Both the position numbers and the translations under genes were made by a program. This document shows, one piece after another, positions 1 through 45,628 of a stretch of 45,628 nt of DNA; within the stretch, counting starts at the first letter, position 1; every line of letters begins with the position of its first letter. Below the pieces are notes generated by a model, which saw only the letters and a list, made by a program, of their open reading frames with translations, did not search any database and was not told where the DNA came from. Source of the stretch: an uncultured Bacilli bacterium (lineage in GTDB: Bacteria > Bacillota_I > Bacilli_A > RF39 > UBA660); contig CALVHY010000053.1 of NCBI GenBank assembly GCA_944329205.1, forward strand, positions 1 through 45,628. The letters run 5' to 3'.

Positions 1-75
1 ATGGGAACAGCAAACTGGGGTGTACCCATAAATATGGTTTTAATCATTTGTTTATCACCAATACTATTTTATCAA

Positions 76-106
76 ATAAAAAGAGTTACGTCTATACTAA
101 CTCTTT
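76..106 (-). terminator. Probable intrinsic terminator downstream of surface-protein paralogue A
   Basis: 9-bp perfect inverted repeat aaagagtta (80-88) / taactcttt (98-106) with a 9-nt loop. On the minus strand it is followed by a U-rich tract (TTATTTGAT). It lies 42 nt after the stop at 148. Confidence 0.45.
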
Positions 107-147
107 AAGCTTAGTTTAAAAGCAGCCTTTTTTATTTTACATATACT

Positions 148-1467
148 TTACGAAACCACTACGAAGGGGTCAGTAGACGACCCTGTACCAATTAATACAA
201 CATCAGACCTTAGGTTTAAGACAGGACGGACGCCTAATGAGTAAGTCACGAAGTTATCATGGTCCAGGCTGCCATCCGAAGCCACCCGAAACACGTAACT
301 ATAGACGCCCAAACTGTTTGTGTGAGCCGGAGACATTGTCCAATATGCACTGCCCGTATGTAAATAATAGCCACCATTTGAATTATCTGCTCCTCCGGCA
401 TAAGCTGCTTCATCCGCCGTGATTAATCCGACGGGATAAGTTAACGCTTCATTCCCTATTCCTGCGCCATCGACGGTATATAGATCATTATCAGGATCAG
501 GGCAATCATATGTTGGGATTTTATTCCAAGTCAACCTATACATTGCTCCATAATATGTTGTCGTGGTTCCGGTTCCGCCCGTATCATTTGGTGCTCCCCC
601 ATTTGTTGTAGTTGATGTTCGATCACCACAGAATCCCGTTGTTGTTGATATCTTACTCGTGTACTCGCTATAAATTTCTATATTATCTTGATACCATTCA
701 TCTACTCTTCTTTTAATTGCACTACTAGACCCTAGTCCATGCACTTGTCCACTTGTATACATATATCCTACATACATGTTATTATTATACGAACTATTGA
801 AGGCACTGGCACTTGGCAATTGACTTCCTGTGTCAGTAGTACTGGTGCCATTATATATAATTCTCACTGTGCCATCGCCATTGATCCTGATGATTCGCCA
901 GTAGAATCCTGCAAAGGAAAGCCAGTTTTCAGTGGTGTTCCCGGCAAAGTAATAACTTGTTCCATCCCCATCCGGGGCTTGATATATCGTGCCATTAGTG
1001 TTTGTAGTCAATATTGTACTAAAGTCTATTCTTTCTTGGATTGTTTTATCTGCTAATATTACTTCGGATAAAACGTATATATCAAAATACAAATAACATT
1101 TAGTCCCCTTATCTGTCATTGGAGTTACAGTTAAAGCTTGAGTTGTTATATCATAGTTTAAACTAATTGATGTATCTTTTTCACCATTAACTTCACAATA
1201 ACTTTCGCTACTGTTTAATATGTATTCGCTTGTGGGGGCAGTATCAACGCTTACATATTCCCCTGCTTCATTTTCTTGATACATAGCAATAACATTTAAA
1301 TCAGCATTATTAAATGTAATAGTTCCATTAATTAGAGGAATACTTTGGGTAGTTCGATATTTTGCTCTTGTAAAGTTTAGGATTAAGGTTGTGATTAACG
1401 CTATGACGATTACTCCTATGATGATGTTTCTTGGTAAGTTGTTGGTTTTTAATCTTTCTATTTTCAT
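148..1467 (-). CDS. N-terminally membrane-anchored surface protein, paralogue A (constant leader module + type-1 head domain); function unknown
   Basis: 439-aa ORF. It has a short basic tip (MKIERLKTNNLPRN) and one TM helix (IIIGVIVIALITTLILNF). A two-Cys beta-rich module follows (PLINGTITF...ESYCEVNG...KGTKCYLYFD), shared with 20784-22091 and 37462-38883. The Gly/Thr/Ser-rich head carries WRIIRINGDGTVRIIYNG, GFCGDR, VGLITADEAAYAGG, YWTMSP and GVRPVLNL, and aligns along its full length with 20784-22091. RBS AGAGGTA lies 3 nt before the ATG. The motif skeleton recalls DUF6273-type extracellular domains (from memory, not searched). Confidence 0.85.
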   Translation of the reverse strand: MKIERLKTNNLPRNIIIGVIVIALITTLILNFTRAKYRTTQSIPLINGTITFNNADLNVIAMYQENEAGEYVSVDTAPTSEYILNSSESYCEVNGEKDTSISLNYDITTQALTVTPMTDKGTKCYLYFDIYVLSEVILADKTIQERIDFSTILTTNTNGTIYQAPDGDGTSYYFAGNTTENWLSFAGFYWRIIRINGDGTVRIIYNGTSTTDTGSQLPSASAFNSSYNNNMYVGYMYTSGQVHGLGSSSAIKRRVDEWYQDNIEIYSEYTSKISTTTGFCGDRTSTTTNGGAPNDTGGTGTTTTYYGAMYRLTWNKIPTYDCPDPDNDLYTVDGAGIGNEALTYPVGLITADEAAYAGGADNSNGGYYLHTGSAYWTMSPAHTNSLGVYSYVFRVASDGSLDHDNFVTYSLGVRPVLNLRSDVVLIGTGSSTDPFVVVS

Positions 1468-1643
1468 TTTTACCTCTTTCTTAGGGAAGGTCTACTTCAT
1501 TTTCTAAATAAATTAAAACAAATATAATATATCCATATAGTTATATATATAGTATATATCCATTTGGTTATATAGTCAAGCAAATATTTTTATGATGTGT
1601 AAAATAAGATTAGAGGTATTGTATGAAAATAGAAAGATTAAAA
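1447..1643. repeat. Perfect 21-bp inverted repeat (arms 1447-1467 and 1623-1643) bracketing the 155-bp divergent control region
   Basis: The reverse complement of 1447-1467 is ATGAAAATAGAAAGATTAAAA, identical to 1623-1643. The arms are the first 7 codons (MKIERLK) of both divergent genes. Both are preceded by AGAGGTA at 3 and 4 nt. Confidence 0.9.
1528..1574. promoter_or_regulatory. Two 20-bp direct repeats, candidate operator for the adjacent XRE protein
   Basis: tatatccatatagttatata (1528-1547) and tatatccatttggttatata (1555-1574) match at 18 of 20 positions, with starts 27 bp apart. Each is partly palindromic. A homologous pair exists in locus 3 (38934-38984), also followed by AGTCAA. Confidence 0.5.
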
Positions 1644-1859
1644 GAAATTAGAGAAGATAAAGATCTTCTCCAAAAAGATATTGCTAAAATATTAAATATT
1701 ACACAAGTTCAATATTCTCGTTATGAAACAGGAATGAGAGTAATACCAGTATATCATCTTGAAAAATTAGCTCGTTTTTATAATACATCAATTGACTATT
1801 TAATTGGTCTTACCGATGAAAGATCACCTTATCCTAAAAGCATATTAAGTAATAAATGA
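1623..1859 (+). CDS. XRE-family helix-turn-helix transcriptional regulator (cassette regulator 1)
   Basis: 78 aa. It has the typical Cro/CI-type HTH (LLQKDIAKILNITQVQYSRYETG) and is a paralogue of 39038-39271, with the same C-terminal tail (IDYLIGLTDERSPYPKSIL). RBS AGAGGTA is present. It is divergent from 148-1467. Confidence 0.9.
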   Translation: MKIERLKEIREDKDLLQKDIAKILNITQVQYSRYETGMRVIPVYHLEKLARFYNTSIDYLIGLTDERSPYPKSILSNK

Positions 1860-1870
1860 TATGCTTTTTA
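1838..1870. terminator. Hairpin terminator at the convergent junction of the XRE gene and the DUF421 gene
   Basis: aagcatat (1838-1845) pairs with atatgctt (1859-1866), a perfect 8 bp, followed by a T run. It overlaps the XRE stop codon. Confidence 0.5.
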
Positions 1871-2518
1871 TTTTATGGTTTCACTTTTTTTAACAAGATA
1901 TATTTTGCCACTGCGATAAAAAGCATAAAAGACATCTTTTAAGGCTAATTTTTTCTTTTTTAGTTCTTGTTCCAACCAGACTTTGGTTTTATGTATATAT
2001 TTTAAGGCTTTATCTTGAATTGTTCCATCTACAATTAAAGGCATGGGATAAGCACTTTTAATCTTAAAGAAATTATATTTAAAGATAGATAATTTACCAT
2101 TTGGCTCTAAAAAGGCATATTCAACTTCTTCAATATTTCTTATTTCTTTTTGCCTTAAACTAAGAAGTAAATCATCCATACTGTATCTTTGCTTAACCAT
2201 TTCATGATAATTTATTTTACCATTTACAATAATTAATGAAGGTTTACCGCCAAAAATAGTTCTAAATGTTCGGGATTTAATGGAGATGTAAGCTAGTAAT
2301 AATTCAAGAATGACTAAAAGGGTTATAGGAGCTATGGTAAGAATAATTGAATCATTGCTGTTTTCAATACTAATGGCTACTAATTCAGCGATTAATATAG
2401 ATACGATTAAATCAATTATTCCTAATTGACCTATTTCTCTTTTACCCATTATACGATAAGCTAGGGTTATAAAGAAGTAAAAGAAAAGAGTTCTAAACAT
2501 GACATTAAATAATTCCAT
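1868..2518 (-). CDS. DUF421 (YetF/YrbG-like) membrane protein
   Basis: 216 aa. The N-terminal TM region has the GKREIGQLGIIDLIVSILIAE motif typical of the DUF421 family of spore formers. The C-terminal part is a soluble domain. Confidence 0.75.
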   Translation of the reverse strand: MELFNVMFRTLFFYFFITLAYRIMGKREIGQLGIIDLIVSILIAELVAISIENSNDSIILTIAPITLLVILELLLAYISIKSRTFRTIFGGKPSLIIVNGKINYHEMVKQRYSMDDLLLSLRQKEIRNIEEVEYAFLEPNGKLSIFKYNFFKIKSAYPMPLIVDGTIQDKALKYIHKTKVWLEQELKKKKLALKDVFYAFYRSGKIYLVKKSETIK

Positions 2519-2590
2519 TATATCACCTATAATTATTATGTTAAAAGTAATATTATTTTAATCATGTAATATAATTTAGCAGGTGATTTT

Positions 2591-2965
2591 ATGTATAAAA
2601 TATTGGAATATTTGAAATATTTAGGTTTGTTTTTGCTTTTAGTAGTGGGTATTGCTATTATTACATCTTTAATTAGTTTAACCGGTTTAAATAGCGTAGT
2701 AATAAGTAAAGTATCCGTTATATTAACCGCTATAAGTTTTTTAATTATTACAGCCCTTGCTAGTCATAAGACAAAAGAAAGAGGAATAATACTAGGTTTG
2801 AAACTGGGTTTAGCTTGTATAATATTATTGGTTTTAATTAATTTAATTGTATTTAAAAGTTCTTTTAATATCGACAGAATAATTTATTATACTATATTAT
2901 TAGCAAGTGGTTTATTAGGGGGATCATTGGGGAAAAATATTAAGTTAAAGAAAAAACTTAAGTAA
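2591..2965 (+). CDS. Small polytopic membrane protein (about 4 TM), function unknown
   Basis: 124-aa hydrophobic ORF with an AGGTGA RBS and no recognisable catalytic motif. Confidence 0.6.
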   Translation: MYKILEYLKYLGLFLLLVVGIAIITSLISLTGLNSVVISKVSVILTAISFLIITALASHKTKERGIILGLKLGLACIILLVLINLIVFKSSFNIDRIIYYTILLASGLLGGSLGKNIKLKKKLK

Positions 2966-2978
2966 TAATAAACTTAAG

Positions 2979-5159
<2,181 letters not shown>

Positions 5160-5222
5160 CTGTCTAATTAAATTATAAAAAAAGAATGATAGTTTGGCAA
5201 GTATTAAATGATAAATACTTTA

Positions 5223-6110
5223 TTATTTTTTGCTTCGAGGATGCGTTTTTTGATAAATATTTTTAAGATGATCAGCGGTTATGTGGGTATATATTTGGGT
5301 AGTACTTAAAGATTCGTGGCCGAGAAGTTCACCAACACTACGGATGTCAGCACCCTCATTTAGAAGATCTGTAGCAAAAGTGTGGCGAAGGGTGTGAGGG
5401 GTTACTTTGTTTAAAATATTATTTTTTAAAGCATATTTTTTTACTATTTGCTCAACACTGCGAACACTTAATTTCCCTGTTTTACTAGTTAGCAAGTAGT
5501 CACTATAAAGACCATTTAAAAGCTCTTTTCGAATTTTTTTTATATATAAGTCGAATAAAACAGGATCGCACGCTTCATAAAAAACGATTCGCTCTTTATT
5601 TCCTTTGCCCATGACTCTTAAAGTTTTTTCTTTAAAATCAAGATCTTGTAATTTGATGTTACATAATTCACTTACCCGCAGACCAGTAGCATATAAAAAT
5701 TCAATAATAAATAAATTACGATAATCTAAAGTGCTTTTAAAAGTTAGAGGATGAAGCATCTCATCTCTTTCACTGTGATTTAGAAAATTAGGTAATTTTT
5801 TAATGACTTTGGGATTTTTGATGGTGGCAAAAGGATTGATCAAGATGGATTTTATTTCGACTAAATAATGATAAAAGGATCTTACCGCGCTTAAATATAA
5901 AGAAGATGTTTTACTTTCATAGCCTAAACTTACTAAATAAGCTTTATATTGATTGGCTTGGTCTTTATTGATTTGGTTAAAAGAATAATGCTTGGTGGCT
6001 AAAAATAAGCTATATTTTTTTAAAGCTTCTTCATAAGTATTAATGGTTTTAGCAGAGTAATTAAGTTCAAGACGCAAATACTCTAAAAAAGAATTAACAT
6101 AACTATTCAT
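5223..6110 (-). CDS. Site-specific tyrosine recombinase, XerC/XerD type
   Basis: 295 aa. The N-terminal SAM-like domain reads FLEYLRLELNYSAKTINTYEEAL. The catalytic signature is ATGLRVSEL, HTLRHTFATDLL, LGHESLSTTQIYTH. Confidence 0.92.
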   Translation of the reverse strand: MNSYVNSFLEYLRLELNYSAKTINTYEEALKKYSLFLATKHYSFNQINKDQANQYKAYLVSLGYESKTSSLYLSAVRSFYHYLVEIKSILINPFATIKNPKVIKKLPNFLNHSERDEMLHPLTFKSTLDYRNLFIIEFLYATGLRVSELCNIKLQDLDFKEKTLRVMGKGNKERIVFYEACDPVLFDLYIKKIRKELLNGLYSDYLLTSKTGKLSVRSVEQIVKKYALKNNILNKVTPHTLRHTFATDLLNEGADIRSVGELLGHESLSTTQIYTHITADHLKNIYQKTHPRSKK

Positions 6111-6573
6111 GTAAATATAAATATAGCTTTCTTTGAATTAAATAAGGAAGATGACCTATAATACTTAAAAATTCTTCTTTAGTTTTAGCATTTTTTATTT
6201 GGGCAAGTAGTTTATTATCAATTTTTTTGGTTAAAAAATTAACTATTTTATTAACAAATAACTTATCAGAATAATTTAAGTTTAATAAACCCCACATGTC
6301 ATAATCATAATCTTTGGTTAAGGCAGCCATTTTCCTGGTGTTTTTGTTTTCATAGTAAATGATTATTAAAGGCATATTATCTTCGACGTTTAATAAATTA
6401 GCTTCTTTTATGGCTTCTATTATTTCCTTTTTATAAAAGCGTTGCGTAAAAGCATCTAATTCTTCTAAATTAGTTGTTGTATATTGATTAGACATTTTTA
6501 AATCTAATAAATTAATAGGAAAATAATTTTTGGGTTTTACTTCCACAGCTAAATAATATTTATTTTCCATCAA
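6103..6573 (-). CDS. Hypothetical protein, translationally coupled to the Xer-type recombinase
   Basis: 156-aa ORF whose stop overlaps the recombinase start by 8 nt. No motif recognised. Confidence 0.55.
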   Translation of the reverse strand: MMENKYYLAVEVKPKNYFPINLLDLKMSNQYTTTNLEELDAFTQRFYKKEIIEAIKEANLLNVEDNMPLIIIYYENKNTRKMAALTKDYDYDMWGLLNLNYSDKLFVNKIVNFLTKKIDNKLLAQIKNAKTKEEFLSIIGHLPYLIQRKLYLYLHE

Positions 6574-6619
6574 ACCACTCCTTATTAAAAGTATAACACT
6601 TAAATTTAAACTTGTAAAA

Positions 6620-7569
6620 CTATATTAATAAATAAGCATAATAAAAAGCAAATATTCCAAGCATGATTATTGCCTCTTTTCTAGTTATCGTTTTCTCGCT
6701 TCTTGCAAAGATGAAAAGCAAGAATGAAGATAAAAAGAGAATGACAATATCAACTAGGCCAAAGCCATTTAAGGTCATGTCTCCATAAATAACGATAGGA
6801 AGGCCTAAAACAATACAGATATTAAATATATTGGTACCGATAATATTACCTAAAGCCATATCAAATTCCCCTTTTCTAGCGCTGGTAATAGTCATAACCA
6901 TCTCGAGTAAGCTTGTGCCAATGACAACGGCAACCATTGTAATAATTTTATCACTCACATTTAATGCTTCGGCAATATTAGTAGCATTATCTACAATTAA
7001 ATCACTACTATAGATAATTAGTAAAATAGATACAATAATTAAAATAAGGGCTAAATATATAGGATATTTAACTTCTTCTTTTTTTCTATTTCTTTTTTGC
7101 GCATAACCATATTAACCAAATATAGGACAAAAATCATAAAAACTAATATCAAAATTAAGCCATCACTTCTTGAAAAAGTATTAGGTGTAAGAGGATTAAA
7201 CATACTATCAAACATTAAAATGGCAAAGCAAGTTGTAACCAAAAATAAAATTGGTAGTTCTTTTTTGATAGTGATATGCTTTACTTTAATTGGTTTGATA
7301 AAACTAGCAATCCCAATGATGAAAAACACATTAACAATGGAGCTACCTACAATATTGGCAAAAGCCATCTCCGCGTTTTTGAGGGCCACACTTCGAAAAG
7401 AAATAGCCATTTCCGGAGCACTGGTTCCAAAAGCAACGATCGTAAGGGCAATAAGCATTTTGGGAACACCCATCCTTGTGGCTAAGCTTGATGCGGCATC
7501 TACTAATATATCACTTGCTTTAATAATAACAATAAAACCAATAATTAAAAATACGACTGCCATATTCAT
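6620..7569 (-). pseudogene. Ca2+/cation antiporter (CaCA, YrbG-like) split by a 1-nt frameshift at a homopolymer
   Basis: 7051-7569 encodes the first alpha-repeat half (GTSAPEMAISF). 6620-6958 encodes the second (GTSLLEM...ALGNIIGTNIFNI). By hand translation the second frame stays open upstream through 7081 (KEEVKYPIYLALILIIVSILLIIYSSDLIVDNATNIAEALNVSDK). The two frames meet at the A7 run (plus-strand T7 at 7079-7085). One extra A would fuse them into a normal-length protein. Confidence 0.8.
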
Positions 7570-7640
7570 CTATCCTTATAAATATTTTACACGATAATTA
7601 GAAAAATTAAAAGTTTTTTTCAAAAGCTTAAGAAAAAAAC

Positions 7641-7669
7641 TTGACTTTAAATATTAACAATGATATATT
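7641..7669 (+). promoter_or_regulatory. Sigma-A-type promoter of the tRNA pair
   Basis: TTGACT (7641-7646), 17 nt, TATATT (7664-7669), about 18 nt upstream of the first tRNA. A 9-bp perfect palindrome, attaacaat-N5-attgttaat (7653-7675), overlaps the -10. Confidence 0.6.
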
Positions 7670-7686
7670 GTTAATGCGTACAAATT

Positions 7687-7763
7687 GGACCTCTAGCTCA
7701 GTTGGTTAGAGCATCCGGCTCATAACCGGGCGGTCGTAGGTTCGAGTCCTACGAGGTCCACCA
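7687..7763 (+). tRNA. tRNA with anticodon CAT (Met by anticodon; sequence resembles the lysidine-modified tRNA-Ile2 of Bacillus)
   Basis: Cloverleaf folded by hand: acceptor GGACCTC/GAGGTCC, anticodon loop CTCATAA, T-loop GGTTCGAGTCC, encoded CCA. The backbone is close to B. subtilis tRNA-Ile(CAU) as I remember it. Confidence 0.9.
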
Positions 7764-7767
7764 GCTT

Positions 7768-7852
7768 GCACGTGTGGCGGAATTGGTAGACGCACTAGAC
7801 TTAGGATCTAGCGGTTAATTCCATGGGGGTTCGAGTCCCTTCACGTGCACCA
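7768..7852 (+). tRNA. tRNA-Leu (anticodon TAG)
   Basis: Acceptor GCACGTG/CACGTGC, anticodon stem CTAGA/TCTAG with loop CTTAGGA, long variable arm, T-arm GGGGGTTCGAGTCCCTT, encoded CCA. Confidence 0.93.
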
Positions 7853-7865
7853 AATAGTGTTTCAA

Positions 7866-7891
7866 AAGCTCTTATTTTAAGGGCTTTTTTT
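7866..7891 (+). terminator. Intrinsic terminator after the tRNA pair
   Basis: aagctctta (7866-7874) pairs with taagggctt (7878-7886), 9 bp including one G-U, followed by a T run to 7891. Confidence 0.7.
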
Positions 7892-7912
7892 AGACTTATT
7901 TTTGAATAAAGA

Positions 7913-7941
7913 TTGATTAAAAAGAGCTTTTAAGATATAAT
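7913..7941 (+). promoter_or_regulatory. Sigma-A-type promoter of the PP-loop ATPase gene
   Basis: TTGATT (7913-7918), 17 nt, TATAAT (7936-7941). RBS GGTGAGGTGA precedes the ATG at 7965. Confidence 0.6.
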
Positions 7942-7964
7942 ACGATTAATGGTGAGGTGAGCTC

Positions 7965-8789
7965 ATGGAAAGATATCAAGATATAGAAAGAAGTATTATC
8001 AAAAAGTATCGAAAAAATATTTGGTGTAAATTTACAAAAGCAATTAGAGATTATGAAATAATTCAAGATAATGATAAAATTATGGTATGTATAAGTGGGG
8101 GTAAAGATTCTTTTTTAATGGCAAAATGTTTTCAAGAGATTAAAAAACATGGGAAAGTAAATTTTGATGCTTATTATGTTGTAATGAATCCTGGATACAC
8201 TAAACAGCACTTAGAAGAAATTAAAACAAATGCTGAGATTTTAAATATTCCTATCGAAATATTTGAAAGTGATATTTTTGCCTCAGTAGAAGTTATAAAT
8301 CATAAAAGTCCTTGTTATATGTGTGCTAGAATGCGTAGAGGTCATTTGTATAATAAAGCAAGAGAGCTTGGTTGTAATAAAATAGCGTTAGGTCATCATT
8401 TTGATGATGTAATTGAAACTAATCTTTTATCCATGTTTTATGGGGCTGAAATTAAAACGATGCGTCCTAAACTTCATAGTACTAATTTTGAGGGATTGGA
8501 ACTTATTAGGCCAATGTATTTAATAAAAGAGCAAGATATTATAGCATGGAGTAAATACAATAATTTAACTTTCTTAAACTGTGCTTGTAAGATGACTTTA
8601 GAAAGTACAATTGATGAAGAAAAAAGTAAAAGAAAAGAAATTAAAAAATTAATTAATAACTTAAGAAAAACAAACCCTTATATTGACTATAATATATTTA
8701 AAAGCATGGAAAATATTAATTTAGATCAAATATTGGGTTATAAAAAAAATAATGAAAAACATTATTTCTTGGATGATTATGATAAATAG
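7965..8789 (+). CDS. ttcA: PP-loop ATPase, TtcA-like tRNA 2-thiocytidine biosynthesis protein
   Basis: 274 aa with the PP-loop SGGKDS preceded by IMVCI, plus CYMCARMRRGHLY and HHFDD motifs as in the TtcA family. Confidence 0.75.
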   Translation: MERYQDIERSIIKKYRKNIWCKFTKAIRDYEIIQDNDKIMVCISGGKDSFLMAKCFQEIKKHGKVNFDAYYVVMNPGYTKQHLEEIKTNAEILNIPIEIFESDIFASVEVINHKSPCYMCARMRRGHLYNKARELGCNKIALGHHFDDVIETNLLSMFYGAEIKTMRPKLHSTNFEGLELIRPMYLIKEQDIIAWSKYNNLTFLNCACKMTLESTIDEEKSKRKEIKKLINNLRKTNPYIDYNIFKSMENINLDQILGYKKNNEKHYFLDDYDK

Positions 8790-9806
8790 TTAATTAGCGG
8801 TTAATTCCTCTAATTTTTTTATAGCTTCATCAAAAGTAGAAACGCCGATAATAGTAAGATCATAATCTTTTTCGGCAGCGATACTTATAGCTTCTTCGTA
8901 ATTATCGCTTGGGCATAAAAAGAGGTCAGCATCGTTTTTTACGGCCCCAATAAGCTTGTATTTAACGCCACCTATAGCGCCTATTTGGCCATCAATGTCG
9001 ATGGTTCCTGTACCAACAATCTTTTTACCACCAGTTAAGTCTTCTTCAACTAACTGATCATAAATAGCTAAACTCATCATTAAGCCCCCACTAGATCCTA
9101 CTTCACTAGCTTTAGAATTTATGGTAACTTCAGGGTTGGTAACATATTCATAAGTAGTTAGAAGACTTACCCCTATTTTGGTGCCATCAGTTGTTTCATA
9201 AGTAGTAGCATAACACTCTTGATAGGTACCATCACGTTTTACCGTTAAGGTTACTTCGGTGCCTTCAGAAAGAGCAGAAATAATATTTTGTAAGTCTTCT
9301 AAAGAAGATACTTTAACGCCATTAACCATTTCGATGGCATCGCCAATTAAAAGATCAGTATCAGCTTCTTGGGCTATATAATTAACTTCATTAATGGTAC
9401 TAGTAATGACTAATTCTTGGCCTGCTTTTTGATAGGCATTAATAATGGCAGCATCCATACTACTTTGCATGCTAAGACGTTCGCGCTTTAGCATTTCATC
9501 CATGTCCTCACCTTCAATAGTAATATCTTCCTTAGCCACAATGTCCCAATCGGGAATGATGTAGGAAATAAGTAAAAAAGGAATTGAGCCTCTAACCATG
9601 GAGACATAAGCCATGTTAAAAGAGCCTTCTGATTCATAGCCATCTAAAACAACAATACGATCTTGTAAATTAACCGAACCTCCAGGGGCATATATAGAAA
9701 AGGGAAGTTCAATCATAAATAATAAAAAGACAATTATAATGGCAATTAAGCCTTTATAATTCTCTTTAATAAATTCTTTTATTTTTTCATATACTTTAGT
9801 AAACAA
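8790..9806 (-). CDS. SepM/YlbL-family membrane-anchored PDZ + Lon-like serine protease
   Basis: 338 aa with an N-terminal TM helix, a PDZ-like middle region (GDAIEMVNGVKVSSLEDL) and a Lon C-terminal-like domain (SSGGLMMSLAIYDQL...GTGTIDIDGQIGAIGGVKYK). Confidence 0.85.
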   Translation of the reverse strand: MFTKVYEKIKEFIKENYKGLIAIIIVFLLFMIELPFSIYAPGGSVNLQDRIVVLDGYESEGSFNMAYVSMVRGSIPFLLISYIIPDWDIVAKEDITIEGEDMDEMLKRERLSMQSSMDAAIINAYQKAGQELVITSTINEVNYIAQEADTDLLIGDAIEMVNGVKVSSLEDLQNIISALSEGTEVTLTVKRDGTYQECYATTYETTDGTKIGVSLLTTYEYVTNPEVTINSKASEVGSSGGLMMSLAIYDQLVEEDLTGGKKIVGTGTIDIDGQIGAIGGVKYKLIGAVKNDADLFLCPSDNYEEAISIAAEKDYDLTIIGVSTFDEAIKKLEELTAN

Positions 9807-9846
9807 TTATATCACCTAATAAATTATATCAAATATCGAGGTAATT

Positions 9847-10752
9847 ATGAAGGAAAAATTATTAAATTTTACTTTTTGTTTATGTTGTTTTGGCAGTATT
9901 TTTTTTATTTTTAAAAATAATAAGGAAGTAGCAAAAGTTATAATGGAAGCTTTAAACTTATTTGTCAGTAAAGTTTTTGTTTCTTTGTTTCCAATGTTTG
10001 TTATTAATAATATTTTGATTAATTTGAATATCCCCTATTATTTTTATAAAATATTTAATAAGTTGTTTTTGAAGGTTTTTCATGTCCGAGGAGTTGGGGC
10101 TTATGTTTTTGTTATGAGTCTTATAAGTGGAACACCAAGCAATGCTTATATTTTAAAAGAATTGGAAAGTGATGGGGCTATAACTAAAGAAGAAGCTAAT
10201 CATCTTTTAGCTTTTACCTATTTTTCTAATCCTTTGTTTCTTACTTTGATGTTGAAGATGATATTTGATAGTTTTACAACTTTAAAAATAATTTTAATTC
10301 ATTATATAACTAATATTATCATTGGTATACTTTTGCGAAAAAAAGCTTTAAATTTACCTAAAGCAGGACTTTTTTTAAAAAGAAATGAAAAGATGAGTTT
10401 AAATAAAAGTATAACAAAAAGTATTAATACCCTTTTAATGATTTTGGGGACCATTGTCTTTTATATGTTAGTTATATATATCGTTACGAATATAGTTAAT
10501 ATTAATCCTTTAGGAAAAACTTTAATCGCGGGTTTTTTAGAAATAACAAATGGTCTTAATAATTTAGCTTTATTAAAAATAAGTGTTAAATTAAAAGAAA
10601 TAATAGCTATATTTATTATTTGCTTTGGAGGTTTAAGTATTCATAGTCAAATAAAAGCAATTCTTGAAGATACCAAAATAGATTATAAATACTTTTTAAA
10701 AGGAAGAGTTATGCATGCTTTTGTTGGGATTATTTTAATTATTATTTTTTAG
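9847..10752 (+). CDS. Polytopic membrane protein, YlbJ-like (sporulation integral membrane protein / nucleoside-recognition type), tentative
   Basis: 301-aa multi-TM ORF. Its position next to a ylbL-like gene mirrors the B. subtilis ylbJ-ylbL neighbourhood. The motif match is weak. Confidence 0.5.
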   Translation: MKEKLLNFTFCLCCFGSIFFIFKNNKEVAKVIMEALNLFVSKVFVSLFPMFVINNILINLNIPYYFYKIFNKLFLKVFHVRGVGAYVFVMSLISGTPSNAYILKELESDGAITKEEANHLLAFTYFSNPLFLTLMLKMIFDSFTTLKIILIHYITNIIIGILLRKKALNLPKAGLFLKRNEKMSLNKSITKSINTLLMILGTIVFYMLVIYIVTNIVNINPLGKTLIAGFLEITNGLNNLALLKISVKLKEIIAIFIICFGGLSIHSQIKAILEDTKIDYKYFLKGRVMHAFVGIILIIIF

Positions 10753-11258
10753 CAAGAATAAGCAGGAGGATAATTAGTAAATTCGTTTCTTAAACCTATA
10801 TAGGTTAGCTCTAAATCATCAATAGTAGTTGTATTTTCGTTATTTATTAAAACAGGAATCGTAAGACTAATTAAATAATAGTCATTGTCTAAAGCTAAAT
10901 ATTTATAACTCGGACATAAATTGTAGGTAGCATTATCACTACGAAGAGTATAGGCCTCATCATTGTAGGTTAAAGTATCATTTTTGATAGTAAGTGATTT
11001 TTCTTCATCCATATGAAATAAAATGGTTGTACTATCATCATTTTTTATAATATCAAGGCCATTTAGATGATAAGTAAGAAAATCACTTTCAATATTTTTA
11101 ATAATTTCGGTTCGCCTTATTTCATCACTACTGGCATAGCTAGGATCATAATTGATATTTTCAAGCATTAGCATAACCCGGAGGATTAAAAGTAAACATA
11201 CTGATATTAAGGCGATACTAATAAGTAATTCAATAAGGGTAAAACCATGTTTATTCAT
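10749..11258 (-). CDS. Pseudopilin with prepilin-type N-terminal cleavage/methylation motif
   Basis: 169 aa starting MNKHG|FTLIELLISIALISV, the canonical G/FTLIE class III signal followed by a hydrophobic helix. Confidence 0.85.
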   Translation of the reverse strand: MNKHGFTLIELLISIALISVCLLLILRVMLMLENINYDPSYASSDEIRRTEIIKNIESDFLTYHLNGLDIIKNDDSTTILFHMDEEKSLTIKNDTLTYNDEAYTLRSDNATYNLCPSYKYLALDNDYYLISLTIPVLINNENTTTIDDLELTYIGLRNEFTNYPPAYSC

Positions 11259-11712
11259 TACTCATCACTCCTATACTTGCATAATGATAATTGTTATCAA
11301 TTAAAAACTCGCCAACTAAACGATAGGTATAGGCCTCATGATTCGATAAAGAATTTATATAGTTGTTAAAACTGCTAGAATATTTTTCGCTATCATAACT
11401 TTTTAGGCCATATTTAACCAAATATAAATTATTAAGAGCTAAAGAATCGATTAAAGAAGGGCAACTAGAAAAATTAAAATTATCACAGCTGAGAGTTATA
11501 ATATCTTCATCATTTAGCAAATCTTGCAGATTATGAAGATTTAAATACTCCTTTAAATAATACATTTTATAAATGTTTGAGGCATCATCATATCCTATAT
11601 TCCTTTGCGTGTTGTTATACATGTTAACAAAAGTGGTATAAAGCAAAAGAAGTGATACCATAACAAAAGTGATAACAACAATGGTCTCTAAAAGAGCAAA
11701 ACCTCTTTTCAT
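11251..11712 (-). CDS. Pseudopilin with prepilin-type N-terminal cleavage/methylation motif
   Basis: 153 aa starting MKRG|FALLETIVVITFVMV, with Glu at +5. It overlaps the downstream pseudopilin gene by 8 nt. Confidence 0.8.
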   Translation of the reverse strand: MKRGFALLETIVVITFVMVSLLLLYTTFVNMYNNTQRNIGYDDASNIYKMYYLKEYLNLHNLQDLLNDEDIITLSCDNFNFSSCPSLIDSLALNNLYLVKYGLKSYDSEKYSSSFNNYINSLSNHEAYTYRLVGEFLIDNNYHYASIGVMSNE

Positions 11713-11720
11713 TTGGGCAC

Positions 11721-12353
11721 CTACTTTTCCTCTTTATTCTTTTTCTTATGAAGACGTTTATAGTAAAATATACCAACAATTAAAAGGAAAATAATGATCA
11801 AAATAATGAGAACAAAATGAGAAAATTGATCAAAAATACCTAAGATAGATTCCCAATTCTCCCCTACTTGGGCGCCAATGATGGTTAAGACGGAATTCCA
11901 AATTAAAGAACCTAAAATCGTATATATTAAAAATTTAGGCATGGACATTTCACTCATACCAGCAGGAATCGAAATTAAACTTCTAACAATAGGAATAAAA
12001 CGACAGAAAAAGACCGTTTTATTGCCCTTAGTATCAAACCAGTGATCAGCACTTTCAATATCACTTACTTTAAGACGGAGAACTTTGCCGATTTTGCCGG
12101 ATACAATCTTTTTTAATCTTTCTTTATTTAAAATTTTACCAACATAATATAAGACAATAGCCCCTAGTAAAGAACCTAGAGTAGCAAAAATAATGACACC
12201 AAGCACACTTAAATTGGTAGAAGTGGTCATAAAACCACCGAAGAGCAAAATTACTTCGGAAGGAATAGGCGGAAAAATATTTTCGACGGCTATAAGAAAA
12301 AAAACACCAAAATAGCCAAATTGATTCATGATTGATATTACTATTTCTTGCAT
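11721..12353 (-). CDS. DedA-family membrane protein
   Basis: 210 aa with the ENIFPPIPSEVILLFGG motif and the FIPIVRSLISIPAG re-entrant motif typical of DedA/SNARE-associated proteins. Confidence 0.88.
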   Translation of the reverse strand: MQEIVISIMNQFGYFGVFFLIAVENIFPPIPSEVILLFGGFMTTSTNLSVLGVIIFATLGSLLGAIVLYYVGKILNKERLKKIVSGKIGKVLRLKVSDIESADHWFDTKGNKTVFFCRFIPIVRSLISIPAGMSEMSMPKFLIYTILGSLIWNSVLTIIGAQVGENWESILGIFDQFSHFVLIILIIIFLLIVGIFYYKRLHKKKNKEEK

Positions 12354-12483
12354 TTAGATCATCCTCTCTTTATAAGTATATCATAATTAAAACATTTGGG
12401 AAAGGACATGTTTTGAAAATATTGAAGAAAGTGAATTTACCTCGGGGGGTATTTCATGCTATAATGATTAAGGAAGTGATTTT

Positions 12484-13125
12484 ATGCGTTATAATGTTAT
12501 TAAAGATGCTAGTCATATAATTAATAAAAGCCCCTATTTAGTAAGTAGACCGGAAGTATACAAAAATAAGTGGGCTAGTTTTTTTCAAAATAATAAACCA
12601 ATTTATTTAGAGTTAGGGACTGGTCGAGGCGAATTTATTATTAATATGGCCAAAAAGTATCCCCATATTAATTTTATTGGTTTGGAGTTGTATGATTCCC
12701 AACTAGTGAAAGCTGTAGAAAGATTAAGGGGACAAGATTTACCCAATTTAAAGTTGATTAATGCCGATGCTCGAGATTTAGATAAAATATTTGGGAAAGA
12801 AATAGATACTATTTATTTAACGTTTTCAGAACCATGGCCAAAAAGACAAGATGAAAAGAAAAGATTTACGCATGAAACATATTTGCGACTTTATGATAAA
12901 ATATTTAAAAAACACAAACGTATTATTTTAAAAACCGATAATAAGGGATTATTTCAATACTCCCTTGAAAGTTTATCAAAGTATTGGTATACGTTCGAAG
13001 TAGTAAGTTTGGATTTACATAATGATGAAAGAAAAATACCAAATATTATGACAGATTTTGAAAAAAACTATGATAAAACAGAAAAAAGACCAATTTACTA
13101 TCTTGAGGCTAAGTTTGAAGAATAA
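12484..13125 (+). CDS. trmB: tRNA (guanine46-N7)-methyltransferase
   Basis: 213 aa with LELGTGRGEFI (SAM site) and FSEPWPKRQDEKKRF...KTDNKGLF. It is collinear with B. subtilis TrmB. RBS AAGGAAGTGA is present. Confidence 0.95.
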   Translation: MRYNVIKDASHIINKSPYLVSRPEVYKNKWASFFQNNKPIYLELGTGRGEFIINMAKKYPHINFIGLELYDSQLVKAVERLRGQDLPNLKLINADARDLDKIFGKEIDTIYLTFSEPWPKRQDEKKRFTHETYLRLYDKIFKKHKRIILKTDNKGLFQYSLESLSKYWYTFEVVSLDLHNDERKIPNIMTDFEKNYDKTEKRPIYYLEAKFEE

Positions 13126-13132
13126 TTAAAAG

Positions 13133-13159
13133 ATCATAACATGGCTTATGGTTTTTTTA
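13133..13159 (+). terminator. Intrinsic terminator after trmB
   Basis: atcataa (13133-13139) pairs with ttatggt (13146-13152), 7 bp including one G-U, followed by T6. Confidence 0.55.
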
Positions 13160-13163
13160 TTAC

Positions 13164-13188
13164 TAAAAAAACTAACCGGATAGGTTAG
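13164..13188 (-). terminator. Intrinsic terminator after the 13219-14421 surface-protein gene
   Basis: ctaacc (13172-13177) pairs with ggttag (13183-13188). On the minus strand it is followed by a T7 run (plus-strand A run 13165-13171). Confidence 0.55.
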
Positions 13189-13218
13189 CTAAAATTAATG
13201 AATAATTAATTTTATTAT

Positions 13219-14421
13219 TTAAGCGTTTTTTCTTTTAAGGTAGATAACAGCGCCAGTTATGGCAGCAATACTTATAAGGCCAATGGTTATATATAAGCTT
13301 GCAGCATCAAAAGTTTGCGGTACCTCAGGTACTTCTTCTTCAGTCGTATCTGCTGGAGTAGATTCTTCCTCAGCTGGTTCTTGAGGAGTTACTTCCTCTT
13401 CCGTTGGTTCCTCAGTTTCACCTGATTCACCTAAGTTTCCTTCTGATTCTCCAGGATCAATAACACCAACTGTGTTATTTTCTTCTAAAGCTTGGATAGC
13501 ATTTTTTATAGATGCCGCATAACCATCAACTGTTGCTTGTTCAAGGGATGTTTTGTTATCAACAACAGCTGCGATAGCCGTTTGAAGGGTAGCCCAACTT
13601 TCTTCAGTATAATCTTCTTTAGTTAAAGCTTCAGCCTCAGCAATAGCAGCATTTACTTCAGTATAATCAGCTGGAGTTGCATAAGTACCAGTTGAAGCAT
13701 CATAAATAACATCAGCATTGGCTATGTGAGCAGTAATATCTGTTGCCGCAACAATTTGCGCACCATCAGCTAAAGTAAACTTGCCAGTTAAATTGCCTTC
13801 AGCACCAGCTTCAACCTCCATTTTACTAGTAACATTAATTGTACCTTCATTGGTAACGCTAGCAGGGTTAGATTGTTCATTTGGATCAAGATCTGTTCCT
13901 GTTCCATCTAGGGTTGTTGAGGTCACAATAAATGGACAACGAATGTTAAATGTAGCATTTTCTGCTACGACAAAATTCATAGGATAAGTTACATCATCAT
14001 ACCAGTATTCAGGATCAAGATTAGTTCCATAACTAATGCTTTTTCTTGTGTAGAAAATATAGTCTTCATCATTAGTTGTTGAGGCAACACCACTATCAAT
14101 GTAAACCGTAATGGCATTTGTGTTGGCATCAAGCGCTACTCTCATCGTAGTATTTTCACCCATTTGAAGATAATAATCTTCGGTTGCACCTACAAAGGCA
14201 TCTGTGCCAATTTTTAGAGTATCTTCTGCTGTTAATGTAAGAACATAGACACCGGGAGTTGTAGTATAATCTAAAGCTCCGCCAGTTGCATTTTCTCTTA
14301 CAAAAGCTTCAATTTCTCCCGCGCTAAAGCCGGAAATTGTGTAATCAGCTGCTGCGACATCAGTTATATTAAACAACATTACTGATGCTACCATCGTAAA
14401 TAATAAAATTATCTTTTTCAT
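13219..14421 (-). CDS. Secreted surface protein with acidic Glu/Pro/Thr linker and C-terminal sorting-signal-like anchor
   Basis: 400 aa. Signal peptide is MKKIILLFTMVASVMLFNITDVAAA. A helical segment, YTEESWATLQTAIAAVVDNKTSLEQATVDGYAASIKNAIQALE, resembles a FIVAR-type repeat (from memory). An EEPTEEEVTPQEPAEEESTP linker follows. The tail is VPQTFDAAS + hydrophobic helix + KRKNA. Confidence 0.8.
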   Translation of the reverse strand: MKKIILLFTMVASVMLFNITDVAAADYTISGFSAGEIEAFVRENATGGALDYTTTPGVYVLTLTAEDTLKIGTDAFVGATEDYYLQMGENTTMRVALDANTNAITVYIDSGVASTTNDEDYIFYTRKSISYGTNLDPEYWYDDVTYPMNFVVAENATFNIRCPFIVTSTTLDGTGTDLDPNEQSNPASVTNEGTINVTSKMEVEAGAEGNLTGKFTLADGAQIVAATDITAHIANADVIYDASTGTYATPADYTEVNAAIAEAEALTKEDYTEESWATLQTAIAAVVDNKTSLEQATVDGYAASIKNAIQALEENNTVGVIDPGESEGNLGESGETEEPTEEEVTPQEPAEEESTPADTTEEEVPEVPQTFDAASLYITIGLISIAAITGAVIYLKRKNA

Positions 14422-14553
14422 TCTTCTCTTCCTTTCCTTATAATTTTATTACATGAAAAATAACATTCCATCCAATAGACAAAACACTACTCTTCTAATT
14501 TAAATTTTAGCCTATTCTAAAGTTCATGTCAACCCAAATAAAAAGCATTTACA

Positions 14554-14835
14554 TTACTCGTAAACGCTTACTTTCTTTTTGTCTCTACCAAGTCTTTCAA
14601 AACGGACAACGCCAGTTACTTTAGCAAATAGAGTATGATCTTTACCCATGCCTACATTTGCTCCAGGATAAATTTTAGTTCCTCTTTGACGATATAAAAT
14701 AGAACCTGCTGAAACAGTCTCACCGTCTGCAGCTTTGGCTCCTAGCCGGCGGCCTCTTGAATCTCTACCATTACGAGTAGAACCTTGAGCTTTAACGTGA
14801 GCAAATAATTGGATATTAAGCTTCATAAAATTCAT
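14554..14835 (-). CDS. rpmA: 50S ribosomal protein L27 with N-terminal propeptide
   Basis: 93 aa. The N-terminal extension [12 protein letters not shown] precedes the mature [14 protein letters not shown] (Prp cleavage context LQLFA). RBS AAAGGAGGA is present. Confidence 0.97.
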
Positions 14836-14838
14836 GGT

Positions 14839-15135
14839 CTAATCCTCCTTTATTATTTTAATATTTTTTTTATAAGTTAATGTTAATTCACTTAGCATAG
14901 CTAGCATATTTTCAATAATTAAATGAACAATCTTATTATCACTGGTGAGTAGAATGGTAAGTTTGTCTTGCTCTTCTTTATAAGTTAAAGATTGTTTATC
15001 AATTCTTAAACAAGCATTAATACTTGTAATCACAATACTTGATGCTGAGGCACAAACAATATCTTTACCATACGCGGCAAATTTTGCATGACCAGTTATA
15101 ACAATTTTGTTTTTACTAATATGTACTTTAATCAT
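14839..15135 (-). CDS. prp: Ribosomal-processing cysteine protease Prp
   Basis: 98 aa between rplU and rpmA, with the GHA...GKDIVCASASS catalytic His/Cys motif. Confidence 0.92.
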   Translation of the reverse strand: MIKVHISKNKIVITGHAKFAAYGKDIVCASASSIVITSINACLRIDKQSLTYKEEQDKLTILLTSDNKIVHLIIENMLAMLSELTLTYKKNIKIIKED

Positions 15136-15137
15136 TT

Positions 15138-15443
15138 TTACTTATTAATTTTTTTAACAACTAATTTGGTGTATGGTTGTCTGTGACCTTGAGTTTTACG
15201 ATATTTCTTCTTAGGTCTATATTTGAAGACTTTAATCTTCTTTTGTTTACCATGTTTTTCAACTAAACAAACAACACTAGCACCGGGAACGTAGGGATTA
15301 CCAATTTTATCATCAACAGCTAAAACACTCGTAAATGTTATTTCGCTTCCGGCTTCATTTGGTAACTTTTCAACGTAGATCACATCGTTTTCAGCAACAT
15401 AATATTGTTTGCCACCAGTTTTGAACACTGCTTTCATATTCAT
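15138..15443 (-). CDS. rplU: 50S ribosomal protein L21
   Basis: 101 aa: [12 protein letters not shown]...[24 protein letters not shown]. Confidence 0.97.
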
Positions 15444-15499
15444 TACTCCTTACCATTTCCGCGTGGTTTTTTACGAATATAAAGCTACTCGCATGCATA

Positions 15500-15528
15500 A
15501 TTCTAACAAAATTATATGCATTTGTCAA
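15500..15528 (-). promoter_or_regulatory. Sigma-A promoter of the rplU-prp-rpmA operon, followed by a ~50-nt leader
   Basis: On the minus strand, TTGACA (15528-15523), 17 nt, TAGAAT (15505-15500). The leader may correspond to the Firmicute L21 leader, but I could not fold it convincingly. Confidence 0.7.
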
Positions 15529-15536
15529 ATAGTTGC

Positions 15537-16307
15537 TTAAAAAAATTGAAAGTTTCTTTTTAAAAGTTTTTTTTCACTTACATAAGTATTATTCCTCTTA
15601 AAATAATGATAGGTATCTTTTCTTAATAATGATAAGTCTACTTCTTTTTCATTTTTAATTTTTTGATATGGAAAATCATGTAAATATCGTTCTAATAAAA
15701 AGCGATAGTTTTGATATTTAAAATTTTTATATTCATAAACCATTTTGTAAATAAGAAAAGTAATAATTAGATAGTTATTTAGAGAAAAAAGATGATTATA
15801 AGTAATAAAAAGAAGAATAGATAACACACTTAATATAAAGCTAATTTTAAAGGCTTTTTTATAGGGGAAAAAGATTTCCCAAAGAGATCTAAGTAATTGA
15901 TATCCATCTAAAGGGATGATGGGAAGTAAATTAAATAGCAATATAGTTGTATTATAGGTTAAAAATAACTTAAAAGTACTAATCCTAATAAATGAAGAAG
16001 AATAAAGAAAAGTAAAAAGGAAATAAAGCAATATTTGGAAAATAACGCCAAAACTAGCAATAAAAAGGTCATGAGATATTTTGGTGTTAATTTTTTTATC
16101 GATTCTAGTAATTCCCCCACTCGGATAAATATCTACGCGTATAATTTTGTAACCCAAAAGCTTAATAATAAAAATATGACCAAGTTCATGAAAAAGGACA
16201 ATGACATAAATAAGAATAATATTTTTAATAAGACCCGTAAATAAAAAAGATAAAATTAAAAAATAAGTAGATAAATGAATATTAAATCGTGGCAAGATAC
16301 TCTTCAT
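15537..16307 (-). CDS. spoIVFB: Site-2 (M50) intramembrane metalloprotease, SpoIVFB-like (pro-sigma-K processing)
   Basis: 256-aa polytopic protein with HELGH in a TM helix and NLLPIIPLDG. It sits immediately upstream of rplU, as in B. subtilis. Confidence 0.85.
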   Translation of the reverse strand: MKSILPRFNIHLSTYFLILSFLFTGLIKNIILIYVIVLFHELGHIFIIKLLGYKIIRVDIYPSGGITRIDKKINTKISHDLFIASFGVIFQILLYFLFTFLYSSSFIRISTFKLFLTYNTTILLFNLLPIIPLDGYQLLRSLWEIFFPYKKAFKISFILSVLSILLFITYNHLFSLNNYLIITFLIYKMVYEYKNFKYQNYRFLLERYLHDFPYQKIKNEKEVDLSLLRKDTYHYFKRNNTYVSEKKLLKRNFQFF

Positions 16308-16926
16308 AACTCATAAATTCACCATCTTTGGTAATAGTTAGATAAATATCATCGCTATTACTTGTCCCAAGAATACTTCCGGCTTCTACATAATCATAAA
16401 CTAAAATATCAGTATCCGTTATATTGGAATACCATATGTCTACCCCATCATTACCTTGAATGATAATGGTATTTCCTAAATCATCTTTCTCACCAATGAA
16501 AACAACTATACCACTAGTAATAACATTAACAATTTCATTTAAACCAATCGTTAGCTTAACTCCGTTTTTAAAAGGCTCAATGTTGGTATAGGTAATACTC
16601 CCAAAAACAACCTCGGTATCTTCTTCGTTTACCGTAGGATCAACACGGCCAAATACACTTTGGTATAATTCACTTATTTGGGTAAATTCAAAAGAATCTT
16701 CTAAAACATATTTTTGATATATTTTTTTATTGCTATCACTTACATTGGTAAAAATAATGCTTGCTAAAACAAAGATAATAGCAATTAAGGTTCGTGAAAT
16801 AAGACCTTTAAAATATTTTAAGTTTTTTGGTAATTCTTCTTTTGAAGGTTTGCTATCAACATAATTTTGACGTTTAGCTTTATTTTTCCGAATAATACTA
16901 TTAACTTCCTCATTCATGATTATCAC
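16282..16926 (-). CDS. Membrane-anchored degenerate M23/LytM-domain protein, SpoIVFA-like
   Basis: 214 aa with a basic N-terminus, a TM helix, and a C-terminal LytM-like fold (GIVVFIGEKDDLGNTIIIQGNDGVDIWYSNI...GSILG) that lacks the catalytic His residues. Its position between mreD and spoIVFB supports the call. Confidence 0.7.
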   Translation of the reverse strand: MIIMNEEVNSIIRKNKAKRQNYVDSKPSKEELPKNLKYFKGLISRTLIAIIFVLASIIFTNVSDSNKKIYQKYVLEDSFEFTQISELYQSVFGRVDPTVNEEDTEVVFGSITYTNIEPFKNGVKLTIGLNEIVNVITSGIVVFIGEKDDLGNTIIIQGNDGVDIWYSNITDTDILVYDYVEAGSILGTSNSDDIYLTITKDGEFMSYEEYLATI

Positions 16927-17327
16927 CTAGATAATTTTATGTATGGTTTTAATATTTTATAACAAAGAAGATAAAAGATAAGATTATAAATATAGTTATT
17001 TAAAATGAATTTAAATAAATAATTGAGACTATAATTGTTTATTAAACCGATACTTAAAAGATAAAATAAATAGAGGAAAGTAAGAAGAATTAGATAATTA
17101 ATGAGATTGATTTTAGTTACTTTTAGATGTTTAATAATTAAAAACATGATAATAAATATGATGGTATTTAAAAAATAGGTATTTAATATTATTAAATCAA
17201 GGGTTAGAGGTATTAAGAGAAATAAGAATATTTTGTTTTTAGGATAAAGTAAAATACTTATTAAAAGAAAATAAGTGGGAGTGGAACTAAAAAAGGAAAG
17301 GAAAAAATCTATTAATAAAAAAATCAT
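16923..17327 (-). CDS. mreD: Rod shape-determining protein MreD
   Basis: 134-aa very hydrophobic ORF directly after mreC with a 4-nt overlap. The call rests on position and topology. Confidence 0.7.
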   Translation of the reverse strand: MIFLLIDFFLSFFSSTPTYFLLISILLYPKNKIFLFLLIPLTLDLIILNTYFLNTIIFIIMFLIIKHLKVTKINLINYLILLTFLYLFYLLSIGLINNYSLNYLFKFILNNYIYNLIFYLLCYKILKPYIKLSR

Positions 17328-17992
17328 GATTCATCTTCCTTTAACTGGGAGATAATAGCTACGTATTTAAGTTTTGGTAAACTATCTAGGGCCTCTATTT
17401 CTAAGATGTATTCTAAGTCAAGATTATCCGTATTAATACTTTTAACTGTGCCAATAAATATGTTGGCGACGGTTTTGGTTAGGCCGGAGGTGTAAACTTT
17501 ATCACCTATATTTATATCTTGATCAAGTTTAATGTTTTGAACAATAATTTGATTGTCACGACTAGTTAAAATGCCATAAGAATCGTTTATTTTGACAGAT
17601 AGATTGGTATTAGGGTTAGTAAGGAGTTCTACAGTGCTCGTGTTTTTTTTAACTTCTTTAATGATGCCAACAAGACCCAGTTCGTTAATTACTAAATCTT
17701 GAGGTTTTAGGCCATCACGAGAACCTTTGCCAATTGTTATTTCCTCGTAAAATTTGTAGATATTATGAGTGATGACTTTACTATAAATAATATCATAATC
17801 ATAATGATCAATTTTAAGTAAGTCTTGCATGTTTTTATATTCTTCTTGATAATATTTTATTTTTCCTTCATAAGTTACATTGGTTAAAGCTTCGGTATTA
17901 TCAATAAAACCCCAAAGGGTGTCCTTACATAAAAAAAGAAGATAGATAATTAAAAGAGCAATGATAAAAAAGTTTTTCTTAAACATAGGCAT
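17324..17992 (-). CDS. mreC: Rod shape-determining protein MreC
   Basis: 222 aa with an N-terminal TM helix, a coiled segment, and the beta-barrel motif GSRDGLKPQDLVINELGLVGIIKEV...VYTSGL. Confidence 0.85.
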   Translation of the reverse strand: MPMFKKNFFIIALLIIYLLFLCKDTLWGFIDNTEALTNVTYEGKIKYYQEEYKNMQDLLKIDHYDYDIIYSKVITHNIYKFYEEITIGKGSRDGLKPQDLVINELGLVGIIKEVKKNTSTVELLTNPNTNLSVKINDSYGILTSRDNQIIVQNIKLDQDINIGDKVYTSGLTKTVANIFIGTVKSINTDNLDLEYILEIEALDSLPKLKYVAIISQLKEDES

Positions 17993-18008
17993 GCACCATT
18001 ATTAGTAT

Positions 18009-18461
18009 TTAATTATTTGCCTTAATATATTCATCAAATAAATTTAAAAGAGATGCATTAATACTTTCATAATAACTAGAATCACTGGCTTTAATTAAAA
18101 GTTCATAGTTAGCTATTTCTTTTAGAAAAGTGCTGTTAACTTTCATTTGTTCTTGATAAAAAGAAATATTTTTATCTTGAAAATAACTACTCATTAACGC
18201 AATGATGCTTTTATCTTGATATACACCAATAACAACTTGATAAAGGCCATCATTTTCATAAATAAGGCTATTGGGATACTGATAAGCTTTGGTACTAGCA
18301 TCATCCATATTATTATAAGTGCCAATATAAAAATAAGTAACTTCGGGATTAAGAGCAAAAGCTACTTCATCTTGAAACTTATAGGATAGAAAAAAAGCAA
18401 CAGCCATGCCAAGGATTAGGGCAATCAAAAATATCTTCACATTCTCTTTCATATGCATCAC
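18009..18461 (-). CDS. Membrane-anchored protein with possible SPOR-like domain
   Basis: 150 aa with a TM helix. YFYIGTYNNMDDASTKA...LYQVVIGVYQDKS resembles the SPOR pattern. Weak. Confidence 0.5.
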   Translation of the reverse strand: MMHMKENVKIFLIALILGMAVAFFLSYKFQDEVAFALNPEVTYFYIGTYNNMDDASTKAYQYPNSLIYENDGLYQVVIGVYQDKSIIALMSSYFQDKNISFYQEQMKVNSTFLKEIANYELLIKASDSSYYESINASLLNLFDEYIKANN

Positions 18462-18501
18462 AGGGATAGTTTAACATAAAAAATAATAAAATTATGTCGA
18501 A

Positions 18502-19023
18502 CTAGCCAAAGAAGATAAAAGTTATGATGAAAGCTGCTAGTATACCCATTAGATCAGCGAATAACCCGACGGGTAGGGCATATTTAGTTTTAACTACTTT
18601 AATACTGCCAAAATAAAGGGCTAAAACATAAATGGTGGTATCCGTACAGCCTTGTAAAGTAGATGCAAGCCTTCCAATATAACTATCAGGACCAAAATGA
18701 GCAAAAATATCATTCATGATAGCTAAAGATGCAGTCCCTGATATTGGCCTTAAAAGGGCCATGGGTAAAATATCAAGAGGAATATTTACAAGATCAAAGA
18801 AAGGTTTTAAAAAACCGAGGAGGCCATCAATAAAATTGCTATCTAAAAAGATATTAACAGCAAAAACCATAGCAATAACTGTAGGTGTAATATGAAATAC
18901 CAAAACAAGACCTTCTTTAGCCCCTTCTAAAAAAGAATCATATACGTTTACGTGTTTTTTAACGCCATAAATAATAATAAATAAAACAAAAAGAGGAATA
19001 ACTATTTTACTTATTAAATTCAT
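18502..19023 (-). CDS. spmB: Spore maturation protein B
   Basis: 173-aa polytopic ORF, third gene of a dacB-spmA-spmB arrangement. Nucleoside-recognition-type membrane protein. Confidence 0.85.
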   Translation of the reverse strand: MNLISKIVIPLFVLFIIIYGVKKHVNVYDSFLEGAKEGLVLVFHITPTVIAMVFAVNIFLDSNFIDGLLGFLKPFFDLVNIPLDILPMALLRPISGTASLAIMNDIFAHFGPDSYIGRLASTLQGCTDTTIYVLALYFGSIKVVKTKYALPVGLFADLMGILAAFIITFIFFG

Positions 19024-19613
19024 AATCTCCTCCTCCTTCTGATAAAATAATCTAATACTAAACCGGATATGCTAGATACAGCCGTTGCTAAAATACTCGT
19101 AATAATAATCTCGGTGGGATTAGCACTGTTATACATAAGCCGTAAGGCAATAACTGTCGTAGGAATAAGGGTTACACCACCCGTGTTTAAAACTAAAAAA
19201 GTTATCATTGCCTCAGTAGCAGTATCTTTCTTGGGATTATCTTTTTGGAGTTCTGCCATGGCTTTTAGACCAAAGGGGGTTGCTGCACTACCTAGACCTA
19301 GCATGTTGGCACCAATATTGGAAGCAATATATCCGAGGGCTAAATGATCCTTGGGTAAACTAGGAAAAAGTCTTCTAAGAAGAGGATTTAAGACTTTAGC
19401 AAAAACTTGAAGTAAACCAGATTTTTCTGCGATTTTCATAATACCGGTCCAAAGAACAATTAAAGGCATCATCTCTAGTATTAAATTAACCCCACTTGTG
19501 GCATGGGTTAAAATACCATTATTAATAGTATCTATTTGACCCGTTAAAAATGAATAAATAATGGCAATGAGTATGAGCCCTACCCATATGACATTTACCA
19601 TGAAGAAAACCAC
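19020..19613 (-). CDS. spmA: Spore maturation protein A
   Basis: 197-aa polytopic ORF overlapping dacB and spmB, in the conserved operon order. Confidence 0.85.
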   Translation of the reverse strand: MVFFMVNVIWVGLILIAIIYSFLTGQIDTINNGILTHATSGVNLILEMMPLIVLWTGIMKIAEKSGLLQVFAKVLNPLLRRLFPSLPKDHLALGYIASNIGANMLGLGSAATPFGLKAMAELQKDNPKKDTATEAMITFLVLNTGGVTLIPTTVIALRLMYNSANPTEIIITSILATAVSSISGLVLDYFIRRRRRL

Positions 19614-20683
19614 CTTAATATTTTACGAAACAAGCCTTCTTTTTCTTCTTCTTTTTTTTCTTCCACTTTTTTAGCATAGATGCTTTCGGTATGAAGTAAA
19701 GTGTCATTAAGCATAACTTTAGCTTCACCTATTTTAATACCATCATATATATAATCATATTTATAAAGACTAATATTTATTTGTAAATCAGCTTTTTCTT
19801 CTTCCGTTACGAGAGCATAATAATCATTTTTAACGTAAAATAAAACATCTTCATAATAATCATCTTCAATCGTAAAATTATTTTTATCAATAGCAAGCAA
19901 ACTATCATACTTGGAAAAATAAGTTTCGTATAAACTTTTGTGATCTAAAAAATCATTACCATCATTTAGAGTGACTACGACTAAGTTTTTGTTATCACGA
20001 GATGCAGTTGTGACAAGGGTTCTTCTAGCAGCATTGGTATAACCGGTTTTGCCTCCAGTCGTATATTCATACATGGAAAAAAGCTTGTTTTTGCCTTCCC
20101 ACTGATAAGTTTTTAAATTACTCTTAGCAGTATATTCTTGAGTTCCAAAGATCTTTTTAAAAGTCTCGTTTTGCATAGCTACTTTGGTTAAAAGAGCCAT
20201 GTCATAAGCTGTAGAAGTGTTTCCTATGCCATCATTATCTAAACCGTGAGGATTAACAAAATTAGTGTTGGTCATCCCAATAGTACGAGCATATTCATTC
20301 ATTAAATAAACAAAGGATTCTTCACTACCAGCGACCGTTTTGGCAATAGCAGTGGCAGCATCATTTCCACTGCGGAGCATTAGGCCATATAATAAATCAA
20401 TTAATTTAATTTCTTCCCCAACTTCTAAATAAACACTAGAACCATATGATTTTAATACATCTTCATCAACTACAACTTGTTTTTCTAAATCACTATACAT
20501 AATCGTAACTAAACAAGTCATGATTTTGGTAATACTAGCAATTAACTGGGGTTCATCTTTGTTTAAATCATATAATACCCGGCCACTATTTAAATCCATA
20601 ACTATAGCTTTATCAGCACTTATAGCTAAAATATTTAAGGGAAATAGAATAAAAAGCAAGAAAGCAACTACTAGTTTTTTCAT
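19595..20683 (-). CDS. dacB: D-alanyl-D-alanine carboxypeptidase (sporulation-type PBP5*)
   Basis: 362 aa with a signal peptide and the SITK (SxxK), SGN and KTGYT motifs. It is followed by spmA and spmB. Confidence 0.9.
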   Translation of the reverse strand: MKKLVVAFLLFILFPLNILAISADKAIVMDLNSGRVLYDLNKDEPQLIASITKIMTCLVTIMYSDLEKQVVVDEDVLKSYGSSVYLEVGEEIKLIDLLYGLMLRSGNDAATAIAKTVAGSEESFVYLMNEYARTIGMTNTNFVNPHGLDNDGIGNTSTAYDMALLTKVAMQNETFKKIFGTQEYTAKSNLKTYQWEGKNKLFSMYEYTTGGKTGYTNAARRTLVTTASRDNKNLVVVTLNDGNDFLDHKSLYETYFSKYDSLLAIDKNNFTIEDDYYEDVLFYVKNDYYALVTEEEKADLQINISLYKYDYIYDGIKIGEAKVMLNDTLLHTESIYAKKVEEKKEEEKEGLFRKILRWFSSW

Positions 20684-20731
20684 CGGTCCTCACCTATTTA
20701 AATGTATGAATATATATTGGGTTTTATAACT

Positions 20732-20760
20732 TAAAAACTGATAAACAAACGTTTATCAGT
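20732..20760 (-). terminator. Intrinsic terminator after surface-protein paralogue B
   Basis: ctgataaac (20738-20746) pairs with gtttatcag (20751-20759), a perfect 9 bp with a 4-nt loop. A T5 run follows on the minus strand. Confidence 0.75.
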
Positions 20761-20783
20761 GTATATATTATGTGTATTTACAT

Positions 20784-22091
20784 TTAGTTTACAACGAATG
20801 GGTCATCGGCTGTTCCGGTGCCGGAGAGTTGGACATCAGCCGAGAGATTTAATACTGGTCGGACACCTAACGCGTTAGGCATGTATTCGTAGGTCAGGGA
20901 TCCACTCGAATTCACATAGAAAACGTAAGCAGTGCCGGCACTAAAGAAATACGGAGACATCGTCCAATAATCCTGGTTCGTATATAGATAATAACTACTA
21001 TTGTTTACTCCTCTTATTCCCCCTGCATAGGCTACTTCATCCGCTGTAATTAATCCGACTGGATAAGTTAAAGCTTCATTTCCAATTTCTGATCCTTCCG
21101 TCGTATAGAGATCACTATCATTTGAGCAGTTATATGTTGGTATTTTATTTATATTTAATCTTATATATGCTCCATAATATGTTGTCGTTGTTCCAGTCCC
21201 TCCTGAGCCATTACTTATAGTTTCATTTGTACTTGGACTTCTATCTCCACAGAACCCAGTGGTGGTAGATATTTTGCTCTTATAGTCTGTATTACTCGCT
21301 ATGTTATTTTGGTACCATGTATCTACTGCACTTTTTATGATACTACTTGTTCCAAGGCCATGTACCTCACCATTTGTGTACATATATCCGACAGAGGCGT
21401 TATTTCCCGACGAGCTATTAAATGCACTGGTACTGGATAACTTGGTTCCTGTTCCCGTAGCACTAGTGCTTGTACCATTATAAATTATTCTTACTGTCCC
21501 ATCGCCATTGATTCGGATGATCCGCCAGTAAAATCCAGCAAACTGTAACCAATTTTCGGTCGTGTTACCAGCAAAGTAATAACTAGTGCCTTCCCCATCC
21601 GGGGCTTGATATATCGTGCCATTGGTATTTTCGGTTAATACTGTGCTGAAATCAGTTCTTTCTTGAATTGTTTTGCCAGCCAATATTGTATCACTCGCTA
21701 ACACTTGAATATCAAAATACAGATAACATTTTGTACCCTTTTGGGATGTTCCTAATATATTTATTTTTCCATTTATATATTCAATGGTGATATCCTCGTC
21801 TTTTACATCATCTACGGCACAATAACTCTCACTTGTGTTTAAGGTATAACCACTTGTTGGTACTATATCTACCTCATCATATCCTCCCGCTTCATTTTGT
21901 TGATATATAGCCACTATATTTAAATCATAAGGAATATATGTGATTGTCCCATTGATTAAAGGAAAAGATTCGGTTACCCGGTATTTTGCTCTTGTAAAGT
22001 TTAGTATTAAGGTTGTAATTAACGCTATGACTATGACTCCTATAATAATATTTCTTGTTAAATGATTCTTTTTTAAAGTCTCTATTTCCAT
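20784..22091 (-). CDS. N-terminally membrane-anchored surface protein, paralogue B (constant leader + type-1 head)
   Basis: The ORF track extends to 22115. I prefer the ATG at 22091 (MEIETLKKNHLTRN), which has RBS AAGAGGAAAG 4 nt upstream. It has the same TM helix and two-Cys module as A and C. The head is collinear with A (WRIIRINGDGTVRIIYNG, GFCGDR, VGLITADEVAYAGG, YWTMSP, GVRPVLNL). A 32-nt stretch is identical to A (21592-21623 = 965-996). Confidence 0.85.
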   Translation of the reverse strand: MEIETLKKNHLTRNIIIGVIVIALITTLILNFTRAKYRVTESFPLINGTITYIPYDLNIVAIYQQNEAGGYDEVDIVPTSGYTLNTSESYCAVDDVKDEDITIEYINGKINILGTSQKGTKCYLYFDIQVLASDTILAGKTIQERTDFSTVLTENTNGTIYQAPDGEGTSYYFAGNTTENWLQFAGFYWRIIRINGDGTVRIIYNGTSTSATGTGTKLSSTSAFNSSSGNNASVGYMYTNGEVHGLGTSSIIKSAVDTWYQNNIASNTDYKSKISTTTGFCGDRSPSTNETISNGSGGTGTTTTYYGAYIRLNINKIPTYNCSNDSDLYTTEGSEIGNEALTYPVGLITADEVAYAGGIRGVNNSSYYLYTNQDYWTMSPYFFSAGTAYVFYVNSSGSLTYEYMPNALGVRPVLNLSADVQLSGTGTADDPFVVN

Positions 22092-22336
22092 AATCTTTCC
22101 TCTTTTCCCATGCATCTTACCATACTTTTAAATTTATTTCATTACGTTCGACAAAACTAGCTAAAACTTAGCAATTTGCTATCTTTATCTACTCTATATA
22201 TTTAATATACATTATTATTGAGTAAAAATCAATAAAAATCGTTTTATTTTATGAAAAATTATTTTATGTTGCATACTTGGGTTCTCTTATTTGTTTTTTT
22301 GTGTAACAATTAATACAAAGAAAGAGAGTTTTTAAA

Positions 22337-22795
22337 ATGATGAGACTAAAAAAAGTTAGAATTTATGCTGATTTAAATCAAAAAGATGTCGCGGAAAAAT
22401 TAGGGGTTGCTTATAGTAGCTATAACACCTGGGAAAGAGAAAATGATCTTATGCCTTTAAAACAGTTAGATAAATTTTGTAATATTTTTAAAGTATCCCT
22501 AGATTATGTCTTAGGGTTTAGTAATATTTGGGAATACCCTGATAGTGGGAAAATAGATCCTTTTTTATTAGCTAAAAGAATAAAGAGAATTAGAAGAGAA
22601 AATGATTTATCTCAGGATGATTTAGCTAATATGTTTAATATTACCCGCTCTTCAATAAGTAAGTATGAAAACGGCATTAATCTTGCTCTTACGTCTTATA
22701 TCATTGCTTTTTGTAAATATTTTAATGTCTCTGCCGATTTTGTAACAGGGAAAATTGATGAGGAAATTAAACTGGACTTAACAGTTAAAAATTAG
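22337..22795 (+). CDS. XRE-family regulator with two tandem HTH domains
   Basis: 152 aa with two Cro/CI-type HTH units (LNQKDVAEKLGVAYSSYNTWE and LSQDDLANMFNITRSSISKYE). It is divergent from paralogue B and upstream of the Y-family polymerase. Confidence 0.88.
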   Translation: MMRLKKVRIYADLNQKDVAEKLGVAYSSYNTWERENDLMPLKQLDKFCNIFKVSLDYVLGFSNIWEYPDSGKIDPFLLAKRIKRIRRENDLSQDDLANMFNITRSSISKYENGINLALTSYIIAFCKYFNVSADFVTGKIDEEIKLDLTVKN

Positions 22796-22863
22796 TCTAG
22801 TTTTTATTTGGTATATTTTGGTTCTTGATTTAATACAATTGTTTGCTTATAATTAAAGTGGTG

Positions 22864-24129
22864 ATGCAAATGACGCAGGTTTATTTAAAACGAAACTTTT
22901 TGTGTATTGATCTAAAAAGTTTTTTTGCTTCCGTTGAATGTTTGGATAGAGGCAAAGACCCTTTTAGCTATCCTTTGGTGGTAGCTAATCCTAAGCAAGG
23001 GACAGGAGCGATTACCTTGGCTGTTAGTCCTTATCTTAAAAGCTTGGGTGTAGCATCAAGATCGCGTCTTTTTGAAATACCTAAAAAAATAAAATATGTT
23101 ATAGCAAAACCGAGGATGAGTCTTTATCTTGCTAAATCAAGAGAAGTAGTTGAAGTTTATTTAAAATATGTAGCTAAAGAAGATTTACATATTTATTCGA
23201 TTGATGAATGTTTTTTGGATGTAACAGATTATTTAAAAATGTATAAAAAAAGTGATTATGAACTGGCCTTAGATATTTTAGAAGATGTAAAAAGGACAAC
23301 TGGATTGTGTGCTACTTGTGGGATTGGGCCAAATATGCTTATGGCCAAAATAGCAATGGATATCGAGGCCAAACATAATAATGATTTTATAGCAAAGTGG
23401 ACTTATGAAGATATCCCGGATAAATTATGGAGTATAGCTCCTCTTTCTAAAGTTTGGGGAATTGGGCCGAGAATGGAAGCTAATTTAAATAAAATGGGGA
23501 TTTATACGATGGGTGATTTAGCTCATTTTGACCGCTATAAATTAAAGCAAAAATTTGGTGTGATTGGTTTAGAACTTTGGAATCATGCGAATGGGATTGA
23601 TCTTAGTAGAATTAGGAATATGGAAAAAGGAGCTGATAAGTCTTATTCCCATAGTCAAGTGTTGTTTAAAGATTATAATGGGGAAAATATTAAGATTATT
23701 ATTAGAGAAATGGCCGAAGTTATGGCTCTTAGATTACAAGAGAATCATAAGACTTGTCTTAAAGTGGGACTGGGTATGTCGTATTCCAAAAGTGTTGGTG
23801 GTGGTTTTTTTCATCAAATAACCCTTAGTAATCCTACCGATAGAAAAGATGTGATTTTGGCTAATTGTTTAATGATTTTTGATAAGTTTTATCAAGATTT
23901 ACCTATTCGCAAAGTTAGTATTAACTGTGGAGATTTGGCGGATAAAACAGGAGTGCAATTAAATATTTTTGATAATATCAACGAAATAGAAGAGGCTGAT
24001 AGTATTAATCAAGCTATAAGGGAAATTAAAAATAAATATGGGAAAAATTCTTTACTTAGTGCCTCTAGTTTACTTAGGGATTCAACCATTAAAGATCGGA
24101 ATAAAAAAATAGGAGGTCATACGGCATGA
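22864..24129 (+). CDS. Y-family (UmuC/UvrX-like) translesion DNA polymerase
   Basis: The motifs are FLCIDLKSFFASVEC and SIDECFLDVT (catalytic acidic residues), with little-finger region homology. The start is uncertain: the track uses TTG at 22843, and ATG 22864 or 22870 lie behind GGTGA. Confidence 0.88.
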   Translation: MQMTQVYLKRNFLCIDLKSFFASVECLDRGKDPFSYPLVVANPKQGTGAITLAVSPYLKSLGVASRSRLFEIPKKIKYVIAKPRMSLYLAKSREVVEVYLKYVAKEDLHIYSIDECFLDVTDYLKMYKKSDYELALDILEDVKRTTGLCATCGIGPNMLMAKIAMDIEAKHNNDFIAKWTYEDIPDKLWSIAPLSKVWGIGPRMEANLNKMGIYTMGDLAHFDRYKLKQKFGVIGLELWNHANGIDLSRIRNMEKGADKSYSHSQVLFKDYNGENIKIIIREMAEVMALRLQENHKTCLKVGLGMSYSKSVGGGFFHQITLSNPTDRKDVILANCLMIFDKFYQDLPIRKVSINCGDLADKTGVQLNIFDNINEIEEADSINQAIREIKNKYGKNSLLSASSLLRDSTIKDRNKKIGGHTA

Positions 24130-24440
24130 TTGATCGTGGTTTTGTTAAATGGCAACCCTTTAATTCCCTTACACCACTTAAAGATACATTTGAAGAAATT
24201 GATAAAAATAAGACTAAGAGAAAACCTGTTTTGTTTCCAGAACAAGTAAGTTTACTTAATGAACAGATACTTAATGCTTATTATAGTAAAGATAACATAA
24301 TTATTAAGTATTATGAAAATGGCAAAATAATGAGTGTTAAAAGTGTTATTAAAAAAATAAATCCAAGTAGCAAATTAATGGAACTTGGATGTGGTAAAAA
24401 ACTATTCTTTGGTCAAATTATTCAAGTTAAATCGGGATAA
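24126..24440 (+). CDS. YolD-like protein (accessory gene commonly paired with UvrX/YqjW-type polymerases)
   Basis: 104 aa starting MIDRGFVKWQPFNSL, the YolD signature. It overlaps the polymerase stop by 4 nt. Confidence 0.75.
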   Translation: MIDRGFVKWQPFNSLTPLKDTFEEIDKNKTKRKPVLFPEQVSLLNEQILNAYYSKDNIIIKYYENGKIMSVKSVIKKINPSSKLMELGCGKKLFFGQIIQVKSG

Positions 24441-25303
24441 ACATAGTAGTATAACCAGTTGTGATATAAAAGAGTCGAAGTAGATAGCCATGAATAAACG
24501 GGTTCTTTATTTGGATCGTTATCTTTATAATAATTACATGGAGGATTAATATCTAATCCTTTTTTTAAGTCTCTTTTATATTCTTGATCAAGCGTGCATA
24601 AATCATATTCAGCATGACCAGTTAAAAACACTTTACTTTTATCTTTACTCTCAACAATGTAGATGCCCGATTCATTTGATTTACTAGTTAAGTAAAGATC
24701 GCTTTTTTCCATTACTTCACTTTCAATAATACTGCAATACCTTGATTGAGGGATTAAAAAGTAATCATTAAAGCCTTTAGTTAAATCAGTTTTGTGCACA
24801 AGATAATGTTCGTATAAGCCGGATAATTTAGTTTCGAGGTTGTAACGGTTGATGCCATAAAAGTACTGAAGAGCAAATTGGGAGGCCCAGCAAAGAAAGA
24901 TGGTTGATCTAACATGAGTTTTGGTGTATTTAAAAAATTCTTTTAACTCTTCAATGTAGTCAATACTTTGATAGTTTAAGTGTTCAAGGGGAGCTCCCGT
25001 AACTATTAGGCCGTCATAAAATTTATCTTTGATCTCAGAAAAAGCATAATAGTGTTTTAGATAATAATCTTTTTTTTTAGAATCTGCCTTTTTGGTATTA
25101 AGATAAATAAAATCAATTTGAACTTGTAAAAACTTGGTGTCTAAAACGGTTAGAAATTGCCTTTCGGTATCTTCAAGGGTAGGCATTAAATTTAAGATAG
25201 CCACTTTAACATGGGGTTTTTGAGCATCTATTTGGCTAATAAATCCAACTTTTCCTTGCAATTTTTGAATACATTCTAGGTTTTTACTTAAAAATATAGC
25301 CAT
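24422..25303 (-). CDS. metA: Homoserine O-acyltransferase MetA
   Basis: 293 aa with ILNLMPT..DTERQF, FDGLIVTGAPLE, LTGHAEYD and NWLYYYVY, collinear with B. subtilis MetA. Confidence 0.93.
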   Translation of the reverse strand: MAIFLSKNLECIQKLQGKVGFISQIDAQKPHVKVAILNLMPTLEDTERQFLTVLDTKFLQVQIDFIYLNTKKADSKKKDYYLKHYYAFSEIKDKFYDGLIVTGAPLEHLNYQSIDYIEELKEFFKYTKTHVRSTIFLCWASQFALQYFYGINRYNLETKLSGLYEHYLVHKTDLTKGFNDYFLIPQSRYCSIIESEVMEKSDLYLTSKSNESGIYIVESKDKSKVFLTGHAEYDLCTLDQEYKRDLKKGLDINPPCNYYKDNDPNKEPVYSWLSTSTLLYHNWLYYYVYPDLT

Positions 25304-25320
25304 GTTTTTACCTCACTCCT

Positions 25321-25635
25321 TTAATATTTATGAGCCATTACTTTTAAAATGACATCATAATCATCATCGATCGCAACTTTATTTTTTTTAATCATTCCAC
25401 ATTTATCACAACGATAAATTATTTTTAAATTATCTTTGGGGCTCTTTTCAATATCAATGGGTCGCAATATTCCTAGACATTTACATAATCTATCTCCAGG
25501 ATAATCATCAACATGTAGACTACATAAGCATTTGGGACAATGGTCTCTTGCTGTGTAGGATAAGGGCTCGATGAAAGCGTTACAAACAAGACATGTAAAA
25601 CTTTCATCAACCATTTTAAACTTTTTTGAATCCAT
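25321..25635 (-). CDS. RNHCP-domain zinc-ribbon protein
   Basis: 104 aa with the Cys pairs CLVC...RDHCPKCLCSLHVD...CKC...CDKC. The RDHCPxC..S.H.D pattern matches the RNHCP domain as remembered. Confidence 0.7.
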   Translation of the reverse strand: MDSKKFKMVDESFTCLVCNAFIEPLSYTARDHCPKCLCSLHVDDYPGDRLCKCLGILRPIDIEKSPKDNLKIIYRCDKCGMIKKNKVAIDDDYDVILKVMAHKY

Positions 25636-26154
25636 TTACATCACTTTCTTTAATTCTTTTAGAACTAGTAACATTTCTCTAGTTACTAATTTGTTTATTT
25701 GCAAATCTCCGGGATGGGTTAATAAATATTTTTTGATGTTTTTAAGAGGAATATAAGTAAGCGTAAAATTTCCGTTTTTCTCTTGGTCATCTAAATTTAT
25801 ATTATCAAGATTATATGCTTCATCAGTAAAAATATAAAAATAATATATTTCAATACTGCGATTATTTCCTTTAACAGGATAATCTTTTAAAAAATATTTT
25901 AGAGCAAAAAAAGGTTCGTATTCCCCTTTTAAAACAATACCCGTTTCTTCTAATATTTCTCTTTTTAGGGCATCGTTAAACGTTTCATCGCTTTCTAAGT
26001 GGCCACCAGGAAATTGAATGGTACTGTAAGCCTCGGCAAGCAATACTTCTTTTTTAGAGTTTACCATGATGGCTTTAAGACGAATAATGTGATCGTTTAG
26101 CTCTTCTTCTTTTAAATGATTATAATTAATAATTTTCGTTTTCATAAATACCAC
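25636..26154 (-). CDS. NUDIX hydrolase
   Basis: The Nudix box is GGHLESDETFNDALKREILEETGI (Gx5Ex7REUxEExGU). Confidence 0.88.
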   Translation of the reverse strand: MVFMKTKIINYNHLKEEELNDHIIRLKAIMVNSKKEVLLAEAYSTIQFPGGHLESDETFNDALKREILEETGIVLKGEYEPFFALKYFLKDYPVKGNNRSIEIYYFYIFTDEAYNLDNINLDDQEKNGNFTLTYIPLKNIKKYLLTHPGDLQINKLVTREMLLVLKELKKVM

Positions 26155-26170
26155 ATTATTATTGTAAACT

Positions 26171-26193
26171 AAAAAGCTAGATAAAACTAGCTT
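26171..26193 (-). terminator. Weak intrinsic terminator after gltX and tRNA-Glu
   Basis: aagctag (26174-26180) pairs with ctagctt (26187-26193), 7 bp with a 6-nt loop. TTTAGTTT follows on the minus strand. Confidence 0.45.
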
Positions 26194-26252
26194 ATAGCTT
26201 CGACTTTACATTTATAAGACAGTAAAAATCCTTACGGACTAAATAAACTAAA

Positions 26253-26328
26253 TGGTGATCTGTATGGGATTTGAACCCATGAATGTTGCCTTGAGAGGGC
26301 AATGTGTTAACCGCTTCACCAACAGACC
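26253..26328 (-). tRNA. tRNA-Glu (anticodon CTC)
   Basis: The minus-strand 76-nt cloverleaf is GGTCTGT-TG-GTG-AAGCGGTTAA-CAC-A-TTGCC-CTCTCAA-GGCAA-CATTC-ATGGG-TTCAAAT-CCCAT-ACAGATC-A-CCA. The backbone is typical of Firmicute tRNA-Glu and positions 34-36 read CTC. The 26192-26386 ORF in the track is therefore spurious. Confidence 0.88.
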
Positions 26329-26386
26329 ATAATATCTTTTTTTTAAAAGATATTATTATATTATCATACTTTAGAAAGTTTGACAA

Positions 26387-28051
26387 TTAATTGTTGTAAT
26401 TTTCTTTAAATTTTGTAAGACGATCAGACATTCTTTTTTTGCCAAGAATTTGCATAATATCATAAAGATTAGGGGTCATGTTGGAAGTAGTTATAACAAC
26501 TCTTATAACAGTCGTGAAATCAGCAATGTTTCCTTTAAAATTATTAGGATTTTCTTTGTATTCTTTCATGTTGCTCGCATAACCCATCTTGTCACATAAC
26601 GCTTTAATTTTATTAAACCATACTTCTTCGGAATCCGCTTCATCGTAATAATTATTTAAATATTCTTCCATAATCATAATAATTTCTTCTTTATCCGTAA
26701 TTTTGGTAAAATCATATGTCAAGGGCTTATTCCACTCTTCATCATATAGATACCAAGTTTTCGGAAAGATACTTAGATAATTTTCATAATCTTTTCTTGG
26801 TTTTTTGGTAGTTCTTTCAATATTTAGGAAAGTAATAGTATCATCTTTGTATTTCTTTATTAATTCATATACGTGTTCATCATAATTTTTAGCCCAAGCT
26901 AAATATTTTTCGTAAAGCTCGCTGGCACTAATCTTGGAAATATAATTTTTAGAAATGTTATCTAACTTATCGAGGTCAAATAAGGCTCCACTTGAGCTCA
27001 TTTTTTTGGGACTAAAAGGAAATTCGTAAAAAGGAGTATCAGGATGATTAGTGCGCCATTCTTCAAAATTAGAGTTAGCAATAGTTAAGACAGCATCTAT
27101 AACCGCAAGAGGAGGATATCCTTTTTCTTCATAGTAAAACATTAAAGCTTCAGGGTCTTTGCGTTTAGAAATTTTACGGATTGTATCTTGATCTTTTTTT
27201 AAGATTAAAGATGTGTGAATGTATTTAGGCATTTTAAAGTTAAAAGCAGCAAAAAGCTCGTAGTGAAGAGGAAGGCTACTTAGCCACTCTTCCCCTCTAA
27301 CAACATGGGTAGTACGCATTAGGTGATCATCAACCACATGAGCAAAGTGGTAAGTGGGAAGACGATTTTCACTTTTCATGATCGGAACATCAATATCGTT
27401 TTCAGGCATTTCGATTTTTCCTTTGGTTAAATCTTCAAAAAGAAATTTCTTAGTAAAATCCCCTTCCGAACGAAAGCGAATAGTGTATTTTTCCCCATTT
27501 TTTATTCTTCTTGCTAATTCATCATTAGATACATCTCGATATTTGGCATAGCGGCCATAAATACCAATTCGTTTTTTGGATTTGGCTTGATATTCTCTTA
27601 TTTCCTTTAGTTCTTCACTTGTTAAAAAGCAAGGATAAGCCCGGCCAATACTGATTAGATGTTTGATAAAGGCGTGATATATAGGCATTCTTTTACTTTG
27701 AATATAAGGGCCATACTTTCCTTTAGTTTCTCCGGCAAATTCGTATTCATCAGGATATATATTGTAGTGTTTTAAAACATGATGAATAAATTCCATTGCT
27801 CCATCAACACTACGAGCTTGATCAGTATCTTCGTTTCGTAAGAAAAAAATGCCGTGGGAAGCATGAGCAAGACAATAGTTGATAGTTGCACTCATCATAT
27901 TGCCAATATGCATAAAGCCTGTGGGAGATGGAGCAAAACGAACTACTTTGGCCCCCTCCTCTAAATTTCTTTCTGGATATAATTTTTCATAATCAGCGAT
28001 AGTTTGGGTAATTTCAGGAAATATTAGGTCTGCTAATTCTTTGTTTGTCAT
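26387..28051 (-). CDS. gltX: Glutamate--tRNA ligase (long, clostridial-type form)
   Basis: 554 aa with the HIGH region RFAPSPTGFMHIGN, PTYHFAHVVDDHLMRTTHVVRGEEWLSS, and the KMSKS-equivalent KISKRK. Confidence 0.93.
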   Translation of the reverse strand: MTNKELADLIFPEITQTIADYEKLYPERNLEEGAKVVRFAPSPTGFMHIGNMMSATINYCLAHASHGIFFLRNEDTDQARSVDGAMEFIHHVLKHYNIYPDEYEFAGETKGKYGPYIQSKRMPIYHAFIKHLISIGRAYPCFLTSEELKEIREYQAKSKKRIGIYGRYAKYRDVSNDELARRIKNGEKYTIRFRSEGDFTKKFLFEDLTKGKIEMPENDIDVPIMKSENRLPTYHFAHVVDDHLMRTTHVVRGEEWLSSLPLHYELFAAFNFKMPKYIHTSLILKKDQDTIRKISKRKDPEALMFYYEEKGYPPLAVIDAVLTIANSNFEEWRTNHPDTPFYEFPFSPKKMSSSGALFDLDKLDNISKNYISKISASELYEKYLAWAKNYDEHVYELIKKYKDDTITFLNIERTTKKPRKDYENYLSIFPKTWYLYDEEWNKPLTYDFTKITDKEEIIMIMEEYLNNYYDEADSEEVWFNKIKALCDKMGYASNMKEYKENPNNFKGNIADFTTVIRVVITTSNMTPNLYDIMQILGKKRMSDRLTKFKENYNN

Positions 28052-28107
28052 AATTAACCTCTTTTCTTTATATATTGTACCTAATTATCTTAAAAAAAGC
28101 AAGATTC

Positions 28108-28803
28108 TTATAAATCTTGGCGGGCTTTCATAAATTCTTTTAAAACCTTGGATAAAGCTCTTTTTTCAATACGGGAAACATAACTGCGGGATATTTTTAA
28201 CTTGCTAGCAATTTCTTTTTGCGTGTGCTCTTTTTCATTTAAAAGGCCATATCTTTTTATTAAAATTTCTTTTTCCCGGGGAGATAAAACTTGAAAGTAT
28301 TGGTTTAAGAGGTAAATATTATCTTTTAAATGGAGCGTTTGTAAAATATCAACTGAATCATCTTTGATAATTTCCATTAAACTAATTTCTTGACCATCTT
28401 TATCAAAACCAACCCAATCATTTAAACTAACAGTATTGGCTTGTTTTTTGTTACTACGAAAATACATTAAGATTTCGTTTTCAATGCAGCGAGCAGCATA
28501 AGTAGTAATTTTCGTGGATTTGCTTTTTTGATAAGAATCTATTCCTTTAATAAGGCCAATGGTACCAATGCTAATTAAATCATCCGTGTCATATTTAGCA
28601 TTATCAAATTTCTTGACGATATGGGCAACTAACCTTAAATTATGTTCAATTAAAGTGTTGCGAGCTTCTTTATTGCCGGCGAGCATTTGGTTGATCATTT
28701 CTTCTTCTTCATCCGGTTTTAAGGGTTCGGGAAAAACTTGATTAGAATAACTACCGGTAAACATAAGCATATCTTTAACTAGGCTAATTAAACTTAAAAA
28801 CAT
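28108..28803 (-). CDS. sigK: Sporulation sigma factor SigK (pro-sigma-K), uninterrupted
   Basis: 231 aa. The pro-sequence is followed by FPEPLKPDEEEE and IEHNLRLVAHIVKKF, DLISIGTIGLIKGIDSY, YAARCIENEILMYFRS, ISRSYVSRIEKRAL. It is near-collinear with B. subtilis SigK as remembered. Confidence 0.88.
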   Translation of the reverse strand: MFLSLISLVKDMLMFTGSYSNQVFPEPLKPDEEEEMINQMLAGNKEARNTLIEHNLRLVAHIVKKFDNAKYDTDDLISIGTIGLIKGIDSYQKSKSTKITTYAARCIENEILMYFRSNKKQANTVSLNDWVGFDKDGQEISLMEIIKDDSVDILQTLHLKDNIYLLNQYFQVLSPREKEILIKRYGLLNEKEHTQKEIASKLKISRSYVSRIEKRALSKVLKEFMKARQDL

Positions 28804-28856
28804 TTTTTCACTTCCTAATAAAGTATATTAAAAGGAAAAAAAAATAGCATTAAAAA

Positions 28857-29090
28857 CTATTTAAAGAATTTATCAATGCTAGTATCTAATATAACACTTA
28901 TTTTATATAAGTCATAAATCGAAATAGGTAGGTCGGAATCAGCCATTTCAAATTTTTGGAGAAAGTCTTTTTTTATTTCGGCATACTGGCTTAATTCGGC
29001 TATAGACATGTTTTTAGCTTGGCGATAAAAGCGGATGTTTTTTCCAACCGTTTTATACATTTCCGGGTTAAATTGATATTTTGTTTGCAT
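28857..29090 (-). CDS. Small XRE-like HTH protein (second of a tandem paralogous pair)
   Basis: I prefer the ATG at 29090 (MQTKYQF), behind RBS GAGAGGTG, over the track start at 29141. The HTH is MSIAELSQYAEIKKDFLQKFE, with tail LYKISVILDTSIDKFF. Confidence 0.7.
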   Translation of the reverse strand: MQTKYQFNPEMYKTVGKNIRFYRQAKNMSIAELSQYAEIKKDFLQKFEMADSDLPISIYDLYKISVILDTSIDKFFK

Positions 29091-29109
29091 AAGCACACCT
29101 CTCTTGACT

Positions 29110-29355
29110 TTATTCTTCAAAAAATTTTTCCATAGATACATTTAGAACAACAGATATTTTATATAAAGTATTTAAGGACATGCCTTCTTTCCCAAAGGTA
29201 GTTTCAAAGCGTCTTAAAAAATCATTAGATACACCAATATCGGTTGCTAATTGTTCTTGGGTTATACCACTCATCTTACGATATTTCCTGACATTTCTTG
29301 CTACTACTTCAATGATATTATCTCTAAAAGTAAAATCTCTTTTAAACGTTGTCAT
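29110..29355 (-). CDS. Small XRE-like HTH protein (first of a tandem paralogous pair)
   Basis: I prefer the ATG at 29355 (MTTFKRDF), behind RBS GGAGAGTGAG; the track uses GTG at 29370. The HTH is ITQEQLATDIGVSNDFLRRFE, with tail LYKISVVLNVSMEKFF paralogous to 28857-29090. Confidence 0.7.
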   Translation of the reverse strand: MTTFKRDFTFRDNIIEVVARNVRKYRKMSGITQEQLATDIGVSNDFLRRFETTFGKEGMSLNTLYKISVVLNVSMEKFFEE

Positions 29356-29438
29356 ATACTCACTCTCCACTATTATTTTACTAGTTTATGAGATTTTTTA
29401 CTATGAAGTAATACTTCCTATTTTTGGTATCTATTTTT

Positions 29439-29467
29439 ATTATAAGCTAAATTAAGGGAATAAACAA
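29439..29467 (-). promoter_or_regulatory. Candidate sigma-A promoter of the tandem HTH genes
   Basis: On the minus strand, TTGTTT (29467-29462), 17 nt, TATAAT (29444-29439). Confidence 0.4.
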
Positions 29468-29492
29468 GAAAAAATTACCATTTTTTGGTAAT
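29466..29492 (-). terminator. Intrinsic terminator after mutL
   Basis: On the minus strand, ATTACCA-aaaaa-TGGTAAT (29492-29474), a perfect 7 bp, followed by TTTTTCTT. It abuts the mutL stop codon. Confidence 0.65.
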
Positions 29493-31252
29493 TAATTCAT
29501 AACTCTTTTAAACATTCGCTCTAAATCATAAATACTAAATTTAATAATAGTTGGCCGACCATGAGGACAGTTGTAGGGATTGTCACATAAAACTAATTCG
29601 TTTAATAATTCAGCTTGAGCTTCAGGGGATATTCGCGTATTAGCTTTAATACTCATTTTGCAAGCTAAGGTAGCTGCTAGATGATCATTAAATTTAAGAG
29701 GATCAAATTTGTCTTTGATATTTATAACTAAATCAATTATTTTGCGAATGCTTTCTTCTTCATATCCCTCTAAAAGCCAGGTGGGATGAGCTTTGATGAT
29801 AAAAGTGTTTAGACCAAATTCTTCGAGGACAAAGCCCATAGTAGTTAGAATAGACAAGTTTTCTTTTAAAGCTAAAAAGTCAGAGGCAGCTAGTTCAATA
29901 GTAATGGGGATTAAAAGATTCGTTGTGGTAATTTCTTTCTTTTTTAAAGCATTTAAATAGAGTTCATAATTAACTCTTTCTTGGGCGGCGTGTTGATCAA
30001 TCAAATAAATGCCTTCTTCATTTTGGGCAATTATATAAGTTCCTAGGGCTAAGCCTACGGGATACAAGACGAAGTTTTTCATTTCTTTATTTACCACTAA
30101 TTCATCACTGACTTTTAACTCTGGAGTATTTTTTTTGACTTGCACTTGAAAGTTTAATTCGGTTTGATGAGGTTTTGCTTCTTTTTCGGCCATAGATGTG
30201 ACGATATCAGCGATAACACTATCTTTAATGATACTTACACTTTCTTCTTTTAGAGCATTTGGTATTAGTAAATTATTGTACAAAGTATCTTTAATGGTAG
30301 TGTAGATTAAATCATATAATTCCTGCATTTTACTTATTTTAACATCTTGCTTGGTAGGATGAATGTTTACATCAACTAAAGTAGGGTCGGTATTAATTTT
30401 TAAGACGACAATAGGATATTTGCCATCCGGCTTGTAGGTATGATAAGCATCATTTATGGCTTTGTTAATTTCACTATTTCTAATTACACGATCATTTACG
30501 AAAGTATTTAAATCATTGCGGTTCGAACGAAGAATTTCCGGTTGGCAAATATAGCCATATATATCAAAATCATTGTTGCTAGATGAAAACTCTAACATCT
30601 TATTTGATACATTTAGGCCATATATTTCATGAATCGTTTTAAGTAAGTTATCAGATCCACTTGTTTTTAGTATTATTCGATTATTGTTTAGCAAGGTAAA
30701 TTTTATTTGGGGATGGGCAAGAGCTAATTTTTCGATTAAACTTACGGAATTGTAAGTCTCTGTGTTTTCCGCTTTTAAATATTTTAGCCTTGCTGGAGTA
30801 TTGTAAAATAGATTCGTGACTGTAATAGTGGTTCCTACCCGCAAATCGCCACTTTTATTTTCAAGTACTTCCCCACCTTTAATATGAATGTAAGTCGAAT
30901 TGGTACCATCACTAGTTTTTAGTTCTACTTCTGATACACTGGCAATCGATGGTAAGGCTTCACCGCGAAACCCCATTGTATCTATGAAAAATAAATCATC
31001 ATCTCGCAATATCTTACTTGTGGCGTGTCTACAAAAAGCCCTAAGAGCATCCTCTTTATCCATACCAAAGCCATTATCTGTTACTTTAATGCTTTCTAAG
31101 CCACCTTTTATTAACTCTACTTTTATTTCGCTCGCTTGCGCATCAATACTGTTTTCAACTAGTTCTTTGACGATGCTGGAACATCTTTCGACAACTTCAC
31201 CAGCCGATATTTTATTGGCTAAAGCTTCACTCATAATATGTATTTTACTCAT
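29492..31252 (-). CDS. mutL: DNA mismatch repair protein MutL
   Basis: The GHKL ATPase motifs are ANKISAGEVVERCSSIVKELVENSIDA, DNGFGM and GFRGEAL. The C-terminal endonuclease motifs are DQHAAQERVNYE and CPHGRP. I take the start at ATG 31252 (MSKIHIM). Confidence 0.95.
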   Translation of the reverse strand: MSKIHIMSEALANKISAGEVVERCSSIVKELVENSIDAQASEIKVELIKGGLESIKVTDNGFGMDKEDALRAFCRHATSKILRDDDLFFIDTMGFRGEALPSIASVSEVELKTSDGTNSTYIHIKGGEVLENKSGDLRVGTTITVTNLFYNTPARLKYLKAENTETYNSVSLIEKLALAHPQIKFTLLNNNRIILKTSGSDNLLKTIHEIYGLNVSNKMLEFSSSNNDFDIYGYICQPEILRSNRNDLNTFVNDRVIRNSEINKAINDAYHTYKPDGKYPIVVLKINTDPTLVDVNIHPTKQDVKISKMQELYDLIYTTIKDTLYNNLLIPNALKEESVSIIKDSVIADIVTSMAEKEAKPHQTELNFQVQVKKNTPELKVSDELVVNKEMKNFVLYPVGLALGTYIIAQNEEGIYLIDQHAAQERVNYELYLNALKKKEITTTNLLIPITIELAASDFLALKENLSILTTMGFVLEEFGLNTFIIKAHPTWLLEGYEEESIRKIIDLVINIKDKFDPLKFNDHLAATLACKMSIKANTRISPEAQAELLNELVLCDNPYNCPHGRPTIIKFSIYDLERMFKRVMN

Positions 31253-32174
31253 AATAATCCTCACTTACATCTATTCTTGTTTCTAATTTTTCGACATTGC
31301 TTAAAATAGTAGCATCTTTTTTGATGTTTAAAAAGCCAAGACCAGGCATAACCAAATCGTGATTTTCCGCAACTTTTAACTTATAGATGGGTTTTTTTGC
31401 TGATGAAAATTCTCTTTTGATGGGAATATTGCCATAAAAGGTGATATTATTTGGTTCTAAAAAGAGAAATTCGTAATGATTGATAATAATTTTGGTACCG
31501 GCTTTTATTTGATAAGTTAAAGGCTTTATTTCTTTATTTGATAGGGCTAAATCACAAAATTCATAAGAAAAACCAGGTGTGTCAATGATGGTGTAATCAC
31601 CAATTCTCAGTTTGATAAAATCAAGTGTAGTATTAGGCTTATTAGAAGCAACAATTAAAGCTTCTTTTCCATTTGCTTTTAAAAGTTTATTAATATAAGT
31701 ACTTTTACCAGCATTAGTTATCCCCATAATGTAAGCTGTTTTTAATTGGTATGCAGCCATTACCTTAAAAATACTAGCCGATTTATAACTTGATTTAGAA
31801 CTAATAAAAATAATTTTATCTTTAATTTTATAGACATGTTTTAACCAATTTTCGATTTTTTTTAGCTTCATCTCTTTTCTTAAAATATCACTTTTGCTAA
31901 TTACCAAAACTTTGGGAATTGTAATTTGGTTAAATATATGCAGAGTTTTAGCATTAATGTTTAAAAAATCGACAAGAAAAAAGGCAAGAGCATTACTCTT
32001 ATTTACTTGGGCTAAAACTTTTAATTCATCAATATGTTCATTTTTTTTCTCGCCATAGTGTTTAAGGCGAAAACAGCGACGGCAATAATCTTTTTTGATA
32101 TCGCTAGTAAATCCTGGGAGAGATTTATCTTTGGTTTGCAGGATAAGGCCACAGCCTAAACATTTTTTATTCAT
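31245..32174 (-). CDS. yqeH: Ribosome biogenesis GTPase YqeH
   Basis: 309 aa with the N-terminal zinc ribbon CLGCG...CRRCFRLKHYG and circularly permuted GTPase motifs (ISKSD then GITNAGKST, DTPG). Confidence 0.88.
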   Translation of the reverse strand: MNKKCLGCGLILQTKDKSLPGFTSDIKKDYCRRCFRLKHYGEKKNEHIDELKVLAQVNKSNALAFFLVDFLNINAKTLHIFNQITIPKVLVISKSDILRKEMKLKKIENWLKHVYKIKDKIIFISSKSSYKSASIFKVMAAYQLKTAYIMGITNAGKSTYINKLLKANGKEALIVASNKPNTTLDFIKLRIGDYTIIDTPGFSYEFCDLALSNKEIKPLTYQIKAGTKIIINHYEFLFLEPNNITFYGNIPIKREFSSAKKPIYKLKVAENHDLVMPGLGFLNIKKDATILSNVEKLETRIDVSEDYYE

Positions 32175-32685
32175 AGTATTCTCCTTTAATAAGAATCCCC
32201 TTTTTTCTTAATTTACGATAAATAAAACTTTCAAAAAAACGATTTATTTTGGTACACCATTTTTCGTAATCACCTAAAGGATTTATTAAAATGGAAGTTA
32301 TCCCTACCCTGTTAGCCCCTAAAATATCGGTTAAAAGTTGGTCCCCTATCGCGGCTATTTCGTGGTATTTAAACTTGTACATGTTCATGATCTTTAAATA
32401 TTTCTTTTTGAATGGTTTGTGGCTGGATGAGGCAACATCAACATTTAAACCCTCTTTAAAAGGAATTAATCTTTTTTTACCACTGTTGGATATAATAATT
32501 ATTTTAAAATCTTTTTCTAACTTAGCAAATAGTTCACTTACTTTTTTGGAGGGAACATCAATATCTACCGGAGTTAAAGTGTTATCTAAATCAAATAGTA
32601 AACACTTAATACCCTTTTTCTTTAATTTATTATATTCAATATCATATATACTGTTTTGATACATATCGGGAATTAAGTAATGCAT
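32167..32685 (-). CDS. yqeG: YqeG-family HAD phosphatase
   Basis: The motifs are LFDLDNTL, ISNSG, HKPFKK and GDQLLTDILGANRVG. I take the start at ATG 32685 (MHYLIPD), behind a GGTGG RBS. Confidence 0.88.
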   Translation of the reverse strand: MHYLIPDMYQNSIYDIEYNKLKKKGIKCLLFDLDNTLTPVDIDVPSKKVSELFAKLEKDFKIIIISNSGKKRLIPFKEGLNVDVASSSHKPFKKKYLKIMNMYKFKYHEIAAIGDQLLTDILGANRVGITSILINPLGDYEKWCTKINRFFESFIYRKLRKKGILIKGEYYE

Positions 32686-32735
32686 TATAACCACCAAAAT
32701 TATTATATCAAAAAAAAGAAGAAGTGGCTATCTTT

Positions 32736-33065
32736 TTATCTAGCTAAACTTTCTTCTTCTATCATTTGATCAATTATCTTGATTTGCTCAAAATCAAAGT
32801 TTTTAAGAGCTAAACCATAAACATTAATTAAATGTTCTAAGCCATTTAACCACCAATTAATAAAAATATCTTCTAACTCTTCTTCTGTTAAGGTTATATT
32901 GTTTATTAAAGGATATAGCCCCGTATCAAAATTACCGGTTTTAATTCGTCTAAGTTTTTCTTGCCGTAACTCTTCTTTTGCTTTTTGGGCCAGCTCATAG
33001 ATTGGATTAGTAAACTTAGGTAAATAATGGGGAATATTTTGGTTAGCTACAACTGGTTCTTTCAT
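32736..33065 (-). CDS. Hypothetical protein
   Basis: 109-aa ORF preceded by an AGGAGGT RBS. No motif recognised. Confidence 0.55.
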   Translation of the reverse strand: MKEPVVANQNIPHYLPKFTNPIYELAQKAKEELRQEKLRRIKTGNFDTGLYPLINNITLTEEELEDIFINWWLNGLEHLINVYGLALKNFDFEQIKIIDQMIEEESLAR

Positions 33066-33114
33066 AAAGTTACCTCCTAACTAGATTATAACAAGAAATG
33101 CGTTAAAGTGCAAA

Positions 33115-33336
33115 TTATTTTAGGGCACTTAAAACATTACTAATTATATCAATATTATCTATAGCATCACTTATCTTGTCAGTTGCTCTTAAACGATATT
33201 TGACTTTCATTTGGGCTTTGTAGTTTTTTATATTTAAGGGGTTGCGATTTAGGTCTTTTAACCAGTAAGAATTATATTTTAATAAGTCATACATTTTCCC
33301 ATCTTTTTTTAAATCCATTAGAGCATTTACTTGCAT
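33115..33336 (-). CDS. YlbE-like small protein
   Basis: 73 aa. The YWLKDLNRNP pattern and its position right after a YlbD-like gene resemble B. subtilis ylbD-ylbE. Confidence 0.55.
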   Translation of the reverse strand: MQVNALMDLKKDGKMYDLLKYNSYWLKDLNRNPLNIKNYKAQMKVKYRLRATDKISDAIDNIDIISNVLSALK

Positions 33337-33681
33337 TTAATCCTCAAAAAATTTATTGATAGGCCTTGGATTTACAGGGCCTTTACTTACAGGCGTAGAT
33401 GGGGTTTTACCGGTTAATTCTTGAACTAGGCCAAGAGCTTTTTGGGCTGTATTAATGTGCTTTTGAACGGAATCCATATCTATGTGCTTAACTAGATCGG
33501 TTATATTACCCAAATTACTTGAAGGATTATTTTTTAAATAATTGTTCCAGGCCCGATCATCAGTTCCATAAATATCATATATTTCATATAACTCTTGCCA
33601 AGAGGCAGATCCTGATTTGACATTGCGGACTAATTCAGGATGGAGACGGGCAAATTCTTTAAATTCTTCTTTTTTAGACAT
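33337..33681 (-). CDS. YlbD-like putative spore coat protein
   Basis: 114 aa with EEFKEFARLHPELVRNVKSGSASWQELYEIYDIYG, which matches the YlbD family pattern as remembered. Confidence 0.6.
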   Translation of the reverse strand: MSKKEEFKEFARLHPELVRNVKSGSASWQELYEIYDIYGTDDRAWNNYLKNNPSSNLGNITDLVKHIDMDSVQKHINTAQKALGLVQELTGKTPSTPVSKGPVNPRPINKFFED

Positions 33682-33736
33682 AATATCACCATTACATTAT
33701 ATGTTTAGGGCTAGAAAAAAGAAGTGAAAAACACTT

Positions 33737-36220
33737 CTATAATTTGAAATCATCAAGGAAATCGGCCATAGATAAATTTGAGGATTCTTGCTTGCTAGGC
33801 TTTTTTATTTTAGGCTCTTTAAGGGGGGTTATTTTTTCAGGAAAAGCCACAAGACTAGCTTGATCTAATTTGTATTTACTAATATTAGAACCAGTTGAAG
33901 ATAAGTCCATGATGGCAATATCACTATTTTTAAAAATATTAATTTCTCCATCTGATTTGGTTAAAACAAGATCTTTAGCATTAGTAGCAAAAGCATTTAA
34001 AACGTGATAAGTAACAGTTTTGGTCTTCTTAAGAAGCATATCTCCTTTTTTAGCGCGACTGTGCATTTTTAAGTCACTAATTTTGATTCTTTTGGCCGTC
34101 TTGTTATCAGTGAAAATAGTTATGTATTCTATGTTATCATTGTAACTAAGCATGTTTTTGAGGCAGTCATCTTTTAAGGTAATGCCCTTTACCCCACTGG
34201 CTTTTGGACCAACTAAAGGTATTTCTTGCGTTTGATAATTTAAGTAATAACCATTTTGGGTAACTAAAATGATGTTTCCTAAATCTTTTTTGACATCAAT
34301 TAAACGATCTTGATCTTTTAGTTTCATGGCCATGATGGGTTTGGAACATCTAGCTACTTCAAGATCTATAGCTTTCGTCCTTTTTACCATGCCGTTTTTC
34401 GAGGCCATTAGATAGATATCATGAGGATTATAGATGAAGGAAGTAACTACTTCTTCATCTGTAGCCATCATAATTATGTTATTTATGTGTTTTCCTAATT
34501 CTTTCCATTTAGCTTCTGGGATTTTGTAGGCAGGAATGAATAAATAATTACCGAAGTTGGTGAAGACAACAAGCGTATCAAGGGTACTACATTCATAGAT
34601 GCCGGTGATGAAATCTCCTGGTTTTAGGGTTGTATCTTCATTAGAACTAGCATAACTTTTGGCACTTACTCTTTTGATATATCCTTCATTTGTAACAACA
34701 ATAACAATGTTTTCTTTAGGAATCATTTCTTTAGCATCAAGTTTTATTTCGGTTAGTTTCTCTTCAATTTGAGTTTTTCTTGGAGTTTCATATTCTTTTT
34801 TGATTAATTTAAGCTCTTTTTTCATAACATATTTTAAAGCTTCTTCATCACTTAAAATTGCTTTTAGCCCTTCAATTAATTTGGAGAGTTTAGCCATTCT
34901 TTCTTGTAATTCTAAAACATCGGTATTGGTTAATTTATATAATTGTAAAGTTACAATAGCTTCCGCTTGTTCCATAGTAAAAGAAAATGATTTTACTAAA
35001 TTATTTTTGGCATCAGCTTTATTTTTACTTGATCTAATTACTTTAATAACCTCATCTAAAATAGATAAACATTTGATTAGACCTTCAACAATGTGCATTT
35101 CTCGTTCGTTTTTAGCTAATTCAAAAGCACTTCTTTTCGTAATTACTTCCCGGTTGTGAGCTATATAAGCATCAAGTATTTCTAAAATACCTAAAGTTTT
35201 AGGAACACGATTAACAATGGCTACCATATTGTAATTATAAGATATTTGTAAGTCAGTATTTTTAAATAAATAGCCTAATATTAAATCAGGATTAGCTCCC
35301 GTTTTTAAATCAATGACAAGGCGAAGGCCCTCACGATCTGATTCATCTCTAACCTCAGTCATACCATCTATTTTTTTGTCAATTCTAATAGAATCAATCT
35401 TATTTACGAGAACAGCTTTATTGACATCGTAGGGAATTTCTTTAATAATGATTTTTGTTTTTCCTTTTTCACGAACAATATCATATTGGCATCGAACAAT
35501 AACTTTACCTTTACCAGTTTTAAAAGCTTCTCTTATTCCATCGATGCCACAAGCAATACCTCCGGTAGGAAAGTCGGGACCTTTGATAATATCTAAAATG
35601 GTATCTAAATAGCAATTGGGACTTTCTATTCTTTTGATTGTAGCATCAATTACTTCCCCTAAATTATGAGGAGGTATGTTAGTAGCATAGCCGGCACTAA
35701 TACCCATAGCGCCATTTACTAAAAGATTAGGAAATTTAGCAGGTAAAACCGTGGGTTCTAAAAGACGATCATCAAAATTAGGAGCAAATTTAACGGTGTC
35801 TTTATCAAGATCGCTAAGTAATTCATTGCTTATTTTAGCTAGTCTTGCTTCCGTATAACGGTAAGCTGCAGCGGGATCACCATCAATGGAACCATTGTTT
35901 CCTTTCATATCAATAAGAATAGCATTTTGTTTCCACGTTTGCGACATTCTAACCATAGCATCATAAACAGAAGAATCACCATGGGGGTGATATTTTCCTA
36001 GTACATCACCAACGGTGGCAGCACTTTTGATATATTTCTTATCATAAGTATTACCAGCCTTGTACATGGCAAAAAGAATTCTTCTTTGAACGGGTTTTAG
36101 CCCATCCCGAACATCAGGGATGGCTCTATCTTGAATTATTTCTTTAGCATAGGAAGCAAAACGTTCTCCCATAATTTCTTCTAAAGCATAATCTTCTATT
36201 CTTTTAAGTATGTCTTGCAT
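33737..36220 (-). CDS. parC: DNA topoisomerase IV subunit A (type IIA topoisomerase A subunit)
   Basis: 827 aa with [42 protein letters not shown] and [11 protein letters not shown] (active-site Tyr). The SSVY / SQ.WK variants fit Gram-positive ParC better than GyrA. Confidence 0.85.
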
Positions 36221-36248
36221 ATTTTACCACCATAAATTATTTTAACAT

Positions 36249-36270
36249 AAAAAAAGGCTTAAATAAAGCC
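36249..36270 (-). terminator. Weak terminator-like hairpin between paralogue D and parC
   Basis: On the minus strand, GGCTT-tattt-AAGCC followed by T7. The stem is only 5 bp, and the hairpin ends about 29 nt before the parC ATG. Confidence 0.4.
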
Positions 36271-36348
36271 ACTTTACATTAATTTATTAACAGTTATTAT
36301 ATATAAATAAATATAAATATATTTAGCAATTTATTAGTTTTTCTATAT

Positions 36349-37437
36349 TTAGGATATTTCATACGGATTATCATAACTTCCGTTGCCACCCATTAGCTTT
36401 ATTTCGCTTTTTAAGTAAATCGTTGGTCTTACATTATAACTGGAAGGGTCATCTGTTCCACTTATAACATATCCTAATACCATTGGTAGGCCGTTATAAT
36501 ACTTGGCAATACTCCACTCATAATTGTGTGTATTTAACCAATTTTCCCCAGAACAATCTGAAGTATAATAACGACTTACGTTAGTTGTTCTTGAGCAGCT
36601 GCTCGCTAGAACTGCATAACCATAATCACTTGGATACATTAAGCCAACTTTTCCAGTCCATTTATCCGATCCACTTCTCTCATCACTATATATAGTTGTT
36701 ACTGGAGAATCTGTGTCACCTACAACGCTTAAATGCCAATCAACACTTTCTATTTGATTTCTTGATATTTCATCTAAACCAGTTTTACTAAAATAACACG
36801 TTTTGGTAAGATTTGCATAATATGCGCATGTGCTATCAGTGGCATTTAAATAGCCATTATTTAATTGTTCTTGTAATGATGATGTCCCCCAATTTCCAGA
36901 ATATGAATTATTCCACGATAAGCTATCTATTTCACTATTTCTAATTAATTTAACTAGATTTTGGTTAGAGCCATTTTCTGTTGCTACGTTGAAAACGCCA
37001 ATTATTCTCCATAACTCGTTGTTAAATAAGACGTAATTATTTGGATTTGATCCTTCATAGCGATAGCCGTTTTCATTTACAAGACAATCTACTGCTTCAT
37101 GATTTTCTGTTGGAGTGGTTGTGCAAACTTTTTCTATTAAATAATCAGCGAAATTCTTTTCGTCATTACTTACAAACTCTATAGTGCAAGTACTATCATT
37201 TGAGGCAGCTGCAATTTCTAATCTCCATGTTGAGTAATTAAATTTTGCAGTAGTTCCATTTGTGCAATTAATATTAGCCACCTTATATCCTTTAGTACTT
37301 TCTATTGGCACTGCTGCTAATTTTCCATCAATATATGTATTAACTTTAACATTACCATGTTCTTTTTTTATAAATCCCAAACTTATTAAAATGACCATTG
37401 TAAATAATAAGCCAAAGATTATTAAATTCTTTTTCAT
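36349..37437 (-). CDS. Secreted/anchored surface protein, paralogue D (own signal-anchor + two-Cys module + type-2 head)
   Basis: 362 aa. The signal/anchor is MKKNLIIFGLLFTMVILISLGF. The two-Cys module is INCTNGTTAKFNYSTWRLEIAAASNDSTCTIEF. The head is collinear with residues ~190-473 of 37462-38883 (FADYLIEKVC, DCLVNENGYRYEG, ELWRIIGVF, MYPSDYGYAVLASSC, VRPTIYLK, GGNGSYDNPYEI). Confidence 0.85.
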   Translation of the reverse strand: MKKNLIIFGLLFTMVILISLGFIKKEHGNVKVNTYIDGKLAAVPIESTKGYKVANINCTNGTTAKFNYSTWRLEIAAASNDSTCTIEFVSNDEKNFADYLIEKVCTTTPTENHEAVDCLVNENGYRYEGSNPNNYVLFNNELWRIIGVFNVATENGSNQNLVKLIRNSEIDSLSWNNSYSGNWGTSSLQEQLNNGYLNATDSTCAYYANLTKTCYFSKTGLDEISRNQIESVDWHLSVVGDTDSPVTTIYSDERSGSDKWTGKVGLMYPSDYGYAVLASSCSRTTNVSRYYTSDCSGENWLNTHNYEWSIAKYYNGLPMVLGYVISGTDDPSSYNVRPTIYLKSEIKLMGGNGSYDNPYEIS

Positions 37438-37461
37438 TTTAAACCTACTTTCATTTTTTAA

Positions 37462-38883
37462 CTAATTGGCAAGTGATAAAGCAAATGGCTCATCTATAGT
37501 TCCATTCCCACCCAATAAAGACACATTAGCTTTAAGATAAAGAACCGGTTTTATATTTTCTGTAAAAGATGGCGACCAACTATATATATTTCCAAGGCCA
37601 TTTATATAGTAAATGCTATAATATGACGAAGAATCTTGAGTCATGGTCCAAAGAGAATAAGACGATTTTAACCAATTTGCTCCAGCACAGGCTTCATTAT
37701 TGTAGTTATCAAGCCTAGTTGTTCTTGGGCAACTACTTGCTAGTACCGCATAACCATAATCACTTGGATATATTAAGCCTATTTTTCCAGTCCAAGTAGT
37801 CGATCCGCTGTAAACACTTTGACCTCTTTCAGAACTATAAAACGATGATGCTGTAGCACTAGCACTTCTTGCGCCTCCTACATTCCATATAACGCTTTCT
37901 ATCATATTTCTTGATGTACTTTTAATTCCCGTTTTTCCAAAATAACATGTTTTTGTATTAGACAAATAAAAGTTACAAGTTGTATCCGTTTTATTTAAGT
38001 ATCCATTATTTAATATTGTTGGCAATCTTGTACTACTCCATGTGTTTATTCGACTTTCGTGTATTGCAAGACTATCCAATACTTCATTTCTAATAATCTT
38101 TACTAAATTTTGAGATGTTCCGGCTGCAGTGGTAACACTAAATACTCCTATTACTCTCCATAATTCTCCGTTAAATTGTACATAATTATTTGGAATGGTT
38201 CCTTCATATCTATAGCCATTTTCGTTTACTAAACAATCCTTTGCTTCTTCATTCGTTGTTGGAGTACTTGAGCATGTTTTACTTATTAAATAATCAGCAA
38301 ATGATTGATTAGTGTTTTCAACAAAATTAACTGTACATGCTGTCCCATCTATTCCGTCAATTTCAATTATCCAGTCTTCATAATTAAATTTTGCAGTGGC
38401 ATCATTATTGCAAACAATGCTATCTATAGTATAATTACTACTTTTTTGGGGAAATGTGTCTGCTGCATCACCGTTTATGGTTGCTAAAACCCTTATACCT
38501 CCGTCATCAAAATATAAATAACATTTTGTCCCTTTGGATACAACTCCAATATACACTTTTCCATTTTCATAATTCATTGATATTGTATCATCTTTTTCGC
38601 CATTTACTTCACAATAACTTTTTTCTTGATTTAATTTTGTACCACCATTTGGCACCTTATCAATACTTACATATTCCCCTGTATCATCTTGTTGATACAT
38701 AGCAATAACATTTAAATCGGCATTATTAAATGTTATTGTCCCATTGATTAGGGGAATGCTTTGGGTATTACGATATTTAGCTCTTGTGAAATTTAGTATT
38801 AGGGTTGTAATTAACGCTACTACTATGACTACTATAATAATATTTCTTTTTAAATGACTTTTCTTTAATGTTTCTATTGGCAT
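37462..38883 (-). CDS. N-terminally membrane-anchored surface protein, paralogue C (constant leader + second two-Cys module + type-2 head)
   Basis: 473 aa. The N-terminal ~125 aa are nearly identical in pattern to A and B (MPIETLKKSHLKRNIIIVVIVVALITTLILNFTRAKYR...NGTITFNNADLNVIAMYQ...KGTKCYLYFD), with long identical nucleotide runs shared with A. The remainder is paralogous to D, not to A or B. Confidence 0.88.
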   Translation of the reverse strand: MPIETLKKSHLKRNIIIVVIVVALITTLILNFTRAKYRNTQSIPLINGTITFNNADLNVIAMYQQDDTGEYVSIDKVPNGGTKLNQEKSYCEVNGEKDDTISMNYENGKVYIGVVSKGTKCYLYFDDGGIRVLATINGDAADTFPQKSSNYTIDSIVCNNDATAKFNYEDWIIEIDGIDGTACTVNFVENTNQSFADYLISKTCSSTPTTNEEAKDCLVNENGYRYEGTIPNNYVQFNGELWRVIGVFSVTTAAGTSQNLVKIIRNEVLDSLAIHESRINTWSSTRLPTILNNGYLNKTDTTCNFYLSNTKTCYFGKTGIKSTSRNMIESVIWNVGGARSASATASSFYSSERGQSVYSGSTTWTGKIGLIYPSDYGYAVLASSCPRTTRLDNYNNEACAGANWLKSSYSLWTMTQDSSSYYSIYYINGLGNIYSWSPSFTENIKPVLYLKANVSLLGGNGTIDEPFALSLAN

Positions 38884-38933
38884 AAATTATCCTTTCGTGA
38901 AGTTCTACTTCATTTACTTTTTTAGGCATTTAT

Positions 38934-38984
38934 TATAACCTATTTTAGCTTATATAAACAATATAACCCATTTTGGGCTAAAAG
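38934..38984. promoter_or_regulatory. Operator-like direct repeats in the locus-3 control region (homologous to 1528-1574)
   Basis: tataacctattttagcttatata (38934-38956) and tataacccattttgggctaaaag (38962-38984), followed by AGTCAA as in locus 1. Confidence 0.45.
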
Positions 38985-39037
38985 TCAATACTCTGATTTA
39001 GGTTATGATAAAGTATATTTAATAAAGGAAGATGATT

Positions 39038-39271
39038 ATGAATAGATTGCGTGATTTAAGAGAAGATAGAGATCTATTGCAAAAGGATATTGCTGAATTT
39101 TTAAATATGTCTCAAACTGGCTATTCAAAGTACGAAGTTGAAACTAATGATATACCTACCGATATATTAAAAAAACTTGCATCTTATTATAATACAAGTA
39201 TTGATTATTTACTTTGCTTAACTGATGAGAGAAAGCCTTATCCGAAAAGTATTTTAAATGATGAAAATTAA
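39038..39271 (+). CDS. XRE-family HTH transcriptional regulator (cassette regulator 3)
   Basis: A paralogue of 1623-1859 (LLQKDIAEFLNMSQTGYSKYE...IDYLLCLTDERKPYPKSIL). I prefer ATG 39038, 7 nt after the AAGGAAG RBS, over ATG 39032. Confidence 0.9.
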   Translation: MNRLRDLREDRDLLQKDIAEFLNMSQTGYSKYEVETNDIPTDILKKLASYYNTSIDYLLCLTDERKPYPKSILNDEN

Positions 39272-39272
39272 A

Positions 39273-39310
39273 AAAATCAAGAATTTAATGCTAACTTTCT
39301 TGATTTTTTC
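39273..39310. terminator. Bidirectional intrinsic terminator after cassette regulator 3
   Basis: aatcaagaa (39275-39283) pairs with ttcttgatt (39297-39305), a perfect 9 bp flanked by an A run and a T run. Confidence 0.7.
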
Positions 39311-39500
39311 TTTTAAATAGGAGTCTAAAACGTTTTTAATTCTATCTAGTTCTATTATTAATTTATTAAAATTTTGTTCAATATAATCTATATTATTATC
39401 TTTGCTATGAACTTCATGATCTAAGGCGAGATCAGCAAGATCCATAAAGTCTAATTATTATAAAATATGGGTCTAAAATGCTTTAAATTAAAAAAGTGGT

Positions 39501-39677
39501 TTATTTGCCACTGTTTTTTTTAATATTACATCTTTTTTTAATTATATTTTCTTCATTGTAGTATTTTGGCATCCTATCTAAGTCGGGGCCATAATTATTT
39601 AAAAGACCATATTTTAAATAATCTAAGCTATTTTCCGTTTCCGTGTATCCCCTATTATAATTGTTTACTGATTTCAT
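39501..39677 (-). CDS. Small hypothetical protein downstream of the class B PBP gene
   Basis: 58-aa ORF from ATG 39677 (MKSVNNYNRGY), with AGGTGA 5 nt upstream. No motif recognised. Confidence 0.4.
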   Translation of the reverse strand: MKSVNNYNRGYTETENSLDYLKYGLLNNYGPDLDRMPKYYNEENIIKKRCNIKKNSGK

Positions 39678-39716
39678 ACCATTCACCTATTAATAGTATG
39701 GATTAAGAATATTTAT

Positions 39717-41819
39717 TTATACTGTAGATAAGGTTATTTCTAAAGTTTTCGTTAAATCAATTATTTCACCTACGGGTAAATTAAATTCTTTGACTATACC
39801 ATAGCCACTAAAAGTATAATTAAGACCTATTAAATTGCACAAGCTCATAACTTCACTGCTACTCCAACCAGTAATATCCGGCATCGTAAAATCGTTATTA
39901 TTAGTTAAAATAAAGACTTTACTACCCGCTAGGACTTTAGTTTTCTTTAAAGGATATTGATTGATTATAACATCACCAGTACCAAGGGTAATAACTTTTA
40001 AATTTAATTTTTCTAGTTCGCTAACAGTTGTTTTTACCTCCCTACTCATATAATTACTTAATTCAATTATCTTAGTTAAGTCTAAATCGGAAGTAGTATT
40101 GGTGATATTAGCATAGTTAGCGATACTTTCAACAGCCGTAGTTACAGCATTAGCTACGGCAGCGGCTCCACCATCTATTTGTTTTACTGATATATAAATA
40201 ATATATTCAGGATCTTCATAAGGAAAAATACCAGCAAAGGAACGAATATAATTGGTTGAACCAGTTAAATAGCCACCAGCGGAACTAGCAATTTGAGCTG
40301 TTCCCGTTTTGCCAGCTAAAGTTACATTATTAGGTTGCCATATAGTTGTTAGGCCATTATAAACTACATCATACATTAATTCATACATTTTATTTATAGA
40401 TTCGCTTGATACTTTGGTTCCTAACTGAGTTTTAGTACCTTCATAAGTAACATTGCCATCTTGATCAACTATTTTATCAACTATATACGGTTTTAACATA
40501 ACTCCATCATTGGTTAAAATGCTTAGAGCTTGAAGGGTTTGGATGGGAGTTGTGGTAATACCTTGGCCAAATGAAGCGGTAGCAAGTTCGGATTCGTAAG
40601 TAATTCGTAAAACGCCACTTTCTTCACCCGGTAGTTCAATACCTGTTTTAGAGCCAAACCCTAATGATTCGTAAAAACTCCGTAATTTTTCAGAGCCTAG
40701 TTTTAAAGCTAGATTGGTGGCTCCAACATTGGATGAATAAGCAAAACCCGTATCATAATCAATTTCGCCCCAACCATAGTTGTTGAAATCATAAATTGTT
40801 GCGCCACTGACATTTATGGAACCGGATACAAAGGTATCTTCCCCATCATATAAGCCATTTTCCATCGCTGCTAGCCAGGAAAATATTTTCATGGTTGATC
40901 CCGGTTCATAGGTGTATCCTACTAAAGGATTTATGTAATTAGTTAGGCCTTCTAAAGTGTTGGGATTAAAATCAGGACTGGATGCACTTCCAACAATAGC
41001 TCCCGTTTTAGCATCCATAACCGTAAAAGTAGCCCAACTAAATTCATAGTTTTCTTCTAAAGTGTTTAGGGTATCTTCAAGAATTAATTGAATTTGGGAA
41101 TCAAGGGTTAAGTAGACATCACTGCCACTTATAGGTTCAACACGATAATATGCTTCGCCCATTTGATAACCATAAGCATCTTTTTGATACATGGTTTCAC
41201 CATCAGTTCCTTTTAATTCTTCGTTAAAATAGGATTCTATACCCATTTCTCCAACAATTTGGCCATCATCATTGTTTTTGGCATAACCAATAATATAGGA
41301 GGCTGCACTACCTTGTTTATAATATCTTTTGCTGCCACTAATAAAACCAATACCATCTAAATCTAAAGCTTCTATTTCGGCTTTTTGGTTTTCGCTTAGA
41401 TCTCTTCCGGCGGTTCCAAATTCAACTTGATATGCCCCCTCGGTATTTAATCTTGCTAAAGCATATTCATAATCCATATCTAAAACTTCTGATAAAGCTT
41501 GAGCCGTTTTTTCTTTATCAACGACGTGATTAGGATTATCGGGATCAGTTGTTCTTGATTCACTAAGATAAGCGACTAAAGTATAGGAATTAACATTTTT
41601 AGCCAGTATTTCCCCATGAATATCATAAATGTTACCTCTTGATGCATAAAGAGTTTGGGTGGTGGTATTACGATTATCGGCAAACTCGGTTAGATTTATA
41701 CCATCAACATTGGGACTTAGGGCAACATAAGATAGCTTTATAATGGCACAAAAAAAAGCGAAAAAAAAGAGCATGATAAAAAATTTGTTTACTTTTACTT
41801 TTGATCTCTTTTTTTTCAT
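39717..41819 (-). CDS. Class B penicillin-binding protein (PBP2B/SpoVD type) with C-terminal PASTA domains
   Basis: 700 aa with an N-terminal anchor, the transpeptidase motifs STMK (EPGSTMKIF), SSN (YSSNVG) and KTGT (AGKTGTAQI), and two PASTA-like repeats at the C-terminus. It sits in the dcw position after ftsL. Confidence 0.92.
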   Translation of the reverse strand: MKKKRSKVKVNKFFIMLFFFAFFCAIIKLSYVALSPNVDGINLTEFADNRNTTTQTLYASRGNIYDIHGEILAKNVNSYTLVAYLSESRTTDPDNPNHVVDKEKTAQALSEVLDMDYEYALARLNTEGAYQVEFGTAGRDLSENQKAEIEALDLDGIGFISGSKRYYKQGSAASYIIGYAKNNDDGQIVGEMGIESYFNEELKGTDGETMYQKDAYGYQMGEAYYRVEPISGSDVYLTLDSQIQLILEDTLNTLEENYEFSWATFTVMDAKTGAIVGSASSPDFNPNTLEGLTNYINPLVGYTYEPGSTMKIFSWLAAMENGLYDGEDTFVSGSINVSGATIYDFNNYGWGEIDYDTGFAYSSNVGATNLALKLGSEKLRSFYESLGFGSKTGIELPGEESGVLRITYESELATASFGQGITTTPIQTLQALSILTNDGVMLKPYIVDKIVDQDGNVTYEGTKTQLGTKVSSESINKMYELMYDVVYNGLTTIWQPNNVTLAGKTGTAQIASSAGGYLTGSTNYIRSFAGIFPYEDPEYIIYISVKQIDGGAAAVANAVTTAVESIANYANITNTTSDLDLTKIIELSNYMSREVKTTVSELEKLNLKVITLGTGDVIINQYPLKKTKVLAGSKVFILTNNNDFTMPDITGWSSSEVMSLCNLIGLNYTFSGYGIVKEFNLPVGEIIDLTKTLEITLSTV

Positions 41820-41829
41820 ATTTCACTTC

Positions 41830-42129
41830 CTATTCATTGATCGTTTTGATATTACTATTATTATACGACAAACCACTGGCACTAGCAATACTTTGAATGT
41901 TTTCAATAGAAGCTAATTCATCTATTTGCATGCTTAAAGCTTCATTAGTATCGTTTTGAGAACTTATTTTGCTTTCAATTTTTTCTAGTTCAATATTCGT
42001 TTGGGATAGTAAAGCTTTAGTGTAAACCCAAGAAGTAGGCATGACAATAAAGCCAAAGAAGATGACTAAGAAAGCCATAAACTTTTCACCTTTTAATAAT
42101 TTAATCCTTTTTACTCTTTTAGTTCTCAT
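41830..42129 (-). CDS. ftsL: Cell division protein FtsL
   Basis: 99 aa with a basic N-terminus, one TM helix and a coiled coil, located between rsmH and the PBP gene. Confidence 0.8.
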   Translation of the reverse strand: MRTKRVKRIKLLKGEKFMAFLVIFFGFIVMPTSWVYTKALLSQTNIELEKIESKISSQNDTNEALSMQIDELASIENIQSIASASGLSYNNSNIKTINE

Positions 42130-42130
42130 A

Positions 42131-43054
42131 TTATATCCTTTCTACGATTCTAAGTTTAGCACTCTTGCTGCGACTATTTATTTTTAATTCCTCGGCACTC
42201 GGCGTAATTGGTTTTTTATTAATTAATTTGATTAAGGGCTTGTATTCTTCAGGAATTTCAGGAAGTCCTTTAATCATTTCGGGCACTTCACTATATTTTT
42301 TAAATATTTGTTTTACGATCCGATCTTCAAGAGAATGGAAAGTAATTACACAAATTCGCCCGCCTTTTTTAAGTCTTTTTATAGCAGCTGGTAAAGCTTT
42401 TTTTAATACTTCTAATTCGTCATTAACTTCAATTCTTAAAGCTTGAAATATTACCCGTTCGGGATGATTATGATAAAAGTAATTAGCTCCAACGGCTTTT
42501 TGGATAATTTCAACTAATTCTAATGTTTTTGTTATTTCTTTCTTTTGGCGATAGCTTGTAATAGCACTTGCTATTTCTTTGCTGCGCGGTTCTTCGGCAT
42601 ACTTATAAAATAAAGAGGTTAGATCAGCCTTAGAGTAAGTATTAACTATATCTTGGGCGGTAAATTGATTTCTTTTATCCATACGCATGTCGAGGATGGC
42701 ATCATTCATAAAACTAAAACCACGAGAAGTATCAGCTATTTCAGGACTAGATAAGCCTAGATCAAATAAAATGCCATCGACTAAACCGACTTTTTCTTCG
42801 GCTAATACTTCATCTAAATGAGCAAAGTTAGAATGAATAATTTTAAAATTAGGGGAAATTTCACTCAATTTATGATGCGAATAGTGGATTGCTTCACTAT
42901 CCGCATCAAAGGCGTAAAGGCGCCCTCTTTTTATTCTTTTTAAAATTTCTTTACTATGACCAGCATATCCTAGTGTGGCATCTACATATATACCGTCATC
43001 TTTGATATTAAGCCCATCGATTACCTCGGAAAGCATAACACTAAAATGTTTCAT
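42131..43054 (-). CDS. rsmH: 16S rRNA (cytosine1402-N4)-methyltransferase
   Basis: The motifs are HFSVMLSEV, YVDATLGYAGHS, DLGLSS, DMRMD and ITFHSLEDRIVK. I take the start at ATG 43054 (MKHFSV), behind GGAGAG. Confidence 0.95.
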   Translation of the reverse strand: MKHFSVMLSEVIDGLNIKDDGIYVDATLGYAGHSKEILKRIKRGRLYAFDADSEAIHYSHHKLSEISPNFKIIHSNFAHLDEVLAEEKVGLVDGILFDLGLSSPEIADTSRGFSFMNDAILDMRMDKRNQFTAQDIVNTYSKADLTSLFYKYAEEPRSKEIASAITSYRQKKEITKTLELVEIIQKAVGANYFYHNHPERVIFQALRIEVNDELEVLKKALPAAIKRLKKGGRICVITFHSLEDRIVKQIFKKYSEVPEMIKGLPEIPEEYKPLIKLINKKPITPSAEELKINSRSKSAKLRIVERI

Positions 43055-43055
43055 A

Positions 43056-43484
43056 TTACTCTCCATTAAATAAGTTCTCGGCAATATTTTCTAAGGTGTC
43101 TTTATATTCATCATTAAATTTGTCCCAATTTTCTTTAGACCAAATTTCAATGCGGTCATTTGCGCCGATTATAACGCATTCTTTTTCTAAACCGGCGTAA
43201 ATGGCCTGTTGGGAAGTAATATTTATGCGACCTTGGCGATCAAGATTGCAATTAGCAGCGGCAGAAAAGAAAGATCTGATAAAAACACGGGCATCTTTTT
43301 TAGTAAAAGGTAAGTTTGCTAATTTGTCGACGATTTTTTGCCATTCACTTTCCGTGTAGATGTATAAACATTTTTCTAAACCACGAGTAACAATAAAAGT
43401 GTCCCCTAAAATGCTTCGATAATTTGAGGGAATTACCAATCTTTGTTTATCATCAATATTATGATGATATTCGCCCATGAACAT
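43056..43484 (-). CDS. mraZ: Transcriptional regulator MraZ
   Basis: It starts MFMGEYHHNIDDKQRLVIPS, and the second SpoVT/AbrB-like half reads LDRQGRINI. I take the start at ATG 43484. Confidence 0.93.
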   Translation of the reverse strand: MFMGEYHHNIDDKQRLVIPSNYRSILGDTFIVTRGLEKCLYIYTESEWQKIVDKLANLPFTKKDARVFIRSFFSAAANCNLDRQGRINITSQQAIYAGLEKECVIIGANDRIEIWSKENWDKFNDEYKDTLENIAENLFNGE

Positions 43485-43490
43485 TTTAAA

Positions 43491-43539
43491 TCCCCCACTT
43501 TCTACCACAATGTACCACTGCTTACCATAATCTTACCAA
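43491..43539 (-). promoter_or_regulatory. Phased array of MraZ-box-like direct repeats upstream of mraZ
   Basis: The minus strand reads tTGGTAagattaTGGTAagcagTGGTAcattgTGGTAgaaagTGGGGga. That is four TGGTA plus one TGGGG with start-to-start spacing of 11, 10, 10 and 10 nt, ending at the mraZ RBS. Confidence 0.7.
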
Positions 43540-43753
43540 AACATAACTTGTTTGTAAAGATGAAAGTGTTCGCTTGTTTTAGTTTTTCAAATCCTTGACG
43601 CAAATTTGACACTGCAAATAAAAAAGTTACGTTTTTTATAAAGTTGCAGATTTATGTAAGTTTATCGCCGAAATATATTAATTTTGCTATCAAAATATAA
43701 TAATTACCAGTAAAAGCATTAAATTTAACGGTAAAATGGGCAAAATCGGCTGT

Positions 43754-43782
43754 TTGACTCTATATTTTATTTCTTGTATAGT
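43754..43782 (+). promoter_or_regulatory. Sigma-A-type promoter of the Rpn-family gene
   Basis: TTGACT (43754-43759), 17 nt, TATAGT (43777-43782). Confidence 0.6.
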
Positions 43783-43802
43783 GGATGGGAAAGGAGAAAA
43801 AG

Positions 43803-44648
43803 ATGTATCCAAATTATAATACCTTGATGCATGATATTATTTTTAAGGAGTCTTTTGCAAATGAACATAACCGTAGACAGCTAGAAAGTTTACTAGAAAA
43901 TCTTTTGGGATATGAAAAAGGATATTTAAAAAATAAACTTAAAGTGTCTTATGAAAATCAGATTACTAAAGCTAATGCTTTTGAAAAAGCATCTAGGACA
44001 GATATTATTATTGATTTTGATGATATGGTTGTAGATTTAGAGGCTTATACTTATTTAGATGAAGAATCGGTAAACAAAAGTACTTTCTATGTCATGAAAA
44101 TTAGTGCTTCTAGGCTTATCTTAGGAAGGGAATATGAGCCATTAAAAGTAGTTCAATATAATTTTGTTGATAAGGTGCGTTTTGAGGTTGGCCCAAAAAT
44201 CGTAAATACTTTTCACTTAGTGCATAAAGATTATCCAAAAATAAAAATAGCTGAAAACATGTTTCAAATTAATTATATTCGCGTTGACAAAGTCAGAGAG
44301 CTAGGATATAATGAAAATGAATTAATTAAATGGTTTCGCTTTATAGCTGCGCAAAGTTATGAAGAAAGAAGACAAATAGCTGAAGGGGATGAACTGTTTA
44401 TGGATTTTAATAAGTGGATTGATGAGTATGTTAACGATGATGTGACCAAAGAAGCGATGGCAAAATGGAATAAGGAGATTGAAGACAATAAGAATATTAA
44501 GATTGCAAGAGAACTTGGACACGAAGAAGGTCGTGAGCAAAGAAATATAGAAATAGCTAAAAGCTTATTAAACTCAAGTTTATCAATACAAGAAATTTCT
44601 GAACATACCGGCTTAAGTATTCAAGAAATAGAGAATCTTCAAAACTAA
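43803..44648 (+). CDS. Rpn-family recombination-promoting nuclease / PD-(D/E)XK putative transposase (YhgA-like)
   Basis: The N-terminus MHDIIFKESFANEHNRRQLESLL and the D...E.K core (RTDIIIDFDDMVVDLEAY) fit the family. The C-terminal HTH-like tail is IEIAKSLLNSSLSIQEISEHTGLSIQEIENL. I take the start at ATG 43803, behind AAAGGAGAAAAAG. Confidence 0.8.
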   Translation: MYPNYNTLMHDIIFKESFANEHNRRQLESLLENLLGYEKGYLKNKLKVSYENQITKANAFEKASRTDIIIDFDDMVVDLEAYTYLDEESVNKSTFYVMKISASRLILGREYEPLKVVQYNFVDKVRFEVGPKIVNTFHLVHKDYPKIKIAENMFQINYIRVDKVRELGYNENELIKWFRFIAAQSYEERRQIAEGDELFMDFNKWIDEYVNDDVTKEAMAKWNKEIEDNKNIKIARELGHEEGREQRNIEIAKSLLNSSLSIQEISEHTGLSIQEIENLQN

Positions 44649-44671
44649 ATAAACATGCTTTAAGTAATAGT

Positions 44672-44700
44672 AAAAGAAGATGGAATAATTCTTCTTTTAT
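44672..44700 (+). terminator. Intrinsic terminator of the full-length Rpn-family gene, inside the spacer between the duplicated copies
   Basis: aaaagaag (44672-44679) pairs with cttctttt (44691-44698), a perfect 8 bp with an 11-nt loop. Confidence 0.55.
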
Positions 44701-44768
44701 AAAAGCAATTGTTATACAATATGCTTAATTATAATTAATAACTAAAAAATGAAGGGGATGAACTGTTT

Positions 44769-45029
44769 ATGGATTTTAATAAGTGGATTGATGAGTATGT
44801 TAACGATGATGTGACCAAAGAAGCGATGGCAAAATGGAATAAGGAGATTGAAGAAAGTAAGAATATTAAGATTGCAAGAGAGCTTGGACACGAAGAAGGT
44901 CGTGAAGAAGGTCGCGAGCAAAGAAATATAGAAATAGCTAAAAGCTTATTAAACTCAAGTTTATCAATACAAGAAATTTCTGAACATACCGGCTTAAGTA
45001 TTCAAGAAATAGAGAATCTTCAAAACTAA
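44769..45029 (+). pseudogene. Stand-alone copy of the Rpn-family C-terminal (HTH-like) region; gene fragment or small independent ORF
   Basis: The 86-aa ORF starts at the internal Met of the duplicated segment (MDFNKWIDEY). GAAGGGGA lies about 10 nt upstream and could act as an RBS. It lacks the nuclease core. Confidence 0.6.
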
Positions 45030-45056
45030 ATAAACATGCATTATTATTTAAAAGAT

Positions 45057-45088
45057 AAAAGTAGACACAAAAATTTTGCCTACTTTTT
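45057..45088 (+). terminator. Hairpin terminator at the convergent junction with 45089-45493
   Basis: aaaagtag (45057-45064) pairs with ctactttt (45080-45087), a perfect 8 bp, but the loop is large at 15 nt. Confidence 0.4.
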
Positions 45089-45493
45089 CTATCCCCTTTT
45101 CATTGCTTCAGCCAAAGCTTTAATTTTCAAGATTTGTTCTTCATTCTTTTGTCTGTTTTCTAAGGCTTCTATAGGATTATGTAAAAGATAATCTTCCATG
45201 TCTGTAAGAGCTTGCATGATCTTATCGGGACTTATCTTGGCAAAATAATCAAAAGAATCTTCTGTTGGAGTTAAAAATGCGGGTAACTCACTTTTTTCTA
45301 ATTTAGCTAAATTTATTACATCGTCCATCGTGATTGCCTCTTTTTTTACTAAAAGAGCCGCGCTGGTAAAATAACTTTTATCTTGAAATAAAGCAGATGA
45401 TAAAAGAATATCCCTTTCTTCTGTGGTTAAAGTTTTGCTGCTAAACTTTAAAATATCTTTTAAAATATTTAATTTATATTGCCTTTCATTCAT
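45089..45493 (-). CDS. Hypothetical protein
   Basis: 134-aa ORF behind an AAAGGTGAGA RBS. It looks helical and no motif was recognised. Confidence 0.55.
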   Translation of the reverse strand: MNERQYKLNILKDILKFSSKTLTTEERDILLSSALFQDKSYFTSAALLVKKEAITMDDVINLAKLEKSELPAFLTPTEDSFDYFAKISPDKIMQALTDMEDYLLHNPIEALENRQKNEEQILKIKALAEAMKRG

Positions 45494-45628
45494 AAATATC
45501 TCACCTTTCTTTATATATTACTATAGCATATTTGTTTTGTCAAAAGAAAAAAAGGTTCTTAAACATTGAGGAGTGATGGAAGAAATTTATCACTCTTTTA
45601 TTTTCTAAAAATATTAGTAGTAAGCATA

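Follow-up and report, generated by a model that had tools for sequence, protein, structure and literature searches.

The proteins encoded by genes A, B, C and D are members of a large surface-protein family of uncultured low-GC gut and rumen Bacillota, and the system to which they belong is probably a repressor-gated variable surface-protein family of the type served by diversity-generating retroelements (DGRs), with the DGR absent here and the variable regions (VRs) of C and D drifted. The window, that is, the whole stretch of DNA that was analysed (45.6 kb, on a contig with a GC content of 31%), holds the four paralogous ORFs, grouped into three cassettes that each include an XRE-type gene in divergent orientation; a leader of 125–130 aa is common to A, B and C, and two head types are distributed over A–D. 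All four ORFs and the XRE genes exist as the preliminary description had claimed, and the paralogy of A–D is far above the chance level. For gene B the mechanical ORF start is 22115, and the family-consistent start at 22091 was used.

148–1467, minus strand: gene A, 439 aa; leader and type-1 head
20784–22091, minus strand: gene B, 435 aa with the start at 22091; leader and type-1 head
37462–38883, minus strand: gene C, 473 aa; leader and type-2 head, predicted to be DUF6273 / C-type-lectin-like
36349–37437, minus strand: gene D, 362 aa; own signal-anchor, second two-Cys stalk module and type-2 head

A and B are 69% identical at the amino acid level, and blastn aligns them at 72.5% across 1175 nt (E 3e-177); A and C match at 70.7% across 699 nt covering the leader, the intergenic region and the XRE gene (E 3e-76), and C and D at 66% across 640 nt (E 3e-47). 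The leader had been described as conserved even at the nucleotide level, and the 21-mer quoted as an example from A and C is identical at 1282–1302 and 38698–38718, the chance expectation being 0 matches. Moreover, all the quoted motifs were found in the ORF translations, and the extra two-Cys module ascribed to both C and D is borne out by their alignment. The neighbours of the cassettes are indeed housekeeping and sporulation genes: YetF and TGT; SpmA/B-like and DacB-like genes; ParC; PBP2B, RsmH and MraZ; and a YlbD coat gene.

The recurrence of the cassette extends far outside the window too, the leader family comprising 352 representatives at 50% identity, in every one of which the leader is N-terminal. 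Among the 94 long representatives, the leader is joined to a type-1 head in 73, to a type-2 head in 7, and to other extracellular modules (Big_7, fn3, PT-HINT, DUF285, LRR) in 14. Sequence features and predicted models show for A–D a layout of conserved short cytoplasmic tail, TM helix, flexible linker, beta-sandwich stalk(s) and distal head, and in the family layout the stalk is predicted to consist of one or two disulfide-containing beta-sandwich modules. Gene C begins with a 13-aa cytoplasmic tail and the TM helix; a disordered linker then leads to a stalk of two beta-sandwich modules, each with two Cys, and to the head; its AF2 model (pLDDT 85.9) has a helix at 11–34, beta domains at 58–127 and 131–189, and a globular part at 195–473. 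Strong conservation across the family is seen in the 13-aa tail (M-x-F-E-x-L-K-x-S-H-L-K-R-N) as well as in a juxtamembrane motif, FTRAKYR.

The preliminary description had recognised no characterised function for any component. The predicted fold of the heads is the DUF6273 / C-type-lectin-like one used by DGR variable proteins, and the DUF6273 guess made in that description was right, as seen from Foldseek of the C model and from PF19789 hits in close homologues. DUF6273 has been described as a C-type-lectin-like DGR target (PMC10743442; bioRxiv 10.1101/2024.10.15.618418), and in its predicted model the head of C shares the three-dimensional fold of known DUF6273 domains. The top PDB match of the C model is 9qa6 (E 5.5e-7, 303 columns), a Thomasclavelia ramosa IgA peptidase with an N-terminal DUF6273 domain (PMC12402451), and its BFVD matches are DUF6273 proteins (E 1e-7 to 1e-5) and receptor-binding proteins; 9qa6 is also the top PDB match of the A model, marginally (E 0.022). 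Unlike known DUF6273 proteins, A–D lie below the Pfam cut-off: against PF19789 (gathering 23.5 bits) A scores 19.1 bits (E 1.3e-3) and B 19.8 bits (E 7.6e-4), and the profile gives no hit in C or D. The profile is insensitive for this branch, since of the 94 representatives that bear the leader only 14 reach E ≤ 0.01. Precomputed hits exist for close homologues of either head type, those to PF19789.7 occurring in homologues at 57–73% identity (P0002, P0046, P0122, P0127 and others). The suggestion that the two head types are distant homologues also holds, hhalign giving a probability of 97.9% (E 4e-13) for a stretch of 67 columns at the C-terminus, the minimum extent of the homology, and the alignment of head A with head C takes in the VR.

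DUF6273 proteins of gut phages include the "tentaclins" and Mtd-like DGR targets (PMC10743442; bioRxiv 10.1101/2024.10.15.618418). Like these targets and 9qa6, the present proteins show the same fold (for C, by Foldseek), Pfam hits in close homologues, and a VR at the C-terminal edge of the domain; unlike the phage targets, they are cellular and chromosomal, and they have a family-specific leader anchor, multiple copies and a regulator for each copy. The last ~30 residues before the conserved G-V/A-R-P motif are, by alignment, the counterpart of the VR of DGR targets. In type-1 heads the hypervariable columns make a comb between YWTMSP and GVRP, where K, E, Q and M fill 3.1% of cells vs 19% in hypervariable columns elsewhere (p 5e-48) and 81% of codons end in C or T, vs 43% elsewhere. 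In clusters at ≥90% identity the differences are concentrated in the VR for both head types, the P0152 cluster being one in which VR variation was not seen; A–D are single-member clusters. The corresponding segments in the window are as follows.

235–327, minus strand: VR-like segment of A, GC 48%, NNY in 21 of 31 codons
20868–20951, minus strand: VR-like segment of B, GC 44%, NNY in 20 of 28 codons
37558–37635, minus strand: VR-equivalent of C, GC 31%, the VR-ending G(A/V)RP replaced by NIKP
36436–36501, minus strand: VR-equivalent of D, shortened, GC 36%

DGR variable proteins are a rare form of programmed protein hypervariation in bacteria, and those of the C-type-lectin fold include Mtd (Bordetella phage BPP-1), TvpA (Treponema denticola) and LdtA (Legionella). 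Like them, the family has a ligand-binding head that ends in a ~30-codon VR just before the C-terminus, an AAY-rich template with differences at template adenines (L008, L089, L096) and, in relatives, Avd and RT encoded beside the target; going by what is known of the family, the VR segment would form the ligand-binding surface. Unlike them, it shows no detectable sequence similarity to these proteins, its match being to the DUF6273 branch, it has an N-terminal TM anchor and a beta-sandwich stalk, its unit includes a divergent XRE gene, and the window contains no reverse transcriptase (RT), Avd or template repeat (TR).

The comparison with related loci, all from metagenome assemblies, concerns above all the C/D locus, whose orthologue elsewhere is arranged as a divergent XRE gene, a C-like target, Avd, RT, TR, orf82 and a D-like target. 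C is 56% identical to the DGR target of locus L008 and D is 55% identical to the D-like target L008:9732–10865; the C and D heads align full-length with targets of L008, L089 and L090 at 55–56% identity, and D, judged from its sequence, is orthologous to the DGR target that comes second, at the downstream end. L008 encodes bAvd and RVT_1 and has a TR with AAY in 15 of 30 codons; its mismatches with the two VRs number 14 at adenines vs 6 others (p 0.002) and 10 vs 5 (p 0.03), some L008 TR–VR pairs having 5–6 non-adenine mismatches. For L089 and L090 the mismatches number 15 at adenines and 4 at other sites (p 1.6e-4). In L096, a single-HTH XRE gene diverges from a target with a type-2 head, behind which come TR, Avd and RT, and the ratio is 16 to 1 (p 1.7e-7). 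In such relatives, the Avd/reverse-transcriptase pair copies the Asn-codon-rich TR with errors at adenines, and the mutated copy takes the place of the VR of the target.

In L008, L089 and L090 the RT and TR lie where C and D adjoin in the window.

37438–37461, minus strand: C–D junction, 24 nt; relatives hold Avd, reverse transcriptase, TR and an 82-aa ORF here

The locus here is the counterpart of the two-target DGR locus minus its Avd–RT–TR block. L009 and L010 lack the equivalent of L008:7700–9102 and retain the RT 3′ end and a shortened TR. The orthologous locus occurs in graded states of DGR decay: intact, Avd-truncated, RT-deleted and nothing. The VR-equivalents of C and D, located between W-T-M-T and [GN][VI][RK]P, are AT-rich with altered scaffold residues, and the GC-rich G-V/A-R-P VR end is gone from both; VR1 of L008 has a GC content of 50%, and the segment in C is probably a fossil. 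In the window, neither RT nor Avd was detected when the L008 proteins served as tblastn and phmmer queries, comparison of the final 330 nt of each gene with the whole window by an adenine-tolerant scan gave no TR, and neither an AAC-dense TR-like stretch nor a TR flank motif was present. Related loci and VR decay suggest that the DGR has been lost from this contig rather than never acquired.

These results modify two earlier proposals. Of the proposed variable surface-display system, the multi-copy recurring cassette stands, but C and D are fixed rather than variable here because the DGR machinery (RT, Avd and TR) is absent from the contig, and they may now act as fixed-specificity binding proteins. 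Likewise, the leader does carry several heads, but swapping of heads is not the main source of variability, which in the family is chiefly mutagenic retrohoming into a ~30-codon C-terminal segment, because the heads have the DGR fold and the orthologous C/D locus carries Avd, RT and TR.

A and B could still be targeted remotely, by a DGR located in another part of the genome. In its strongest form this means that a DGR outside the 45.6 kb contig diversifies A and B, and possibly C and D, in trans, so that the repertoire would be active and dispersed; we regard this as possible but doubtful. The VR-like segments of A and B stand out in composition from the contig (44–48% GC vs 31%) and are made up largely of NNY codons, the differences between type-1 alleles at ≥90% identity fall almost entirely within the VR, and DGR surveys acknowledge remote targets (PMC8144416). 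An RT lies within 10 kb in 0 of ~70 type-1 loci, and therefore any diversification must be in trans. Stand-alone, Asn-codon-rich TR-like elements of VR length occur near type-1 cassettes in L023, L033 (three copies), L045, L064, L067 and L009, but most match the neighbouring VRs poorly, the best pair having 12 adenine-site vs 6 other differences. Against live diversification, moreover, the window lacks even a TR-like element, A and B differ at silent scaffold positions, C and D lack the GC-rich VR end, and A and B have not recently been rewritten from one TR because B has GAA and ATG codons at hypervariable positions. A rather unlikely extension is that one distant RT and dispersed stand-alone TRs diversify receptors genome-wide, each gated by an XRE repressor and operator of its own, with A and B as live remote targets; in that case a cell would own a large set of hypervariable receptors, of which it would express a selection.

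That these are ordinary paralogous adhesins, shaped by duplication, leader recombination and point mutation alone, with the DGR of some relatives a late and irrelevant addition, is improbable. It would suit the several unrelated heads fused to the leader, the many loci (most of them) with no nearby RT, and the invariant VR of the P0152 cluster; however, both head types are hypervariable in the VR only, with NNY bias and depletion of K/E/Q/M, adenine-biased TR/VR pairs occur in several independent loci, and remnants of RT and TR deletion sit at the orthologous position.

The preferred reading, a DGR-type family gated by repressors, also involves the regulatory genes. The divergent XRE adjacency was upheld by a survey of relatives: of 72 testable loci, 60, including one active DGR locus, have a divergent HTH_3 gene immediately upstream, and 12 have none.

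1623–1859, plus strand: XRE_A, 78 aa, divergent from A; HTH_3 53.1 bits
22337–22795, plus strand: XRE_B, 152 aa, tandem HTH, divergent from B; HTH_3 76.5 bits (two domains)
39032/39038–39271, plus strand: XRE_C, 79 aa, single-HTH Cro/C1-type, divergent from C; HTH_3 47.2 bits
38960–38988, minus strand: C promoter, sigma-A-type, TTGACT-17-TATATT, 10 of 12 consensus matches
38934–39012: candidate XRE_C operator-like repeats, AAAT(A/G)GGTTATA
1551–1579, minus strand: A promoter, sigma-A-type
1527–1537 and 1554–1564: candidate XRE_A operators, repeats of (A/T)ATGGATATAT

All three XRE proteins exceed the HTH_3 (PF01381) cut-off of 23 (E 1e-12 to 1e-21; XRE_C 2.3e-12) and carry a common conserved C-terminal tail, GLT-E--P-PKS. 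XRE_B represents the commonest class in the family, the partners elsewhere being mostly 2xHTH proteins of 150–165 aa at 35–47% identity. Alignment of intergenic regions from unrelated loci shows that the position and sequence of the sigma-A-type promoter are conserved across the family, and XRE-class-specific repeats overlap the target promoter. For XRE_C, two exact direct copies at 38934–38945 and 38962–38973 (28 nt spacing), which are matched exactly nowhere else in the 45.6 kb, lie downstream of the C −10 and over it, respectively, and a further copy, inverted and degenerate, is situated upstream of the −35. In L021 and L050, where XRE_C relatives of 89–92% identity occupy the equivalent position, the motif is retained; other XRE classes go with other motifs. 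Each XRE protein may thus bind the promoter repeats specific to its class and repress its own cassette, so that the copies would be individually switchable. Like phage lambda-type and RstR-type Cro/C1 switches, the arrangement has a divergent HTH_3 gene and two or three short repeats over the −35/−10; unlike them, it would control a surface-protein gene or an entire DGR operon in place of a lytic module, 2xHTH proteins in tandem form are frequent among the partners, and the operators here are candidates from sequence.

The conserved XRE pairing, the conserved XRE C-terminal tail, and a cytoplasmic tail and FTRAKYR motif conserved far beyond the needs of a plain signal-anchor could also fit a one-receptor signalling unit, in which ligand binding at the head is relayed via the 13-aa tail to the XRE protein; this is very improbable, as the tail is very short, D, the L096 target and the like have other anchors, and 12 of 72 loci have no HTH gene. 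Least probable of all is a decayed prophage, with XRE as phage repressor and the DUF6273 proteins as receptor-binding or superinfection-exclusion leftovers, for although the XRE proteins resemble RstR-type repressors (NCBIfam NF041951, cut-off 80: XRE_B 84.1 bits, XRE_A 50.5 and XRE_C 49.8 being under it), DUF6273 is common in gut phage tail proteins, and some related loci have Bro-N genes and transposase fragments in their vicinity, the XRE_B score sums two tandem HTH stretches, a search of 2.9 million viral contigs found no relative with the leader, the surroundings of the window cassettes are free of phage structural, integrase and lysis genes, and the proteins have an N-terminal TM anchor, not tail-attachment domains.

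On the reading of a repressor-gated DGR-type family, the closest described counterparts include the membrane-bound cellular DGR targets surveyed by Roux et al. 2021 (PMC8144416), for which roles in binding cells, particles or viruses were proposed and among which only RT-adjacent targets were detected. Like those, the present proteins start with a TM helix or signal peptide, expose binding modules outside the cell and carry a C-lectin VR at the C-terminus; unlike those, most members are far from any RT, with one common leader/promoter module and XRE pairing, features of which no mention was found in the searched DGR literature. To our knowledge, most catalogued DGR targets were found solely through RT adjacency. 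The family amounts to dozens of paralogous C-type-lectin-like surface receptors across small gut Bacillota genomes, mostly far from an RT, with one anchor/promoter module in common and a dedicated XRE-type regulator per copy. If the XRE genes gate single copies, it could serve for studying expression control of a hypervariable repertoire, and the decay series at one locus is useful for asking what becomes of a variable protein after mutagenesis stops. Candidate ligands are host glycan or mucin, IgA, other cells and phage, and their identity would bear on gut colonisation.

Two further elements accompany the putative C–D operon.

36256–36270, bidirectional: terminator-like hairpin between D and parC, end of the putative operon
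38899–38912, minus strand: 5′-UTR element TGAAG-N5-CTTC(A), a few bases upstream of the ribosome-binding site

The 5′-UTR element has no match in Rfam, and its variants show mismatches, not compensatory changes; among the 72 distinct upstream regions in the family, 32 contain it.

The surface proteins encoded by genes A–D of the window resemble C-type-lectin-class variable proteins of diversity-generating retroelements (DGRs), and by predicted structure they belong to the DUF6273 branch; the global DGR survey (PMC8144416) has a 'membrane-bound cellular target' pattern, which they match as well. Since the window was searched and both the template repeat (TR) and the reverse transcriptase (RT) are absent, A–D are not classed as current DGR targets. 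The preliminary description missed this DGR nature, while its account of the cassette, the XRE adjacency, the modular heads and the DUF6273 guess stood. The seven ORFs that it named are all present, at or a few bases from the following positions (VR, variable region):

148-1467, minus strand: A, type-1 head; VR-like segment 235-327
20784-22091, minus strand: B, type-1 head; VR-like segment 20868-20951
36349-37437, minus strand: D, type-2 head; VR-equivalent segment 36436-36501
37462-38883, minus strand: C, type-2 head; VR-equivalent segment 37558-37635
1623-1859, plus strand: XRE_A, divergent from A
22337-22795, plus strand: XRE_B, divergent from B
39032/39038-39271, plus strand: XRE_C, divergent from C

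A and B are paralogues as proposed (69% identical; nucleotide match of 1175 nt, 72.5%, E 3e-177), and an N-terminal leader of 125–130 aa is common to A, B and C with 63–69% identity. The leader is indeed conserved at the nucleotide level, that is, A and C match over 699 nt of leader, intergenic region and XRE gene (70.7%, E 3e-76), and the 21-mer quoted as identical in A and C is so, the chance expectation being no match. C and D, separated by a gap of 24 nt, have a second two-Cys module and the head in common, with a nucleotide match over 640 nt. All three divergent genes encode HTH_3 proteins, with two HTH domains in XRE_B, the partner of B. The neighbours of the cassettes are housekeeping or sporulation genes, as had been described (YetF, TGT; SpmA/B-like, D-Ala-D-Ala carboxypeptidase; ParC; PBP2B with PASTA, RsmH, MraZ; YlbD coat protein), and the GC content of the contig is 30.9%. 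A gene of the PD-(D/E)XK_2 'transposase' family (43785-44648) adjoins mraZ on the opposite strand, and the Rfam scan returned three tRNAs and one chance miRNA-like match, nothing else.

The leader family comprises 352 representatives at 50% identity, and the leader is N-terminal in every one. Among the 94 long representatives, 73 carry type-1-like heads, 7 type-2 heads and 14 other extracellular modules, which bears out the proposal of modular heads on a constant leader. The non-DUF6273 heads on the same leader (P0343, i.e., L025:9998-11167; P0345, i.e., L054:7563-9662; L080:9998-10945) include Hint/PT-HINT (pretoxin), a 690-aa repeat-rich beta-helix-like head, fn3/Big_7 arrays, DUF285 and LRR, and several leader-only truncated ORFs exist among the relatives. 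In two loci of a rumen 'Firmicutes bacterium' (L092, L093:4166-8504), three tandem family genes of 611, 450 and 378 aa, with no XRE called, lie a few genes downstream of the RsmH-FtsL-PBP2B block, the same block as flanks the C/D cassette of the window. The cluster members bear almost no taxonomy beyond names such as 'Firmicutes bacterium' and 'Mycoplasma sp. CAG:776', and an exact look-up of the closest NCBI homologues (P0126, P0122) gave no contig on record. When the leader alignment was compared with 2.9 million viral contigs, none of 122 pattern matches was confirmed; therefore the phage-borne reading was dropped.

It has been reported that DUF6273, a C-type-lectin-like domain, carries the VR in DGR targets of gut phages (PMC10743442; bioRxiv 10.1101/2024.10.15.618418), and that it is the annotation of the N-terminal domain in the IgA peptidase of Thomasclavelia ramosa (PMC12402451). 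In the Pfam/NCBIfam search, DUF6273 remained below threshold for A and B, and C and D had no match. In the AlphaFold model of C (pLDDT 85.9), a TM helix (residues 11–34) and a disordered linker precede two beta modules and the globular head; the model's sole significant match in the PDB is the T. ramosa IgA peptidase (9qa6, E 5.5e-7), and its matches among predicted viral structures are DUF6273-domain and receptor-binding proteins. Together with the precomputed PF19789 matches carried by homologues of both head types, these matches bear out the earlier DUF6273 guess. The top PDB match of the A model is also 9qa6, marginally so (E 0.022), and the profile search of PDB sequences gave no match at E <= 1. 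Moreover, type-1 and type-2 heads are joined over the last 67 columns in profile–profile comparison (probability 97.9%, E 4e-13). The genome-collection scan found distant head-only relatives only, with 30–37% identity and without the leader.

DGRs were found in metagenome loci related to C/D. In the locus L008, which encodes a homologue 56% identical to C (P0016), the gene order is a divergent XRE gene with two HTH domains, the C-like gene, bAvd, an RVT_1 reverse transcriptase, an 82-aa ORF and a D-like gene. Immediately 3′ of the RT is a 92-nt repeat with AAC/AAT at 15 of 30 codons; each flanking gene has a copy of it in its C-terminal part, and the mismatches favour template adenines (14 versus 6, p 0.002; 10 versus 5, p 0.03). 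The layout recurs in L089 and L090, which come from two further samples; there, 15 mismatches fall at adenine sites and 4 elsewhere (p 1.6e-4), just the last 39 codons of Avd remain (L089:4300-4416, L090:4081-4197), RT and TR are kept, and the C-like VR still departs from the TR almost exclusively at adenine positions. L009 and L010 correspond to the L008 locus minus L008:7700-9102, so that only the 3′ end of the RT and a shortened TR are left. In the more distant loci L096 and L097, whose RT is 55% identical to that of L008, a single-HTH XRE gene homologous to XRE_A (E 6e-20) is divergent from a signal-anchored type-2-head protein gene, followed by TR, Avd and RT; in their TR–VR pair, 16 mismatches are at adenine sites and 1 is elsewhere (p 1.7e-7).

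In the window itself, no RT or Avd homologue was found, nor any TR, the adenine-tolerant matches being A-rich noise only. The window's only AAC-dense stretch (about 557-646) was rejected as a TR, as it arises from a run of Thr codons in gene A when these are read out of frame. In C and D, the GC content of the VR-equivalent segment is 31% and 36%, respectively, compared with 50% in the VR of L008; C has altered scaffold residues (GVRP to NIKP), and in D the segment is shortened. The related C/D loci would form a decay series of which the window would be the last stage, a direction that we infer for the window contig, and the proteins in the window contig are probably fixed rather than variable.

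Type-1 heads were surveyed in 62 distinct genes from metagenome loci, over the segment from YWTMSP to GVRP. This segment is a comb in which invariant scaffold positions are interleaved with hypervariable ones. At the hypervariable VR positions, K, E, Q and M occupy 3.1% of cells, whereas hypervariable columns outside the VR have 19.0% (Fisher p 5e-48), and the third codon base is C/T in 81% versus 43% elsewhere, both of which are predictions of AAY-templated mutagenesis. In clusters at >=90% identity, nearly all differences fall inside the VR segment, for type-1, type-2 and D-type genes alike, with the exception of the cluster of a 729-aa protein ('Mycoplasma sp. CAG:776') without VR differences. 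The surroundings of about 70 type-1 loci were free of any RT to a distance of 10 kb. In A and B, the GC content of the VR-like segment is 44–48% and most of its codons are NNY; the two segments diverge at silent positions of the scaffold, with GAA and ATG codons at variable positions in B. A and B could still be diversified in trans by a DGR located outside the contig.

In addition, stand-alone elements of VR length, i.e., Asn-codon-rich copies of the type-1 variable region (e.g., MSPYNFNGSNANVF.VNSNGNLNNNNVNNTNGVRPISF*), occur outside any ORF with conserved flanks, 0.5–4 kb from cassettes, in six related contigs and not in the window:

L033:6001-6112, 7087-7198 and 8432-8543: TR-like elements
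L023:8729-8843: TR-like element
L045:4839-4950, minus strand: TR-like element
L064:9239-9350, minus strand: TR-like element
L067:7524-7635, minus strand: TR-like element
L009:2924-3028, minus strand: TR-like element

Their match to neighbouring type-1 VRs, ungapped and gapped, is mostly imperfect and the adenine bias mostly weak; therefore they are called TR-like and not proven templates. No RT lies near them within the fetched 10 kb. DUF1016/YhcG nuclease-like genes alternate with these elements in L033 and L009. In L064 and L045, a gene for a protein with a prepilin-type N-terminal methylation motif (N_methyl, E 2e-8; L064:8697-9041 and L045:4297-4641, minus strand) is divergent from a type-1 cassette without XRE, and the TR-like element lies between both genes.

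The XRE adjacency holds across the related loci: of 72 leader-bearing genes with sufficient upstream sequence, 50 have a divergent XRE gene recognisable with the window proteins and 10 more a more distantly related HTH_3 gene at the same place, i.e., 60/72. The intergenic regions are conserved across unrelated genomic contexts, and a promoter (TTGACT-17-TATAAT) faces the surface-protein gene. The elements located in the window are as follows:

38988-38960, minus strand: predicted promoter of C, 10/12 match
38899-38912 and 1486-1499, minus strand: TGAAG-N5-CTTCA element
1527-1537 and 1554-1564: repeats (candidate operators) of the XRE_A class

Short repeats overlap the promoter, and their sequence varies with the XRE class: AAAT(A/G)GGTTATA for XRE_C and its close relatives (two exact copies and no others in the window), (A/T)ATGGATATAT for XRE_A (two copies), and CTAG-centred palindromes for the two-HTH class. 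The candidate operators are GGATATAT and GGTTATA, and such class-specific repeats would fit cognate repressor–operator pairs. Furthermore, a (AAA)TGAAG-N5-CTTCA element without Rfam match lies 3–6 nt 5′ of the ribosome-binding site of surface-protein genes in 32 of the 72 upstream regions. Its variants are mismatched without compensatory pairs, so an RNA hairpin is unsupported; the element may be a DNA site recognised by a protein, or act as RNA.

The literature searched yielded nothing specific on DGRs with XRE or another repressor. Not described there are the shared leader/promoter module with a dedicated divergent XRE, also found in an active DGR locus, the many copies far from any RT, and the way in which the DGR core is lost step by step from one orthologous site.

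A and XRE_A start with an identical 18 nt (ATGAAAATAGAAAGATTA, MKIERL; 1450-1467 and 1623-1640), which makes a perfect inverted repeat around the 155-nt intergenic region. Gene-start pairs in 48 other loci have 4–12 of 18 bases in common, so the repeat is unique to the A cassette; being restricted to one locus, it was rejected as an inversion site and treated as local coincidence or conversion. Past the HTH, the single-HTH XRE proteins end in a conserved C-terminal tail (Y-L/I-I/L-G/C-L-T-D/S-E-x-x-P-x-P-K-S), in the window (1623-1859, 39032-39271) and in the active DGR locus (L096:6553-6795). Finally, a Y-family DNA polymerase gene (IMS domains, 22843-24129) begins 47 nt past XRE_B on the same strand and is followed by a YolD-like gene (24126-24440), so XRE_B might also head a translesion-polymerase operon (22337-24440).
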